DNA of 64,000 nucleotides from an uncultured Candidatus Rokubacteria bacterium. Lineage in GTDB: Bacteria > Methylomirabilota > Methylomirabilia > Rokubacteriales > DASRDR01. The notes below the pieces were generated by a model. That model was given only the letters and a program-made list of their open reading frames with translations. It was not told where the DNA came from and did not search any database. A program made the translations under genes and the position numbers. The DNA is taken from positions 1,536,001 to 1,600,000 of the forward strand of contig CAWDVE010000010.1 in NCBI GenBank assembly GCA_963805625.1, written 5' to 3'. This document shows positions 1 to 64,000 of this stretch, piece after piece; the stretch's first letter is position 1; each line of letters opens with the position of its first letter.

Positions 1-1
1 G

Positions 2-1354
2 GGCGGAGGCATCGCCACCGCGGAGACGATGGCCCGCTTTCCCGTGCGCATGATCGAATCCGGACCGGCCGCCGGCGCCCTCATGGCCGCGGCGTACGGC
101 AAGCTCACGGGCCACGCCGACCTCGTCGCCTTCGACATGGGCGGGACGACCGCAAAGCTCTCCCTGATCGCGGGCGGCAGCCCTCAGACCATCCGCGAGT
201 TCGAGCTGCACCGGATCCGGCTCCAGCCCGGGAGCGGCATCCCGATGAACATCCAGGCCATCGACCTGGTCGAGATCGGCGCCGGCGGGGGCTCGATCGC
301 GCGCGTCGAGACCGGCGTCCTGCGCGTCGGCCCTGACTCCGCGGGCGCCGCGCCGGGGCCCATCTGCTACGGCCTCGGCGGGACCGCACCCACGGTCACC
401 GACGCCAACCTCGTCCTCGGCTACCTCAACCCCGACTACTTTCTCGGGGGCCGGATGCGGCTCGACGTCGAGGGAGCTCGCCGGGGCGTCGACGGCCACG
501 TCGCCCGACCGCTCGGCCTCGACGTCGCAGAGGCCGCGTGGGGCATCCACCAGGTGGTGACGACCAACATGGAGCTGGCCACCCGGGTCGTCTCGATCGA
601 GCGCGGGTACGATCCCCGGCGACTCGCGCTTGCGGCCTTCGGCGGCTCGGGCCCCGTCCACGGCTGCCGGCTCGCTCAGGCGCTCGGCATCCCGCGCGTG
701 GTCCTGCCCGCGGCGGCCGGGGTCACCTCGGCCATCGGGCTACTCGCCGCCGAGGTGAGGTTCGACCTCTCCCGCTCGTACGTCCGGCGGCTCGACGCGC
801 TCGACCCGGCGTACCTCGCGCGGATCCTCGCGGAGATGGCCGCTCAGGGCACGACGGTCGTCCGGGAGGCAGGCGTGGGCGGGACGCTCTCGGAGACGCG
901 GTCCGCCGACATGCGCTACGTCGGGCAGGGATACGAGCTGTCGGTCCCGATCCCCGACGGGCCGGTCGACGGCCGGACGGCCGCCGCCCTCCGCGGCGCC
1001 TTCGACCGCGTCTACGCCCATCGGTACGGCTACTCGGACCCGAAGGCGGGCGTCGAGCTCGTCACCGTCGCGGTCACCGTGATCGGCGCCGGGCTCGACG
1101 TCCGCCTTCCCGAGCAGGCTCCGGGCACCCGCGAGGCCGCGGAGGCCCGGAAGCCGGACCGCCCGGTCTACTTCCCGGAGACTCGCGGCTACGTCCGGTG
1201 CGCGATCTACGACCGGGCACGGCTCCCGGTGGGGGCGACGATCGAGGGACCCGCGATCGTCGAGGAGCCCGAGTCCACGACGGTGCTGCCTCCGGGCGCG
1301 AGAGCCGAGATCGACCGCTGGGCCAACTTGATCGTGGACTTCGGAGGCGGCTGA
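2..1354 (+). CDS. Hydantoinase/oxoprolinase subunit A (5'-partial)
   Basis: Motifs ESGPAAG, DMGGTT, IGAGGGS, SAGAAPGP, PTVTDAN and DMRYVGQGYEL; frame is open to the window edge. Confidence 0.93.
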   Translation, partial: GGGIATAETMARFPVRMIESGPAAGALMAAAYGKLTGHADLVAFDMGGTTAKLSLIAGGSPQTIREFELHRIRLQPGSGIPMNIQAIDLVEIGAGGGSIARVETGVLRVGPDSAGAAPGPICYGLGGTAPTVTDANLVLGYLNPDYFLGGRMRLDVEGARRGVDGHVARPLGLDVAEAAWGIHQVVTTNMELATRVVSIERGYDPRRLALAAFGGSGPVHGCRLAQALGIPRVVLPAAAGVTSAIGLLAAEVRFDLSRSYVRRLDALDPAYLARILAEMAAQGTTVVREAGVGGTLSETRSADMRYVGQGYELSVPIPDGPVDGRTAAALRGAFDRVYAHRYGYSDPKAGVELVTVAVTVIGAGLDVRLPEQAPGTREAAEARKPDRPVYFPETRGYVRCAIYDRARLPVGATIEGPAIVEEPESTTVLPPGARAEIDRWANLIVDFGGG

Positions 1355-1386
1355 ATGACGACCCGACGCACCCTGGGGCGGAAGCC

Positions 1387-3174
1387 ATGAGCGACGGGCC
1401 GGCTCCGCGGATCGATCCGATCACCCTCAGCGTCATCTGGGGGTCGCTCCAGTCGATCACAGTCGAGGTGGGCACTACCGTGCACCGGACGGCCCACTCC
1501 CAGCAGGCGCGCGAGGGCCAAGACTTCTCCGTGTGCCTCTTCGACCCCGAGGGCCGCATGGTAGCCCAGGGGCCCTACAGCCCGGGGCACATGGGAGCCA
1601 TGTCGTTCGCCGCCAAGAACGCGGTCCAGGCGTTCCCGGGTGACCGGCTCCGACCGGGGGACGTGGTGCTCTTCAACAGCCCGTTCCTCGGCTCCGGGCA
1701 CTTCCCCGACTTCTTCATGATCCAGCCTGCCTTCACCGACGACGGGCGGCTCATCGGCTTCGTCGCCAACATCCTCCACCACACCGACGTGGGCGGCATG
1801 CGGCCCGGCAGCCAGGCCGTCGAGGGCGTGTTCGACTACTTCCAGGAGGGCCTCCACATCCCGCCGGTGAAGCCCTGGAAGGGCGGCGAGGAGCAGGAGG
1901 ACATCCTCGCGATCATCCTCGCGAACACGCGCATGGCGGAGTCGATGCTGGGCGACCTCCGCGCCCAGCGAAACTCGCTGCGGGTGGGCGAGCTCCGGAT
2001 GATCGAGCTCGCGCGCCGGTACGGTCACGAGACTGTCCAGGCGGCGATGGCCGAGATCATGGACCGGACCGAGACCAAGGTGCGCGAGGCGATCCGGACG
2101 ATCCCGAACGGGACGTACGCGTTCGAGGACCACATGGACGACTCGGGGCCGGGCACCCCGCCGATGCGCCTGGCCGTGACGGTCACCGTCCGCGACGACG
2201 ACATCCTGATCGACTTCGACGGCACGGGGCCCCAGACCGAGTCAGGAATGAACTCGTACGTCAACTACACACGCTCGTACTGCTACGCCGCGGTGAAGTG
2301 CCTGACCGATCCCGACGGTCCGCAGAACGACGGCGCCTTCCGGCCCGTGCGGATCGAGGCGCCGCTCGGCTCCTTCCTCAACCCGCGCCCGCCGGCGGGG
2401 GGCGGCCCGCGGGCCGTCTTCTGCTACCGGATCTTCGACGCGGTCATCGGGGCGCTCGCCCCTGCCCTGCCCGACCGGGTCACCGCGGCCGGGTCCCACT
2501 TCGCGAACCCGACGTGCGGCGGCTTCGATCCGCGGCGAAACCGCCGGACGGTCGTCTACGAGCTGATCCTCTCTGGAACCGCGGCCCGGTCCGACCGGGA
2601 CGGCTGCGAGGCCATGTCGATGGCGTTCAATGCCTCGAACATCCCGGTGGAGTCCCAGGAAGCAAACCAGCCTGTCCTCATCGAGCGGTTCGAGCTGATC
2701 CGGGACTCCGCCGGCGCGGGGCGCTTCCGGGGCGGGACCGGAATCCGGCGGGACCTCCGGTTCTTTCTCGAAGGGGGCCGGCTCACCAACAACACCGAGC
2801 GGCACCGCTTCGGGCCGTGGGGCCTCTTCGGCGGGCAGCCGGGCCAGCCCGGCGTCACGCTGGTGAACCCGGGAACGCCCGCGGAGCGCCGCGTCCACTC
2901 CAAGGCCTCCGAGACCGTCGAGCACGGCGACGTCGTCTCGTTCCAGCAGTCCGGGGCCGGCGGGTACGGTCCACCCTGGGAGCGCGATCCGCAGACGGTG
3001 CTCCGCGACGTCCTCGAAGACTACGTGTCGCTCGAGGGCGCGCGACGGGACTACGGTGTCGTCATCGACGCCGCGAGCATGACCGTCGACGGAAGGGCGA
3101 CGGTGGCCGCCCGGACCGTCATGCGCCGACCCGGTCCGCTCCCCACCGTCACCCGCCGGGGGCCGCTGTGGTGA
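1387..3174 (+). CDS. Hydantoinase B/oxoprolinase family protein
   Basis: C-terminal part of ORF 538..3174 from MSDGPAPRIDPITL; motifs HHTDVGG, QEGLHIPP, DSAGAGRFRGG, GAGGYG. Confidence 0.93.
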   Translation: MSDGPAPRIDPITLSVIWGSLQSITVEVGTTVHRTAHSQQAREGQDFSVCLFDPEGRMVAQGPYSPGHMGAMSFAAKNAVQAFPGDRLRPGDVVLFNSPFLGSGHFPDFFMIQPAFTDDGRLIGFVANILHHTDVGGMRPGSQAVEGVFDYFQEGLHIPPVKPWKGGEEQEDILAIILANTRMAESMLGDLRAQRNSLRVGELRMIELARRYGHETVQAAMAEIMDRTETKVREAIRTIPNGTYAFEDHMDDSGPGTPPMRLAVTVTVRDDDILIDFDGTGPQTESGMNSYVNYTRSYCYAAVKCLTDPDGPQNDGAFRPVRIEAPLGSFLNPRPPAGGGPRAVFCYRIFDAVIGALAPALPDRVTAAGSHFANPTCGGFDPRRNRRTVVYELILSGTAARSDRDGCEAMSMAFNASNIPVESQEANQPVLIERFELIRDSAGAGRFRGGTGIRRDLRFFLEGGRLTNNTERHRFGPWGLFGGQPGQPGVTLVNPGTPAERRVHSKASETVEHGDVVSFQQSGAGGYGPPWERDPQTVLRDVLEDYVSLEGARRDYGVVIDAASMTVDGRATVAARTVMRRPGPLPTVTRRGPLW

Positions 3175-3236
3175 CGTGGTGGCAGAGGTCGTGACCCCAT
3201 GGTTCAATGGCCGTGATGCCTGCGTGGAGGTGGACC

Positions 3237-3608
3237 ATGACCCGACCGACGATCCTCGGCACGATCCGGCCCGCGGCCGGGCTTGCTCTCGTACTGACGC
3301 TTGCCACTGCCGCCGTCGCGCACCACGGGTGGAGCGGGTATGACGTCACCAAGCCCCTGACGGTCACCGGGACGATCAAGGAAGCCGGCTACGAGCACCC
3401 GCACGGCTTCGTACGCCTGCAGTCGCCCGACAAGGCGTGGGTGGTGACCCTGGCGCCCCCGTCGCGGATGGAGAACCGGGGGCTCCCGGCGGCGACGCTC
3501 AAGCCGGGCACGACGGCGACGGTGATGGGCTATGCCAGCCGGACCAACCTGGACGAGATGCGCGCGGAGTGGATCGCGATCGACGGCAAGACCACCCAGT
3601 TGCGCTAG
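3237..3608 (+). CDS. Exported protein, DUF6152-like
   Basis: GGAGG RBS; signal peptide followed by AHHGWSGYD...HPH, typical of this family. Confidence 0.75.
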   Translation: MTRPTILGTIRPAAGLALVLTLATAAVAHHGWSGYDVTKPLTVTGTIKEAGYEHPHGFVRLQSPDKAWVVTLAPPSRMENRGLPAATLKPGTTATVMGYASRTNLDEMRAEWIAIDGKTTQLR

Positions 3609-3636
3609 TGCGTACGTCGGCAACCGGCGCGCGCTA

Positions 3637-4131
3637 GTGCATCCGCCCGAGGGCCCGGCCTGGCTGGTCGCGCTCGAGACGAGCGGATTCGCCCAGGCCA
3701 TGCGGCACTGGCTCTGGCTCTATCCGGTCGTCGAGATCATGCACATCCTGGGTTTCGTCCTGCTGGTGGGCGCAGCGGTGATGTTCGACCTGCGCCTCCT
3801 CGGGGTCTCGGCCCGCATCCCGGTCTCTGACCTGGCCCGCCATCTGCTCCCGTGGTCCCGGATCGGGCTCTTGCTGGTCGCGTCGTCGGGACTCGCCATG
3901 TTCTCGGCACACGCGACCGAGTGGATCGCCAATCCGGCGTTCTGGGTCAAGCTGTCCCTGATCGCACTGGCCGGGCTCAATGCCTGGGCATTCCACCGGT
4001 TCACGTTCAGGTCGGTCGCGACCTGGGACCGGCGCGCCGCGGCACCGGCCGCCGCGCGGATCTCGGCGATCGCGTCGCTCGCGCTGTGGGTGGGCGTCAT
4101 CACCTGCGGGCGACTGCTCGCCTATCTCTGA
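3637..4131 (+). CDS. 4-TM membrane protein, DUF6644-like
   Basis: WLYPVVEIMHILG...DLRLLG...NPAFWVK...GRLLAY; GTG start inferred. Confidence 0.7.
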   Translation: MHPPEGPAWLVALETSGFAQAMRHWLWLYPVVEIMHILGFVLLVGAAVMFDLRLLGVSARIPVSDLARHLLPWSRIGLLLVASSGLAMFSAHATEWIANPAFWVKLSLIALAGLNAWAFHRFTFRSVATWDRRAAAPAAARISAIASLALWVGVITCGRLLAYL

Positions 4132-4147
4132 CGCCTCCAACGCTCGC

Positions 4148-5041
4148 GTGTCCTCCGCCGAGCTGGTGCTGCTCACCGCGAACGCGGTGTACGGCACCGC
4201 CTACGTCGCGATGCGGCCCGCCGTCGACGTGTTCGGACCCGTCACCCTCGCCTTTCTCCGGCTGGCCATCGCATTCGCCATCGTCGCCCCGCTCGGTCTC
4301 CGGGCGCGCGGCGCGGGGACGGCGTCGCTCCGGGACGCCGATCGCCGCGCCCTCTTCTGGATGGGCTTCACCGGGTTCACGCTGGCGATGGCGCTCACGC
4401 ACTGGGGCCTCGCGTGGTCGACGGCGACCAACGCGGCACTCCTGATCGCCACCGAGCCGATCGCTCTCGTCGTCCTCGCGCCGATCGTGCTCGGCGAGCA
4501 TCTCACCCGGCGGGAAGGCTGGGGCACCGCCCTCGCCCTACTTGGCGCGACCGTCATCGTCGTCAACGGCGTGCCCGGCCTCACCGTCGCGCTCGCGCCG
4601 CACTGGCGCGGGGATCTCCTGCTCCTGCTCTCGGGCGTCTGCTTCGCCGCGTACTCGCTGCTCGGCCGCCCGGTGCTCGCCCGTCACCCGAGCATCCGGG
4701 TCACGGCGTGGTCCTTCCTCTGGGGCGTGGTCACGACGGCGCCGCTCGCCGCCGTCGAATGGCAGGTCGGAGGGCGGTCCCCCTGGACGGCGGCGAGCGT
4801 GGCCGCCGTGCTCTACCTGGGGATCGTGATCACGGGACTCGGGTATCTCGTCTGGAACTGGGCGCTCGAGCGGGTCGCCGCATCGCGCGCGGCGATCTAT
4901 CTGAACGTCCAGCCGCTCGTCGGCGCGCTGCTCGGCGTCGTGTGGCTCGGCGAGCCCCTGTCCGTCTTCACCGTCGCCGGCGGGGCTCTCGTTGTCCTGG
5001 GGCTCTGGCTCGCCGTAATCGGCCGCCCGGTCTCAGGGTGA
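4148..5041 (+). CDS. DMT/EamA family transporter
   Basis: About 10 hydrophobic segments in two EamA-like repeats (TEPI..LAPIVLGE; NVQPLVGALLGVVWLGE). Confidence 0.88.
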   Translation: MSSAELVLLTANAVYGTAYVAMRPAVDVFGPVTLAFLRLAIAFAIVAPLGLRARGAGTASLRDADRRALFWMGFTGFTLAMALTHWGLAWSTATNAALLIATEPIALVVLAPIVLGEHLTRREGWGTALALLGATVIVVNGVPGLTVALAPHWRGDLLLLLSGVCFAAYSLLGRPVLARHPSIRVTAWSFLWGVVTTAPLAAVEWQVGGRSPWTAASVAAVLYLGIVITGLGYLVWNWALERVAASRAAIYLNVQPLVGALLGVVWLGEPLSVFTVAGGALVVLGLWLAVIGRPVSG

Positions 5042-5734
5042 CGCTTCCGGTCCCAGGCGACGGCGCGCCTCGGCGAAGACGGCCTCGAACATCGGCCACG
5101 TGAGCCTTCCCGTCTGCGTGTTCTGACGGCTCGGATGGTAGGTCCCCAGCAAGGCGACGCCCCAGGGCAGATCGACGGCCGCGCCGTGAGCGAATCGGGG
5201 GCGAGGCCGGGGTACGGGCAGCCCGATGGCGGCGGCCGCGCCCAGGTAGGCGTCGAAGCCGATCCGTCCGAGGCCGAGCACGACGCGGACATGCCGCAGC
5301 CTCGGCAGCTCCTCCCGGAGATACCCCGCGCACCGGCGGAGCTCGGGCGGGGCCGGCCGGTTGTCGGGCGGGACGCAGTGGAGCGCCGCCGTGATGTAGG
5401 CCTCGACGAGCCGGAAGCCGTCGCCCCGCTGGTGCGAGGTGGATTGCGTCGCGAAGCCGTGGGCGTGGAGGGCCCGCGCGACCCACTCGCCGCTCCCGCC
5501 CGCCGCGTCGCCGGTGAACATGCGGCCGGTGCGGTTCCCGCCGTGGGCGGCCGGGGCGAGCCCGACCAGGAGGAACCGGGCCGACGCGTCCCCGAGGCTC
5601 GGCACCGGGCGCGCCCAGTAGGTCTCGTCGCGGAATCGCCGCGGCGGAGAGGCCGCCACCGCCTCGCGATACCGCACGAGCCTCGGGCAGCGCCGGCAGG
5701 CAACGATCCGCGCCTGCAGGTCACGCAGCGCCAT
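5033..5734 (-). CDS. Uracil-DNA glycosylase family 5 (UdgB-like)
   Basis: CRRCPRL Fe-S motif, GLAPAAHGGNRTGRMFTGD, YHPSRQNTQTGRL. Confidence 0.92.
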   Translation of the reverse strand: MALRDLQARIVACRRCPRLVRYREAVAASPPRRFRDETYWARPVPSLGDASARFLLVGLAPAAHGGNRTGRMFTGDAAGGSGEWVARALHAHGFATQSTSHQRGDGFRLVEAYITAALHCVPPDNRPAPPELRRCAGYLREELPRLRHVRVVLGLGRIGFDAYLGAAAAIGLPVPRPRPRFAHGAAVDLPWGVALLGTYHPSRQNTQTGRLTWPMFEAVFAEARRRLGPEASP

Positions 5735-5891
5735 CAGACGTCATGATAGACTGCGCGGCGTTCGCACGCTCCGCGGCTCGAACGATCGGCGGCGCGGACG
5801 ATCCAATGCCCAGCATGCCCGACTCGATCCGCCGGCTCGCCTCACCAGCTGCCCCGGATCGCTCGTTCACGCGGAGCGAAGGGAGGCCCTG

Positions 5892-6791
5892 ATGGTGCCG
5901 GCGCTCATCGTCCACGGGGGGGCGGGCGGCGACCCCGACGACAAGCCGCTGTACCGGGAGGCCCTGGGCGAGGCCCTCGCGCGGGGATGGGCGATCCTCC
6001 GCCGCGGCGGCGCGGCGCTGGACGCGATCGAGGCCACCATCCAGGCCATGGAAGACCATCCGCGCCTGAACGCCGGCTATGGCTCGGCCCTGACGGAACG
6101 GGGAACGGTGGAGTGCGACGCATCCATCATGGAAGGCGACGCGCTCCAGGCCGGCGCGGTGGGCGCCGTGAGTGGCGTCCGGAGCGCCATTGGGCTCGCG
6201 CGACGGATCCTCGAGGACGGCCGCCACATCCTCTTCGTCGGCGACGGCGCGCTGGCCTTCGCGCGCGATCAAGGTCTCCCGCTGTGCGCACCGGACGCCC
6301 TCGTGACCGACCGACAGCGACGAAACCTGGCCATGCACCTGGCGGCGCGCCAGGAGGCCGGCGCCCCGCAGGCCTCCGGAGCGGTTGGAGGCACCGTGGG
6401 CGCCGTGGCGATCGATGTCCACGGGCGTATCGTCGCCGGCACCTCGACAGGGGGCTACACGGGCAAGCGGCCCGGCCGCGTCGGGGACTCCGCCCTGATC
6501 GGCGCTGGCACGTACGCCGACAGCCGGCTCGGCGGCGTGTCGACGACGGGGCACGGCGAGGCGTTCATCCGCACGGTACTGGCCAAGACCGCGCTCGACA
6601 TCCTGAGGGAGCTGGACGATCCCCAGCTGGCCGCGGAGGTCTCCCTCGACATCGTCCGGGAGGACGGACGCGGGAACGGCGGGTTGATCCTCATGGACTG
6701 GCGTGGCCGCTTCGCGTACGCCCACTCCACGGTGTTCATGCCGGTCGGCTGGTGCCTGGCGACGGCAACCGAGCCCGTCCTCCCCTTCTAG
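5892..6791 (+). CDS. Isoaspartyl peptidase/L-asparaginase (Ntn hydrolase)
   Basis: IVHGGAG, NAGYGS, GTVGAVA (catalytic Thr), TSTGG, GRVGDS, TGHGE. Confidence 0.92.
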   Translation: MVPALIVHGGAGGDPDDKPLYREALGEALARGWAILRRGGAALDAIEATIQAMEDHPRLNAGYGSALTERGTVECDASIMEGDALQAGAVGAVSGVRSAIGLARRILEDGRHILFVGDGALAFARDQGLPLCAPDALVTDRQRRNLAMHLAARQEAGAPQASGAVGGTVGAVAIDVHGRIVAGTSTGGYTGKRPGRVGDSALIGAGTYADSRLGGVSTTGHGEAFIRTVLAKTALDILRELDDPQLAAEVSLDIVREDGRGNGGLILMDWRGRFAYAHSTVFMPVGWCLATATEPVLPF

Positions 6792-6954
6792 TTATTGAGG
6801 ATTTGATAAGTAGTGGATACAGTCTTGGCACACGGAACGGGGGCGCGTGTCTCCAGCCCAGCGAGGCGCCCAAGCTGCAGTAGTGCCGAGCCGACCCGAT
6901 CCAGCCTCCCGACGGTGACACGCGAGCCGACGACCTACACCGACCGAGCGTTGC

Positions 6955-7119
6955 ATTGGCGACGACGACGGGGTCGTGGTGGTGCCGAGGGAGCAGGTCT
7001 CCGCCGTGGCCGACCGCATCCGCCTGATCCACGAGCGAGAGGAGCAGGTCAAGAAGGCGCTCGCGGCCGGCCAGACGACGGTTGACATCCTGGGGCTCCG
7101 CGCCAAGCTCCCGCAGTAG
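6955..7119 (+). pseudogene. C-terminal remnant of an RraA/HMG-aldolase family gene
   Basis: Reads IGDDDGVVVVPREQVSAVADRIRLIHEREEQVKKALAAGQTTVDILGLRAKLPQ*; in-frame TGA at 6916-6918 and no start codon. Confidence 0.7.
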
Positions 7120-7164
7120 CCGCCCCGCCGGTGCCTCCGGAGCTGGCAGGCCGGGACCGACCGC

Positions 7165-7791
7165 TCAGGCTGGCAGCGCTGCCGCGATTCGCTCGCGAGC
7201 CAGTGCCATCAGGAGGTCGGGCCGAGCCTTGCGATCGGCGTCAGGCGGGAGGGCGGACCCGTCGAGCGGCGCGTGATACGTGACGACGATCCGGCCCGGA
7301 CGCGGGAGACGCCGCTGCGCCGGCCAGGCCTCGAACGCGCCGGCGATCGTGACAGGCACCACCGGGGCCCCGGTGGCGAGCGCGAGCCGGAACGCGCCCG
7401 GGCGGAAGGCTTGAAGCCGCCCGTCGGGCGAGCGGCCGCCCTCGGGAAAGATCACGAGCGGCTCCCCCTGTCGCAGAACCCGCAGCGCTCGGCGGACGGC
7501 CGGGTTGTCTGGCTCCCCCTCCTGGATCGGGAAGGCGCGGGCCCACCGCATCAGCGCCCCCAGTCCCCGGATCCGGAAGAACGGCTCGAGCGCCATGTAG
7601 TGGAGGGTCCGGCGGATCGGAATGGTCACCAGGATAGGATCCATGAACGAGACGTGGTTCGGCGTGATGACGACCGGCCCGCCCCGCGGGACGTGCTCGA
7701 CGCCTTCGAAGCGGATGCGGAAGAGCCCCCGCGCCGTGGCCCACACGCCGGGCCGGCATGCCTCGAGGAACCAGAAAGGAACCGGGCCCAC
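7165..7791 (-). CDS. Lysophospholipid (1-acyl-G3P) acyltransferase, PlsC family
   Basis: NHVSFMD (HX4D) and FPEGGRS motifs; GTG start inferred. Confidence 0.9.
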   Translation of the reverse strand: MGPVPFWFLEACRPGVWATARGLFRIRFEGVEHVPRGGPVVITPNHVSFMDPILVTIPIRRTLHYMALEPFFRIRGLGALMRWARAFPIQEGEPDNPAVRRALRVLRQGEPLVIFPEGGRSPDGRLQAFRPGAFRLALATGAPVVPVTIAGAFEAWPAQRRLPRPGRIVVTYHAPLDGSALPPDADRKARPDLLMALARERIAAALPA

Positions 7792-7820
7792 GCTCTCATC
7801 GTGACACGCCGGCTCGGGCC

Positions 7821-8543
7821 GTGACAACGACGCGCCCGTCCCGTCCGCTGATCGTCGCCCACCGTGGCGCCGCCGCGGTCGCGCCCGAGCACACGATTCC
7901 CGCCTACGAGTCCGCGGTCGCCGCCGGGGCCGATGCCCTGTGGCTCGACGTCCAGGAGACGGCCGACGAGCAGCTCGTCGTCGTCCACGACGTCCGGCTG
8001 GAGCGGACGACGAACGGACGGGGACCGGTGCGGGAGCGCACGGTCCGGGAGCTGAAGCGCCTGGACGCCGGGCGCTGGTTCGGCTGGCGGTTCCGCGGGC
8101 AGCGAATCCAGACGCTGCCGGAGGTGCTCGAGCGGTTTCGCGGCCGGGCCGGGTTCGTCGTGGCGCTCCGAGCCGGCTCGGACGTCTCCCCGGGCATCGA
8201 GGAGCGCGCGCTCGGCCTGCTGAACCTGTACGGGGCGGCGGACCGGACGCTCGTCGCCTCCTACGACCACCACGCCCTTCTCCGCTGCCGCGCCCTCGAC
8301 TGGGAAATCCGCCTCGGAGCACGCTTCGCGGGCCGGCCACTCGCGCCGGCGGCCCTCGCGCCGCCCGGGACCCTCACCACCCTTTGCCTCGACGCGGCGA
8401 TGGCCCTCGAGCGCGACGTGGCCGCCTGCCGCGAAGCGGGGCTGGAGTGCTACTTGACCGGAGTCGCGGGGGCGGCCGACGCCCGCCCTCTCGCAGCCTG
8501 GCAGCCCACCGCCCTGGTCATGGGGTCAGACTTTGACTTCTGA
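7821..8543 (+). CDS. Glycerophosphodiester phosphodiesterase family protein
   Basis: IVAHRG, PEHT, LDVQET.D, VVHD..LERTTNG, IQTLPEVL; some metal ligands look substituted. Confidence 0.85.
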   Translation: MTTTRPSRPLIVAHRGAAAVAPEHTIPAYESAVAAGADALWLDVQETADEQLVVVHDVRLERTTNGRGPVRERTVRELKRLDAGRWFGWRFRGQRIQTLPEVLERFRGRAGFVVALRAGSDVSPGIEERALGLLNLYGAADRTLVASYDHHALLRCRALDWEIRLGARFAGRPLAPAALAPPGTLTTLCLDAAMALERDVAACREAGLECYLTGVAGAADARPLAAWQPTALVMGSDFDF

Positions 8544-8638
8544 ACATCTCCTGGCGGCCTCTGAGCAAGTGGGGTCAGACTTTGATTCCCCGACATCCCA
8601 CCGCGACTCGAAATGTCGGGAAGTCAAAGTCTGACCCC
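8522..8638. repeat. REP-like cluster of three GGGGTCAGACTTTGA units (two direct, one inverted)
   Basis: Units at 8522, 8571 and (inverted) ending 8638; units 2 and 3 form a long palindrome; same unit recurs at 41560. Confidence 0.85.
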
Positions 8639-9547
8639 GTCGAGTGCCGCGCGGATGGCATGACGCTCGGCGTCCGGGATCGGCGTGAGCGGGGGGCGGA
8701 CGTGGGCGGCGGGAATGCGGCCCAGGATCACCAGGGCCTCCTTCATCCGGTTGTGCATGTCGATGAAGGGAGGCGCGTAGAAGACGCGCACGAGTGGGTC
8801 GAGCCGGTCGTTGATCCGCCGCGCCTCCTCGAGGTCGCCCTTCCGGCAGGCGTCGAAGAGATCCGCCTGGAGGTCGGCCACCACGCTCCCCATCCCCGAG
8901 ATCGTGCCGTCGGCCCCCAGGAGGAAGCTCGCCATCAGGGACATCGTGAACGATGACAAGACGGCGACCGGACGGCCGGTGGCGCGGATCGCGCGCAGGT
9001 TCCGCTCGAACGCGACGATGTCGTTCGACCAGTCCTTGACTGCGGCCACCTGCGGGATCTCGCAGAGGCGCGCGAGCGTCTCCGGCGCGTAGCCGATCCC
9101 GGAGGCCGGTGGGTACTCGAAGACGACGATCGGGAGGTCCGCGCCCGCCGCCACCTCGCTCACGTGGCGGATCGCCATGTCGGGCTTGAGCTGGGCCCCC
9201 CACATGAAGTGCGTCGGCGGGAAGAGGAGGATCCCCGCGGCGCCTTCGGCCTTCGCATCCCGGGCGAGACGGACCGCCTCCTGGGTGCCATCGGTGAAGA
9301 CGCCGGCCACGACCGGCAGCGCCCCCCGCACCTCGTCGACCGCGATCGCGAGCGCTCGCCGCCGCTCCTCGCGGTCCAGCGAGGACACCTCGGCGGCGTG
9401 ACCGTTGACGACCAGCCCCGTGACGCCGCGCACCGCGGCGAGCCAGCGGAGGTGCCCGCGGTAGGCGGGCTCGTCGATCGAGAGGTCGGATCGGAATGGC
9501 AGCAGGTTCGCCGGCATCACGCCCTCGAAGCGGAGCGGCTGGCTCAT
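8624..9547 (-). CDS. Dihydrodipicolinate synthase (DapA/NanA) family protein
   Basis: GLVVNGHAAE, PVVAGV, VAAVKDWS (Schiff-base Lys), VRPPL. Confidence 0.88.
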   Translation of the reverse strand: MSQPLRFEGVMPANLLPFRSDLSIDEPAYRGHLRWLAAVRGVTGLVVNGHAAEVSSLDREERRRALAIAVDEVRGALPVVAGVFTDGTQEAVRLARDAKAEGAAGILLFPPTHFMWGAQLKPDMAIRHVSEVAAGADLPIVVFEYPPASGIGYAPETLARLCEIPQVAAVKDWSNDIVAFERNLRAIRATGRPVAVLSSFTMSLMASFLLGADGTISGMGSVVADLQADLFDACRKGDLEEARRINDRLDPLVRVFYAPPFIDMHNRMKEALVILGRIPAAHVRPPLTPIPDAERHAIRAALDGVRL

Positions 9548-9670
9548 CGGATCCTCCTTGGATTCACTCGCGACGCGCCCGTGAGGCGACCAATCTCAGT
9601 CCATCCGGCCGCATCGTCGGCAGTGTCGTCTCCATCTGCCCTGGTTGCGCTGGCCGGCACCGGCCCGGCC

Positions 9671-10678
9671 TCAGGTGAGCTCGGGCTCCTTGCCACGCTC
9701 CGCTTCCATCGCGCCGATCGCCTCGTCGACGCCGCTGCGGTCGTGGACGATCGCCGACACGGCGGCCGCGATGGCCCGCGGGTCGTCCGCGCCCGGGTAG
9801 AGGACGTTCCGGCCGATCATGGCGCCCCGGACGTTCGCGCCCGCCGCCATCCCCCGCCGCAGGTCCTCGAGGACCGGCCGGGCATCCCCGACCGCCTCGC
9901 CGCCCAGGAGCACCAGCGGCAGCGTCGTCGCGCGCGCGACGCGCTCGAACTCCGGGCAGGTCGGCAGCTTGATCCAGGTGTAGAGGGAGCTCGCCCCCAG
10001 GGCGGACGCCACGCTGACGGCGTCGATCAGGGCCCGCGCCGTGCGGACGACCTTGTAGGTCCCGTTGTCGCGGACGACCGGCAGGGGCTCGAGGAACGAC
10101 AGGAGGCTCGACTCGGCCAGCTCGCTGACCGCCCGCACGCACCCCTCGATCGTGGCGAGCGAGCCGCGATCCGTGGGGTCGATGCGCACCATGAACTTGC
10201 CGCCGTCCAGCCCCAGAACGAGCATCCGGCGCGTCGTGAAGGCCGTGAACCGGTCGTCCATCTCCCAGGTGGACCCCGGCAAGCCCCCGCGGTTCATGCA
10301 ACCGATCAGGAGCCGCTCGTCGAGCGGGCTCTGCCCGCCCCGCTCGCGGATGAGCCCGGCCAGGATCAGGAGATCCTCGACGATGTCCGGCGTCGACATG
10401 ACGCCGTCGATCCCCGGATGGCTCAGGACCCGGAGGATCCGCGCCAGGAACTCGTGGCGGTCCGCCATGGCCACGGGATCGTCCTGGATCTTGAGGCTCG
10501 CGCGGCCGGGATGGTCCGCGGCCAGGATGACCAGCTTGCCGCCGGGCGCCGCCACGCGCCGCCGCGTGCGCCGGTCCGCCTCGCCGTCCGCAAAGCCGGG
10601 CTGTCGGACCCGGAGGTCGGTGATCGCATCGTAGATCTCGCGCGGCAAGTAGGCGCGCGCATCGAATCCCGTCGCCAT
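9671..10678 (-). CDS. Class I aldolase-like TIM-barrel protein (Cgl0159/DhnA-like)
   Basis: LAADHPGR, GCMNRGGL.G..WEMDDRFT, WIKLP, LLGGE, GRNVLYP. Confidence 0.8.
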   Translation of the reverse strand: MATGFDARAYLPREIYDAITDLRVRQPGFADGEADRRTRRRVAAPGGKLVILAADHPGRASLKIQDDPVAMADRHEFLARILRVLSHPGIDGVMSTPDIVEDLLILAGLIRERGGQSPLDERLLIGCMNRGGLPGSTWEMDDRFTAFTTRRMLVLGLDGGKFMVRIDPTDRGSLATIEGCVRAVSELAESSLLSFLEPLPVVRDNGTYKVVRTARALIDAVSVASALGASSLYTWIKLPTCPEFERVARATTLPLVLLGGEAVGDARPVLEDLRRGMAAGANVRGAMIGRNVLYPGADDPRAIAAAVSAIVHDRSGVDEAIGAMEAERGKEPELT

Positions 10679-10958
10679 CGTCGGCTCCTTCATCTACTGG
10701 TATCTGCTGGCATTGTCCGCTGGCGATCCCGGCCAGCCGCGGGTCGGGCGCGGTGGCCTCCCCCTCAGGCAGCGTGTGCCGCGCCAGGATCGCCGAAATC
10801 CGCCAGCCCCACAAGGGACGATCCGCGAGCGCCGCGGGCATGCCGCGCCCCTGCCCGGAGACCCTACATGAGTACGCTGCGCTGAAACCAGACCGCGTCG
10901 GCGAGGGTGCGGTGGCCACGTCGTGCGAGCTCGGGCAGCAGCCCTCGAGGCCGCTCCC

Positions 10959-11153
10959 TCACCAGCCCGAATCCCGCCCACCGGTGAGCCAGAAGAGGAG
11001 AGCGATGATTCCAGCCCACACCAGGAACAGGTACAGCACCAGGGAAGGGATGCCGAGGACCGCCACGGGCCGGTTCACCACGGTCAGGAAAGGCCACGAC
11101 AGGAGAACGAGGCCGAGCGCGAAGAGCGCGACGAGCAGGTCCTTGCTCTTCAT
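10959..11153 (-). CDS. Small 2-TM membrane protein
   Basis: MKSKDLLVALFALG...WPFL...LGIPSLVLYLFLVW; resembles small partners of solute:sodium symporter proteins. Confidence 0.7.
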   Translation of the reverse strand: MKSKDLLVALFALGLVLLSWPFLTVVNRPVAVLGIPSLVLYLFLVWAGIIALLFWLTGGRDSGW

Positions 11154-11267
11154 CGAGCGTTCCCCGGACGCCGCCGGCACCCCAAAGTGGGGGGATTATA
11201 GGCCGGCTCCGGGGCGCATGACCAGCCGGTCGGTCCCCGAACCCACGGCCGAGTATACTGACTGTAG

Positions 11268-13496
11268 ATGCGCCTGAATCTGCGCCTACTGGCGGCAATT
11301 TGGCTCCCGATCATGATGGTTGTCGGGACGTTCGCGTACGTCTCGGTGGAACGGGAGCACGCGCGTCTGTCCACCGAGCTCGAGCGCCGTGCGTGGCTGC
11401 TCGGTGAGGGCCTCAAGGAGGCGGTGGAGCCCCTGCTCGACCGGGGGTCCCGGGCGCAGATCGAGCGCATCGTTCAGCGCTTCGGGACTCCCTCACGCGG
11501 GGTTGCGGTGTACGATCGCTCCGGGACGCTCATCGCCGCAACGCGCAGTGGGCGCCCCTGCTCCAGGCACCCTTGCCGGCCGTCCCCCTGGCCCTGACCG
11601 ACGTCGCCCCCAAGCAAGGGTTCCAGTCCTTCGGCGGGCGCGAGACCCACTATTACGCCGTCCCCCTCGTCACCGATCAGCGGGCTCGCGGCGTGCTCGT
11701 CATCCTCTCCGACGCCACCCACATCGATCGCGCGCGGTGGGAGCTGGCGGAGCAGTACCTGATAGCGTTCGTCGTGCTCGTGGTGGCGCTCAGTCTTGTC
11801 ACGCTGTTAGTCGTGCGCAGAATCGTGACTCATCCGCTGAACCGGCTGGCGGAGTGGGCTCGCCAGCTCCGGGCCGGACAGCCCGGTCCGGCGCCACCCA
11901 TGCCGGATGAGGCCCTCTTCGGTCCGATCGCCTCCGAGGTGAGAGATCTCGCCCGGAGCCTCGCCAAGGCGCGGATGGCGATCGCCGAGGAAGCCCGGCT
12001 CCGGCTCCGGGGCGAGGCGGTGTGGACGGAGGAGCGGCTCGCGCAGTTCGCCCGAGCCCGTCTCGGGAAGCGGCCCCTGGTCGTCGTCTCGAACCGAGAG
12101 CCGGTGAGCCATGTGCGGCGGGGCCGCGGCATCGTCACGCTCACGCCCGCCAGCGGCGTCGTCACGGCGATGGAGCCCGTGATGCGCGCCTGCGGCGGCG
12201 TCTGGGTTGCCCACGGCAGCGGTGACGCCGATCGCGAGGTCGTCGACGAGCGGGGCATGATTCGCCTCCCGCCGGACGCCCCCCGATACGCCCTCAAGCG
12301 TCTCTGGCTCTCCGAGGAAGAGGAGACCGGCTACTACTACGGCTTCGCCAACGAGGGCCTGTGGCCGCTCTGCCACATCGTCCACGCCCGGCCCATCTTC
12401 CGCCCCGAGGACTGGCGCCAGTACGCGGTCGTCAACGCGAAGTTCGCGGACGCGGTGCTCGAGGAGATCGCCGACACGGATGACCCGGCCGTCCTGATCC
12501 AGGATTACCACTTCGCCCTGCTGCCCCGCCTCATCAAGGAGAAGCGTCCCGACGCCCACGTCGCGCTCTTCTGGCACATTCCGTGGCCGAACCCGGAGGC
12601 GTTCGGAATCTGCCCCTGGCAGACCGAGATCATCGACGGGATGCTCGGTGCCGACCTGGTTGGCTTCCACACGCAGTTCCATTGCAACAATTTCCTGGAA
12701 ACGGTGGATCGCATCGTGGAGGCGCGGATCGACTGGGAGCGTTTCTCGGTGGCGCGGAACCAGCATGACACGCTGGTCAAGCCCTTCCCGATCAGCGTGG
12801 CCCCCCGGTTCGTCGACGAGCCCCCCGCTACGAACCGGGCCGCGCTCCTTCAGGAGCTGGGTATCGACGTGGAGTTCCTGGGTGTCGGCGTCGAGCGCAT
12901 CGACTACACGAAGGGCCTCCCGGAGCGGTTCGCCGCAATCCGGCGCTTCTTCACCCAGCACCCGGAGTATCGAGGACGGCTGACGTTCGTCCAGCTCGCC
13001 GCGCCGAGCCGGAGCCGCATCACGCGGTACCGCGCGCTCGAGGAGGAGCTCGACCAGCTCACCGGCCAGATCAACGGGGAGCTCGCGAGCGGGAGCTGGC
13101 GGCCGATCGTGCTCCTCAAGCGCCATCACGACCACCGGGACGTCTGGCCGTTCTACCGCTGGGCGGACTTCGTGATGGTGACGTCGCTCCACGACGGCAT
13201 GAACCTCGTGGCCAAGGAGTTCGTGTCCGTCCGCGAGGACGGCGACGGCGTGCTCATCCTGAGCCGGTTCACCGGCGCCGCCCGGGAGCTCCGCGACGCT
13301 CTTCTCGTCAACCCCTACGACGTCGACGAGATGGCCGACGGCCATCCGGAGAGCCGTCGAGATGCCGGCCGGCGAGCGGCGGAGCCGCATGGCGCGGATG
13401 CGCCAGATGGTGAGCGAGCACAACATCTATCGCTGGGCGGGTCTCCTGCTCGGAGAGCTCGCGCGCCTGCCAGGCCAGGCGGACCGGTCCGACTGA
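11268..13496 (+). pseudogene. otsA: Trehalose-6-phosphate synthase (GT20) with N-terminal TM-sensor-TM-HAMP region; two frameshifts (pseudogene or sequencing errors)
   Basis: [46 protein letters not shown]; frame changes near 11546 and 13340; alternate frame continues AIRRAVEMP...HNIYRWAG to TGA 13496. Confidence 0.85.
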
Positions 13497-13543
13497 ACCG
13501 CCGCCCCTGACCCCGGCCCGGGCTAGGGCTACCTCCTGCCGCC

Positions 13544-14866
13544 GTGCGACTCAGCCCGAGCTGCGACCCCGCCCTGCGCCAGCTTGTGCGGAACGCGGGA
13601 TGGCTCCTCATGTCCGACGGAACCGTGCTCGTGGCCGGGCTCCTGGGAGCGTTGGTCGCCGCGAAGGGGCTGGGAGCGCCGGAGTTCGGGCGCATCACTC
13701 TCGTGTGGAGCGTGGTCGGGATCGCGCATCTCCTGGTGGACGTCCGGGCCTGGGAGGCCGTGACCCGGTATCTGAGCGAGTTCACCAGCCGACATGAGAC
13801 CGGATTGGCCCTCGCGACACTGAAGGTGGCGATCCTCGTGGAAGCGACCGTGGCCGTCCTCGGCTTCGGTCTGCTGTGGCTCACTTCCGCGTGGGTCGCG
13901 ACGCGGCTGTTCGGCAACCCGGCCCTCGAGACGCTCATCCTCCTGGGGGCGATGACGCTCGTGGTGGGCGCCTTCGACCGGACGGCCCGTGCCGTCCTGC
14001 GAGTGTTCGACCGGTTCCGCACGCTCGGGCTCTGCTCGGCGATCGAGGCGGTGGCCAGCCTCCTCTTCGTGGTCGGGGCGGTGGCCGCAGAGGCCAAGGC
14101 GAAGGGCGTGCTCATCGCCCACCTGGCGGCCGCCCTCGCCGGGGCTCTCATGCTGCTGGCGGTCGCCGGGCGCGAGGTCCACGCCAAGCTCTGGCCCGCG
14201 CGAGCAGCCGCACGGCTCGCCGTCGTGCTCCCCTACCGGCGCGAGATGCTCGCATTCGTCGGCCACAGCGCCGTTCGCGCGACGCTGAAGGTGGTGACAC
14301 GGCGGCTCGACCTCATCCTCCTCGGACACTTCCGACCGCCGGCGGAGGTGGGAACGTACGGCGCGGCCCTCCGGCTGACGCAGGTCCTAGAAGAAGTCAG
14401 CGATCCGCTCTACTTCGCGGCGTTCCCCCAGCTCGCGCGGGCGTGGGTGGAGGCGCGGGACGAGTTCGTCCGGTTGCTGCGCCAAATGGCGGCCGGCCTC
14501 GCGATTCTGACGACGGCCGCCGTCGGCCTAGGGGTGGCCGGAGCACCTCTGGTCGTGTCCCTCGCGCTCGGCCCGGACTACGCGGCGGCGCCGGCGCCGT
14601 TCCGCGTGCTGCTGCTAGCCACAGGAGTGGCGGTCGCGACGCTCTGGGCTACCCCCGCGATGCTGGGCAGCGGACAGCCGGCGGTCGCGACGGCGGCCGC
14701 GACGTCCGGGGCCGCGTGCCTGGCGGTTGTCCTCTTCGTCCTCGTCCCGACGTGGGGGATCACGGGCGCGGCCTGGGCCCGGGTCGGGGGCGCCTTCGGC
14801 TACCTGGTCGTGGTCCTGCCATGGCTGACGCGGATCACGAGGCGGTCGCCGGGAAACGGGGGTTAG
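13544..14866 (+). CDS. Oligosaccharide flippase / polysaccharide biosynthesis (Wzx-like) protein
   Basis: RNAGWLL, LGAPEFG, D..LLG.F....VGTYGAA; about 12 TM segments. Confidence 0.82.
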   Translation: MRLSPSCDPALRQLVRNAGWLLMSDGTVLVAGLLGALVAAKGLGAPEFGRITLVWSVVGIAHLLVDVRAWEAVTRYLSEFTSRHETGLALATLKVAILVEATVAVLGFGLLWLTSAWVATRLFGNPALETLILLGAMTLVVGAFDRTARAVLRVFDRFRTLGLCSAIEAVASLLFVVGAVAAEAKAKGVLIAHLAAALAGALMLLAVAGREVHAKLWPARAAARLAVVLPYRREMLAFVGHSAVRATLKVVTRRLDLILLGHFRPPAEVGTYGAALRLTQVLEEVSDPLYFAAFPQLARAWVEARDEFVRLLRQMAAGLAILTTAAVGLGVAGAPLVVSLALGPDYAAAPAPFRVLLLATGVAVATLWATPAMLGSGQPAVATAAATSGAACLAVVLFVLVPTWGITGAAWARVGGAFGYLVVVLPWLTRITRRSPGNGG

Positions 14867-15204
14867 TCCCCGAGGGTCGAGCATCGGGCGCGCACGTCGT
14901 CGGGCGACCGGCAATCCTTGACATGCTCGACCAGCGCTCCGAGCGGGGTGGCGCGCGCGCTGCCGTCCGGTGCCCCGGCCGTCAGTCGACCGAGGATCGC
15001 CTTGCCCTTCGGCGCGTCGAGATCGAGCTCGAAGAGCGTCTCGCCCGACGCGAGGCCGAGCCACTTGAGGGTGGTAATGTTCAGGCGACCGCCCTTGAAT
15101 CCGCCCTTGTCGTGGCTGACGAGGATCTTCTCGCCGCTGTCCAGGGCGATCTGGCAGAAGGCCCCCGCTTTGGGATCGGTCACGAACCGTCCGACCTTGC
15201 CCAT
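14863..15204 (-). CDS. Hypothetical protein
   Basis: GGAGG RBS; globular-looking protein MGKVGRFVTDPKAGAFCQI. Confidence 0.7.
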   Translation of the reverse strand: MGKVGRFVTDPKAGAFCQIALDSGEKILVSHDKGGFKGGRLNITTLKWLGLASGETLFELDLDAPKGKAILGRLTAGAPDGSARATPLGALVEHVKDCRSPDDVRARCSTLGD

Positions 15205-15238
15205 GGTCACCTCCCTGGTGGGGATGCCCCCACCCCCG

Positions 15239-15337
15239 TCAACCCATGACGAACCGGAAACCGAGGATCAACGACAGCGCGACCAGCAGCATGGCGACCC
15301 CGAGGACAATTCCCTCCCAGCCTTCCTTGATGCGCAT
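15239..15337 (-). CDS. Small single-TM protein (32 aa)
   Basis: AAGGAG RBS then MRIKEGWEGIVLGVAMLLVALSLILGFRFVMG*. Confidence 0.6.
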   Translation of the reverse strand: MRIKEGWEGIVLGVAMLLVALSLILGFRFVMG

Positions 15338-15419
15338 CTCGACGCTCCTTCGGGTGGGGAATACCTCTCGCGCCGTGGTCGATGCGTCGGCGCAGCCCGG
15401 GAACGATTCGAGAGCGGAG

Positions 15420-15737
15420 CTAGTGGTCTTCCGACGGAGACGGCGCCGCGGAGAAGTGCGGCGGCGGCGCGCGCCGGACGGCACGGAACGCGCGGCTCGA
15501 GGGCCGCAAGGGCAACGAGGCCGGCCGAGCGAGGGTGGCGCCTATCGGGACGGCGCCCCAGCTCGGGCACACCGTGACGAGGCGCACGGGAACGGCCGCC
15601 GGTCGCGCCGGGCGGGCCGTCCGGTCGCCCTGGACGACCTCGATGGACCCCGCCTCGAAGCTCACCGCTCCTGGCATCAGGGGGTTGGCGAAGTCCAGCG
15701 TCACGTAGAGGAGCAGGAGGAGCGGAAAGCGCCGCAT
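15420..15737 (-). CDS. Hypothetical protein
   Basis: Hydrophobic N-terminus then LDFANPLMPGAVSF; -10-like TAGGAT 8 nt upstream of ATG. Confidence 0.55.
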   Translation of the reverse strand: MRRFPLLLLLYVTLDFANPLMPGAVSFEAGSIEVVQGDRTARPARPAAVPVRLVTVCPSWGAVPIGATLARPASLPLRPSSRAFRAVRRAPPPHFSAAPSPSEDH

Positions 15738-15801
15738 CCCGGGCTATCCTAGCACCGGTCCCAGTGCTGGCGTCGCCGGTGGCCAACGACGACACTCGGC
15801 A

Positions 15802-16407
15802 TCACGGCAGCGCGGGAAGCCCGAGGAGGGCCCGGAGGTCCGCCGCGAGGGCGCCGAGCGACGCCGGCTCGTAGCGCGCCCGGATCCCGCCGGCCGCGTC
15901 GATGAGCGTCACCGCGCAGCTCGCCTCGACGCGCTCCCCCGCCCGCCGGACCTCGATGCCGTAGCGGCGCGTGACGACGTCGACCTGCCCGGCCCGGTCC
16001 TCGGTGAGAAGGATCCACGCGGGCGCCCGGAGGCCGTTGGCGCGCCCGAACTCCCGCAGCACGGCCGCCGAGTCCCGCGCGGGATCCACCGTCACCAGCG
16101 CGAAGAAGACGCGGCGTCCCGGAGCGTCCCCGAGCCCCCGCGCGACGTCGGCGAGTCCCGGCACGACGCCCGGGCAGGCCCCGCAGTCCGTGCAGCCAAA
16201 GGCGAGGACGACCGCCCGGCCCCGGAGCTGGGTGAGCCAGAGCCGATCGTTCTGCTGCGTGGTCAGGGCGAAGTTCGGCGCGGGGCTGCCGGGCGCCGGC
16301 GGCAGTGCCGTCGCGGCCCCCCCGGGGGCCGCCGACAGCCACGCCGCAGCCACCAGCAGGACCGTCAGACGGAGGCGCGAGCCGCACGTGGTCGGTCGGG
16401 TTGCCAT
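15802..16407 (-). CDS. SCO/SenC-like thioredoxin-fold protein
   Basis: APNFALT.Q, LRGRAVVLAF, TVDPARDS, LIDAAG.IR; signal peptide; atypical Cys motif. Confidence 0.8.
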   Translation of the reverse strand: MATRPTTCGSRLRLTVLLVAAAWLSAAPGGAATALPPAPGSPAPNFALTTQQNDRLWLTQLRGRAVVLAFGCTDCGACPGVVPGLADVARGLGDAPGRRVFFALVTVDPARDSAAVLREFGRANGLRAPAWILLTEDRAGQVDVVTRRYGIEVRRAGERVEASCAVTLIDAAGGIRARYEPASLGALAADLRALLGLPALP

Positions 16408-16473
16408 CGAGTCCTCGTAGATTCGGGCTCAGCATCTCTGCTCGGCATCCGGCACGCAAGAGGGCCGTGTTCA

Positions 16474-16502
16474 TTGACAGCGCTCTCCCCCCCGGGTAGG
16501 CT
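16474..16502 (+). promoter_or_regulatory. Sigma70-type promoter of the DUF169-MtaA fusion gene
   Basis: TTGACA (16474-16479), 17-nt spacer, TAGGCT (16497-16502). Confidence 0.65.
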
Positions 16503-16624
16503 CGGACCTGACGGACACGGCCGCCCGACACCCCCAGCAGCGCCATGACGCTCGACGAGTGCTCCCGGGGGCGACGCCTGCAGTCTTCCCGGTCTCGAGC
16601 GGCACCCACGTCGGAGGAGATCGC

Positions 16625-18472
16625 ATGGTGGATGCCAAGACCGCCGACCAGGCGCTCCAGACCTACGTCCGGCCGCAGACCTTTCCGGTGGCGATCCGCA
16701 TGCTGCGGCCCGGCGAGCCCATTCCGGAGCGGGCGCGGCGGCCGGCGCGAGACTTCGGCAAGCTCTCGATGAACTGCCAGGTCATCGACATGGCCCGGCG
16801 CTACGGATGGATGATCGCGCTCACACGCGAGGACAGCATCTGCTCCCTTGGGATCACCGCCCTCGGATTCGACCGGCCGACCCACCTGTACAACTCGGGC
16901 ACCCTCTGCGAGGGCATGTATACCGCGACCAAGGAGGCGGGCGCGCGCTCCGAGGCGGCGGTCGACAAGTTCGTGCCAGGCGAGTACCAGGCTCTCCTGG
17001 TGGCCCCGCTCGATCGGGCAACCTTCGAGCCCGACGTGGTCGTGGTCTACGCGAACCCGGCCCAGGTAATGCGGCTCACACAGGCGGCGCTCTGGAAGAG
17101 CGGCGGCCGGCTCGCGTCGTCGTTCCAGGGTCGGATCGTCTGCGCCGACATCATCGTGACGACGATGCAGACGGGGCTGCCCCAGGTGATCCTCCCCTGC
17201 TCGGGCGACCGGATCTTCGGGCAGACCCAGGACCACGAGATGGCCTTCGCGATCCCGTGGGACCGGATGCCGGAGATCATCGAGGGGCTCGAGGGCACGC
17301 ACCGGGGCGGCATCCGCTACCCGATCACCCAGTTCATGGAGTACGAGGCCAAGCTCCCCCCGAAGTACATGGAGGTGAACCGCCTCTGGGACGCTGAGCG
17401 CGGCAAGGGCGGGTACACGGGCCGCGACCACGTGGTGGCCGCCTACAAGCGAAGCTTCACCGACCGCGTGCCAGTCTACCCGATCGTCGCGTCCTTCGCC
17501 GGCACGCTGGACGGCCTCTCGATCGAGGAGTACTGCACCAATCCGGCCAAGGCGGCCAAGGCGATGCTCAACTACTACGACCGCTACCAGCCGGACGTGG
17601 TACTCGCCTACAACGACCTCGCCAAAGAGGCGGAGGCCACCGGCTGCCGCGTCAAATACTCGGACTACGTCGTCCCGTCCATCGAGAGCCACGTCCTCCA
17701 GGAGGACAAGGGCGCGCTCGCGCGGCTGGAGATCCCCGATCCCCTGACAGACGCGCGCCTGCCGGGGTTCCTGGAGCTCTGCGAAGGGCTGGTCGCGGCC
17801 AAGTTCCCGACGGCCGTCGGTGCCGTGGCGGTCGGGCCGTGGACCATCGCGATGCTCATGCGGAACCCCGAGGTGATGCTGCTCGACACCTTCGAGGACC
17901 CCCAGTTCATCCACGACCTCATGCGGTTCACCACGGAGTACTGCAAGCGCTGGGGCGACGCGATCGTGAAGACGAAGATCGGGCTCTCCTTCTCCGAGCC
18001 GACCGCATCGATCAGCCTGATCTCCCCGGACAACTACCGGGAGTTCATCGCGCCGTACCACAAGGAGCTGGTGGAGTACTTCAAGGCGAAGAAGGTAGGT
18101 CTCACGACCCACATCTGCGGGACCACCTATCCGATCTACGAAGACCTGATCGCGTGCGGGTTCGCAACCATCTCCTTCGACCTCGACCAGCAGGCCGACC
18201 CCAAGCTCCACGTGGACCAGCTCTCACGGTTCATGGCCGTGTCGCGCGGGCGCGCGGTCGCGATCGGGAACGTCGACGCCACCCTGTTCGAGCGCGCGTC
18301 CCAGGCCGAGATCGAAGCCGAGGTCCGGCGGTGCGTCGACACGGCTGCCCGGCATTCCGGCTTCATCCTGTCGACCTCCTGCGAGATCCCGCCACGCTCC
18401 AAGCCGGAGATCGTCCAGTGGTTCATGGATGCCACGCGGGAGTACGGGCGTTACGAACGCTTCATGAGCTGA
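16625..18472 (+). CDS. DUF169 domain fused to a UroD/MtaA-CmuA-family methyltransferase-like domain
   Basis: GGAGG RBS; N-terminal NCQ, NPAQVMRL, CAD, LPCSGDR; C-terminal DRVPVYP, GPWTIA, EPTAS, HICG, GNVD, GFILSTSCEIP. Confidence 0.82.
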   Translation: MVDAKTADQALQTYVRPQTFPVAIRMLRPGEPIPERARRPARDFGKLSMNCQVIDMARRYGWMIALTREDSICSLGITALGFDRPTHLYNSGTLCEGMYTATKEAGARSEAAVDKFVPGEYQALLVAPLDRATFEPDVVVVYANPAQVMRLTQAALWKSGGRLASSFQGRIVCADIIVTTMQTGLPQVILPCSGDRIFGQTQDHEMAFAIPWDRMPEIIEGLEGTHRGGIRYPITQFMEYEAKLPPKYMEVNRLWDAERGKGGYTGRDHVVAAYKRSFTDRVPVYPIVASFAGTLDGLSIEEYCTNPAKAAKAMLNYYDRYQPDVVLAYNDLAKEAEATGCRVKYSDYVVPSIESHVLQEDKGALARLEIPDPLTDARLPGFLELCEGLVAAKFPTAVGAVAVGPWTIAMLMRNPEVMLLDTFEDPQFIHDLMRFTTEYCKRWGDAIVKTKIGLSFSEPTASISLISPDNYREFIAPYHKELVEYFKAKKVGLTTHICGTTYPIYEDLIACGFATISFDLDQQADPKLHVDQLSRFMAVSRGRAVAIGNVDATLFERASQAEIEAEVRRCVDTAARHSGFILSTSCEIPPRSKPEIVQWFMDATREYGRYERFMS

Positions 18473-19506
18473 TGCTCCCGGTGATCCTGTTGCTCCTGGT
18501 CGTGGCCGGCGCCGCCACCGCCCAGGACTGGAGCGGAGCGTCGCTGCGGGGTGGGCGCCAGCTCACACTCCCGGACGGGTACCGGACGCAGGTCCTGGCC
18601 CGGGGCCTCCGGCTTCCGCAGGACTTGGTCATGGATCCCCCGGACGGCCTGTGGATCCTGACCCGCACGGCGCCCGGAAGCGATCGGGGCGCCGGCGCGC
18701 TGGTCCGAATCCCGCTCGACGCGCGGGAGCCCGTCGACGCGAATCAGCTCCGGGTCGTCCCCATCCCCTTCGCCTCGGCAAGCGTGCCTTTCGAGGCGGG
18801 CAGCCTGGCACGCCACGCGGGCTCCGGCGACCTCTACGTGACCGAGGCGCGAGGTCACCATCTCTTCCGCGTGACCCCGGAGGGCCGCGTCACGATCTTC
18901 GCCCGGGGCGGCAACGTGCTCGGGGACGGGCGGGCGCTCGTGTTCGACGCTCAGGGGCGGCTCCTGGTCCTCGACCACGCGGGCCGCGGTGTGGTCGCGG
19001 ACGCCGCGACCGACCCCCTGCGCGATCTGCTGGAAGCGGGCGAATCCTACCAGGGTCCGGTGGTCCACTGGCTCCGGGTGGACGAGACGCTCCCGCTCCC
19101 GCGCAACCTGGAGTACGCGGGAGTCGTGTTCCCCCCGCCCGCGCTCCGCCGCCGGAGGGTCGTCCTGCCTCGATACAGCAGTCTCGCCACCCTGGCCTCG
19201 GGCGAGGTGATTGCCAGCGCGAGCAACGGCGTGATCGACCAGCTTCGCCCCGACGGGACGATCGCGCGGCTGGCGCAACTGAGCGGCGCCGGGGCCGTTG
19301 TCAGCGGCGGCGCCGACGTGCTCTACGCGCTAGACTATCTTGGGGGGAGGATCGCCCGTGTCCACGCCAACGGCTCGGTGGAGCCGTTCGCCGGGGGCTT
19401 GACGCGACCGGTGGCCCTGACCGTGCTCGGCGACGGTGCCCTGGTCGTCGCCGAGGACACCGGCCGTCTCCTGCGAATCTTCGCTCAGCCCCGGGGCACG
19501 CCGTGA
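18472..19506 (+). CDS. Exported beta-propeller protein (NHL/SMP-30-like)
   Basis: ATG overlaps upstream TGA; signal peptide; repeats GLRLPQDL, GDLYVTE, GLTRPVAL, LVVAED. Confidence 0.72.
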   Translation: MLPVILLLLVVAGAATAQDWSGASLRGGRQLTLPDGYRTQVLARGLRLPQDLVMDPPDGLWILTRTAPGSDRGAGALVRIPLDAREPVDANQLRVVPIPFASASVPFEAGSLARHAGSGDLYVTEARGHHLFRVTPEGRVTIFARGGNVLGDGRALVFDAQGRLLVLDHAGRGVVADAATDPLRDLLEAGESYQGPVVHWLRVDETLPLPRNLEYAGVVFPPPALRRRRVVLPRYSSLATLASGEVIASASNGVIDQLRPDGTIARLAQLSGAGAVVSGGADVLYALDYLGGRIARVHANGSVEPFAGGLTRPVALTVLGDGALVVAEDTGRLLRIFAQPRGTP

Positions 19507-19583
19507 CGGGCCTGCAGCCGGGTGCCGACAGGCCTCCCGGGCGTGATTGACCTCGGTATCGGAGCAAGCCTAGCCTGACAGCC

Positions 19584-21203
19584 ATGGAGGTGTTCACGAT
19601 GATGAGACTCGGATTGCCGTCCCTCGCCGCCGCCGTCCTTGCCGGACTCGCCGCCGCCGCGCCCGCCGTCGCCCAGCAGCATGCGGGCCACGAGAAGCTC
19701 GGCCGGGTCAACTTCGCCAATACCTGCAGCCCGGCGGTCCAGGCAGACCTGAACCGTGCCGTGGCCCTCCTCCACTCCTTCTGGTGGGGTGCCACGGTCA
19801 AGGCGTTCAACGAGGTCGCGCAAAAGGACCCGTCTTGCGGGATCGCCCACTGGGGCGCCGCCATGGCCTTGCTCGACAACCCCTTCGTCTGGCCGCCCTC
19901 CCCCAAGGCCCTGGCCGACGGCGCCGCCGCCGTCGGGCGCGCCCGGGCCGCCGGGGCGAAAAGCCAGCGGGAGCTCGACTACATCGCGGCGATCGAGGTC
20001 TTCTACAAGGACCACGACAAGGTTGACCACCGGACGCGGGCCGTGGCCTACGAGAAGGCGATGGAGCAGCTGTCGGCGCGGTATCCGGACGACCGCGAGG
20101 CCGCCATCTTCTACGCGATCGCGTTGAACGCCACCGCGGTGGCGACCGACAAGACGTACGCCCAGCAGCTCAAGGCCGCCGGAATCCTCGAAGGCGTGTT
20201 CCGCGAGCAGCCGGACCATCCAGGCGCGGCGCACTACCTGATCCACAGCTACGACTACCCGGCGATCGCAGACAAGGGGCTCATCGCCGCCCGGCGCTAC
20301 GCGACCATCGCCCCGGCGGCACCGCACGCCCAGCACATGCCCTCCCACATCTTCACCCGGCGCGGGTACTGGGAGGACTCGATCCGCTCGAACCTTGCCT
20401 CGGCGGCCGCCGCTGATAACGATTTCGACCGCTTCCACGCCTGGGACTACCTGGCCTACGGCTATCTCCAGCTCGGTCAGGACCGGGCGGCCCGCGGCGT
20501 CCTCGACCAGATCCTCTCGGTCGAGAAGCCCAACGTCCTGAACTTCCCGGTGGCCTTTGCGCTGGCGGCCATTCCGGCGCGCTACGCGCTCGAGCGTGGT
20601 CAGTGGGCGGAGGGCGGCAGCCTGGTTCTGCGTCCCGGGGACTTCCCGTGGGCGCGCTTCCCGCAGTCCGAGGCGATCCTCGTCTTCGCGCGCGGTCTCG
20701 GCGCGGCCCGGAGCGGGAATCTCGCCCAGGCCCGGGAGGACCAGGTGCGGCTCGCGGCGCTGCGGGATGCCTTGCTGGCCGCGAAGGTCGGCTACTGGGC
20801 CGACCAGGTGGACATCCAGCGGCTTCTGGTGGCGGGCTCGATCGCACGAGCGGAGGGCCGCATCGACGACGCCCTCCAGCTGATCCGTGCGGCAGCGGAC
20901 CGGGAGGACGCCACGGAGAAGCATCCCGTCACGCCGGGGTCGATCGTACCCGCGCGCGAGGTGCTCGGTGAGGTCCTGCTCGACCTCGGCCGGCCGGCCG
21001 AGGCCCTCCGCGAGTTCGAGGCATCCCAGCAGAGGGAGCCCAACCGCCTCCGCGGCTACTACGGGGTGGCGCGCGCCGCGGAGCTGTCAGGCGACACCGC
21101 CAAGGCGAAGGCCCAGTACGGTCAGCTCCTGACCCTCACCGCGCAGGCGGACAGCGAGCGGCCGGAGGTCGCCCAAGCGAAGGCCTTCCTCGCGAAGCCC
21201 TGA
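19584..21203 (+). CDS. Exported TPR-like helical protein
   Basis: Signal peptide; LGRVNF..TC, ALLHSFW, PDHPGAAHYLIH, HAQHMPSHIF, PNRLR. Confidence 0.8.
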   Translation: MEVFTMMRLGLPSLAAAVLAGLAAAAPAVAQQHAGHEKLGRVNFANTCSPAVQADLNRAVALLHSFWWGATVKAFNEVAQKDPSCGIAHWGAAMALLDNPFVWPPSPKALADGAAAVGRARAAGAKSQRELDYIAAIEVFYKDHDKVDHRTRAVAYEKAMEQLSARYPDDREAAIFYAIALNATAVATDKTYAQQLKAAGILEGVFREQPDHPGAAHYLIHSYDYPAIADKGLIAARRYATIAPAAPHAQHMPSHIFTRRGYWEDSIRSNLASAAAADNDFDRFHAWDYLAYGYLQLGQDRAARGVLDQILSVEKPNVLNFPVAFALAAIPARYALERGQWAEGGSLVLRPGDFPWARFPQSEAILVFARGLGAARSGNLAQAREDQVRLAALRDALLAAKVGYWADQVDIQRLLVAGSIARAEGRIDDALQLIRAAADREDATEKHPVTPGSIVPAREVLGEVLLDLGRPAEALREFEASQQREPNRLRGYYGVARAAELSGDTAKAKAQYGQLLTLTAQADSERPEVAQAKAFLAKP

Positions 21204-21261
21204 CGAGCCGGAAGACCGGCGAGCCGGCGCCCTCGGTCCGTCGCCGGCGAGCGGACGCTGA

Positions 21262-21300
21262 CAAGAAGACGGCGCAGGGCATGAGCCCTACGCCGTCTTC
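21262..21300 (-). terminator. Intrinsic terminator-like hairpin between convergent genes
   Basis: GAAGACGGCGTAGGGC-TCAT-GCCCTGCGCCGTCTTC followed by TTGT on the minus strand. Confidence 0.7.
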
Positions 21301-21369
21301 GGCTACCTGGCCACCGCGGACGCGCGCCCGGAGGGCTGCGCTGCGGTTGCTGTCAGCAGTACGTGACCG

Positions 21370-21738
21370 TTACCAGCGGGGCGTGCGGCGCGGACCGCCG
21401 CCGTAACCGCCGCCACCGCCGCCACCAAACCCGCCACCCGATCGCGATCCGCCCGGGCGTCCGCCGCCGGGGCGCCCGCCGCCGCCAGCTCCCTGGGGGT
21501 TCGCGACGTTGACCGTGAGGCGCCGCCCTTCGAAGGGCTTGTCGTTCAACTTCGAAATGGCAGCCTGACCATCGGCCTCGGTCGCCATTTCGACGAACCC
21601 GAAGCCGCGCGACTGGCCGGTCGCCCGGTCGGTAATCACCGTGGCGGACTCGACCGTCCCGCACTGGGCGAAGTACTCCCGAAGACTCTCGGACGTGGTG
21701 GAATAGGACAGGCCGCCGACGAACAGCTTGGTCGCCAC
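21370..21738 (-). CDS. RRM RNA-binding protein with Gly-rich tail
   Basis: RNP2 KLFVGGL, RNP1 RGFGFVEM; AGGAGG RBS before GTG. Confidence 0.95.
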   Translation of the reverse strand: MATKLFVGGLSYSTTSESLREYFAQCGTVESATVITDRATGQSRGFGFVEMATEADGQAAISKLNDKPFEGRRLTVNVANPQGAGGGGRPGGGRPGGSRSGGGFGGGGGGGYGGGPRRTPRW

Positions 21739-21975
21739 AGGGGCGCCTCCTTCGGAGCCCCGAGCCCTATAGATGCCCGGAGCCATCACTCTTCCGCACT
21801 TCTCTCTGCGCCCCTGACATGCGGAAGAGTGGCCTATCGGAGGCGAGGTCCACGCCCGAATGGCGCGGTACGGCAACGTCAGTTTAGCACGGAGAATCCT
21901 CCCTCGCCGGGGTGGATGGGAAAGGGGGTCGCGCCCACGGGGTCCCCGGCCCCGGGGCCAGCCGGTCCGAGCTGC

Positions 21976-23334
21976 TCAGACCAAGGCCGCCGGGGCCGCC
22001 GTGAATCCGATCGCCATCTCGGCCCAGCGGGCCGCGGCCAGGAGCCGTGCCTCCTCGAACGCGCCCCCGATGAGCTGGGTGCCGAGCGGGAGCCCATCGG
22101 CCGCGAGGCCGGTCGGCACGGACACCGTGGGCACCCCGAGCCCGGTCCAGGGGCCGTTGAAGGCAGCGTCGCCGGTCGTGCTCCGGTCGGGGGCCGGCCC
22201 CAGGGCCGACGGCATGACGAGCGCGTCGTACTGGGCGAGGAGCGGGGCCAGGTCCTGGCGGGCCTGACGCCGGATCCGCTGGGCGCGGAGGTAGACGTCG
22301 GCCGGGATGCACTGCCCGAGCTCGACTCCGGCGCGGATGCGGGGGCGATAGGCATCCGCATGCCGCCGGTGGGAGTCTGCGTGAGCCGCGCCGGCCTCTG
22401 CACGGGAGACCGTGATGACGGCCGAGTAGAGCGCCGTCATGAGCGGCGGGAGCCGAACGGGCTCGACGTACGCCCCGCGTGCCTCGAGCGTCCGCGCGAC
22501 CTCGCCCAGATGGGCTCGGGCCTCCTGCGTCGCGCGCTCGAGGAAGGGCTCCCCGATCAGGCCGAGTCGCGGGGGACGCCCCGGCGGGGCGGCCACCACC
22601 GTCGCCACATCGGGAGGCGACGCGGTCGCGGAGCCAGGGTCCGCGGAATCGTGTCCGGCAAGAACCGACAGGACCAGGGCGGCGTCCCCCACCGAGCGCG
22701 CGAAGAGGCCCACGTGATCAAGCGACCACGCGAGCGGGACGACGCCGCGCCGGCTCACGCGGCCGTATGTCGGCTTCAAGCCGACCACACCGCAGAAGGC
22801 CGCCGGCCGGAGTACGGAGCCGACGGTCTGGGACCCGAGGGCGACCGGAACCATCCGGGCCGCGACCGCGGCGGCCGAGCCCGCGGACGAGCCCCCGGGC
22901 GTCCGGGCCGCGTTCCAGGGGTTCCGCGTCACGGCGGGGTCGCTGAACGCGAACTCGGTCGTCTGGAGCTTGCCTAGGATCACCGCGCCCGCCGCGCGGA
23001 GGCGTCCCACGCACGGGGCGTCCTCGCGGGGAACGGTGTCGGCGAAGCCACGCGCCCCCGAAGTTGTCGTGAGCCCCGCCGCGTGGATGATGTCCTTCAG
23101 CCCCACGGGCACCCCGTGAAGGGGCCCTCGGAACCGAGCCTCGCGCGCCTCGACGTCCAGCCGCCGGGCGGCCTCGAGGGCGCCCGGCCGGTCGACCACC
23201 ACCCAGGCCTGGATCTGCGCCTCGCAGGCGTCGATGCGGCCGAGGCAGGCCTCGACCAGATCGACGGCCGAGAGCCGGCCCTCGCGGATTGCGGCGGCGG
23301 CGGCGACGATTGACAGCTCGAAGGGCGCCGTCAT
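21976..23334 (-). CDS. Amidase signature family protein
   Basis: GPLHGVPVGLKD, GGSSAGS, GSQTVGSVLRPAAFCG. Confidence 0.93.
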   Translation of the reverse strand: MTAPFELSIVAAAAAIREGRLSAVDLVEACLGRIDACEAQIQAWVVVDRPGALEAARRLDVEAREARFRGPLHGVPVGLKDIIHAAGLTTTSGARGFADTVPREDAPCVGRLRAAGAVILGKLQTTEFAFSDPAVTRNPWNAARTPGGSSAGSAAAVAARMVPVALGSQTVGSVLRPAAFCGVVGLKPTYGRVSRRGVVPLAWSLDHVGLFARSVGDAALVLSVLAGHDSADPGSATASPPDVATVVAAPPGRPPRLGLIGEPFLERATQEARAHLGEVARTLEARGAYVEPVRLPPLMTALYSAVITVSRAEAGAAHADSHRRHADAYRPRIRAGVELGQCIPADVYLRAQRIRRQARQDLAPLLAQYDALVMPSALGPAPDRSTTGDAAFNGPWTGLGVPTVSVPTGLAADGLPLGTQLIGGAFEEARLLAAARWAEMAIGFTAAPAALV

Positions 23335-23525
23335 CGGCGGTCTCCCTCGAGGAGGAAGAACGCTGGCTCGGTCTCCGCGGGCAGCTCCGCCGCGGCGACC
23401 TCGGCCAGGTCGGCAGCCAGCGCGTCGATGTCGCGCCCAAGTGCTGCCGCGCGGTCAGGGCCGAACCGCCGCGTCACCTCGGCAGTGAGGAACAGTCGCA
23501 TCGCCTCCCGCCCGCGCTCGTGCAT
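23331..23525 (-). CDS. Small protein translationally coupled to the amidase
   Basis: ATGA overlap with amidase start; ends ..ELPAETEPAFF.. Confidence 0.6.
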   Translation of the reverse strand: MHERGREAMRLFLTAEVTRRFGPDRAAALGRDIDALAADLAEVAAAELPAETEPAFFLLEGDRR

Positions 23526-23676
23526 TCGCTCGCCTCCCCTGAGGAATCGGTCCGCCACCACCGGCCGCCATCGCGGCTCTCTGGCTATCACCGGGCGTGG
23601 AGCGCGTCAAGGCGGGTCGCGGTTGACAGGGCCCGAGGCCTCGGCGACGATGCCTCGCACACCCGGAGGAAGATCG

Positions 23677-24136
23677 ATGGCTGAACGATTCGACGCGGTC
23701 GTGGTCGGCGGCGGGCACAACGGTCTGGTTGCCGCCACCTATCTCGCCCGCGGCGGGCTGAAGGTGCTGGTGCTGGAGCGCCGGCCGATGGTCGGCGGAG
23801 CCTGCGTGACCGAGGAGCTGTTCCCCGGCTACCGGCTCTCGTCCTGCTCGTACCTCTGCCACCTGCTCCAGGAGCAAGTGATCCGGGATCTCGACCTCCC
23901 GCGGCACGGCTTCAAGGTATTCCCGCTCGAGCCGGCCCGCTTCCACCCCTTCCCTGACGGCCGCCACCTCGTCGTGTGGGAGGACGTCGGCCGCACGGCG
24001 GCGGAGATCGAGCGCTACTCGCTACCTGTGCGGTGCCGGCACCCACCCGGGGGGCGAGGTCACCGGCGCACCGGGGCACAATGCCGCACACGCGATCCTG
24101 AAGGATCTCCTCCGGGACGTGGCCGGCGGCGACTGA
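23677..24136 (+). pseudogene. Phytoene-dehydrogenase-like FAD oxidoreductase with large internal deletion
   Basis: N-terminus VVGGGHNGLVAA...LERR..VGG joined at about 24021, out of frame, to the family C-terminus [22 protein letters not shown]. Confidence 0.85.
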
Positions 24137-24176
24137 TCGGGGCGGCAGCCCCGCCGCCGGGCCGTCGTCCGCCGGA

Positions 24177-26543
24177 TCAGCCCGTCTCGCCTGGGCGCCG
24201 GCGGGATCGGGCGTAGAGGAAGGACGCGATCAGCAGGGCCGCGCCGAGTACCAGAACCGACAGGATGCGGTAGAGCGCGTCGAGGCCCGCCAGGTCCACG
24301 ACGAGCACCTTCAGCACGGTCACGCTGAAGAGCAGGATTGCGCCCACCCTGAGGGGCGCGTAGTCCCGCCAGAGTCCCCAGGCCATCGCCGTGAACGCGT
24401 ACACCGCCCACAGCACGGAGAGGGCCGCGCTGCGGAGCTTCGCGGGGTCCAGGCGGGTCTCGGGCAACGGCGCCAGCACGACCTCGACGCTCAGGTTCCA
24501 GAGGAGCAGGAGAGCCGCGCCGATCGAGCTCACGGCCCCCAATCGTTGGCGGGCGCGCTCTCCCAGGTACGGCACGGTCTCGGCCACCTGGCCGTAGAGC
24601 CAGGTGAGCACGACCAGGAGACAGCCGGCCAGGAAACGCGGGTTCCCGATCGCCGGCCGGAGGGACGGCTGGACGCGGGCCCAGCGGTCAGTTCCGCCCA
24701 GGGCTTCCCCGACGAGCGCGAGCAGCAGGAGCGTCGCGACGCCGAGCAGGACGCGCGTCTCGTCGCCGCGGGCCAGGGCCAAGAGCACCATCGTGGCCAG
24801 CATCCAGACGACGGACTTCACCACGGGGACGTATGGCGGCGGGATGGCGAGCGTGCGGAACTGGCCGAGCTCCACGGTCAGGAGAAGCGCCGCGCTCCCG
24901 ACCGCGACCAGGAGCAGGAGCGGGCGTGCGAAGCGCTCCCACCCGCCGAGGGTCGTGCCGCCGCGCTCGCGAGCCCGGTAGACGAGGGCGCCGACGACGG
25001 CCGTCACCACGACCGCGAGGGTGGCCGGCAGCGCCGGGTGCGCGACGAGGAACGTCCCCGCCTGGCCGGCGTTCTCCCCGAGCGCCTCGAACCAACGCCC
25101 CCACGCGAGCGCGCTGATCGCGAGACCGCCCGCGCGAAGCCCCGGCGCGTTCAGGGCAAAGCCGCCGATCAGGAGTACCAGCCCCTCCACGCTCCAGGCG
25201 ATCACCAGGTCGTGTCGCCCGAGGGTCACAGCGGGCGCCAGCGCCAGGAAGGCCAGCGCGAGCGCGCGGTGGAGCAGCGCGACGCGGGGGCCACCGCGCT
25301 CGCTCCGGGCCGCTACGCGCGCCGCCACCAGGTACGTCCCCGCGAGGGCAAGCGCCAGGAGAGCCAGGCGACGCCCCGACGGGTCGTCCAGGATGCGTCG
25401 TGCGGCGGCGAAGTAGAGGGCCGGCGCCCCGAGGATGATCAGCGTCCGGCCGAGCCGGACGGCGCCAGCGGACCGCTCGCTCCCCGAGCCCCTGAGGGCC
25501 CAGGCCGCGAAGGCGAGGAAGAACACGGTCGCCCATCCGAGGGCGACGGGGAGCCGTGGAGCCTGGTACCAGCGGTCGAGCCAGCCCCAGTAGAGGACCT
25601 GGGTCCCCGCGAACGCGAGCAGCGCGAGCCCCGGCCACCCCCGCCGGGACGCGAGAAGCAGCACGCCGAGATCGAGGATGGCGAGGTACGTGAACAGGGC
25701 GCCAGCGGCGTCGGTGTCGGTGTTGAGGATGATCGGCGTCAGGAGCCCGCCCAGGGTCGCGAGGACCGCCAGGGCGCGGGAGTCCAGCCGGAGCGCCGTT
25801 GCGAAGCCCACGGCGGTCGCGAGGGCCATCGCCACGAAGGCCATCGGCGCCCCCACGAGCGCATAGAACGCGTGGGCGGCATAGAGGGAGAGGTAGATGA
25901 TCCCGATCCCGACCGCCACGAGGCTCTGGGCCGGCAGGCGGTAGGTCGCGCCACCGGCGAGTCTCACACCCCCGGCCGTCATCGCGACTCCTGCCACGAG
26001 TCCCGCCAGGACGCGACCCTTGGCCCCGATCCACTCCTGCTCGAAGGCGTGCTTGAGGAAGAATCCCACTCCGAGGAAGAAGAGGACCGCCCCGACACGC
26101 GAGAGCCAGGTCCCGCCCAGCCGACCCTCCCACTGACCCACGCCGGCAACGGGCTCTGGCTCCGGCGCGCTCGGCGGAACGGGAGACGCCTCGGCCGCCG
26201 CCGCACCGCCCATCGCGAGGTCCGCCGCCACGGCTCCCGGAGCCGAGACCTCCGGGGTCATCACGGCCGGGCCGGCTTCGAGGCCGGGCAGGGTCTCCTG
26301 CGTGTCGGGTACGGAAGGCGATGACCGGACCGGCTCAACCGCCTCGACCGCCCCCGGCGCCGTCGGAGCGGCGCCGGCATGCGGCGCGCCCGGGCGCTGC
26401 TCCAGGCTGGCCAGGCGAGCCTCCAGCCGGCGCACCCGGCTCCTCAAAGTCAGGAGCACCAAGATGAGGACGAGGACGATGATGGGGGTCGCGAAGAAGA
26501 GAAGCCCGAGCGCGACCAGCGGGACGATCGGCAACCCAGTCAT
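24177..26543 (-). CDS. DUF2339-like polytopic membrane protein
   Basis: WEGRLGGTWLSRVG..FFLK, GGLLTP, K..VVDL..L..LYRILS; many TM segments. Confidence 0.85.
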   Translation of the reverse strand: MTGLPIVPLVALGLLFFATPIIVLVLILVLLTLRSRVRRLEARLASLEQRPGAPHAGAAPTAPGAVEAVEPVRSSPSVPDTQETLPGLEAGPAVMTPEVSAPGAVAADLAMGGAAAAEASPVPPSAPEPEPVAGVGQWEGRLGGTWLSRVGAVLFFLGVGFFLKHAFEQEWIGAKGRVLAGLVAGVAMTAGGVRLAGGATYRLPAQSLVAVGIGIIYLSLYAAHAFYALVGAPMAFVAMALATAVGFATALRLDSRALAVLATLGGLLTPIILNTDTDAAGALFTYLAILDLGVLLLASRRGWPGLALLAFAGTQVLYWGWLDRWYQAPRLPVALGWATVFFLAFAAWALRGSGSERSAGAVRLGRTLIILGAPALYFAAARRILDDPSGRRLALLALALAGTYLVAARVAARSERGGPRVALLHRALALAFLALAPAVTLGRHDLVIAWSVEGLVLLIGGFALNAPGLRAGGLAISALAWGRWFEALGENAGQAGTFLVAHPALPATLAVVVTAVVGALVYRARERGGTTLGGWERFARPLLLLVAVGSAALLLTVELGQFRTLAIPPPYVPVVKSVVWMLATMVLLALARGDETRVLLGVATLLLLALVGEALGGTDRWARVQPSLRPAIGNPRFLAGCLLVVLTWLYGQVAETVPYLGERARQRLGAVSSIGAALLLLWNLSVEVVLAPLPETRLDPAKLRSAALSVLWAVYAFTAMAWGLWRDYAPLRVGAILLFSVTVLKVLVVDLAGLDALYRILSVLVLGAALLIASFLYARSRRRPGETG

Positions 26544-26679
26544 GTGCTCTCTCGGCTGCCATGATAGCGCCGGAGCCACGAGGCGCCATGGAAGTCCGGG
26601 AGGACTGCGGAAATCAGGACAGCCCGGGAACTCGGGAACTCGCTAGGGGCGGGGGCGCCAGGGCCCCCGCATCGCCTCT

Positions 26680-27936
26680 TCAGGTCTCGTCGGCCCAGAT
26701 TGCGGCGGGCTCCTGGCGGCGCCGGAGAAGGCGCAAGGTGCCGTCCGACTCCAGCATGACCTCGGGGGCGCGGGGGTAGGAATTGTAGTTGATCGTGGAC
26801 ATCGCGGCACAATAGGCACCGGCGCCGCTCACCACGACTAGGTCGCCGATCTGGGGGCGGGGCACCCAGCGGGGTCCCAGGGCCTCGGGCTCGCCCGGCG
26901 CCGGCGTGAGGATGTCACCCGACTCACAGCAGGGGCCCACGAAGACGACCGCGGCCGCCTCCCTTCCCTGGGCGAGGACGTCGATCGGATGCTGAGCGCC
27001 GTAGAGCGACGGACGCGTGACCTCGGTCATGCCAGTGTCGAGCTTGGCGAACAGGTACCCTTCGCGCCCGGTGTCCACCACGTCGACGCAGCTGGCCACC
27101 ACCGCACCGGCGCGCGCGACGAGGTACGTGCCGGGCTCGATCTCGAGACCGAGGCGCCGGCCGTCCCGGGCCTGGAAGGCCAGGAGCTCGGCGCGCACGT
27201 GCGCGCCCACGTCGGCGAGGTCGACCGTCGGCTCCTCGGGCATGCGGCCGACCTTGAACCCGCCCCCCAGGTTGACGGCCCCCACCTCGGGGAGCTTCGC
27301 CGCCAGCTCGAGCGTCATCCGGATGCAGCGCTTCCAGATCTCCGGGTCGGTGCCCGAGCCCACGTGCGAGTGAAGCCGCGTGATGCGCAGACGGTAGCGC
27401 TCCGCCACCGTCTTGACCTCGTCCAGATACTCGTGCCAGATCCCGAAGCTTGCCGCGGGTCCGCCGGTGTTGGTGCGCTTGGTGGAGCCGGTCCCCAGCC
27501 CCGGATTCATCCGGACCGACACCTCGCTCCCGGGAGCGACCCGCCCGAAGCTGTCGAGCTGGTAAACGGAGCACGCGTTGAACAGGACGCCCCGCCGGAC
27601 GTGCTCGGCCAGCCGCCGCGACGGCATCTGGGAGGTGAGCTGGATCTCCGCCGGCGCGAATCCCGCCTGGATCGCCCGCTCGACCTCGAAGTCGCTCGAC
27701 GCGTCGATGTGGAGACCCAGCGCGCGGAACACCTGGAGGATCCCGCGAGACGGGTTCGCCTTCATCGCGTAGCGCAGGGTGAAGCCGAAGGGCGTCGGGA
27801 AGGCCAGGGCCGCGCGAGCAGCCGCTTCGAGAGCGGCGCGGTCGTAGACGTAGCAAGGGGTGCCGAAGCGCGTGCGCACCTCGGCGGCGACCTCGTAGCT
27901 GAGGAACGGGGTGGCGGACGTGATCGTGTGGTCCAT
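26680..27936 (-). CDS. lysA: Diaminopimelate decarboxylase
   Basis: GTPCYVYD, YAMKAN (PLP Lys), HSHVGSG, NLGGG, EPGTY, GPCCESGD, GAY. Confidence 0.92.
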   Translation of the reverse strand: MDHTITSATPFLSYEVAAEVRTRFGTPCYVYDRAALEAAARAALAFPTPFGFTLRYAMKANPSRGILQVFRALGLHIDASSDFEVERAIQAGFAPAEIQLTSQMPSRRLAEHVRRGVLFNACSVYQLDSFGRVAPGSEVSVRMNPGLGTGSTKRTNTGGPAASFGIWHEYLDEVKTVAERYRLRITRLHSHVGSGTDPEIWKRCIRMTLELAAKLPEVGAVNLGGGFKVGRMPEEPTVDLADVGAHVRAELLAFQARDGRRLGLEIEPGTYLVARAGAVVASCVDVVDTGREGYLFAKLDTGMTEVTRPSLYGAQHPIDVLAQGREAAAVVFVGPCCESGDILTPAPGEPEALGPRWVPRPQIGDLVVVSGAGAYCAAMSTINYNSYPRAPEVMLESDGTLRLLRRRQEPAAIWADET

Positions 27937-28091
27937 GGCCGCTCATCCTACCTCAGGACGGTGGCTCCTGCGCATCCGAGTCGGCCGAGCGGCCCTCACC
28001 CCTCTTGTCCGGGCCCCGGCCGTCCGCTAGAGTTGAGCCGGCCTCGAGGCCGCTCCCGACCCAGAACCATCTCTGACATCCAGGAGGTCCG

Positions 28092-28907
28092 GTGAAGGCG
28101 CGCGAGATCGTCGAGTACAACAAGCTCACCTGGCCCGAGATGAACGACGCGATCGAGCTCGGGAAGGTGGTCCTCCTCCCCACGGGCTCGACCGAGCAGC
28201 ACGGTGCTCACCTGCCCCTCGATACCGATCTGTTCCTGGTGGAGTCCGTGTGCCGGGAGCTCGGCCGCCGGGCGCCGGACAAGGTGCTCGTCCTGCCCGG
28301 CATCCCCTACGGGCTCAACATGCACCACTTCGACTTCCCGGGGACGATCCACGTCGAGCCTCAGCACTTCATCGACTTCTGCGCGGACGTGCTGAAGAGC
28401 GTCGCCTACCACGGGTTCCGGCGGATGGCGGTGATCAACGGGCACGGCTCGAACATGCCGATGGCCGACCTGATCGCGCGCCGGGTGGTGCTCGAGACCC
28501 CGGCCATCTGCTGCGCATTCGGCTACTACAACATGGGGCGAGACGAGAGTCTGAAGGGGCTCGAGAGCGGCGTGTACGCGCACGCGGACGAGTGGGAGAC
28601 CTCGCTCTACCTCCACTTCGACGCCGGGCGCGTCCAGATGGACAAGGCCGTCCAGGACACCGACCGGGTGGGACGGACGATGACCTCCGACAGCACGACC
28701 AACGTCCGGTTCAACGATTTCTGGGGCCGGTGGACCAAGACGGGCGTCCATGGCGACCCCACGAAGGCCAGCCGCGAGAAGGGCCGCCGGATTGCCGAGG
28801 CCATCATGAAGGAGATGCTGGTCTGGCTCGACGAGTTCCGGGCCTGGCCGATCGAGGGACGTCAGGACCAGCACCGGCTGCCGGTGCAGCGGGAGATCCG
28901 CTGGTGA
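28092..28907 (+). CDS. Creatininase family amidohydrolase
   Basis: EQHGAHLPLDTD, NGHGSN, HADEWETS, GDPTKAS.EKG. Confidence 0.92.
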   Translation: MKAREIVEYNKLTWPEMNDAIELGKVVLLPTGSTEQHGAHLPLDTDLFLVESVCRELGRRAPDKVLVLPGIPYGLNMHHFDFPGTIHVEPQHFIDFCADVLKSVAYHGFRRMAVINGHGSNMPMADLIARRVVLETPAICCAFGYYNMGRDESLKGLESGVYAHADEWETSLYLHFDAGRVQMDKAVQDTDRVGRTMTSDSTTNVRFNDFWGRWTKTGVHGDPTKASREKGRRIAEAIMKEMLVWLDEFRAWPIEGRQDQHRLPVQREIRW

Positions 28908-28929
28908 GACAACCAGGAGGGAGACGCTG

Positions 28930-30504
28930 ATGCGAGCGACGCGAGCGACACGACACGGGCCCCGTTACACCGCCGGGTGGTGCGCGATGGCACTGACCCT
29001 GTTCCTGGGCGCGACCCTCGTCGTCGCGCGGCCGGCCGCTGCCCAGGCCAATCACCTCAAGGTCGCCCTCCAGGGTGACACCTCGAACGTCGACCTTCAC
29101 CTGACGACGCACTACGTCAGCCGGGTGGCGTTGCTGAACGTGTACGAGATGCTCTACACGCTGGGCGAGGATCTGTCGATCCAGCCGATGCTGGCCGACA
29201 AGCACACGATCAGCCCCGACGGCCTCACCTACACGATCACGGTCCGGAAGGGCGTCAAGTTCCACAACGGCAAGGTGATGGACGCCAAGGACGTCGCCTA
29301 CACGCTCACCCGGATGCGGAACCAGGGCTGCCGGTCGGCGGAGTTCAAGGCGCTGGTGAAGGACATCGAGGCCACGGACGCCTCGACGGTCCGCATTGGC
29401 CTCAACGCCCCGTCGGGTGTCTTCCTCGCCAACCTGGCCAACGTCATCTGTCCGGTCGTGATCTATCCGGAGGGCGAGGTTGAGAAGCAGGGCGGCGCCA
29501 TCACGAAGCCGGTCGGCACCGGGCCCTACGAGTTCGTCGAGTGGAAGAAGGACGCCTTCCTTCGGGTCAAGAAGTTCAAGGACTACGTGGCCGACTCGCG
29601 GCCTTCCTCCGGGCTGGCAGGCAAGAAGGTCGCCATCATGGAGACGGTGGACTTCATCCCGATCCCAGACGGCGCCGTGCGCGCGGCCGCCATCGAACGG
29701 GGTGACGTCGACATCGCGATCGAGCTGAACATTGAGGATGCGCAGCGGATGAAGGGTAAGCCGGGGCTCGTAGTCGCCGTCAAACCCGGTATCGCCTTCG
29801 ACGACCTCCGGTTCGGCTTCAAGAAGGGGCCGTTCACCAACCAGAAGCTCCGCCAGGCAGTGGCCTTCGCCATTGACAAGGAGGAGCTCAACAAGGCGAA
29901 CCTCGGCGGCCAGGGCAAGCCGGTCTCCGCTGGGTTCCCGGCCGGCATGCCCTTCCACGGTGCCGTCCACGACCAGGACCCCTACGCCAAACCGAACCTC
30001 CAGAAGGCGAAGCAGCTCATGCAGGAGGCCGGCTACAAGGGGGAGAAGGTCGTCCTCACTGCTCACCTGGTGCCGGACCGGATCGCCCAGGGCGCCGTCG
30101 TGATCCAGGCTCAGCTCCAGGCGGCCGGCATGAACGTCGACGTGAAGACCCTGGAATCGGCAGCCCTCCAGGAGGTCTTCAACAAGGGCGACTTCGAGCT
30201 CTTCTACTCGGGACTCACGCCACGCCCGGACGCCGACGTCTACTACTGCCAGTCCAACGAATCGAAGGCGAGCCAGGCCGGCTACAACAATCCGGAGTAC
30301 GACCGGCTCTGCCAGGAAGGGCGCAAGGCGCTCAAGGCCGAGGACCGCGCCAAGATCTACGCCCAGCTCGAGCAGCTCCGTCGGACCGATCTCCCCTACT
30401 ACCCGACGAACTACTACCCGCAGGTGGCAGCGTGGCGGGAGAACGTCAAGGGCTGGACCCACTGGGCCGCGGGGTACGCCCGCGTGTGGGGCGTGTCGAA
30501 GTAA
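28930..30504 (+). CDS. ABC transporter substrate-binding protein, family 5 (peptide/nickel)
   Basis: Signal peptide; RKGVKFHNG, PVGTGPY, LRQAVAFAID. Confidence 0.92.
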   Translation: MRATRATRHGPRYTAGWCAMALTLFLGATLVVARPAAAQANHLKVALQGDTSNVDLHLTTHYVSRVALLNVYEMLYTLGEDLSIQPMLADKHTISPDGLTYTITVRKGVKFHNGKVMDAKDVAYTLTRMRNQGCRSAEFKALVKDIEATDASTVRIGLNAPSGVFLANLANVICPVVIYPEGEVEKQGGAITKPVGTGPYEFVEWKKDAFLRVKKFKDYVADSRPSSGLAGKKVAIMETVDFIPIPDGAVRAAAIERGDVDIAIELNIEDAQRMKGKPGLVVAVKPGIAFDDLRFGFKKGPFTNQKLRQAVAFAIDKEELNKANLGGQGKPVSAGFPAGMPFHGAVHDQDPYAKPNLQKAKQLMQEAGYKGEKVVLTAHLVPDRIAQGAVVIQAQLQAAGMNVDVKTLESAALQEVFNKGDFELFYSGLTPRPDADVYYCQSNESKASQAGYNNPEYDRLCQEGRKALKAEDRAKIYAQLEQLRRTDLPYYPTNYYPQVAAWRENVKGWTHWAAGYARVWGVSK

Positions 30505-30510
30505 CCAGCG

Positions 30511-30576
30511 TCCTAGCGGGGAGCCTTCGCTCCTAGGATCCGCGGCGGTGAGTCGACTAAGGACCGCCGCGGGTCC
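30511..30576 (+). other. Intercistronic stem-loop after the SBP gene
   Basis: GGATCCGCGGCGGT (30536-30549) pairs with ACCGCCGCGGGTCC (30563-30576). Confidence 0.5.
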
Positions 30577-30706
30577 TGCGGGCCGGACTTGGCGCGACCC
30601 GGCCCCGACCGACCGCTCGCCGCCCGGACCATCCGATGACGACCGGGATCCGTCGCGCCGCAAGGCGCCCAAACCACCTGATGACCCGCTCAGCGCGGGA
30701 GGCACG

Positions 30707-31267
30707 ATGCCCGAATCCATTCCGGCCGCGCTCATCATCGACACGCTGAAGGACACGTTTCGCGCGGCGCGCGCGGCGCTGGCCGCCGAAGTGGCCGAGC
30801 CGCCGATGCACGGCCATCTCGGCTGGATCCTCAGCGTGCCGGACACGCACCAGAAGACCGTGCTCGCCGCGCTCGACAAGGAAGAGTCGATCCGCGTCGT
30901 CACCTGCGCGACCGAGGACGAGGCTACTGCGATCGCGGCCGGGCTCTACGTCGGCGGAGAGCCGGTCGTGCTGATGATCCAGCACGCGGGCCTCTACGCG
31001 TCGATCAACACCCTCCGCGGCGTGGCGTTGGACGGCCGGGTCCCGATCTTCTACATGATCGGCCTCCTGAGCCGGGAGAAGGACAAGGACCCGCGGGAGT
31101 CGCGGCACTCCATGGTCCGCTACTGCGAGCCGCTCCTCGACACCTTCGGGGTGCCGCACGCCCGCCTGGAAGGGCCGAACGACGTGCATCTCATCCCTGA
31201 GTACTACCGCCTGAGCCGCGCCCGCCGCGGACCGGCGGCCGTGCTGGTCGGCCTGGAGACGAGCTGA
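30707..31267 (+). CDS. ThDP-dependent decarboxylase alpha subunit (ComD / phosphonopyruvate decarboxylase N-terminal-like)
   Basis: SVPD, TEDEATAIAAG, MIQHAG..SIN; GGAGG RBS. Confidence 0.8.
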   Translation: MPESIPAALIIDTLKDTFRAARAALAAEVAEPPMHGHLGWILSVPDTHQKTVLAALDKEESIRVVTCATEDEATAIAAGLYVGGEPVVLMIQHAGLYASINTLRGVALDGRVPIFYMIGLLSREKDKDPRESRHSMVRYCEPLLDTFGVPHARLEGPNDVHLIPEYYRLSRARRGPAAVLVGLETS

Positions 31268-31268
31268 G

Positions 31269-31883
31269 ATGGCCCCTGGCGTCGCAATGAAGCCCGAGGA
31301 CGTCCTGCGCGCCATCGCCGCCGAGCGGGGCGACGCCATCGTCGTTCCCACCATGACGACGGCCCCCGCCTGGCGCAGCATCGCGCCCAACGACCTGTCC
31401 GTGACCTGCGTCGGGTTCATGGGCGGCGCCTCCTCCCTCGGGCTCGGTATCGCGCTCGCCCGTCCCGACCGGCGCGTCCTCGTGCTCGACGGGGACGGGT
31501 CCCTGCTCATGCAGCTCGGATCGCTCGCCACGGTGGCCGGGGCCGCCCCGCGGAATCTGGTCCACTTCCTCTTCAAGAACGGCGTCTACCACACGTCGGG
31601 CGCGCAGGCGATCCCGGGCGGCCTGTCGGTCGACTTCGTGATGATGGCCAAGGGCGCCGGCTACCGGATGGCGAGCGCGATCGACGACCTCGGAGACTTC
31701 AAGCGCCGGCTTCCCGAGTTCCTCAGGACCGAGGGGCCGGTATTCGTCGAGCTCCACACGGGACTCGCCGAGCAGACTCCGATGACCGTCCGGGAGCGCA
31801 CTCCGTTCCACCAGCAGCTTCACGATGCTCGGGTCAAGCTCCTCCGCCCCCGCGCGACCGCGAGCGCGCCCGCGGACGCCTGA
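31269..31883 (+). CDS. ThDP-binding decarboxylase beta subunit (ComE-like)
   Basis: MGGASSLGLG.AL, DGDGSLLMQLG...N ThDP motif. Confidence 0.85.
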   Translation: MAPGVAMKPEDVLRAIAAERGDAIVVPTMTTAPAWRSIAPNDLSVTCVGFMGGASSLGLGIALARPDRRVLVLDGDGSLLMQLGSLATVAGAAPRNLVHFLFKNGVYHTSGAQAIPGGLSVDFVMMAKGAGYRMASAIDDLGDFKRRLPEFLRTEGPVFVELHTGLAEQTPMTVRERTPFHQQLHDARVKLLRPRATASAPADA

Positions 31884-31908
31884 CCCCACCTCACCGCCGG
31901 AGGCCGTC

Positions 31909-32847
31909 ATGCCGCTCGACCCCCAAGCTCAGCGTGTCGTCGATGCGATGGCCGCGCTCAACCTCAAGCCCGTCGAGAGCTCGACGCCCGACGAGGCGCG
32001 CGAGTCGATCCGCATCCGCACCGCCGCGCTCGGCCCCTTCGAGGACGTGGCGGCGGTGGCCGACCACCGGCTGCCCGTGGCGGGCGGCGAGATCACCGTG
32101 CGTGCGTACTCACCCGGAGGCCCGGGCCCGCACGCAGCCCTCGTCTACTACCACGGCGGAGGCTGGGTGATCGGCGACCTCTACACGCACGACGGCCTCT
32201 GCCGGTCGCTCACCAACGCGGCGCGCTGTGCGGTGGTCAGCGTGGATTACCGCCTCGCGCCGGAGTCCAAGTACCCCGTTCCGGCCGAGGACTCTTACGC
32301 CGCGCTTCGCTGGGTGGTGGCGAACGCCGCCAGGCTCGGGATCGACCCGCGCCGCGTCGCCGTCGGGGGAGACAGCGCAGGGGGCAACCTCGCCACGGTC
32401 GCCGCCCTGATGGCGCGCGAGCGCGGCGGCCCTCCCCTGGTCCACCAGGTGCTGATCTATCCCGTCACCGACCACAACCTGCACACGCCGTCCTACCTGG
32501 AAAACGCGACCGGCTACGTGCTCACGCGCGAGGGGATGCGGTGGTTCTGGAACCACTACCTCGCCCGCGAGGCCCAGGGCGGTGAGGCCTACGCCTCGCC
32601 GCTCAGGGCCCCAAGTCTGGCCGGGCTCCCACCCGCGCTCGTGATCACCGCAGAGTGCGATCCGCTCCGCGACGAGGGCGAAGCCTACGCCGCGCGTCTC
32701 CGCAACGCCGGCGTCCCGGTCACGGTCACGCGCTATGCCGGGATGTTCCACGGGTTCGTCCGCATGACGCGCATCCTCGACAAGGCGCGGACGGCGCTCG
32801 ACGAGATCGCAGGCTCCCTGCAGAAGGCCTTCGGCGCCGCCCCGTGA
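31909..32847 (+). CDS. Alpha/beta hydrolase, HSL-family esterase
   Basis: HGGGW, GDSAGG, DPLRDEG, HGF. Confidence 0.93.
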   Translation: MPLDPQAQRVVDAMAALNLKPVESSTPDEARESIRIRTAALGPFEDVAAVADHRLPVAGGEITVRAYSPGGPGPHAALVYYHGGGWVIGDLYTHDGLCRSLTNAARCAVVSVDYRLAPESKYPVPAEDSYAALRWVVANAARLGIDPRRVAVGGDSAGGNLATVAALMARERGGPPLVHQVLIYPVTDHNLHTPSYLENATGYVLTREGMRWFWNHYLAREAQGGEAYASPLRAPSLAGLPPALVITAECDPLRDEGEAYAARLRNAGVPVTVTRYAGMFHGFVRMTRILDKARTALDEIAGSLQKAFGAAP

Positions 32848-32928
32848 GCAGCGCAAGGGATCGGCGGCCGGCCGCCCGCCAGATGGCCCCTCCGCCGGTC
32901 GCGCCGTAACGGCGCGGCGGCCCTAGCC

Positions 32929-33882
32929 ATGCATCCGCTGCTCAAGCTCATCGTGGTACGCGTGCTTGCACTGGTCCCCATGCTGCTCGCCCTCAGCATG
33001 GCGTCCTTCGCGCTGGTGCACGTCATCCCCGGCGATCCGGCCCTCGTCATGATGGGCGGCGAGGGCACCACGCAGGCGGTCGAGGAACTCCGGCGCCAGC
33101 TCGGCCTGGATCGGCCGCTCCACGTCCGCTATCTGGAGTGGCTGGGCCAGATCGCTCGAGGCAACCTGGGAGAGTCCCTCTACAACAAGACCCGTGTCTC
33201 GGAGGAGCTCCTCTGGCGAATGCCGACGACGCTCAGCCTGGTGACGCTCGCCCTGCTCTTCTCGATCGGCATCGGCGTGCCTGCCGGGCTCCTCTCCGCC
33301 GCCTTCCGGAACTCCTGGATCGATCACGCCGCGCGTCTGCTGACCCTCGTGAGCCTGTCGCTCCCGAGCTTCTGGCTCGGGCTCATGCTGATCATCCTCT
33401 TCTCGCTATGGCTGGATCTTCTGCCCATCGTCGGCTACGAGCCCATCACGCGGGGGGTCTGGAAGGCGATCCCCTTCCTGATCCTCCCGAGTCTCTCGCT
33501 CGGCACCTACCTGGCGGCGCTCCTCACGCGCCTCACCCGGTCGAGCATGCTCGAGGTCCTGAACCAGGACTACGTGCGAACGGCGCGCGCGAAGGGTCTG
33601 CGCGATCGCGTCGTCCTCATGCGCCACGCGCTTCGCAACGCCCTCATCCCCATCGTCACCGTGATCGGCATCAACGTGGGCATCCTGCTCGGTGGCAGCG
33701 CCGTCATCGAGACGGTGTTCGTGCTACCGGGGGTGGGCCAGCTCGTCGTGCGCTCCCTCTACAACCGCGACCTTCCGGTCATCCAGGGACTCATCCTGTA
33801 CGTCGCAGTCATCTACGTCCTCGTGAACCTGCTGGTCGACGTCATCTACACGTACCTCGATCCCCGGCTCCGTCCGAGCTGA
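32929..33882 (+). CDS. ABC transporter permease (DppB-like)
   Basis: PGDPA, DYVRTARAKG, HALRN, LDPR. Confidence 0.93.
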   Translation: MHPLLKLIVVRVLALVPMLLALSMASFALVHVIPGDPALVMMGGEGTTQAVEELRRQLGLDRPLHVRYLEWLGQIARGNLGESLYNKTRVSEELLWRMPTTLSLVTLALLFSIGIGVPAGLLSAAFRNSWIDHAARLLTLVSLSLPSFWLGLMLIILFSLWLDLLPIVGYEPITRGVWKAIPFLILPSLSLGTYLAALLTRLTRSSMLEVLNQDYVRTARAKGLRDRVVLMRHALRNALIPIVTVIGINVGILLGGSAVIETVFVLPGVGQLVVRSLYNRDLPVIQGLILYVAVIYVLVNLLVDVIYTYLDPRLRPS

Positions 33883-33885
33883 CCG

Positions 33886-34848
33886 ATGTCGACGCTGGGC
33901 GAACGAGCGGGACGGACGGCCCCCGGCGGGGCAGGAGTCTCGGGTGTCATCGGCGGGCCGGATCCTGACGGCCGGCGCCCGACGCCCACCACGGCCTTGC
34001 CGCCGCGACGGTCGGGCGGGGCTCGCCTTCGCAGCTGGGCGCGCAAGAACCCGCTCTCTGTGGCGGGCGCCGCCATCATGCTCGCGCTGGTAGCCATGGC
34101 GCTCCTCGCGCCCTATCTCCCCCTCTCGAACCCGATCCGCATGAACGTGCCGAAGCGCTTCTCCCCGCCCGGCGCGGACTTCTGGTTCGGGACGGACCAT
34201 CTCGGGCGGGACGTGTTCAGCCGGGTCGTGCACGGGGCGGCGTTCAGTCTCACGATCGGCGGCCTGACCATCCTGCTGGCCGGGGTGCCGGGGATCTTCG
34301 TCGGCATCCTCGCCGCGGCGGCGCCGCCCCGCCTCGCCGGACTCCTGATGCGCGTCCTCGACGTGCTGATGTCCTTCCCGGCCCTTCTCCTCGCGGTCGC
34401 GGTTGGCGCCGCGCTGGGCACGGGGGGGCGGAGCATCGTCATCGCGCTCGCGGTGGTCTACTTCCCGCGGATCGCGCGCATGACCCGTGGCATCGCCCTG
34501 TCCGTGATGACGCAGGAGTACGTCATCGCCTCCCGCGCCCTCGGCACCCCGATCCAGCGTCTCCTCCTCCGGACGGTGGTGCCGAACTGCCTCTCGGTCG
34601 TGGTCGTGCAGTGCAGCCTCTACTTCGCGGAGGTGCTGCTGGCCGAGGCGGCGCTCTCCTTCCTGGGGCTGGGCGAAGCGCCGCCCCGGCCGACGTGGGG
34701 CAACATGCTGTACGAAGCGCAGAAGAACATGCGGAACGCGCCCTGGCTGGCGATCTTCCCGGGCGCCGCGATCGCGGTGTCGGTGTTCGGGCTGAACCTC
34801 TTCGGTGATGCGGTTCGGGACGCGATGGACCCGCGCCTCAGGACCTGA
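33886..34848 (+). CDS. ABC transporter permease (DppC-like)
   Basis: FGTDHLGRD, EAALSFLGLG, PTWG, GDAVRD. Confidence 0.93.
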   Translation: MSTLGERAGRTAPGGAGVSGVIGGPDPDGRRPTPTTALPPRRSGGARLRSWARKNPLSVAGAAIMLALVAMALLAPYLPLSNPIRMNVPKRFSPPGADFWFGTDHLGRDVFSRVVHGAAFSLTIGGLTILLAGVPGIFVGILAAAAPPRLAGLLMRVLDVLMSFPALLLAVAVGAALGTGGRSIVIALAVVYFPRIARMTRGIALSVMTQEYVIASRALGTPIQRLLLRTVVPNCLSVVVVQCSLYFAEVLLAEAALSFLGLGEAPPRPTWGNMLYEAQKNMRNAPWLAIFPGAAIAVSVFGLNLFGDAVRDAMDPRLRT

Positions 34849-34871
34849 TCGCGCGAGCGAGCGGCGCGCGA

Positions 34872-34906
34872 ACGCCGGTGCGGCTCCAGGCGAGCCGCAC
34901 CGGCGT
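34872..34906. terminator. Strong GC hairpin between convergent genes
   Basis: ACGCCGGTGCGGCTC-CAGGC-GAGCCGCACCGGCGT, perfect 15-bp stem without a U-tract. Confidence 0.55.
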
Positions 34907-34975
34907 CGGGGTGCTCCTCATAGAAGTCGGAGGCTCGGGCTGGCCGAGCCCGGCGACAGCAGGTAGGCGGGGCCG

Positions 34976-35239
34976 CTAGGGCCGGATCGTCCGCTCGGCC
35001 GAGCGCAGGGTGTCGCTCACCTGCGCCTTGCCGTGATCGAGCATCTCCTCGGCCCGCCGAATGGGCGCGGAAGCGCGGTCGAACGCGCGCTCGGCCGTCT
35101 CCTCGACCGCGTGGAGTCGATCGGCGGCGCCCACGCGCGCCAGTCGGGTCTGCTCATCGAGGTAGGCCTGGATGTCGTCCCGGAAGAACCACACGATCAA
35201 ACCGCCCGTCAACACACCCGCGAGAAAGCCTCTCACCAT
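34976..35239 (-). CDS. Small membrane-anchored protein (YtxH-like)
   Basis: N-terminal TM (GFLAGVLTGGLIVWF) then helical charged region; GGAGG RBS. Confidence 0.7.
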   Translation of the reverse strand: MVRGFLAGVLTGGLIVWFFRDDIQAYLDEQTRLARVGAADRLHAVEETAERAFDRASAPIRRAEEMLDHGKAQVSDTLRSAERTIRP

Positions 35240-35336
35240 CGTTCCCCTCCTGGGCGTTCGGGGCCACTGGCCCGGCGCCGATCACGGTAGCACAAGCGCG
35301 CCCGCGAGGGGAGACAGGGCGCGGCGGGCGAGGCGG

Positions 35337-35990
35337 TCAGCCGGGCTGCGCGGAGCGCGGAGCGAGCCCGCCCTCGGGAGCGGCGCGCCGGGCTCTTGCT
35401 CGGGCGCGGCGCACCGCGTCGACGATCCGGATGGCGAAGAGGAGCGTCAGCCACAGGGCGTAGTAGTACGGCCCCTGCACGCCGACCTTCGCGAGCCAGA
35501 AGTAGTGGAGCACTCCCAGGATCGCGATCAGGTAGACGAGCCGGTGGAGCCGACGCCAGGTGACCGCGCCGAGCCGCCGGATCATCCGGGCGGTCGAGGT
35601 CGCCGCCAGGGGCAGGAGGAGGAGGAGCGCCGTGAAACCGACCGTGACGTACGGGCGCTTCATCACGTCCGTCGCCATCTCGGGCCAGTCGAAGAAGTGG
35701 TCGACGACGAGCCAGACGCTGAAGTGGAGCAGCGCGTGGGCAAAGGCGAAGAGTCCGAGCAGACGCCGCAACGTCACGGGCCACGACAGGCCAAACAGGA
35801 TGCGGAGCGGCGTCATGGTGAGGGAGAGGAGCAGGATCCGCAGGGTCCAATCGCCAAGCGTGTCCGTCGCCACGTCGATGGGATTCGTGACGAGGGGATC
35901 CGTGAAGAGCCGCCACAGGAGGCTCGCCAGCGGGGTGAGACACCCCACCCACACGACGGCCTTCAGCCCGATCCGTTGCCGGCGGGTCAC
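35337..35990 (-). CDS. msrQ: Methionine sulfoxide reductase heme-binding subunit
   Basis: TLGDW.L..L..SL.MTP, RRLLGLFAF, LAATS, WRRLHRLVY...H. Confidence 0.92.
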   Translation of the reverse strand: MTRRQRIGLKAVVWVGCLTPLASLLWRLFTDPLVTNPIDVATDTLGDWTLRILLLSLTMTPLRILFGLSWPVTLRRLLGLFAFAHALLHFSVWLVVDHFFDWPEMATDVMKRPYVTVGFTALLLLLPLAATSTARMIRRLGAVTWRRLHRLVYLIAILGVLHYFWLAKVGVQGPYYYALWLTLLFAIRIVDAVRRARARARRAAPEGGLAPRSAQPG

Positions 35991-36015
35991 CGCGCGCGAG
36001 GTCCCCCCGACGCGG

Positions 36016-36606
36016 CTACGCCCGCCCCTGGTCGGGGCGATCGCCGCGCTCCGGATCCGGTGGCGAGCGCCGCCAGAGGCCCTGCGACGGCACGCGGAGC
36101 GCCCGGTTGAACTTGCTGGACGCGTTCTCCCACGCGATGACCGCCGTCAGCTCCACGAGGGCGTCGTCGTCGTAGAAGCGACGGAGGCGGTCGAAGAGCT
36201 CGTCCCCGACCTCGCGATCGCTGAGCGTCATGGCGTCGGCGTACTCGAGGGCTACGCGCTCCGCGGCGCCGTAGAGCGGGCTGGTCGCATAATCCGGCAA
36301 CGCCAGGATCTTCTCCTCCGGCACCCCGAGCGCGCTGCCCACGGCAGCATTGATGTCCTGTCAGAACTCGCAGCGGTTCAGGAATGCCACGCGCCGGTTG
36401 ATGAGAGCCTTGAGCTTCTCGTCGATCAGCCCCGAGGCGTCGATGCCCGTCCACATCCCGCGTGCGCCGCGAAAGATCGACGGCCGGCGCGCGTACACGA
36501 GGTGGTTCAGGAGAGGGGCGCCCCAGTGCCTCGCCTGAGCGGCCAGCACCTTCTCGGCGTAGTCGTCCCCCGCCTCGCCCGGCCGAACGCCTTCGATGCG
36601 GGCCAC
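36016..36606 (-). CDS. AhpD/carboxymuconolactone-decarboxylase-like selenoprotein (UGA at 36363-36361 read as Sec)
   Basis: VARIEGV...RRVAFLNRCEF-UGA-QDINAAVGSALG...ERVALEYADAMT...ELTAVIAWEN..SKFNRAL in a single frame; hairpin 3' of the UGA. Confidence 0.85.
36333..36349 (-). promoter_or_regulatory. Putative bacterial SECIS element
   Basis: GCUGCC-GUG-GGCAGC stem-loop starting 12 nt after the UGA, extendable by a U-G pair. Confidence 0.7.
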
Positions 36607-36626
36607 CGCCCTGCCCTTCCCGGCGC

Positions 36627-37601
36627 CTAGTACTGCTTCTTGAGATCCATCCCGGTGTAGAGCGACGCGACCTGGTCGTAGCCGTTGAACATCAGTGTCT
36701 TCCGCCGCCGGAACTCGCCGATCCGCCGCTCGGTCGCCTGGCTCCAGCGGGGATGGTCGACGTTCGGGTTGACGTTCGAGTAGAACCCGTACTCGTTCGA
36801 CGCCGCCTTGTTCCAGCTGGTCTTCGGCTCGTCGGCGACGAGCCGGATTCGCACGAGAGACTTGGCGCTCTTGAACCCGTACTTCCAGGGCACCACGACG
36901 CGGACGGGGGCGCCGTTCTGGTTGGGAAGCACGTGCCCGTACATCCCGACCGTCAGGAGCGTCAACGGGTGCGTGGCCTCGTCGAGCCGGAGCCCCTCTA
37001 CATACGGCCAGTCGAGCGAGGAGCCGAAGAAGCTCGGCTTCGTGCCCGGCATCTGCTCGGGATCGACCAGGGTCTGGAACTCCACGTACTTGGCGGCGCC
37101 GGTGGGCTCGACCCGCTTGAGAAGCGCCGAGAGGGGGTACCCAATCCACGGGATGACCATCGACCAGCCCTCGACGCAGCGAAGGGCGTAGACGCGCTCC
37201 TCCAGAGGGGCCAGCCGCAGGATCTCGTCGATGTCGAAGGTCTTCGGCTTCTGGCAGAGACCGCCCACCTCCACCGTCCAGGGCCGGGGGCGGAGCGTGT
37301 GGGCGTTCAGGGCCGGATCGGATTTGTCGGTCCCGAACTCGTAGAAGTTGTTGTACGTCGTGGCGTTGTCCCAGGGCGTGGGCGGGTCGGTCACGCTCAC
37401 CGCCTGGTTTCGCGCCGCGGCCAGGGATTGGCCCTTCACCGCCGGCTTGAGGGCAGCTTCCGCCGGCGCGTCCGAGCCCCCCACCGTGGCGGCGGCAGCA
37501 GCGGCCGCACCGACCATGAAGGATCGCCGGTTCAGGTACACCCCCCGCGGCGTGATCTCCGACGGGGGCGGATCGTGCGGCCCCGGAATGCGGATCAGCA
37601 T
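36627..37601 (-). CDS. msrP: Methionine sulfoxide reductase catalytic molybdoenzyme
   Basis: SEITP, Tat motif [54 protein letters not shown]. Confidence 0.96.
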
Positions 37602-37609
37602 GGCTCCTC

Positions 37610-38797
37610 CTAGACTACGCCTCCCGCCCGCAGGCGGTCGTACTCGGCCCGCTCGAGTCCGAGCCGGCCGAGATAGATCTCTTCGTTGTCCGCCCCCACC
37701 TCGCGCACGCCGGCGTGCCGGATCGTCCCCGGCGTGCCTGTGAGGCGCGGCACGACCCCGGGCATGTGGACCGTCCCCAGACCCGGCTCCGGCACCGCCA
37801 CGATGTTCTCGCGGGCCTTCAGCTGCGGGTCCGCGAACAGGTCCCGCACCGAGTTCACCAGCGCGCACGGCACCTCGGCGGCATCGAGCGTGGACAGCGC
37901 ATCGGCGGCATCCCGCGCACCCACCCACGCCTGGACGAGCCCGTCCAGCTCGGCGCGCCCCGCGAGCCGGTCCCGCACCCCCGGAAACCGCGCGACCAGG
38001 TCCGGTGTTCCCATGGCCCGGGCCAGCCGGGCGAACATGCGGTCGTTGGTGCAGGCGACCGCCACCCAGCGGCCGTCCCGGCTCTCGTAGTGGTTGTGGG
38101 GCGCCGCGCTCTCGGCGGCCGAGCCGATGCGCTCCCGGACGTACCCGAGCGCCCCGAACACGGGGATCGCGTCGTCCAGTATCCGCACGATGGGCTCGTA
38201 GAGACCCAGGTCCACCACCTGCCCCTCGCCCGTCCGCTCGCGCGCTCTCAGCGCGATCATCGCCCCGAGCGCTCCCATGACCCCCGCCAGGTAGTCCGGC
38301 ACCGTCGGCGTCCCGGGGGTCACCGGAGGCCGGTCCGGGTAACCCGACAGATATGAGATGCCCCCGACCGCCGCCGCGATGCGTCCGAACCCCGGCCGCT
38401 CGCGGTACGGCCCCGTCTGGCCGAACGCCGAGATCCGGACCATCACGAGCCCAGGATTCTCGGCCCGCAGAGCCTCGTACCCGAGCCCCCAGCGCTCGAG
38501 GGTCCCCGGCCGGAAGTTCTCCGCGACCACGTCGACCCCCCGGCACAGCCGGCGGACCAGCGTCTGCCCGTCAGGATCCCGGAGGTTGCAGGTGATCGAC
38601 TTCTTGTTACGGGCATCGGAGAGCCACCAGAGCGACACGCCGTCGGCCTGGCGCCCGAGGCGCCGGAGGTCGTCCCCCACGCCGGGCTGCTCGACCTTGA
38701 TGACCTCGGCCCCGAACTCGCCGAGAAGCGTGGCGCACATCGGCGCCGCAATGAACGTGGCGAGGTCCAGGACGACGAGGCCGTCGAGCGCGCCCAC
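37610..38797 (-). CDS. CoA-transferase family III (CaiB/BaiF)
   Basis: [35 protein letters not shown]. Confidence 0.93.
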
Positions 38798-38839
38798 GCC
38801 CCTACCCGGAGAGCGCTGCGAGCGTGCATGGACCTAGAG

Positions 38840-38966
38840 AGCGGGGCCCGCTTCCGAGGGCGAGCATCCGGTGGGCTAGAGACACGCCGGTTAGCTTTGC
38901 GTTGGGGGTGAGTCCAGCGAATCGGGCCTGGGGCCGCAGATGCGAGCCCCGGAAGCGAGCCCTGCT
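38840..38966. repeat. Long imperfect inverted repeat (possible structured RNA or repeat element)
   Basis: AGCGGGGCCCGCTTCCG pairs with CGGAAGCGAGCCCTGCT; inner GCATC/GATGC also pair. Confidence 0.5.
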
Positions 38967-38983
38967 ATTCTGCGGGCGGCGTG

Positions 38984-40891
38984 TCAACGGAGGGCCTCGA
39001 GCACCTCGGCGACGACCTCGAAGCGGCCGAAGGATGGCATGAGATAGGCACCGGCGTACCGCCCGCGCACCGCTCCAAGGATGGCCTGGGCCGTCTCGAC
39101 CCCGACCCGGAGCGCATGGTCACCTGCATCGCGAAGCCGTGCCCGGACGGCGTCCGGCACCGTGATCCCCGGTACCTCGTTGTGCAGGAACTCGGCGTGG
39201 CGGAACGAGTGGAGCGGCAGGATGCCGACGACCAAGGGCACCGGGACGCGGCCTAGCCGCGCGAGGAACGCCTCGAGCTGCTCGAGGTCGTAGACCGGCT
39301 GCGTCTGGGCCCACATGGCGCCGGCGGCCACCTTGGCGTGGAGCCTGTCGATCTCCCGGGCCGGGTCGGCCGCGCCGGGGTCCACCGCGACCCCGATACC
39401 GAAGGCGGTGGGCTCGCCGATCGAGTTGCCCGCCGCGTCCACGCCTCGGTTCATGCCCGCGACGATCCGCACGAGGCCGATCGCGTCGACGTCGAAGACG
39501 GCCGTGGCGTTGACATAGTCGCCGGCGCGCGGAGGATCCCCGGTCATCGCGAGGATGTTCCGGACCCCGAGCGCGTGGGCGCCGAGGAGGTCACCCTGGA
39601 TGCCCATGAGGTTCCGATCGCGGCAAGTGAAGTGCATGCTGATGTCCAGGCCCGTCGCCTCGCGAACGAGGAGCGCGGTGGGCAAGACCGCCATCCGGAC
39701 GCGCCCGAGCGAGCCGTCGTTGATGTCGACGACATCGACACCCCGCTCGGCGAGGAGCTTCGCTCCCTGAACAAGCTTCTCGATGTTGTGGCCCCGCGGA
39801 GGATCGAGCTCCACCGTGACCAGGAACTCGCGGGCGTGGAGCCGCGAGAGGAGCCGCGAGGGCTCCGCGGCCACGCCGAGCGCCGGGGCATCATCCCGCT
39901 CCAGGGCGACGGGCGCGGACACCGACACGGCGCCCCGCGATGCGCCCGTTCCGCGCGCGTGGCGGTCCACGACCTCGCGCATCGCGCGGATGTGGGCCGG
40001 GGTGGTGCCGCAGCAGCCGCCGACGATCCGCGCCCCGGCGTCGAGCATGCGGGAGGCGTAGTCGGCCATGTACGCCGGCGACGAGAGGTAGATGAGCCGC
40101 TCGCCGTGCCGGCTCGGGAGTCCGGCGTTCGGCCTGATCGACACCCAGGCCTCGGGCGCCGCCTCGTGAAGGAGGACCCCCACGTCGTAGAGGACGCTCG
40201 AGCCCACGCCACAGTTGGCCCCGATGACCTGGACCGGCAGCGAGGCCAGTTCGCGAGCCACCTCGGCCGGGGCCTGGCCCCGAAACGTGACACGCTCGTC
40301 GTTGAACGCCATCTGGGCCACCAGAGGGAGATCGGCCGAGACGGCGCGGATGGCCGCCACGGCGAGCCGGAGCTCGCGAACGTCCGAGAAGGTCTCGGCG
40401 ACGAATCCATCCACCCCGCCCTCGAGCAACGCCTCCGCCTGCTCGCGGAAGGCGGCGACCGCCTCCGCCTCACCGAGCGTTCCCAGCGGAAGCAGGTACT
40501 TGCCGAGCGGCCCGATGGAGCCGAGGACGAGCACATCCCGGCCCATCGTCTCGCGGACGTCGCGCGCGAGCCTCGCGCCCGCCCGGTTGATGTCTCGGAC
40601 CCGCCCCTCGAGCCCGTGCATGGCGAGCTTGAAGCGGTTGGCGCCGAACGTGTTTGTCTCGAGCACGTCGGCGCCCGCGGCCACGTACTCCCGGTGGATC
40701 GACTGGACGGTCTTCGGGTCGTGGAGGTTCAGGACGTCGAAGCACGCATCGAGCGGGACGCCGCGGGCGTACAGCATCGTGCCCATGGCGCCGTCGGCGA
40801 GGAGCGGCCCTTCCTGGAGCCGCCGGCCGAGCGCCCCGGAACCCGTCTCGCTAGACATGGCCCCTCGGCTCGGGGCTCGCGGGCTAGACAT
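38984..40891 (-). CDS. yitJ: Bifunctional homocysteine S-methyltransferase / methylenetetrahydrofolate reductase (YitJ-type)
   Basis: DGAMGT, TNTFGAN, GANC, PNAGLP, GGCCGT; then ELDPP, HFTCRDRN, TGDPP, QTQPVYD. Confidence 0.92.
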   Translation of the reverse strand: MSSPRAPSRGAMSSETGSGALGRRLQEGPLLADGAMGTMLYARGVPLDACFDVLNLHDPKTVQSIHREYVAAGADVLETNTFGANRFKLAMHGLEGRVRDINRAGARLARDVRETMGRDVLVLGSIGPLGKYLLPLGTLGEAEAVAAFREQAEALLEGGVDGFVAETFSDVRELRLAVAAIRAVSADLPLVAQMAFNDERVTFRGQAPAEVARELASLPVQVIGANCGVGSSVLYDVGVLLHEAAPEAWVSIRPNAGLPSRHGERLIYLSSPAYMADYASRMLDAGARIVGGCCGTTPAHIRAMREVVDRHARGTGASRGAVSVSAPVALERDDAPALGVAAEPSRLLSRLHAREFLVTVELDPPRGHNIEKLVQGAKLLAERGVDVVDINDGSLGRVRMAVLPTALLVREATGLDISMHFTCRDRNLMGIQGDLLGAHALGVRNILAMTGDPPRAGDYVNATAVFDVDAIGLVRIVAGMNRGVDAAGNSIGEPTAFGIGVAVDPGAADPAREIDRLHAKVAAGAMWAQTQPVYDLEQLEAFLARLGRVPVPLVVGILPLHSFRHAEFLHNEVPGITVPDAVRARLRDAGDHALRVGVETAQAILGAVRGRYAGAYLMPSFGRFEVVAEVLEALR

Positions 40892-41534
40892 CCCCCTCCC
40901 GGCGCTCGCCGACGCCGGCGGGCAAGACCTGGGGTGCGCCGCCCGCCGCCGGAGCTTCCGCCGGGCGGGCGTTCCGCTCCCGCTCGCGGAGGTGGCGCAC
41001 GATCCGGCCGACCACCGCGTCGACGGTCATGCGGGTGGTGTCGAGCGCCAGGTGGGCACGACGGTAGAACTCCTGTCGGGTCCGGTAGAGCGCTGTCGCG
41101 TCCTCGACCGAGCGGCCCGCGAGCATCGGCCGTCCGCCGACCCGGTTGGCCCGGGCGTAGGCCGCATCGAAGTCGGCAGCGAGCCACACGACAGTACCCA
41201 GCTGCAGCAGCCGGTCCATGACTCCCGGCTCGCAGGGAAATCCGCCTCCCGTCGCGACCACGTGGCCGCGCTTGTCGGTCAGCGCTTCCAGGACCTCCGC
41301 CTCGAGCTGCCGGAAGTAGAGCTCGCCACGGTCCGCGAAGATCTCGGGAATGGAGCGGCCCTCGCGGGCGGTGATCATCGCATCGGTCTCCACGAAGCAA
41401 CGGCCGAGGCGCCGGGCGAGCATGCGGCCGACGGTGGACTTCCCGGCTCCCATAAAGCCCACGAGGATGACGTTTCGCGGCATCGCCGGCATGGCTGGTA
41501 CGGCCGTGGTCGGCGTGTCTCCCATGGCTGCCAT
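40884..41534 (-). CDS. aroK: Shikimate kinase
   Basis: LVGFMGAGKSTVG, GE.YFR..E, ATGGG, RPML; start uncertain. Confidence 0.92.
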   Translation of the reverse strand: MAAMGDTPTTAVPAMPAMPRNVILVGFMGAGKSTVGRMLARRLGRCFVETDAMITAREGRSIPEIFADRGELYFRQLEAEVLEALTDKRGHVVATGGGFPCEPGVMDRLLQLGTVVWLAADFDAAYARANRVGGRPMLAGRSVEDATALYRTRQEFYRRAHLALDTTRMTVDAVVGRIVRHLRERERNARPAEAPAAGGAPQVLPAGVGERREGDV

Positions 41535-41550
41535 GGCAGGATGATAGCAC

Positions 41551-41640
41551 CGCGTTGCAGGGTCAGACTTTGACTTCCCGACACTTGCGCGCCGAGAGGA
41601 CCCCCGAAACCGCAGTGGAAGCAGAGTCCGACCCAACGCG
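41551..41640. repeat. Second copy of the GGGTCAGACTTTGACTTCCCGACA REP-like unit with a degenerate inverted partner
   Basis: 41560-41583 matches the units at 8522-8638; GGAAGCAGAGTCCGACCC at 41617-41634. Confidence 0.75.
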
Positions 41641-41860
41641 TGCTAAGATCGCGCCACGAAAGAGAAGGGTCCGCTCACCGTCAAACCCAAGACGCGTGCG
41701 AGAAGACCGCTCCGACGCCTCGTGCGACCGGCCCTGGTCTGCCTTGTAGGTGCGAAGGACGGGGTCGGCGCGAATCTCCTCGACGTTGCCCCGGAAGAAG
41801 TCTCGCAGGAGGGACATCACGGGCGACTCACCGGGGCCGGAGCATCGCTCCGGCGCGACA

Positions 41861-42751
41861 TCACGCCCCGCGGAGGCGGGGGTCGAGGGCGTCGCGAAGG
41901 CCGTCGCCGAGCAGGTTGAAGCCGAGGACCGCCAGCATGATGGCGAGCCCGGGGATCGTCGTGATGTGAGGCGTGATGAGGAGGAAATCACGCCCCGTCG
42001 CCACCATGAGCCCCCAGGACGGCGTGGGCGGCTGGACACCCAGCCCCAGGAACGACAGCGCCGCCTCGACCAGGATCGCGTTCGCCATGAAGAGCGTGCC
42101 GTACACGATCACGGTCGGCAGGATGTTCGGCAGGATGTGGCGGGTGACCAGCGCCGGCCCCGCCGCGCCGAGGGCGCGGGCCGCCCGCACGTACTCCGTC
42201 TCCGCGAGGGCGAGAACGGCGCCGCGGACGATCCGGGTGACGGGCGGCGTGCCCCAGATGCCGACCGCGATCGTCGTGTTGAGCGCCCCGGGCCCGAGCG
42301 CCGACACGACGGCGATCGCGAGCAGCAGGTAGGGAAACGCCAGCAGCACCTCGACGCCCCGCATGATGCCGCCGTCCACCCAACCCCCGAGGAAGCCAGC
42401 CAGGCTGCCGAGGACGAGCCCGAGACCCAGCGCGATCCCCACCGACACCAGGCCCACCACGAGAGCCACCCGGGCTCCGTAGATGACGCGGGAGAGGATG
42501 TCTCGCCCGAACTCGTCCGCCCCGAGGATGTACTTCCCGCCCGGCCGGGCGCGCTTCTCGAAGAGGCTCTGCTTCGCGGGGTCCTGAGGCGCCAGCCAGG
42601 GCGCCAGCACAGCCGCCGTCACGATCACCGCGACGATGAGAAGGCCGATCACCGCCAGGCGGTTCCGCCGGAACCGGCGCCAGGCGTCGCCGACGAGCGT
42701 GTCGGTCCGCTCGGCGACCGGCGCCAGCGTCTCGACGGCCACCCCGCTCAC
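41861..42751 (-). CDS. ABC transporter permease (DppC-like)
   Basis: LGADEFGRDILSR, EAALSFLGLG..PP.PSWG, GDGLRDALDPR. Confidence 0.93.
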   Translation of the reverse strand: MSGVAVETLAPVAERTDTLVGDAWRRFRRNRLAVIGLLIVAVIVTAAVLAPWLAPQDPAKQSLFEKRARPGGKYILGADEFGRDILSRVIYGARVALVVGLVSVGIALGLGLVLGSLAGFLGGWVDGGIMRGVEVLLAFPYLLLAIAVVSALGPGALNTTIAVGIWGTPPVTRIVRGAVLALAETEYVRAARALGAAGPALVTRHILPNILPTVIVYGTLFMANAILVEAALSFLGLGVQPPTPSWGLMVATGRDFLLITPHITTIPGLAIMLAVLGFNLLGDGLRDALDPRLRGA

Positions 42752-42899
42752 GAGGCCAGCCCCGGCGACCCGAACCAGAGTCGGTCGCGACGCGCGGCGG
42801 GCGACGTCGGCCGGGCCCGCCGCCAAGAATCCGAGAGAACCGAGACGCAGCAGCGCGTATGCCTCGTTCGGGGCCACGGCGACGAGCGCTGCAGGCAGG

Positions 42900-43685
42900 T
42901 CATCCGAGCATCCAGTGGCCGCCGTCGACGCTGATCGTCTGGCCGGTGACGTACCGGGCGTCGTCGGAGGCGAAGAACAGCACGGCGCGGGCGATATCCT
43001 CCGGCTCACCGAGCCGCCGGAGCGCGATCGAGTCGAGGAGCCGCCGCTGACCGGCCTCGCCCATGGCCTGCCACTGGCGCTCCGACGCCGGGTTCGAGCG
43101 GACGAAGCCCGGCGCCACGCAGTTGACGCGGATCCCGAACGCGCCGAGCTCACGCGCCGTCTGGCGCGTGAACCCGATCAGCCCCGCCTTGGCGCTCGCA
43201 TAGGCCTGGATCCCCGTGAGGCTGTAGGAGCGGCCCGCGCCCGACGAGATGTTCACGATGCTGCCGCGCCCGCGCGTCTTCATGGCGGGAACGGCCGCCC
43301 GCGTGAAGTGGAACGCGCCGTCCAGGTTCACCGCGAAGATCGCGCGCCAGGCCTCCTCGGAGACTTCCTCAACCGGCTTCATGGTCTGGCCGACGACCCC
43401 GCCGGCGCAGTTCACCAGGACGTCCAGCCGCTTCTCCGTGGCGACGAGCTCGTCGACGAACGCGGAGACGCGACGAGGATCGGTCACGTCCACGACGGCC
43501 ACGCGGCACGGCCCCTCGGCGCGCTCGCCCACCGCCCGGCGGGTCTCGCCCAGCTCGCGCTCGAGCACGTCGCACGCCCAGACCGACGCGCCCTCGCGCC
43601 CCAGCTCCACGGCGATGGCGCGCCCGATGCCGTGAGCCGCGCCGGTCACGATCGCCACCTCGCCGAGCAGCCGCCGCTCTCCCAT
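42900..43685 (-). CDS. Short-chain dehydrogenase/reductase
   Basis: TGAAHGIG, NCAG, NISS, YASAK. Confidence 0.93.
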   Translation of the reverse strand: MGERRLLGEVAIVTGAAHGIGRAIAVELGREGASVWACDVLERELGETRRAVGERAEGPCRVAVVDVTDPRRVSAFVDELVATEKRLDVLVNCAGGVVGQTMKPVEEVSEEAWRAIFAVNLDGAFHFTRAAVPAMKTRGRGSIVNISSGAGRSYSLTGIQAYASAKAGLIGFTRQTARELGAFGIRVNCVAPGFVRSNPASERQWQAMGEAGQRRLLDSIALRRLGEPEDIARAVLFFASDDARYVTGQTISVDGGHWMLG

Positions 43686-43689
43686 GTCC

Positions 43690-44613
43690 CTACCCCTGCC
43701 GCGACACGCGCGGATCGAGCACACCGTACGAGAGGTCCACGACCAGGTTGATCACGACGAACACCACGGCGAAGATCAGCACCGCGCCCTGGAGCAGGAT
43801 GTAGTCGCGGGCGAAGATCGCCTTGACCATGAGCCGGCCGAGGCCGGGCCAGGCGAAGACCGTCTCCGTCAGGACGGCGCCGCCCATCAGCTGGCCCGCC
43901 TGGAGGCCGACGAGCGTGAGGATCGGGATCGCCGCGTTCCGGAGGGCGTGCTTGGCCACCACGAGCCGCTCGCGCACGCCCTTCGCCCGGGCCGTCCGGA
44001 CGTAGTCCTCGCGGAGGACCTCGAGCACGCTCGACCGCGTCATGCGCGCGATCATCGCGATGGACGGAAGCGCGAGGGTCACGGCCGGCAGGACGAGGTG
44101 CGCGAGCGAGCCGACGCCGCCTACCGGCAGCAGGGGCAGCCAGAACGCGAAGACGACGATCATGACCAGGCCCGTCCAGAACACCGGCATCGACAGCCCG
44201 AACAGCGAGGAGAGCCGCGACAGGGCGTCGAAGAGCGAGTTGGGCCAGACCGCCGAGACGATCCCGGTCGCGACGCCGACCACGGACGCCAGTATCAGCG
44301 CCGCCGCCGTGAGCTGGAGCGTCGCCGGCCAGGCGTCTGCGAGCTCGTCCACCACCGGCCGGTTCTGCTGGATCGACCGGCCCAGGTCTCCCGTGGCGAC
44401 CTGGCCCAGATACCGCAGGTAGCGCACGATCAGCGGCCGGTCGAGGCCCAGGTGCTCGCGGAACCGGGCGATGTTCTCCTTCGTGCCCGCGTCGCCCAGC
44501 ATCAGCGCGACCGGGTCGCCCGGGATCAGATCCATGGTCAGCATAACGACGAACAGCACCCCCAGCAGAACCGGGATGGTCAGCAGGAGGCGCCGGACCG
44601 CGAAGATCAGCAT
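43690..44613 (-). CDS. ABC transporter permease (DppB-like)
   Basis: PGDP, DYVRTARAKG, ETVFAWPGLG. Confidence 0.93.
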   Translation of the reverse strand: MLIFAVRRLLLTIPVLLGVLFVVMLTMDLIPGDPVALMLGDAGTKENIARFREHLGLDRPLIVRYLRYLGQVATGDLGRSIQQNRPVVDELADAWPATLQLTAAALILASVVGVATGIVSAVWPNSLFDALSRLSSLFGLSMPVFWTGLVMIVVFAFWLPLLPVGGVGSLAHLVLPAVTLALPSIAMIARMTRSSVLEVLREDYVRTARAKGVRERLVVAKHALRNAAIPILTLVGLQAGQLMGGAVLTETVFAWPGLGRLMVKAIFARDYILLQGAVLIFAVVFVVINLVVDLSYGVLDPRVSRQG

Positions 44614-44688
44614 CGTTCAGGGCGGAAACGGGCGCGATCGCGGGGCCTGTCGCCACACGCGGTCGCGCCCGTTCCGTCTCGTACGTGG

Positions 44689-46287
44689 CTACTTGTCGAG
44701 CCAGGTCTTCCAGAGGCCGAGGTTGTACTCGACCGGGTGGACGACGAAACCCTTCACGTTCGCCCGGGTGAGGACGATCTCCTTGGTGTTGTAGACCGGA
44801 ACCCAGAGCGTGTCTTTGGCCAGGATGTCCTGGACCTCGCCGTAGAGTCTCTCCCGCTCCGTCTGGTTCAGGCTCCGACGGGCCGCCTCCAGCAGCTGGT
44901 CCACCTTCGGGTTCGCGTAGCCGCACCGGTTCCACCCGGTGGGAACCGCCTGTGAAGAGTGATACTGGGCAAAGAGGGAGTAGTCGGCATCGGCGTTGGT
45001 CGTGGCCCAGCCGAAGGTCCAATTATGCCGCCCCCACTCCGGCTTGCGATATTCGTTGAAGACCGTCGCCCACTCGCGGAACTCGACCTTGGCGTCGACT
45101 CCGACCTCCTTCCACATCTGCTGAATGGCCTCGGTGATCTCCCCATCCTTCGGGTAGCGGCCGCGCTGCGCCAGCCAGTTGAGCGTGAGCTTCTGTCCGC
45201 CCTTCTGGAGAATGCCGTCCGGCCCCGGGGTCCAGCCCGCCTGGGCAAGGAGCGCCTTGGCCTTGGCCCGATCGAACGGGAACAGCTGGTCGAACTGCAT
45301 GTCCTTGTAGCCGAAGACGCCGGGCGAGAGGACGGACTTCGGGGCGACGCCCAGACCCTCGACGATGTTGTCGATGATCGCCTTCCGGTCGACGGCCTGG
45401 AGGAGCGCTTGGCGCACCCGGACGTCGTCGAGAGGCGGCAAGCCCGCGTTCAGGCCGATGTACACGACCCGGAGGCCGGGCGTCTCGTGCACGGTGTACT
45501 TGGCGTCCTTCCGGAACGTCGGAAGCTGCGCCGGCGACGGGAACATGACCATGTCCGCGTCGCCGGTCTGGAGCGCGATCATCCGCGCCCCCTCCTCCGG
45601 CACCACCTTGAAGATGACGCGATCGAGGAGCGCCTTTTCCCCCCAGTAGTCGGGGTTCCGCTCGATGATGACGTGCGTGTTCGTCTTCCACTCAACGAAC
45701 TTGAACGGCCCGGTGCCCACGGGGGCGCGCAGGAAGCCCTCACCGAGCTTCTGGACGGCCGTCGGCGAGACGATGGACACGTACAGCATCGACATCGTGC
45801 GGAGGATCGGGCCGTAGGGCTCCTTGGTCACGATGTCAACGGTCAGGTCGTCGACGACCTCGGCTCCCGCAATCGGTCCGGCGAGGCTCGCCCAGCGCGC
45901 GGGCGGGGTGCTCTTGAACGCCCGGTCGAAGGTGAACTTGACGGCGGCCGCGTTGAAGGGTGTGCCGTCGTGGAACTTGACGCCCGGCCGCAGCTTGAAG
46001 CGCACCTTCGTCGGGGACATGACCTCGTAGCTGGTGGCCAGCCGCGGCTGGATCGTCATCTTCTCGTCGAGGTAGATGAGCGGCTCCAGGATGTTGTAGT
46101 AGACCCACGCGCCGGGGGCCGTGGTCTCGGTGTGGGGGTCGAGCGACACCGGGTCGGTCGGCCGGACGATCGTGAGCGTCCCGCCGCGCTTCTGCGCCTG
46201 AGCCGACCCAGCGAGGGCGATCAGCCCCACCGCGAGAACGACCGCCAGGACGGCCCGCCCGAGCGGCAGCCTCCTCCATCTACGCAT
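44689..46287 (-). CDS. ABC transporter substrate-binding protein, family 5 (GsiB/DppA-like)
   Basis: SLDP, LRPGVKFHDGT, PVGTGPF, VRQAL..AVD. Confidence 0.92.
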   Translation of the reverse strand: MRRWRRLPLGRAVLAVVLAVGLIALAGSAQAQKRGGTLTIVRPTDPVSLDPHTETTAPGAWVYYNILEPLIYLDEKMTIQPRLATSYEVMSPTKVRFKLRPGVKFHDGTPFNAAAVKFTFDRAFKSTPPARWASLAGPIAGAEVVDDLTVDIVTKEPYGPILRTMSMLYVSIVSPTAVQKLGEGFLRAPVGTGPFKFVEWKTNTHVIIERNPDYWGEKALLDRVIFKVVPEEGARMIALQTGDADMVMFPSPAQLPTFRKDAKYTVHETPGLRVVYIGLNAGLPPLDDVRVRQALLQAVDRKAIIDNIVEGLGVAPKSVLSPGVFGYKDMQFDQLFPFDRAKAKALLAQAGWTPGPDGILQKGGQKLTLNWLAQRGRYPKDGEITEAIQQMWKEVGVDAKVEFREWATVFNEYRKPEWGRHNWTFGWATTNADADYSLFAQYHSSQAVPTGWNRCGYANPKVDQLLEAARRSLNQTERERLYGEVQDILAKDTLWVPVYNTKEIVLTRANVKGFVVHPVEYNLGLWKTWLDK

Positions 46288-46363
46288 CGGTCTGTCTCCT
46301 CTTCTTCACGGCCGGCGCGCCTCGCGCCTTGCGGCGCTCGGGACGCGGCGGCCTCGGGTCTGG

Positions 46364-48115
46364 CTACGGGCCGAAGGCATCGATCACCCCGGCCGCCTCC
46401 TCGAGGGCGTGCACTACCCGGTTGCGCTCCCGGACGAGCGCGGCGGCAGCGAACCGGAACTCGTCGGACGACGGATCCAGGCCGGACAGCTCGCGGGCCC
46501 GCTGGAGTCCCGCGAGCGGCGGCACCGGGATCGCGAGGTCGTGGTGGAATCGGTCGCCGGTCGTGTAGAAGAGCGGGATCAGGACCCGCGACAGCGCGCC
46601 CATGGCGCGGTTGGCGGCCTCCACGCGGGCCGGATCGGCGTGCCCGCCGGCAGCGATGGCATCGACCGCCCCCGCGAACGCGCCGGTCCGCTCGGCGAAA
46701 TGCCGGGCGGCCCCGAGAGCCGGCACGGCATCCCACCGACCGCCGGCGGAGCCGAGCTCCTCCACGGTCGCCACGATGGCACGCGCGAAGCGCGTGTAGT
46801 CCAGCGGGAGGAGCGGCCCGCCGACGAGGCGCAGCGCCGCTGCCACGTACACGCGCGTATCCAGCGCGAGGACGTCGGCGTCGATCTTGTCGATCGTGTC
46901 CTCCCGCGTGTGCCACCACCAGGGAAAGCCCGCCGTGCCGAAGAGGCGCTCCATCCACCGGGAGAGGTCGGTGTCCTGGCGGGGAATCCCGGACAGCGAC
47001 ATCAGGGCCGACGGGATCCCGATCCCCCAGAACGACTGGTCGCCCGCGCGCGGGAAGCGCCGGGCCCGCGGGGTCTGGCCGGTGACGTCGTGCACCACCC
47101 CCTCCACGAAGCTCTGCGCGTCCTCCGTCGCGTGAACGACCGAGTAGTCGGTGGCGCCGCGGGCGCCTGTCGAGTCGATGTTCAGGTGCACCGCGCACCG
47201 CCGCTGGAGCTCCAGCCACGCGTGATCCGCGTACCACGTGGAGCCGGCGTAGCGCCCGTGGGAGTGACCCGACCAGAAGGCGAGCCGGAGCCCTCGCCGC
47301 AGGGCGCTCCGCCGCGTCGCCAGGAGCCGCGCCACCTCGAGCATCGTCGCGTTCGCGGTCCCGTTGTCCATGGCGCCGAAGTGCCAGCCGTCCACGTGCC
47401 CGGAGAAGAGGACGAAGCGGTCCTCGGCGGTCCCGTCGAGGTGCGCCGTCAGGTGCGGGATCGGCGACCAGCCCGTGCGCACCCGGGTCATGAGGCGTAC
47501 GCGGCCTCGGCCCTCCTGGATCAGCTTGCGAATGCGCTCACCATCGGTCCGGCGGACCGACAGGCACGGGGTGCGCGGGATGCGCCAGGCAGTGTCGGGC
47601 TCGGGCGTCCCCCAGATGGTGGTCACGATCATGTTGTGGAGGTGGTCGCGGTTGACGAAGATCTGCCCGACCGTCCCCGCCTCCTGCGCGGCCCACGCCT
47701 TGCCCGGTGTCGCCAGGCTGTCCAGGAGAGCGATCTTGCCCGCCGCGCGCCCGAAGTCCGCCGGGGTCCCGTCCCCAACGTCGACCACCTCGGCGTCGAG
47801 GCCGTCGGTCGAGGGCGAGAACGCGTGAGTGAGCCCCTCGATCACCGCACCGTCCGGAAGGACCACGCGGCCCTCCAGTGGCAGGCTGATGAAGGCCTCG
47901 ATCTCGCGGCGCTCGACGGCGTAGCCGTAGCTCTTGAGCGCCCGCTCAATGTGGTCATAGGCCTGCGCCTCGCCCGGAGTCCCGGACTCTCGCTCCCACG
48001 CGGCGATCGCGCGCGTGTGCGCCATCAAGGTCTCCGCCGACACGGCCGGCAGCAGGTCCGACTCGTGCGGGTTCCGGTAGCGCCAGTAGGGGGTCAGGCT
48101 CTGATCTCTAGACAC
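46364..48115 (-). CDS. M28 family metallopeptidase with PA-like insert
   Basis: SGHVDGW..GAMDN, WSGHSHG, WWWHT.ED. Confidence 0.85.
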   Translation of the reverse strand: MSRDQSLTPYWRYRNPHESDLLPAVSAETLMAHTRAIAAWERESGTPGEAQAYDHIERALKSYGYAVERREIEAFISLPLEGRVVLPDGAVIEGLTHAFSPSTDGLDAEVVDVGDGTPADFGRAAGKIALLDSLATPGKAWAAQEAGTVGQIFVNRDHLHNMIVTTIWGTPEPDTAWRIPRTPCLSVRRTDGERIRKLIQEGRGRVRLMTRVRTGWSPIPHLTAHLDGTAEDRFVLFSGHVDGWHFGAMDNGTANATMLEVARLLATRRSALRRGLRLAFWSGHSHGRYAGSTWYADHAWLELQRRCAVHLNIDSTGARGATDYSVVHATEDAQSFVEGVVHDVTGQTPRARRFPRAGDQSFWGIGIPSALMSLSGIPRQDTDLSRWMERLFGTAGFPWWWHTREDTIDKIDADVLALDTRVYVAAALRLVGGPLLPLDYTRFARAIVATVEELGSAGGRWDAVPALGAARHFAERTGAFAGAVDAIAAGGHADPARVEAANRAMGALSRVLIPLFYTTGDRFHHDLAIPVPPLAGLQRARELSGLDPSSDEFRFAAAALVRERNRVVHALEEAAGVIDAFGP

Positions 48116-48152
48116 GCAGCTCGCCTCCGCGTTCCGGGCAGTCTCTCGAACG

Positions 48153-49172
48153 TCACGACCTGACCCCGACCAGCTCGTCGAGGTTCTCCCACGCCATCGT
48201 CCGCCGCCCGGTCTCGATCTCCCCGATCAGCGCCAGCAGCCGGTGGGTCCGCGGGATCCGGAGGCCGTGGCGTTCGGCTCGTTCGAGTGTCGCGCCCAGG
48301 TGCGCCTCGACCTCCGTCTTCCGCTTCCGGACGACGAGGTCTCGCCAGATGCCCGTCTTGGTCTTCGTGTGACCCCGGTAGAACTTGGAGATGGCGGCCA
48401 TCGCGCGCGCGACGGCCCCCGTGTCTCCCGCATGGCCCGCGCGGTACCACGCGGGGTCGAACTCGTCGAAGGCCTCGAGGTGAACGGCCTCGGCCTCGGC
48501 GACCGCCATGCCCTCGGCCACCAGCGCGACCAGCATTCGCTGGATCTCGGGAGAGCGCTCGACGACCTCGTAGACGTGCGCGTCGACCAGCGCGGTAGCC
48601 ACCAGAAGCGCGCTGTAGACGTGCTTCGCCCACTTCAGGCCCCAGATGTTCGAGGTGACCTGGGTCGGCGTGACCGCGCCGAGCATGTCCGCCAGCTCCT
48701 TGGCACGCGGCGAGAGCTCCCCGTCCAGCTCCCCCACCGCGAACGTCCCCACGCCGCCGTGCTGGATCCGCCCCGGCGCTACCCAGTCCGCCGCCCAGTT
48801 GACGAGGCAGCCGACGGTCCGCGCCTCCCCCACCCGCGCCGCGATGGCAGACTCGTTCAGCCCGTTCTGCAGGGACACGACCGTCCCGCGCGCGTGGAGC
48901 CGGGGCACGATGCGGTCGAGTGCGGCTCCGGTGTGCTGCGCCTTGACGGCGAGCAGCACCAGATCGAGGCTCGCCGGCAAGGCGTCGGGGGTGACGGCCC
49001 GGACCGGCGCGGTCCAGACCCCGTCCGGCGTCACGATCGCGAGGCCGCCCTGGTTCATGGCCGCGACGTGGTCGGCCGCCTGGTCGACCAGCAGCACGTC
49101 GTGGCCGGCCCGCGTCAGCGACGCCCCCGTGACGCCTCCAATCGCGCCCGCCCCGACGATCGTGACAGCCAT
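48153..49172 (-). CDS. Ketopantoate reductase (PanE/ApbA) family protein
   Basis: GAGAIGG, AVKA, SLQNG, W.K, RKTEV. Confidence 0.88.
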   Translation of the reverse strand: MAVTIVGAGAIGGVTGASLTRAGHDVLLVDQAADHVAAMNQGGLAIVTPDGVWTAPVRAVTPDALPASLDLVLLAVKAQHTGAALDRIVPRLHARGTVVSLQNGLNESAIAARVGEARTVGCLVNWAADWVAPGRIQHGGVGTFAVGELDGELSPRAKELADMLGAVTPTQVTSNIWGLKWAKHVYSALLVATALVDAHVYEVVERSPEIQRMLVALVAEGMAVAEAEAVHLEAFDEFDPAWYRAGHAGDTGAVARAMAAISKFYRGHTKTKTGIWRDLVVRKRKTEVEAHLGATLERAERHGLRIPRTHRLLALIGEIETGRRTMAWENLDELVGVRS

Positions 49173-49227
49173 GCGCCCCTCTCTATCACAGGGCCCAGGG
49201 AGCGTCAACGCGACGGGCCCGTCGGCA

Positions 49228-49233
49228 TATAAT
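49228..49233 (+). promoter_or_regulatory. -10 element upstream of the FAH gene
   Basis: Perfect TATAAT in the divergent intergenic region, 63 nt before the ATG. Confidence 0.55.
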
Positions 49234-49296
49234 CGGGACGTTCTTGGCCCGTTGGGGCCCGTGGCCCGATCTGTCACTCGAGACCAGGAGAGTCCG

Positions 49297-50223
49297 ATGA
49301 AGCTCGTTCGCTACTCCGTGCGCGGCTCGTCCCCTCGCCTCGGCGCCCTCGTCGGCGACCGCATCCGCTGCCTGGGCGAGACCTATCACCGCTACCTCGC
49401 TGGCCGGGGGGTCGTGCGCGCGGGCGAGCTGGCCCACGCGCTGTTCCCGTCGAGCGCGCGCGAGTTCCTCCGGGCCGGGGCCGCCGCCGAGGATGCCCTC
49501 CGCGCGATGGACGACGCGGCCCGGGCCGGACGGCTGGACTGGCTCACGCATCCCGCCGCCGAGGCGCACCTCCACGCACCGATCCACGATCCCGAGAAGT
49601 TCCTCTGCATCGGGCTCAACTACATCGATCACGCCGAGGAGACCAAGAGCCCCATTCCCAAGGAGCCGCCTCTCTTCGCCAAGTTCCCGAACGCGATCGT
49701 GGACGCTGGCGCGCCGATCGTCCGTCCCAAGGGGTGCGAGAAGCTCGACTACGAGGTCGAGCTCGGGTTCGTGATGGGGCGCGAGGCGCGGGACGTCCCC
49801 GCCGAGCGTGCGCTCGACTACATCTGGGGCTACGTGGTCGTCAACGATGTGAGTGCGCGGGACTTCCAGCTGGTCACCTCCCAGTGGATGGCCGGCAAGG
49901 CCTGCGACACGTTCGCCCCCATGGGTCCCTGGATCGCCGACCGGGCCGAGATCCCCGACCCGCATGCCCTCGAGCTCCGCACCTGGGTGAACGGGACCAA
50001 GCTCCAGGACGGAAACTCGAAGAACCTCATCTACAATATCAACTACCTCGTCGCGTTCCTGTCCGCGAAGATGACGCTCCTCCCCGGCGACCTCGTCATC
50101 ACGGGAACCCCCGCCGGCGTGGGATTCACGCGAAAGCCCCCGATCCTCCTCAAGGGCGGCGACCGCGTGCGGATGGAGATCACAGGGCTCGGAACCCTGG
50201 ACAACCCCGTCGTCGAGGCCTGA
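49297..50223 (+). CDS. Fumarylacetoacetate hydrolase family protein
   Basis: CIGLNY..H, DYEVEL, NDVSARD, GDLVITGTPAGVG; AGGAG RBS. Confidence 0.93.
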   Translation: MKLVRYSVRGSSPRLGALVGDRIRCLGETYHRYLAGRGVVRAGELAHALFPSSAREFLRAGAAAEDALRAMDDAARAGRLDWLTHPAAEAHLHAPIHDPEKFLCIGLNYIDHAEETKSPIPKEPPLFAKFPNAIVDAGAPIVRPKGCEKLDYEVELGFVMGREARDVPAERALDYIWGYVVVNDVSARDFQLVTSQWMAGKACDTFAPMGPWIADRAEIPDPHALELRTWVNGTKLQDGNSKNLIYNINYLVAFLSAKMTLLPGDLVITGTPAGVGFTRKPPILLKGGDRVRMEITGLGTLDNPVVEA

Positions 50224-50287
50224 GTCACCGGCCCACGGAGCCCAGAAACCCGGCAACCCAGGAGCTCACCGCCCAAGGGAAACCGCA

Positions 50288-50338
50288 ACGTCGGCTCGGA
50301 TCGCCAGGGCGGTGATCCCTGGCGCCCCGAGCTGACGT
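50288..50338. terminator. Hairpin between convergent genes
   Basis: ACGTCGGCTCGG..CGCCAGGG pairs with CCCTGGCG..CCGAGCTGACGT. Confidence 0.5.
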
Positions 50339-50358
50339 CAGGTCCGTCTGCGCGACCT

Positions 50359-51807
50359 CTACTCCCCCAGCTCCCCGAGCAGCCGCGCCGTCGTGCGAAT
50401 CCCCTGGTAGAGGTGATCCAGCCGAATGTGCTCGTTCGGGCTGTGTTGCCGGTTGTTGGCGTTCGCGTAGGGCACGACGATCGTGGGAAGCCCGAGCAGG
50501 TCCGTGAACGCCCAGAGCGGCACGCTGCCGCCTGCGGTCGGCACGACGACGGCCGCCTGGCCATCGTGGGCCCGCTCGATGATCTCCACGACGCGCCGGG
50601 AGATCGGCAGGTTGGCCGGCGTCTTCGCGGGATCGTAGCCGTGGCGTTCGACGACCCGGACCGCTCGGCCCCTGAGGTCGTCCGGCAGCGGCGCGTCCGC
50701 CGACTCGATGACCGTGAAACCCTGCGCCCGGATGTGCTCGACGATCCGCCGGTACACGGCGTCGACCCGCTGGTTCTTCACGAGCCGGAGATCGATGGCG
50801 ACCGTCGCCCGGTGGGGGATGATCGTGTTCGCCTCGGCGCCGACGAATCCGGCCTGCAGGCCCCGGATCGTGAGCGTCGGCCGGAACATCAGACGCTCCA
50901 GGTAGTCTCCCGCGAGGCGCACGCCCAGCTCCCGCTCGAGGGCCGGCCGATCCAGCGGGATACGGTCGAGTAGCTCACGCTCGGCGGCGGTCGGCGGGAC
51001 CGCGTCGGCGCCCAGGCCCTCGATGAGCGGCGTCCCGTCCGGCGCCGCCATCGACGCGAGCAGCCCGGTCAGAATCCACGCCGGGTTCGGCACGCTGAAG
51101 TTCCCGGAATGGACATCGCGGCGAGCCGCCTCGAGCTCGAGCGTGAGGGCGAGAATCCCCCGGGCCCCGAACACGACCGTGGGCCGCTCGCTCGCGTCCT
51201 TGGGCCCGTCCGTCACGAGGACGAGGTCCGCGGCGAGGAGCTCGCGGTGGGCCGCGACGAAGCCCCCGAAGCCGGGGCTTCCGACCTCCTCCTCTCCCTC
51301 GAGCACGAGCTTCAGATTGACGCGAGGGGAGATGCCGAGCGCATCCATCAGCGCGAGGGCCTCGAGGTGCGCCCAGATCGGGCCCTTGTCGTCGGACGCC
51401 CCGCGCGCGTAGAGCCGATGCGCCGGCAGCGCGTCGTCGGGAACCTCGCCAGTCGCCACGACCGGAGCGCCTTCCTCGGCAAGGCCGGCGCGGAGGACCG
51501 GCTCGAACGGCGAGGGCTGGAGCCAGCCCGCGGGCGGGGCGGGCTTGGTGTCGAAGTGGCAGTAGATGAGAAGGGTCCGGGTCGCTCCGGGCACCAGCCG
51601 GGTGCCGAGCACGACGGGGTTCCCCGACGTCTCGAGCACGCGCGTCTCGAGTCCGCGCGCGTGCATGGCGTGGGCCAGCCAGGCCGCGCCGGCACGGACG
51701 CGCACCGGCTGCTGGCTGACCGTGTCGACCCGGAGACACTCGGTGAAGCGCTCGAGGATCTGGCGCCGTCGTGTCCGGAGCGCGCGGTCGAACGCCGGCC
51801 AGTCCAC
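50359..51807 (-). CDS. M20/M25/M40 family metallo-hydrolase
   Basis: YCHFD, YARGASDDKG, EGEEEVGS, HSGN, QHSPNE; start inferred. Confidence 0.9.
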   Translation of the reverse strand: MDWPAFDRALRTRRRQILERFTECLRVDTVSQQPVRVRAGAAWLAHAMHARGLETRVLETSGNPVVLGTRLVPGATRTLLIYCHFDTKPAPPAGWLQPSPFEPVLRAGLAEEGAPVVATGEVPDDALPAHRLYARGASDDKGPIWAHLEALALMDALGISPRVNLKLVLEGEEEVGSPGFGGFVAAHRELLAADLVLVTDGPKDASERPTVVFGARGILALTLELEAARRDVHSGNFSVPNPAWILTGLLASMAAPDGTPLIEGLGADAVPPTAAERELLDRIPLDRPALERELGVRLAGDYLERLMFRPTLTIRGLQAGFVGAEANTIIPHRATVAIDLRLVKNQRVDAVYRRIVEHIRAQGFTVIESADAPLPDDLRGRAVRVVERHGYDPAKTPANLPISRRVVEIIERAHDGQAAVVVPTAGGSVPLWAFTDLLGLPTIVVPYANANNRQHSPNEHIRLDHLYQGIRTTARLLGELGE

Positions 51808-51830
51808 TGTGGTGACGAGGAACGGAGCGG

Positions 51831-52745
51831 CTATCGCGAACGGCTGCGAACGACCTGGGCGATGAGGCGAATGTGCTCGGGCGTCGACCCGCAGCAACCG
51901 CCGACCACGGTGGCGCCCGCGTCGAGGAGCGCCGGGTACTCTCGAGCCATCGCCTCGGGGTCCAGCTCGTACGTGACCTGGTCGCCGGTCGTGATCGGGA
52001 GGCCCGCGTTCGGATAGGCGACCAGCGGTGCGTCGGTCACGGCGCGCATCTCGCGGATGATGGCGATGGCCCGGTCCGGTCCGCGGCCGCAGTTCATACC
52101 CACCACGTCGGCCCCGGCGGCGAGGAGGTTCTTCGCGACCTCGGCGGGGCTCTCGCCCCACATGGTCCGGTCGCGGTCGTGGAGCTCCTCGTACTGGAAG
52201 AACATCGTGGCCATGACGGGCAGCCCGGTCGTCCTGCAGGCGCGCACCGCGGCGACGGCCTCCTGCGGGAACATCATCGTCTCCACGGCGAAGAGGTCGA
52301 CGCCGCCCTCTGCCAGGGCCTCGGCCTGCTCGCGGAACGTCTCGAGGTACTCCTCGTCCGTCGTGTCGCCCAGGGGCTCGTACTCGGCCGGAAGGCGGCT
52401 GGTCGGGCCGACCGACCCCGCCACGTAGCCGTGGGCGGGCGCCGCCGCGCGCACCAGCCGCGCGCCCCGCTCGTTGAGCTCGCGAGTCCGGTCGCCGAGC
52501 CCGTACTCGTTCAGCTTGAGGCGCGAGCCACCGAACGTGTTCGTCTCGACGAGGTCGGAGCCGGCGGCGAAGTAGCCCCGGTGGATGTCCCGGACGACGT
52601 CGGCATGCGTATCGTTCCAGAGCTCGGGGCAGGCGCCGTTCGCGAGACCGGCCGCGAACAGCATCGTGCCGTAGCCTCCGTCGAAGACGAGCAGCTCGCC
52701 GGCCCGCACGCGCGCGAGCCACTCCCGGCCCCGGGTCATGCTCAT
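51831..52745 (-). CDS. Homocysteine S-methyltransferase domain protein (stand-alone)
   Basis: DGGYGT, TNTFGG, GMNCG, PNAGLP, GGCCGS (three Zn-ligand Cys). Confidence 0.92.
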   Translation of the reverse strand: MSMTRGREWLARVRAGELLVFDGGYGTMLFAAGLANGACPELWNDTHADVVRDIHRGYFAAGSDLVETNTFGGSRLKLNEYGLGDRTRELNERGARLVRAAAPAHGYVAGSVGPTSRLPAEYEPLGDTTDEEYLETFREQAEALAEGGVDLFAVETMMFPQEAVAAVRACRTTGLPVMATMFFQYEELHDRDRTMWGESPAEVAKNLLAAGADVVGMNCGRGPDRAIAIIREMRAVTDAPLVAYPNAGLPITTGDQVTYELDPEAMAREYPALLDAGATVVGGCCGSTPEHIRLIAQVVRSRSR

Positions 52746-52760
52746 CCCCGCGTCTCCACG

Positions 52761-53438
52761 CTAGCCGGACGCCGCCACCGGGGCGGTCGACAGCTCCTTG
52801 GCCCGCACCACGGCGAGGGTCGCGTCCCTGGCGTGGCCGTCGGCGCCGATCTCCTCGGCGAAGGCCGGGCTGACCGGCGCTCCGCCGACCATGACCTTGA
52901 CGCGGTCTCTGAGCCCCGCGCGGGCGAGGGCGTCGAGCGTGCGCTTCATCCCGGGCATCGTGGTGGTCATGAGGGCCGAGATGCCGACGATGGTCGCGCC
53001 GTGCTCCTCGACGGCGGCACAGAACTTCTCCGGGGAAACGTCGCGGCCGAGATTCACCACCTTGAAGCCCGCGCCTTCCAGCATCATGGCGACCAGGTTC
53101 TTGCCGATGTCGTGGAGGTCGCCCTGGGCCGTGCCGATCACGACCGTGCCGAGATACTCATTCGTCGAAGCCGCGGTCAGGAGCGGCTTGAGAAGGTCAA
53201 GGCCGGCGTACATCGCCCGCGCCGAGAGCAGCACCTGCGGCACGTAGTACTCGTTGCGACGAAACTTCTCCCCGACCACGTCCATCCCCGGGATCAGCCC
53301 CTTGAAGATGATCTGCTTCGGATCGAGCCCGGCATCGAGTCCCGCGCGGGTCATCTGGCCGACGGTGTCGCGGTCACCCAGGATGAGGGCGCGCGCGATC
53401 CTGGGGTAGTCGTAGCCAGTGTCGTCGGGAGCCGTCAT
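52761..53438 (-). CDS. Corrinoid (cobalamin-binding) protein, cap + B12-binding domains
   Basis: GLIPGMDVVG..F, GDLHDIGKNLV (DxHxxG), SALMTTT, MVGGAP. Confidence 0.94.
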   Translation of the reverse strand: MTAPDDTGYDYPRIARALILGDRDTVGQMTRAGLDAGLDPKQIIFKGLIPGMDVVGEKFRRNEYYVPQVLLSARAMYAGLDLLKPLLTAASTNEYLGTVVIGTAQGDLHDIGKNLVAMMLEGAGFKVVNLGRDVSPEKFCAAVEEHGATIVGISALMTTTMPGMKRTLDALARAGLRDRVKVMVGGAPVSPAFAEEIGADGHARDATLAVVRAKELSTAPVAASG

Positions 53439-53552
53439 CGCTCCGGGTTGTATCACGGGGCATGGGCCGACACAAGCTTCGCGGCCCGCTGGAGCGCACC
53501 TGGCGCAGCGCTCCGGCCGCGCGCCCGGCCCGGCGAGGGAGCCGTCGGTCCC

Positions 53553-54491
53553 CTAGGATTCGGGCTGATGGGCCAGGAGGTCCGCATGGCGGGCCTGATG
53601 GACGCAGCGGCCCGACTCGGCACAGTCGGCCGTCGGCTCAGCGTGCACGACGACGTGCGCGCCGGGAATCGTGTCCGCGATCTCCTGCTCGATGTGGTCT
53701 ACCAGGTCGTGCGCCTCGCCGAGCGGCAGGTGGCGGCACGCCACGATCGTGAAATCCACGTGGCGCTGGGAGCCGGATCGTCGCGTCCGCAGATTGCGAT
53801 GGTCGACGACGAACTGGTGGCGGTGGATCACCTCCTCGATCGCGCGCTGCTCGGCCTCCGGGAGGGCCGCGTCCATCAGATCGTTGATCGAGCGCACGAG
53901 AAGCCGATACGCCGAGCCCAGGATGACGCAGGCCACCGCGATTGCGATCAGGGCGTCGAACACCCCCGAGCCGGTCGCCCAAAGGAGCGCAAGGCCAACC
54001 AGCACGCCGGCGTTGGTCCAGACGTCCGTCTGGTAGTGAAGGGCGTCGGCGATGAGGACGAGCGAGTCGGTTTCCCGGCCAACCCGGCGGAGGTGTCGCG
54101 TGATCAGCCAGCTGACCACGGTTGCCATGACCATGACGGCGATGCCCCACTCCGGGTGCTCGGGCCGGGCGCCCCGGAGCAGCCGGCGGACCGCCTCCAC
54201 CAGCAACCCTCCGCCCACGACCGCAATCACCGCAGTCTGGAGGAGCCCGGCCAGGTTCTCCGCCTTGCCATGCCCGAAGGGGTGCCCCTCGTCGGCGGGA
54301 GAGTCGGCGATCCGGATCGACAGGAGGTTGAAGCTGGAGATCGCGACGTCGAATAGGGAATCGGCGGCGGCCGAAAGAAGGCCGATCGAGTTCGTCGCGA
54401 GCCCGATCGCGAGCTTTCCCGCCGCCAGCGCCGCGGCGCCGCCGATCGCCACTCGCTCCGCGCGAATCTTCGGCGAGGTCGCCGTGCTCAT
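53553..54491 (-). CDS. Cation diffusion facilitator (FieF-like)
   Basis: AADS..D, PADEGHPFGHGKAE, ADALHY.TD, LRTR.SG, VHAEP. Confidence 0.92.
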   Translation of the reverse strand: MSTATSPKIRAERVAIGGAAALAAGKLAIGLATNSIGLLSAAADSLFDVAISSFNLLSIRIADSPADEGHPFGHGKAENLAGLLQTAVIAVVGGGLLVEAVRRLLRGARPEHPEWGIAVMVMATVVSWLITRHLRRVGRETDSLVLIADALHYQTDVWTNAGVLVGLALLWATGSGVFDALIAIAVACVILGSAYRLLVRSINDLMDAALPEAEQRAIEEVIHRHQFVVDHRNLRTRRSGSQRHVDFTIVACRHLPLGEAHDLVDHIEQEIADTIPGAHVVVHAEPTADCAESGRCVHQARHADLLAHQPES

Positions 54492-54548
54492 ACGCCGATC
54501 TTAGCAGCCCCGCGAGCACCGGCGCGGGGCCGATCGGCGGGCAGCCGC

Positions 54549-55346
54549 TCAGCCGCGAGCGGCCCTCCAGGACTCCAGCAGCTCGGCGAGGTCCCGGACG
54601 ACCATGTCCGCCTGCCCAGGCTCGCGGCGCTCACCTACCGGATCGACCCAGACGGTGACCATCCCGGCGGCCCGGCCCCCGGCAACGTCGGTCGTCAGGC
54701 TGTCGCCCACCATCATCGCCTCCGGGGGCCGGCAGCCAAGGCGCTCGAGGGCCATCTCGAAGATGGGGGCATGGGGCTTGCCCACCACGACTGGACGGGC
54801 GCCGCCCGCCACCGCGACGGCCTCCGTCAAGGCGCCGCAGCCAGGGTCGAACTCGCCCGGCGCCACCGGCAGCCGTGGGTCGAGGTTGACCGTGAAGAGC
54901 GTCGCGCCCGCGGCCACGGCGCGCGAAGCAGCCCGCAGCCGGCCGAAGTCGAAGAGCGGATCGTTGCCGACCGCCACGACCCCGGCCCGGCGCCAGTCCT
55001 CGAAGCCCACCACCGTGTGCCCGGCCGCCTCGAGAACCTCCCGCATCTCCCGGGTGCCGAGCGGCAGCACGGCCGCGGGTCCGACCCGGCGCCGGATCGC
55101 CTCCCCCAGGAGGTCGAGGGCCGCGAGCACATCCGTCGCCCCCGCCGCAATTCCCAGACGCGAGAGGCGCTCCGCGATCTGACCCGCGCGCTCTCGGGAG
55201 CTGTTCGTGACGAAAACCACCCCGCGTCCGTCGGCGCGGAGCGCCTCCACCAGCTCCCGGGCCCCGGGCAGCAAGGTCGATCCGGCCCAGATGCAGCCGT
55301 CAAGATCGAACGCGAAGCCGCGGAGGGCCTCGAGCCGGAGGGTCAA
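54549..55346 (-). CDS. HAD-IIA (NagD-like) hydrolase
   Basis: FDLDG, FVTNSS, GKP, MVGDSLTTDV; TTG start inferred. Confidence 0.9.
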   Translation of the reverse strand: MTLRLEALRGFAFDLDGCIWAGSTLLPGARELVEALRADGRGVVFVTNSSRERAGQIAERLSRLGIAAGATDVLAALDLLGEAIRRRVGPAAVLPLGTREMREVLEAAGHTVVGFEDWRRAGVVAVGNDPLFDFGRLRAASRAVAAGATLFTVNLDPRLPVAPGEFDPGCGALTEAVAVAGGARPVVVGKPHAPIFEMALERLGCRPPEAMMVGDSLTTDVAGGRAAGMVTVWVDPVGERREPGQADMVVRDLAELLESWRAARG

Positions 55347-55362
55347 GCCTGACGTCCCAGCT

Positions 55363-55926
55363 TCAGCGCGGCGGAATGAAGCAGAGCCCCTGGCTCTGGA
55401 CGCCAAGCGCCGTGTTGAACTTCGCGCGGAAATGCTCGACGGCGATCGTGGCGGCCAGCTCCACGATCTGCGGGACGGAGAAGTGCCGGCGCAGGGGCTC
55501 GAACTCGACGTCCGTCACAGCCGTGGGCGTCCGCGTTGCCGCTTCGGCGAATCCGAGCGCCGCCCGCTCCGGCTCGCTGAAGAGCGGGCTCTCCCGGAAC
55601 CGGTCCACGGCCGAGAGCTTCTCGAAGGTCGCGCCGTGGCTCATCCCCCGGGATGAGTTGATGTCCATTCAGAATGGGCATCCGACGAGCTGGGCGACCC
55701 GCAGGCAGACGAGATCACGAAGCTCCGCCGGAAGCTGTCCCGACTTCTCCAGGGCGACCGACAGCCCCGCCGCCGCGCGCACCAGAGGAGGACAGTGCGC
55801 CATCACGAGCGTGGGCGCCAGCGGGGCGCCCCACTGCTCCGTCTGCCGCCCCAGGACCTCTCGGATCTCGGCCGGCGCCGCCGCAGGGTCGATCGGCGGA
55901 ATGCGACCGGTGATTTCGTCCTTCAC
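55363..55926 (-). CDS. AhpD/CMD-like selenoprotein, second paralog (UGA at 55671-55669 read as Sec)
   Basis: ORFs 55669..55926 and 55363..55668 abut in frame: LRVAQLVGCPF-UGA-MDINSS...ERAALGFAEAAT...IVELAATIA..FRAKFNTAL. Confidence 0.85.
55640..55657 (-). promoter_or_regulatory. Putative bacterial SECIS element
   Basis: CUCAUCC-CGGG-GGAUGAG perfect 7-bp stem starting 11 nt after the UGA. Confidence 0.72.
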
Positions 55927-56000
55927 CGGACTACCCGGCCCACGTCGGGGCCGACCGCCGGGGCGTCAGGCACGGCCCCGGTCCGTGGCGGCCGGGGGGC

Positions 56001-56783
56001 TCACGGGCGGATGTCCTGGCGGAATCGCGCGACGATGTCCTGACTCCCCTGGACCACCAGCGAGGTATCCGAGCCGAGCGTCAGGAACTGGTAGCCCTTC
56101 CCGTAGAGCTCTCGCGCCTGTTCCCAGCCCCGCGTGATGTTGCCGAGGGCGAGGCCAGCCGCGCGCGTCGACGCCTCCACTCGAGCGAAGGCCGCTTGCA
56201 CGTCGGGGTGGCCAGGATTCCCCATGTGCCCGAGCGCGGTCGACAGGTCCCCGGGCCCGATGAAGATCACGTCGACCCCGGGAACCCGCACGATCTGGTC
56301 GATCTCCTCGACAGCCGTCCGCGTTTCCACCTGGAGAACGACAAGGATCTCCTCGTTTGCGCGCTTCCAGTATTCCGCCGCGTGCCGCCCGTAGCCGCCG
56401 GCGCGGTGGCTGCCGGCGATCCCCCGGATGCCGTCGGGCGGGTACTTGGTGGCGCGCACAGCCGCCTCGGCATCGGCGCGGCCGCCGATCCAGGGCACCA
56501 TGACGCCGTAGGCGCCCATGTCGAGCACCCGCTTGATGATGGCTGGGTCGTTCCACTGGACGCGGACCACCGGAATCGCCTCGCTCCCCTCGATCGCTTG
56601 CAGCTGGGCGAGCAGCGTCTGGAGGTCGCCGTGCCCGTGTTCCATGTCGACGAGGAGCCAGTCGAAGCCGGCCCGGCTCATGATCTCGGCGCTGATCGCG
56701 CTGCACAAATGGAGCCATGCGCCGGAGGTTGGGCGCCCCTCGCGGAGTGTGCGCTTGACGTGATTGGTCTTCACCCAGCTCAC
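56001..56783 (-). CDS. HpcH/HpaI (KDG/HKHD) aldolase family protein
   Basis: GFDWLLVDMEHG, KRVLD.GA, YPP.G.RG, QVET, FIGPGDLS. Confidence 0.92.
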   Translation of the reverse strand: MSWVKTNHVKRTLREGRPTSGAWLHLCSAISAEIMSRAGFDWLLVDMEHGHGDLQTLLAQLQAIEGSEAIPVVRVQWNDPAIIKRVLDMGAYGVMVPWIGGRADAEAAVRATKYPPDGIRGIAGSHRAGGYGRHAAEYWKRANEEILVVLQVETRTAVEEIDQIVRVPGVDVIFIGPGDLSTALGHMGNPGHPDVQAAFARVEASTRAAGLALGNITRGWEQARELYGKGYQFLTLGSDTSLVVQGSQDIVARFRQDIRP

Positions 56784-56968
56784 TCGATCCTCCACGCGAG
56801 CGCCGTGAAGACGCTCGCCAAACTTGACTTTTCGCGGTGCGCTGTGGGATATATCCCCGACACGAACGGGATCTTGGGCCCGCCTGACGGCGGGTCATCC
56901 ACGAGGGGGCGACCACGGTACCGGTCACTATACGGCAGGGCGCGAGGGCCTGACAACCCGCCGGCCGT

Positions 56969-57739
56969 ATGCTCCTCGAAATCCTCGGCTGCCACGGTGG
57001 CAGCGTGCCGAAGCGGCGCCTGCCCAGCTTCCTCATCAACGGGCACCTCCTCCTCGAGGCGGGCTCGGTGACGAGTGCTCTGCCCCTCGGCGCCCAGGCC
57101 AGCATCGAGCAGGTCCTCCTCTCCCACGCTCACCTCGACCACACAGTGGGGCTGGCGTTCCTCGTCGACAACATCCAGTCCGCGCAGACCACCGCTGGCC
57201 GGAACGTCGCCGTGACGGCGGCGTCCATCGCACCGGTGGTCGACGACCTCCGCAGCTACTGCTTCAACAACCGGCTCTGGCCTGACTTCACGAAGCTGCC
57301 GACACCCGAGGAGCCCTCGCTCAGGTTCCAGACGCTGCGCGCGCGCAAGCCGATCGAGTTCGGATCCCTGACCGTCGTCCCGGTGCCCGTCCACCACACC
57401 GTCCCGGCCACCGGCTTCATCTTCCACGACGGCACCTCGGGCCTGGTCTTCTCGGGGGACACCGGCCCGACCGACGAGATCTGGAAGGTGGCGCGGGAGT
57501 TCAAGGGCATCCACGCGATCATCGTCGAGACCGCCTTCCCCAACCGCCTGGAGGACCTCGCCACGGTCTCTGGCCACTTCACACCGGCGCTCCTCCGGCG
57601 CGAGATGGACAAGATGCCGGATGCTCCCCTGTGGGTCTACCACATCAAGCCGGCGCACTTCGAGGAGACGTCGGAAGAGCTCGGGCGGCTGGGCGACCGG
57701 GTTCACGTGCTCGAGCAGGACCAGACCCACACCTTCTGA
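56969..57739 (+). CDS. Metallo-beta-lactamase-fold 3',5'-cyclic nucleotide phosphodiesterase (class II-like)
   Basis: LGCHGG, SHAHLDH, FNNRLWPDF, SGDTGPT, FPNR, H.TP, YHIKP. Confidence 0.82.
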   Translation: MLLEILGCHGGSVPKRRLPSFLINGHLLLEAGSVTSALPLGAQASIEQVLLSHAHLDHTVGLAFLVDNIQSAQTTAGRNVAVTAASIAPVVDDLRSYCFNNRLWPDFTKLPTPEEPSLRFQTLRARKPIEFGSLTVVPVPVHHTVPATGFIFHDGTSGLVFSGDTGPTDEIWKVAREFKGIHAIIVETAFPNRLEDLATVSGHFTPALLRREMDKMPDAPLWVYHIKPAHFEETSEELGRLGDRVHVLEQDQTHTF

Positions 57740-57787
57740 GGCCGGCCTCGCGCGCGACCGCGGGATCCGGGGCGCCGCGCGGCGAGG

Positions 57788-58771
57788 CTACCGGGCCCGG
57801 CGTGCCAGTTCGGTCTCGATCGCGGGCAGCGCCTCCAGGATCACCGTGCCGACGACGCGGAGGCTCTCCGCGGAGAGCTTGTCCGGCGTGTCCTCGGGAG
57901 TGTGCCAATAGGCATTCCGCCCCGGCGACCCTCCGTAGTCGAGGTCGATCAGGAGCGCCGCCGCGACGCCGGCGTCCAGGAACGGCGCGTGATCGTCCTC
58001 CACCGTCTGAGGCCCGTCGGGGAAATGCCGCTCCAGGCCGAGCCGCCGCGCCGCCGCCCAGAGGATCCCGCTGAGCCACGGCGTGGACTGCGTGTCGCGC
58101 GGGATGGCGAGATCCCGGTCGCCGATCATGTCGGCGACGATCAGGGCGCGGAACCGCGGCAGGTCGCCCGACGCACGGAGGGCGGCGACAAGGGCGCGGC
58201 TCCCGTAGAGACTGTCGGTCGCCGACCACTCGACCTGGGCCTCCTCGCCATCGAAGAAGACGAGCCACCGCGTCGACGCCGGTGGCTCCGTGCGGAAACG
58301 CGGCGCCAGCACACGCCCGAGCTCGATCAGGAGGGCGGTCGAGGACCCGCCGTCGTTCGCCCCCACGAAGCGGAACTTCTCGAAGACCTTGGTGTCGTAG
58401 TGGCCGGCGATCGCCACGATCTCGTTCCCCCGGCCCGGCCACTCCGCGATGACGTTGGTCATCGGCACCGGGCCGCGCGGAGTCTGGGCCGTGAACGGGT
58501 GCTCGCGCACTCGCCACCCGGCGCCCCGGAGCTCTCCTGCCACGTACGCACGAGCCCGCGCCAGGGCGGCGGAGCCCGGCGTGCGGGGCCCGATGGCGAC
58601 GAGCCGCTCCACGTCATGGAGCGCTCTGGCGCCGTCGAAGGCCGGGAGGCTCGCGGCACTCGCGCCTCGGCCCGCGAGGCCGGGTAGCACCCCGAGGAGC
58701 GTCGCCCCCAGCAGGGTCCGGCGCGCGAGCCCGCCCGAGGCCACCACGCTCACCGGGCCCCGGCGCCGCAT
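57788..58771 (-). CDS. M28 family peptidase / glutaminyl cyclase-like, Tat-exported
   Basis: ARRTLL Tat-like motif, GHYDTK, GANDGGS, FFDGEE, DMIGD, DDH.PF, WHT.ED. Confidence 0.88.
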   Translation of the reverse strand: MRRRGPVSVVASGGLARRTLLGATLLGVLPGLAGRGASAASLPAFDGARALHDVERLVAIGPRTPGSAALARARAYVAGELRGAGWRVREHPFTAQTPRGPVPMTNVIAEWPGRGNEIVAIAGHYDTKVFEKFRFVGANDGGSSTALLIELGRVLAPRFRTEPPASTRWLVFFDGEEAQVEWSATDSLYGSRALVAALRASGDLPRFRALIVADMIGDRDLAIPRDTQSTPWLSGILWAAARRLGLERHFPDGPQTVEDDHAPFLDAGVAAALLIDLDYGGSPGRNAYWHTPEDTPDKLSAESLRVVGTVILEALPAIETELARRAR

Positions 58772-58835
58772 CGGACCGATGTCACGGCCTTCGGCCGGGG
58801 GCGGCCGGCCTTCGGCCTGCGGCGGGTTGGGGGGC

Positions 58836-59687
58836 TCACGGGCGAACGCCCGCCGCCCCGTAGTAGTTGAGGCTCATGAAGAAGTCGCCCCGGGCCGCGG
58901 CCTCTTCCGCGCTCCGGAGCCAGCGACGCCCGTCTGCGGCCGCGACGAGACGCCACCGCGTCGCGAGCTCCACGCGTCGTTCCAGCATGGACCGGACGTA
59001 GTCGTCGTAGACCTGATCCACCACGACGAAGGCCTGGCTCCGCACCTGCGCGAGCCCGGCGAGACGCAGGCGGCGGGCGAGCGTCCGCCCGCTCCACGGC
59101 TCGGCGTAGAAGTGCTCCGCGTGGCCGTCCACGATCCGGCGCGTCAGCGCGCGATCGGGCACGTCCAGCACGAAGGTCCCGAAGTCCTGGTCGAGGACCG
59201 CCACCCGGCCGCCAGGCCGCGTGACGCGCATCATCTCGCCGAGGATCCGGTCACCGGCGGGCACGTGGAGGAGGACCGTGACCGCAAGCGTGACGTCGAA
59301 CGACGCCGGTGGGAACGGCAGCGCGAGACCGTCACCGTGACGGAACGTCACCCGGGCGCCGGGACCGGCGCCCCCGGGCCGCCGCCGTGCGACGGCCAGG
59401 AGCACGCGACTCGGATCGACGCCGACGGCAGCGCCCTCGGTGCCCACGCGCGCGGCGACGTCGCGCGTCACGACGCCCGTTCCGCAGCCGACGTCCAGCA
59501 CACGCATCCCGGCCCCGACGCCGGCCAGTGACAGGAAGGCCCGGCGAAGGCGGGTCTGGTTCGGCTGACTGCCGCGGGCTTCGAGGATCCGCGCGAACCG
59601 CCGCGGGTCCGCCTCCCGGTCAATCGCGCGATATGGATCGACGGCGGCGGACATGGCGGAGCTCACCGGACCAGGGCCGGCGGTCAC
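58836..59687 (-). CDS. Class I SAM-dependent methyltransferase
   Basis: VLDVGCGTG, GVD, LPF...SFD, RVTRPGG. Confidence 0.9.
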   Translation of the reverse strand: MTAGPGPVSSAMSAAVDPYRAIDREADPRRFARILEARGSQPNQTRLRRAFLSLAGVGAGMRVLDVGCGTGVVTRDVAARVGTEGAAVGVDPSRVLLAVARRRPGGAGPGARVTFRHGDGLALPFPPASFDVTLAVTVLLHVPAGDRILGEMMRVTRPGGRVAVLDQDFGTFVLDVPDRALTRRIVDGHAEHFYAEPWSGRTLARRLRLAGLAQVRSQAFVVVDQVYDDYVRSMLERRVELATRWRLVAAADGRRWLRSAEEAAARGDFFMSLNYYGAAGVRP

Positions 59688-59944
59688 GAGCGCGTGGCGT
59701 ACTTGTCGGCGCAGGCCGCGCTGCAGAAGTACCGGAGCGCCGGCCCGTTCCCCCGGCTGATCGCCTTGCGACGCGGGATGTACGTTTCACAGACCGGATC
59801 CTTGACGAGCTCGTCGAGGCCCCCCCGCTGCGTCGGTCGCGAGCGGGTGACACCGCGGAGCCCCCCGAGAAAGGAGTAGACGCTCGCCCGGATGATCAGG
59901 AAGAGCAGAAAGGCGAGAACCGCCAGGGCGAGGAAACGGACCAC
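59684..59944 (-). CDS. Membrane-anchored YHS/TRASH-domain protein
   Basis: N-terminal TM; KDPVCETY...YFCS..C. Confidence 0.85.
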   Translation of the reverse strand: MVRFLALAVLAFLLFLIIRASVYSFLGGLRGVTRSRPTQRGGLDELVKDPVCETYIPRRKAISRGNGPALRYFCSAACADKYATRS

Positions 59945-59974
59945 CGACGCCTCGGGCTCGCGGCGGACGGACCG

Positions 59975-60316
59975 CTAGCCGCTCTCCGGCTGGATGCGTA
60001 CCGTGCGCAGGAAGTCGCGGTCGAGCTTCGTCAGCTCGTAGCGCAGGTCGCGCGCCTCCTCGAGGTCGTCCTCGGCCGCCTCCCCGACATCGAAACCGCG
60101 GTCCGCGTCGGTGGCCTCGGGCGCCTCCTCGGCGGTCTCCTCGGCGCTGTTCGAGCGGGCGGTCGCATCCGCCAAGAGGATGAGCCGCGGATCGAACCCG
60201 TTGCGGACGAGCTCGTCGAGCGCCTCACGCACCGCAGGGGAACCATCGAGCGAAGCCTCGACGGCCTCGATCAGCTTCGCCACCAGATCGCGTACAACGT
60301 CCCGCTCGTCCATCAC
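59975..60316 (-). CDS. Hypothetical acidic protein
   Basis: Coding-like ORF ending LTKLDRDFLRTVRI. Confidence 0.7.
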   Translation of the reverse strand: MMDERDVVRDLVAKLIEAVEASLDGSPAVREALDELVRNGFDPRLILLADATARSNSAEETAEEAPEATDADRGFDVGEAAEDDLEEARDLRYELTKLDRDFLRTVRIQPESG

Positions 60317-60353
60317 GACTCTGCGCTCAGAATAGCCGTCGCTCGCGTCGGTG

Positions 60354-61166
60354 TCAAACTTGCGGGCGTCGCCGAATCGCGTCCTCCAGGCGCTCGAAGC
60401 GCCGGCGCAGCGGCTCGAGCGCCTCGTCGTGCGTGATCACGTAGAGCGCGCCGGCCCGGACGGCCGCGAGCGTCTGGGATGCGACGTCGTCCGGATCGAG
60501 CGTGCGTCCGATCAGCGTCATTTCGCTCCCCTCCGGAGCCCTCGGGACGTTCCGCAGGACGGCCGGCCGGTTGCGTCCCGACTGCCGGATACGCGTCGCG
60601 ACACCCATCGGGCACAGAACCGTGACGCCGATGCCGTGGGGGCGGAGATCCTTCGCGAGGGTCTCGGAGAGCCCGACGACCGCGTACTTGGTGGTGTTGT
60701 ACACCCCGAGCCCCTGCGATGCGATCAGCCCCGCCATGGAGGCCGTGTTCACGACGTGCCCGCCCGCCCCGCCTGCGATCATGCGCGGCACGAACGCCAG
60801 GAGACCGTGGACGACGCCCCAGAGGTTGACCCCCACAACCCATTGCCAGTCCTCCCACGTCGCCGCTTCGAGCCCGCCGTGCACGACAACGCCCGCGTTG
60901 TTGCACAGGACGTGGGTCGCGCCGTACCGGTCGAACACCCGGTCCGCCAGGGCGTCCACCTGACGCCGGTCGGCGACGTCCGTTCGGATGGCCAGCCCCT
61001 CCGCGCCGGCGGCCGCCAACTGTCGCACGGTGTCCGCGGCGTCGGCCTCGTTGATGTCGGCGACGACAACCCGAGCGCCTTCTCGGGCCAGGGCCAGCGC
61101 GAGTGCACGACCGATGCCGCTTCCTCCGCCTGTGACGACCGCGATCTTCCTCTCGAAGGTCCTCAT
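60354..61166 (-). CDS. Short-chain dehydrogenase/reductase
   Basis: TGGGSGIG, NNAG, NTAS, YNTTK; ATGA overlap with upstream gene. Confidence 0.93.
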   Translation of the reverse strand: MRTFERKIAVVTGGGSGIGRALALALAREGARVVVADINEADAADTVRQLAAAGAEGLAIRTDVADRRQVDALADRVFDRYGATHVLCNNAGVVVHGGLEAATWEDWQWVVGVNLWGVVHGLLAFVPRMIAGGAGGHVVNTASMAGLIASQGLGVYNTTKYAVVGLSETLAKDLRPHGIGVTVLCPMGVATRIRQSGRNRPAVLRNVPRAPEGSEMTLIGRTLDPDDVASQTLAAVRAGALYVITHDEALEPLRRRFERLEDAIRRRPQV

Positions 61167-61840
61167 GGATCGTGGGGCTGCTCGGCCCGCGCCTCGTGCA
61201 TCGCGCGGAGCTGCGGGGCCAAGATCCGCTCGTAGCACTGGGGACAGATCCCGTGGCTGAACTGGGCGTCCGTATGGGCGCTCAGGTACTCCTCCACCTG
61301 CTGCCAATAGTTCTTGTCATCGCGGATCTTCTTGCAGTACGCACAGATCGGCAGGAGGCCGTGCAGCTGCTTGACGCGGGTAATGGCCACCTCGAGCTCG
61401 CGCACACGTTCGGCTAGCTTGCGCCTGAGCTCCACCACGCGCATGGCCACGATCAGCCGGGCACGGAGCTCATCGTGGTCGAAGGGCTTCCCCATGAAGT
61501 CGTCAGCGCCCGCCTCCAGGCCCTCGACGACGTTCGCCCGCTCAGCATTGGCCGTGAGCAGGATCAGATATGGGGGTGTCGGGCTCCCCTGCGCCTGAAG
61601 GCGACGGCAGATCTCAACGCCCTCGAGGCCCGGCATCACCCAGTCAAGGATGGCGACGGACGGGGCCCCAGGCCGCTGGAGCGCCGCCCAGGCCTCGTCG
61701 CCGTCCACCGTGACCACGACCTCATGGCCCCAGCGCCGGAGCGTGGCCTCCAGGAGGCGACGCGAGGCCGCCTCGTCCTCGGCGATGAGAACGGGGGCGA
61801 GCGCCGCAGGGCTCGCCGCCGGGGAATCGGGCGTCGTCAT
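61163..61840 (-). CDS. Response regulator receiver protein with C-terminal Cys/His-rich domain
   Basis: IAED, LDWVMP, LLT, KP; C-terminal LPICAYCKKIR...SHGICPQC. Confidence 0.9.
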   Translation of the reverse strand: MTTPDSPAASPAALAPVLIAEDEAASRRLLEATLRRWGHEVVVTVDGDEAWAALQRPGAPSVAILDWVMPGLEGVEICRRLQAQGSPTPPYLILLTANAERANVVEGLEAGADDFMGKPFDHDELRARLIVAMRVVELRRKLAERVRELEVAITRVKQLHGLLPICAYCKKIRDDKNYWQQVEEYLSAHTDAQFSHGICPQCYERILAPQLRAMHEARAEQPHDP

Positions 61841-61969
61841 GGTGCGTCCCTCCACCCTCAGGACGCCCCGAGCGACCCCAGGCGTCCGAAGCCGGCCTCC
61901 GCCTCCCTCACCATGCCCTGCGAGGCCCGGTGAGCACTCGTCGTCGAGTCGGGAGACTCTCCCTCAAAC

Positions 61970-63016
61970 CTACACTTCCGGCGCCACGGGCCCGCCGATC
62001 TCGAGCGACCGGTACGCCGCCAGCACCAGCGCCAGGTCGGCGCGCGCGGACTCCGGGGGGAGAGCCGGCGCTCGCCCGTCCCGCACCGCCGCGACGAACT
62101 CGCCCAACTGGGCCACCAGACCCCGCCGGTCGCGCACGAAGGCGCGCACCCGCGTGCCGGGCCGGCCGCGGAGCCAGAGGGCACGGCCGCGGTGATGCAC
62201 CCCCAGAGATCCCTCGGTGCCCGTCAGCCAGGCCCACTGCGAACGGGGCAGCCCCGGCGCGGCAACGGAATTGGTCAGCGTCGCGACGGCGCCGCTCCGG
62301 AACCGGACGAGCAGAAAGACGGTGTCCTCGCCCTCGACCGCGGGAAACGTGTTCGGGGGCGCCAGGGCGACGACCTCGTCCACCGCTCCGGCCCAGTCGC
62401 GCAGGAGGTGCAGGTAGTGGATGCCACCATCGATCAGGAGCCCGCCCCCCATCTCCGCCCGGCGGCTCCGCCACCCCATGGGCCGCCGGTAGCCGCGCGC
62501 GGTTACGACGATCTGACGGATCTCCCCGATCGCTCCCGCCCGCAGATAGGCGCGCACCGCCACGAAGCCCGGGACGAAGTGCGCGTTCTCGGCCACCATC
62601 AGCACGACACCGGCCGAGCGTACGGCCGAGAGGATCGCATCGGCCTCGGCCAGAGTCCGCGCGATCGGCTTCTCGAGGAGGATGCTCTTGCCGTGCTCGG
62701 CGGCCAGGCGGGCGTGCGCCTCGTGCAGATGATGAGGCGTGCAGACGACGAGCGCGTCGACGCGAGGATCGGCGGCCGCGGCCTCGTAGGAGCCGAAGGC
62801 CGCGAATCCGCCGAAGCGCCGACGGTACACCTCCGCGCGCCCCGGATCGCGACTCGCGAACGCGATCCGTACCGAGCCGCCGAGCTGCCGGGCGGCGCGA
62901 GCGTGAAAGGTCGCGAACCGGCCGCATCCGACGATGCCAAGCCCAAGGGGACCCGAGCCCGGCGACGCACGGAGCGGCCGGACCGAAGGGCCTCCACTCG
63001 CGTGTGGCACGGCCAT
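61970..63016 (-). CDS. Gfo/Idh/MocA family oxidoreductase
   Basis: GIVGCG, TPHHLH, EKP, GGG.LID.GIH; start uncertain. Confidence 0.9.
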   Translation of the reverse strand: MAVPHASGGPSVRPLRASPGSGPLGLGIVGCGRFATFHARAARQLGGSVRIAFASRDPGRAEVYRRRFGGFAAFGSYEAAAADPRVDALVVCTPHHLHEAHARLAAEHGKSILLEKPIARTLAEADAILSAVRSAGVVLMVAENAHFVPGFVAVRAYLRAGAIGEIRQIVVTARGYRRPMGWRSRRAEMGGGLLIDGGIHYLHLLRDWAGAVDEVVALAPPNTFPAVEGEDTVFLLVRFRSGAVATLTNSVAAPGLPRSQWAWLTGTEGSLGVHHRGRALWLRGRPGTRVRAFVRDRRGLVAQLGEFVAAVRDGRAPALPPESARADLALVLAAYRSLEIGGPVAPEV

Positions 63017-63072
63017 GTCGCGCATCCTACGCACCCTTCCGGGGCCGCGCAACGTCGGCTACAATCGAACAC

Positions 63073-64000
63073 ATGCGAAGGGTTGCGGTCGTCGGCCTCG
63101 GGGTGACGACATTCGGCAAGCACGAGCGGACGTGCGCGGAGCTGTTCGCGGAGGCCGGGCTCGATGCCCTGATCGACGCGGGCATCCGCCCGCGCCAGGT
63201 TCAGGGCGTGTACGTGGGCAACGTCGTCGGCGAAGCCGGTGAGCGGCAGCTCCACCTCGGCCCCCAGGTCGCCTCGGCGCTGGGCATTCCGGAGGTGGCG
63301 GCCACCCGGTTCGAGACGGCGTGCGCATCGAGTCACGCGGCCTTCCGTCATGCGCTCTTCGAGATCGCCTCGGGCGCGGCCGACGTCCTCCTGGTGGGCG
63401 GCGCCGAGCGTGTCCTGACCATGCCCACCGAGCGCTCGACCGAGGTGTTCGCCTACGCCTCGGACGCGGTCTTCGAGCAGCCGGTAGGGCTGACCTTCCC
63501 GGGAGTTTTCGCGCTGATCGCCCGCGCCCACATGGCGAAGCACGGCACGACCGAGGAGCAGATGGCGCACGTGGCCGTGAAGAACCATCGCCACGGAGCG
63601 CTCAACCCCAAGGCCCAGTTTCAGAAGGAGATCACGCTCGAGCAGGTGCTCCGCAGCGCCAGGGTGGCCGACCCGCTCAAGCTCTACGACTGCTGCCCGT
63701 TCTCGGACGGCGCGGCCGCGGTCGTCCTCGCGTCCGAGGAGGTCGCGCGCACGACCCGGAAGCCCGTGTGGGTGCTCGGCTCCGCCCAGGCGGGTGACTC
63801 CATGTGTCTGCACGACAAGCGAGACCTCGCGCGGGCGGTGGCCACGGAGCGCGCCGCCCTGACGGCGTACCGACAGGCGGGGCTTGGGCCCCGGGACGTG
63901 GACGTCGTCGAGCTCCACGACTGCTTCACGATCGCCGAGATCGTCGCCACCGAAGGCCTCGGCCTCTGCGAGCCGGGCACGGGAGGGATCGCGGCGGAGA
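63073..64000 (+). CDS. Thiolase, SCP2/archaeal-type (3'-partial; not in the ORF track)
   Basis: MRRVAVVGLG, ETACASS, VAVKNH..G..NPKAQF, DCCPFSDGAAA, ELHDCFT. Confidence 0.92.
   Translation, partial: MRRVAVVGLGVTTFGKHERTCAELFAEAGLDALIDAGIRPRQVQGVYVGNVVGEAGERQLHLGPQVASALGIPEVAATRFETACASSHAAFRHALFEIASGAADVLLVGGAERVLTMPTERSTEVFAYASDAVFEQPVGLTFPGVFALIARAHMAKHGTTEEQMAHVAVKNHRHGALNPKAQFQKEITLEQVLRSARVADPLKLYDCCPFSDGAAAVVLASEEVARTTRKPVWVLGSAQAGDSMCLHDKRDLARAVATERAALTAYRQAGLGPRDVDVVELHDCFTIAEIVATEGLGLCEPGTGGIAAE

Follow-up and report, generated by a model that had tools for sequence, protein, structure and literature searches.

On the minus strand of the window, i.e. the whole stretch of 64,000 nucleotides of Rokubacteria DNA that was analysed, the genes msrP and msrQ are separated by a third gene, which codes for a predicted selenoprotein with an AhpD/CMD fold (Table 1). 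The TAG stop of msrP (36627) is followed, after a spacer of 20 nt, by the GTG start of the selenoprotein gene (36606), whose frame of 196 codons contains a single in-frame TGA (36363-36361, within NRCEF*QDIN) and ends with a TAG at 36016. The GTG start of msrQ (35990) lies 25 nt past this end. The initial annotation had placed these starts, stops and spacers at the same positions, and they proved exact on the minus strand. Both flanking genes were identified with NCBIfam profiles: MsrP matches NF003767 with 474 bits (cut-off 207) and additionally the Tat signal model TIGR01409, and MsrQ matches NF003831 with 160 bits (cut-off 130), which together give the pairing of a Tat-exported, Mo-MPT-containing MsrP with a heme-b MsrQ that is characteristic of MsrPQ. 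Among named relatives, Rokubacteria/Methylomirabilia MAGs come closest to the locus.

Table 1 Features of the msrP-msrQ locus, with positions in the window.
Feature	Positions	Strand	Support
CoA-transferase family III (CaiB-like) gene	37610..38797	-	Pfam PF02515, 375.8 bits
msrP, Tat-exported molybdopterin methionine-sulfoxide reductase, 324 aa	36627..37601	-	NF003767, TIGR01409 Tat signal
Predicted AhpD/CMD-fold selenoprotein gene, 196 aa, C79-E-F-U82, member of NF053654 (GroundWater_YciW)	36016..36606	-	Profile matches, helical model
Cys79 codon, first residue of CxxU	36370..36372	-	Cys in 76/76 orthologues of >=50% identity
In-frame TGA, predicted selenocysteine 82	36361..36363	-	Stop in 76/76 orthologues of >=50% identity
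SECIS-like hairpin, 5-bp stem and 5-nt loop, +16 to +30 from the U of UGA	36334..36348	-	
msrQ, heme-b/FMN membrane subunit, 217 aa	35337..35990	-	NF003831 match

Because the two spacers are so short, we infer that the selenoprotein gene is co-transcribed with msrP and msrQ. Further upstream, the CaiB-like gene is separated from the msrP ATG by an 8-nt gap, GAGGAGCC; it precedes msrP in all 14 same-genus msrP loci (L034-L047) and is probably part of the same transcript. A scan for promoters and terminators between 34800 and 39100 found none and is uninformative at this G+C. Contigs from RNA libraries (four runs, the share of words held by these being 0.07-0.10) cover parts of all three genes, mostly at 85-95% identity. 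Among the pieces listed, none bridges two genes by 31 letters, and such contigs cannot show transcription.

Reading of the in-frame TGA

The in-frame TGA is very likely read as selenocysteine, as indicated by the conservation of the codon and its surroundings across homologues. Among the listed GTDB loci, at least 74 align over the site, with TGA in 65, Cys in 8 and Ile in 1, while a 75th locus does not cover it, and TGA is present in 80 of the 80 metagenome loci listed. Taken together, 145 of 154 aligned homologous loci among the listed matches, from many phyla, retain the TGA. The eight listed GTDB loci with Cys in this column all have at most 40% identity, so that homologues with Cys aligned to the UGA, which the initial annotation had asked for, do exist among the distant relatives. 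It had also raised the possibility that reads would carry TGC or TGT instead. Contigs from three DNA runs span the codon, and no change is found there among the differences listed; one of these contigs has 0 differences in total, but it possibly derives from the source sample.

Both halves of the read-through frame are under purifying selection, with a pooled dN/dS of 0.18 before and 0.14 after the TGA in 10 related, non-independent genomes, compared with 0.12 for msrP and 0.26 for msrQ in the same genomes. Downstream of the codon, the SECIS-like hairpin is conserved: 99% of 305 cells in the stem pair, compared with 16-65% in slid controls. Covariation in the stem is thin, with one pair doubly changed, in 2 sequences, and 6-7 of 500 shuffles reached the observed hairpin values, which is weak evidence when taken alone. 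Synonymous constraint is a stronger sign of the hairpin than these pairing statistics: GCT encodes Ala87 in 59 of the 61 orthologues but just 110 of 1326 Ala residues in the remainder of the gene, and AGY encodes Ser91 in 58 of 58. Energy folding of the 74 nt from the UGA gave a z of 0.47, i.e. a hairpin that is not unusual, and since folding energy thus gave no signal, the case for the hairpin rests on conservation.

As for the machinery needed for selenocysteine insertion, which the initial annotation had expected in the genome, selA (576 bits), selD (395 bits, with an in-frame TGA of its own) and tRNA-SeC(tca) were all found. The remaining component, selB, is present, yet frameshifted in the source assembly, with the break at a C7/G5 homopolymer. 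The frameshift is likely an assembly error, because selB is whole in five of five same-genus genomes.

This broken selB is the one point in favour of taking the TGA as a nonsense mutation, a sequencing error or the boundary between two separate ORFs. Against such a reading stand the intact selB of the relatives together with the homopolymer at the break, the retention of TGA in the listed loci of many phyla, the low dN/dS downstream of the codon and the synonymous constraint on the hairpin. Moreover, the codon right after the TGA is CAG, and there is no restart codon at this place. We consider the probability of this reading to be negligible.

Fold and active site of the selenoprotein

The read-through protein matches the NCBIfam model NF053654, 'YciW-related (seleno)protein', over its full length (332.8, cut-off 310, model positions 1-179 of 179) and PF02627 with 40.5 bits, and its predicted structure is all-helical (mean pLDDT 93.2), one of the helices beginning at residue 80. 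The Pfam match, the structural model and the sequence matches in the PDB agree on a CMD/AhpD helical fold with the C-x-x-C(U) motif at the start of a helix. The closest solved relatives are Atu0492, PA0269 and Bmp8; a search of the PDB with the family profile ranks Atu0492 and PA0269 (E 7e-23 for the latter) above Bmp8, and a search with the single sequence returns Bmp8 (6ohi) as the best match (E 2.3e-12). No hydrophobic N-terminus was found, the maximum 19-residue hydropathy in the first 40 aa being 0.46, and the protein has no signal or membrane segment. The description of the product as a cytoplasmic CxxU selenoprotein of the AhpD/CMD type lacking a signal peptide, already put forward from the sequence alone, is supported.

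The family itself is not new, being curated as a (seleno)protein in NF053654, and AhpD-like and COG2128 (YciW) selenoproteins with CxxU have already been tabulated (PMC9312934, PMC2398784). The protein resembles the members of NF053654, AhpD-like 1 and COG2128 (YciW) in its full-length match above the cut-off, in its CxxU motif and in having Cys homologues. It differs from the other members of NF053654 in gene context alone, as these have unrelated neighbourhoods and the Rokubacteria copy lies inside msrPQ in one genus. We found no test of the function of NF053654 in the literature. With P. aeruginosa RclX/RcsA and PA0269 and with M. tuberculosis AhpD it shares the AhpD-like all-helical fold and a CxxC-type motif, RclX/RcsA being likened at the level of the family.

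The CxxC motif of thiol AhpDs works with a relay made up of Glu, His and water, the two residues being Glu36 and His55 in PA0269 (PMC3141380). These two positions align with Ala67 (65 of 76) and Asn86 (74 of 76) in the orthologues of at least 50% identity, and the proton-relay His (second Cys +4) and Glu (first Cys -12) of AhpD-like peroxidases are therefore missing. Compared with the thiol AhpDs, the Rokubacteria protein thus has Sec instead of the second Cys, and Asn and Ala instead of the relay His and Glu. We take the second Cys to be the attacking one in M. tuberculosis AhpD, and selenols are ionised at neutral pH. An attacking second Cys replaced by an ionised selenol agrees with where Sec stands in the motif, with the missing relay and with the sister subfamily (see below) that keeps Sec but has no first Cys. 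Alternatively, the absence of the relay residues could reflect a different chemistry.

Distribution and history of the insertion

Within the genus, for which 14 genomes were searched, the arrangement msrP-selenoprotein gene-msrQ is complete in 11 genomes and one more has msrP and the selenoprotein gene at a contig end; the gene is retained with tight spacing in these 12 of 14 relatives, even at identities as low as about 75%. In the other two genomes, G006 and G007, msrP and msrQ are 72 and 213 nt apart, respectively, and there is no selenoprotein gene between them. In a quick tree of MsrP and MsrQ, G007 branches off first within the genus, and G006 is nested among the carriers. In the spacer of G006, the ribosome-binding site of the selenoprotein gene and its first nine codons run directly into the nucleotides that precede msrQ, a junction that marks a deletion scar. 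The same genome (68% complete) still has msrP, msrQ, selA and selB. As further observations on this gap, in genome G003 it also took up a DUF1330 gene, and in three genomes it contains 240-290 nt of other DNA.

Outside the genus, the best 94 of the msrP loci listed for the phylum were inspected, two from unpublished genomes being left out. Among these listed matches, 92 loci have msrQ in view; none of them holds an AhpD-like gene in the gap, which measures at most 409 nt. Starting instead from homologues of the selenoprotein gene, with flanks of up to 3 kb (GTDB) or 2.5 kb (metagenomes), often shorter, msrP or msrQ was found near 5 of the 75 GTDB loci listed, all of these being Rokubacteria/Methylomirabilia copies of 84-95% identity, and near 4 of the 80 metagenome loci listed, all of 84-90% identity; a fifth metagenome locus among those listed has just a 26% match, on the opposite strand. 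At 10 orthologue loci of another Rokubacteria family, neither msrP nor msrQ was found within 1.5 kb. Close orthologues also occur in Acidobacteria, Chloroflexi and Rubrobacter without msrPQ nearby, and two of three tested genomes holding close orthologues (completeness not given) have no msrP match at E 1e-30.

The orthologues were also placed in a quick tree of 95 rows, with 11 removed because they were duplicates or short. In it, the 13 copies linked to msrP fall into a single clade (SH-aLRT 96 in the tree as drawn, 99 in the group table) among orthologues of 70-78% identity from Acidobacteria and Chloroflexi, and the orthologues from another Rokubacteria family branch separately. The simplest history that these trees suggest would be a single insertion at genus level after the split from G007, followed by one loss in G006, and the inserted gene was probably acquired laterally. 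With one insertion and a later loss in G006, where msrPQ was kept, the selenoprotein gene is not needed for MsrPQ. The synteny proposed in the initial annotation thus stands for the 11 complete same-genus loci and does not extend to the 92 other listed loci. Accordingly, a general three-part Mo + Se + heme system is not supported: the arrangement occurs in one genus alone, is absent from the earliest branch and has been deleted in G006, a distribution that lacks the co-occurrence expected of an obligate third subunit of MsrPQ.

Operons of msrPQ that include accessory genes have been described before, for example in bcrXQP of Brucella (PMC10151825) and in the MrpX-YedY1/YedZ1 reactive-chlorine system of Azospira suillum (PMC4436054). 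The Rokubacteria locus shares with MsrPQ (YedYZ)/Fre of E. coli and the systems of Azospira and Brucella the Tat-exported MsrP and an MsrQ with an invariant Arg-Arg pair. There is also a likeness to Azospira in that an MrpX-like Met-rich peptide is encoded near msrP in related Rokubacteria, and no such peptide was found at the source locus. In contrast to the known operons, the accessory gene in this genus codes for a cytoplasmic selenoprotein and lies between msrP and msrQ. We found no paper on a selenoprotein between these two genes, and supplementary selenoproteome tables could list the gene. What is new here is the genus-limited placement of a selenoprotein gene from a known family between msrP and msrQ.

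Role of the selenoprotein

The explanation that we favour as a whole, with moderate confidence, is that an intact and conserved AhpD/YciW-family gene, read with Sec, lies between msrP and msrQ and that its protein removes oxidants in the cytoplasm, in parallel to and outside the MsrPQ electron chain. In this mechanism, the selenolate of Sec82 would attack the oxidant, i.e. HOCl, chloramines or hydroperoxides, Cys79 would resolve the oxidised Sec82 into a selenenyl-sulfide, and a cytoplasmic dithiol, e.g. that of a lipoyl protein, would re-reduce the latter in the way that AhpD is recycled by lipoyl proteins (PMC8945050). Thiol AhpDs use the His and Glu to activate their catalytic Cys, and the presence of Asn86 and Ala67 at these positions would be expected if the selenol needs no base. 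The gene would have been inserted once and kept because the stress inducing msrPQ is shared, and its product is likely a dispensable, co-expressed helper in oxidant removal and not a third subunit. That it deals with the same oxidant as MsrPQ in another compartment, one of the two options in the initial annotation, is plausible. There are precedents: MsrP serves HOCl defence (PMC4436054), and in P. aeruginosa the AhpD-family protein RclX/RcsA gives protection from HOCl (PMC7950407, PMC9751292).

A link through a shared stress also draws on other redox genes found beside msrP. A second subfamily of AhpD-like Sec proteins, which has about 35% identity, keeps the TGA and lacks the first Cys, is encoded upstream of msrP in 4 of the 94 outside loci listed (four genera from two families); three of these copies adjoin msrP and one is 3.7 kb away, and each of the four loci also has a small Met-rich exported peptide. 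These placements may go back to one ancestral event, and the subfamily lies within 5 kb of msrP in just 5 of the 45 genomes holding it, one unpublished genome included. Of the 94 outside loci listed, 40 have a thioredoxin-like redoxin close to msrP; among these 40, 18 have an in-frame stop at the first xxxC position (TGA where checked), 3 have Cys and 19 are cut off or gapped there.

Several alternatives were weighed against oxidant removal by a co-expressed helper. A mobile selenoprotein gene may have landed once in the msrP-msrQ gap and have kept a function of its own, sharing just the promoter of msrPQ. The single origin in the quick tree would agree with such a passenger, as would the absence of msrP and msrQ from the vicinity of 70 of 75 GTDB and 76 of 80 metagenome loci listed and of the 10 loci of the other Rokubacteria family, the uptake of further DNA into the same gap (the DUF1330 gene in G003, other DNA in three genomes), and the several paralogues found in many Rokubacteria (1-7 matches in 58 of 61 genomes). 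The tight spacing retained in 12 of 14 relatives, to about 75% identity, and the recurrence of other redox selenoproteins beside msrPQ in the same order speak against it, and we regard a mere passenger as rather unlikely. It is still less probable, and in our view quite doubtful, that the protein is a halogen-removing selenoenzyme like Bmp8, stripping halogen from chlorinated or brominated small molecules that are formed under hypohalite stress (for the Bmp8-like dehalogenase role see PMC7918430). This idea draws on 6ohi being the top single-sequence match, on the missing peroxidase relay and on the location of the gene inside a reactive-chlorine defence operon, and Bmp8 belongs to the same family and length class, with the first Cys kept. 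However, Bmp8 is not the nearest relative by profile, it is the first Cys that is changed to Ala in the inactive mutant 6ohj, and Sec occupies the second position in the Rokubacteria protein, and His88 and Asn170 of Bmp8 align with Ile85 and Ser164 in a pairwise alignment. We assume these two residues to be catalytic in Bmp8 alongside the first Cys, and they are not conserved in the Rokubacteria protein. Sec-dependent deiodinases are comparable halogen-removing enzymes. No gene cluster for brominated products was found among the flanking genes examined.

The other option in the initial annotation was that the selenoenzyme feeds electrons to MsrQ. The reduced selenoprotein would then be a third MsrPQ component that passes electrons to the cytoplasmic FMN site of MsrQ and replaces Fre of E. 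coli. The position of the gene between msrP and msrQ with gaps of 20 and 25 nt, the cytoplasmic location of its product and the ongoing debate on the physiological donor of MsrQ, for which quinones seem too oxidising (PMC12525009), are compatible with this proposal. It is opposed by the 92 of 92 other listed msrPQ loci and the two same-genus genomes that lack the gene in the operon, and by the close orthologues that occur without msrPQ nearby, two of three tested genomes having no msrP match. Further, lipoyl/flavoprotein systems are known to have AhpD proteins as their acceptors (PMC8945050), and MsrQ retains the Arg-Arg pair responsible for FMN binding in the E. coli protein (Arg75-Arg76, invariant in 66 aligned sequences with or without the insert) and has no carrier-specific Cys. 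No MsrQ column separates the carriers from both same-genus non-carriers, and the column search of MsrQ and MsrP returned genus-wide differences alone. Electron donation by a dispensable gene of one genus is thus highly improbable, and we place equally little trust in its extended form, in which the selenol/thiol pair of the carrier genus would feed the FMN of MsrQ and complete a selenium-flavin-heme-molybdenum wire for periplasmic repair. If true, such a wire would be one case of a wider Rokubacteria habit of building selenium-rich reactive-chlorine defence modules around msrPQ, and reduction of MsrQ by the selenoprotein would bear on the question of its donor; the distribution of the gene argues against it.

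For annotation, the analysis rescues a gene that gene callers split. The recruitment of an NF053654 gene into msrPQ, together with a second Sec subfamily and a Met-rich peptide beside msrP, leads to a first hypothesis on the function of NF053654, i.e. the removal of reactive chlorine or peroxide. With the His/Glu relay lost throughout the family, it can also be asked cleanly whether Sec takes the place of base catalysis in proteins of the AhpD fold. Clustering of the neighbours at 58 orthologue loci did not find a recurring redox partner, and the commonest neighbour families, each present at 9-10 of the 58 loci, include PNPOx-like and GntR-aminotransferase genes. As a separate observation, soil Rokubacteria use several AhpD-like selenoproteins, two of which are encoded in the window, with further subfamilies in its relatives.

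The msrP–msrQ interval and its neighbourhood

In relatives of the same genus, the interval between msrP and msrQ takes different forms. In one genome (G003), msrP and the selenoprotein gene are separated by an inserted DUF1330 gene. In another (G006), the spacer joins the selenoprotein gene's ribosome-binding site and initial nine codons to the sequence preceding msrQ, giving a 17-codon open reading frame whose stop overlaps the msrQ start. This fusion is a deletion scar of the selenoprotein gene. Two genes upstream of msrP in the window is a fused homocysteine S-methyltransferase/MTHFR gene, involved in methionine synthesis. Every family-level locus checked has this gene near msrP, whereas no locus from other families does.

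Additional AhpD-like genes

The window contains a second AhpD-like CxxU gene, the product of which shares 41% identity with the main selenoprotein and scores 134 against NF053654, below the cut-off of 310; its TGA-bearing relatives are present across the family. Also under this cut-off (121 bits) is an AhpD-like subfamily that occurs in 45 of 151 genomes from the phylum, retains the in-frame TGA and lacks the first Cys (motif SxY* or AAY*; asterisk, in-frame stop). Where the gene of this subfamily is near msrP, it is accompanied by a Met-rich exported peptide. Such a peptide also adjoins it in two loci (L227 and L228) with no msrP within view.

Redoxins and selB

Among the msrP loci of the phylum outside the genus (higher-scoring part of the matches listed), 40 of 94 feature a thioredoxin-like redoxin with a signal peptide and the motif WT[YF]G*[IY]NC near msrPQ, often together with a two-component system. 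In the window's genome (G000), four more thioredoxin/peroxiredoxin-like frames carry an in-frame stop at the redox motif, and these candidate selenoprotein genes suggest a large selenoproteome. A frameshift at a C7/G5 homopolymer breaks the selB gene of this genome in two; this is probably an assembly error, as selB is whole in five of five relatives.

Coordinates of the features (L, extracted loci; C, contigs of G000)
Feature	Location	Strand	Remark
Second CxxU gene	window 55363-55926	minus	GCPF*MDIN; TGA 55671-55669
Methyltransferase/MTHFR fusion	window 38984-40891	minus	two genes upstream of msrP
DUF1330 gene, G003	L013:1176-1475
Spacer, G006	L041:1425-1478
SxY*/AAY* genes	L054:778-1347; L061:933-1475; L175:1551-2082; L216:7142-7675		approximate starts
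WT[YF]G*[IY]NC redoxin	L216:5789-6325		one of the 40 loci
Cys version of redoxin	G000:C21:82521-82988		away from msrPQ locus
Stop-containing redox frames	G000:C21:69401, C4:168311, C10:464027, C11:170730
selB	G000:C21:223609-225488
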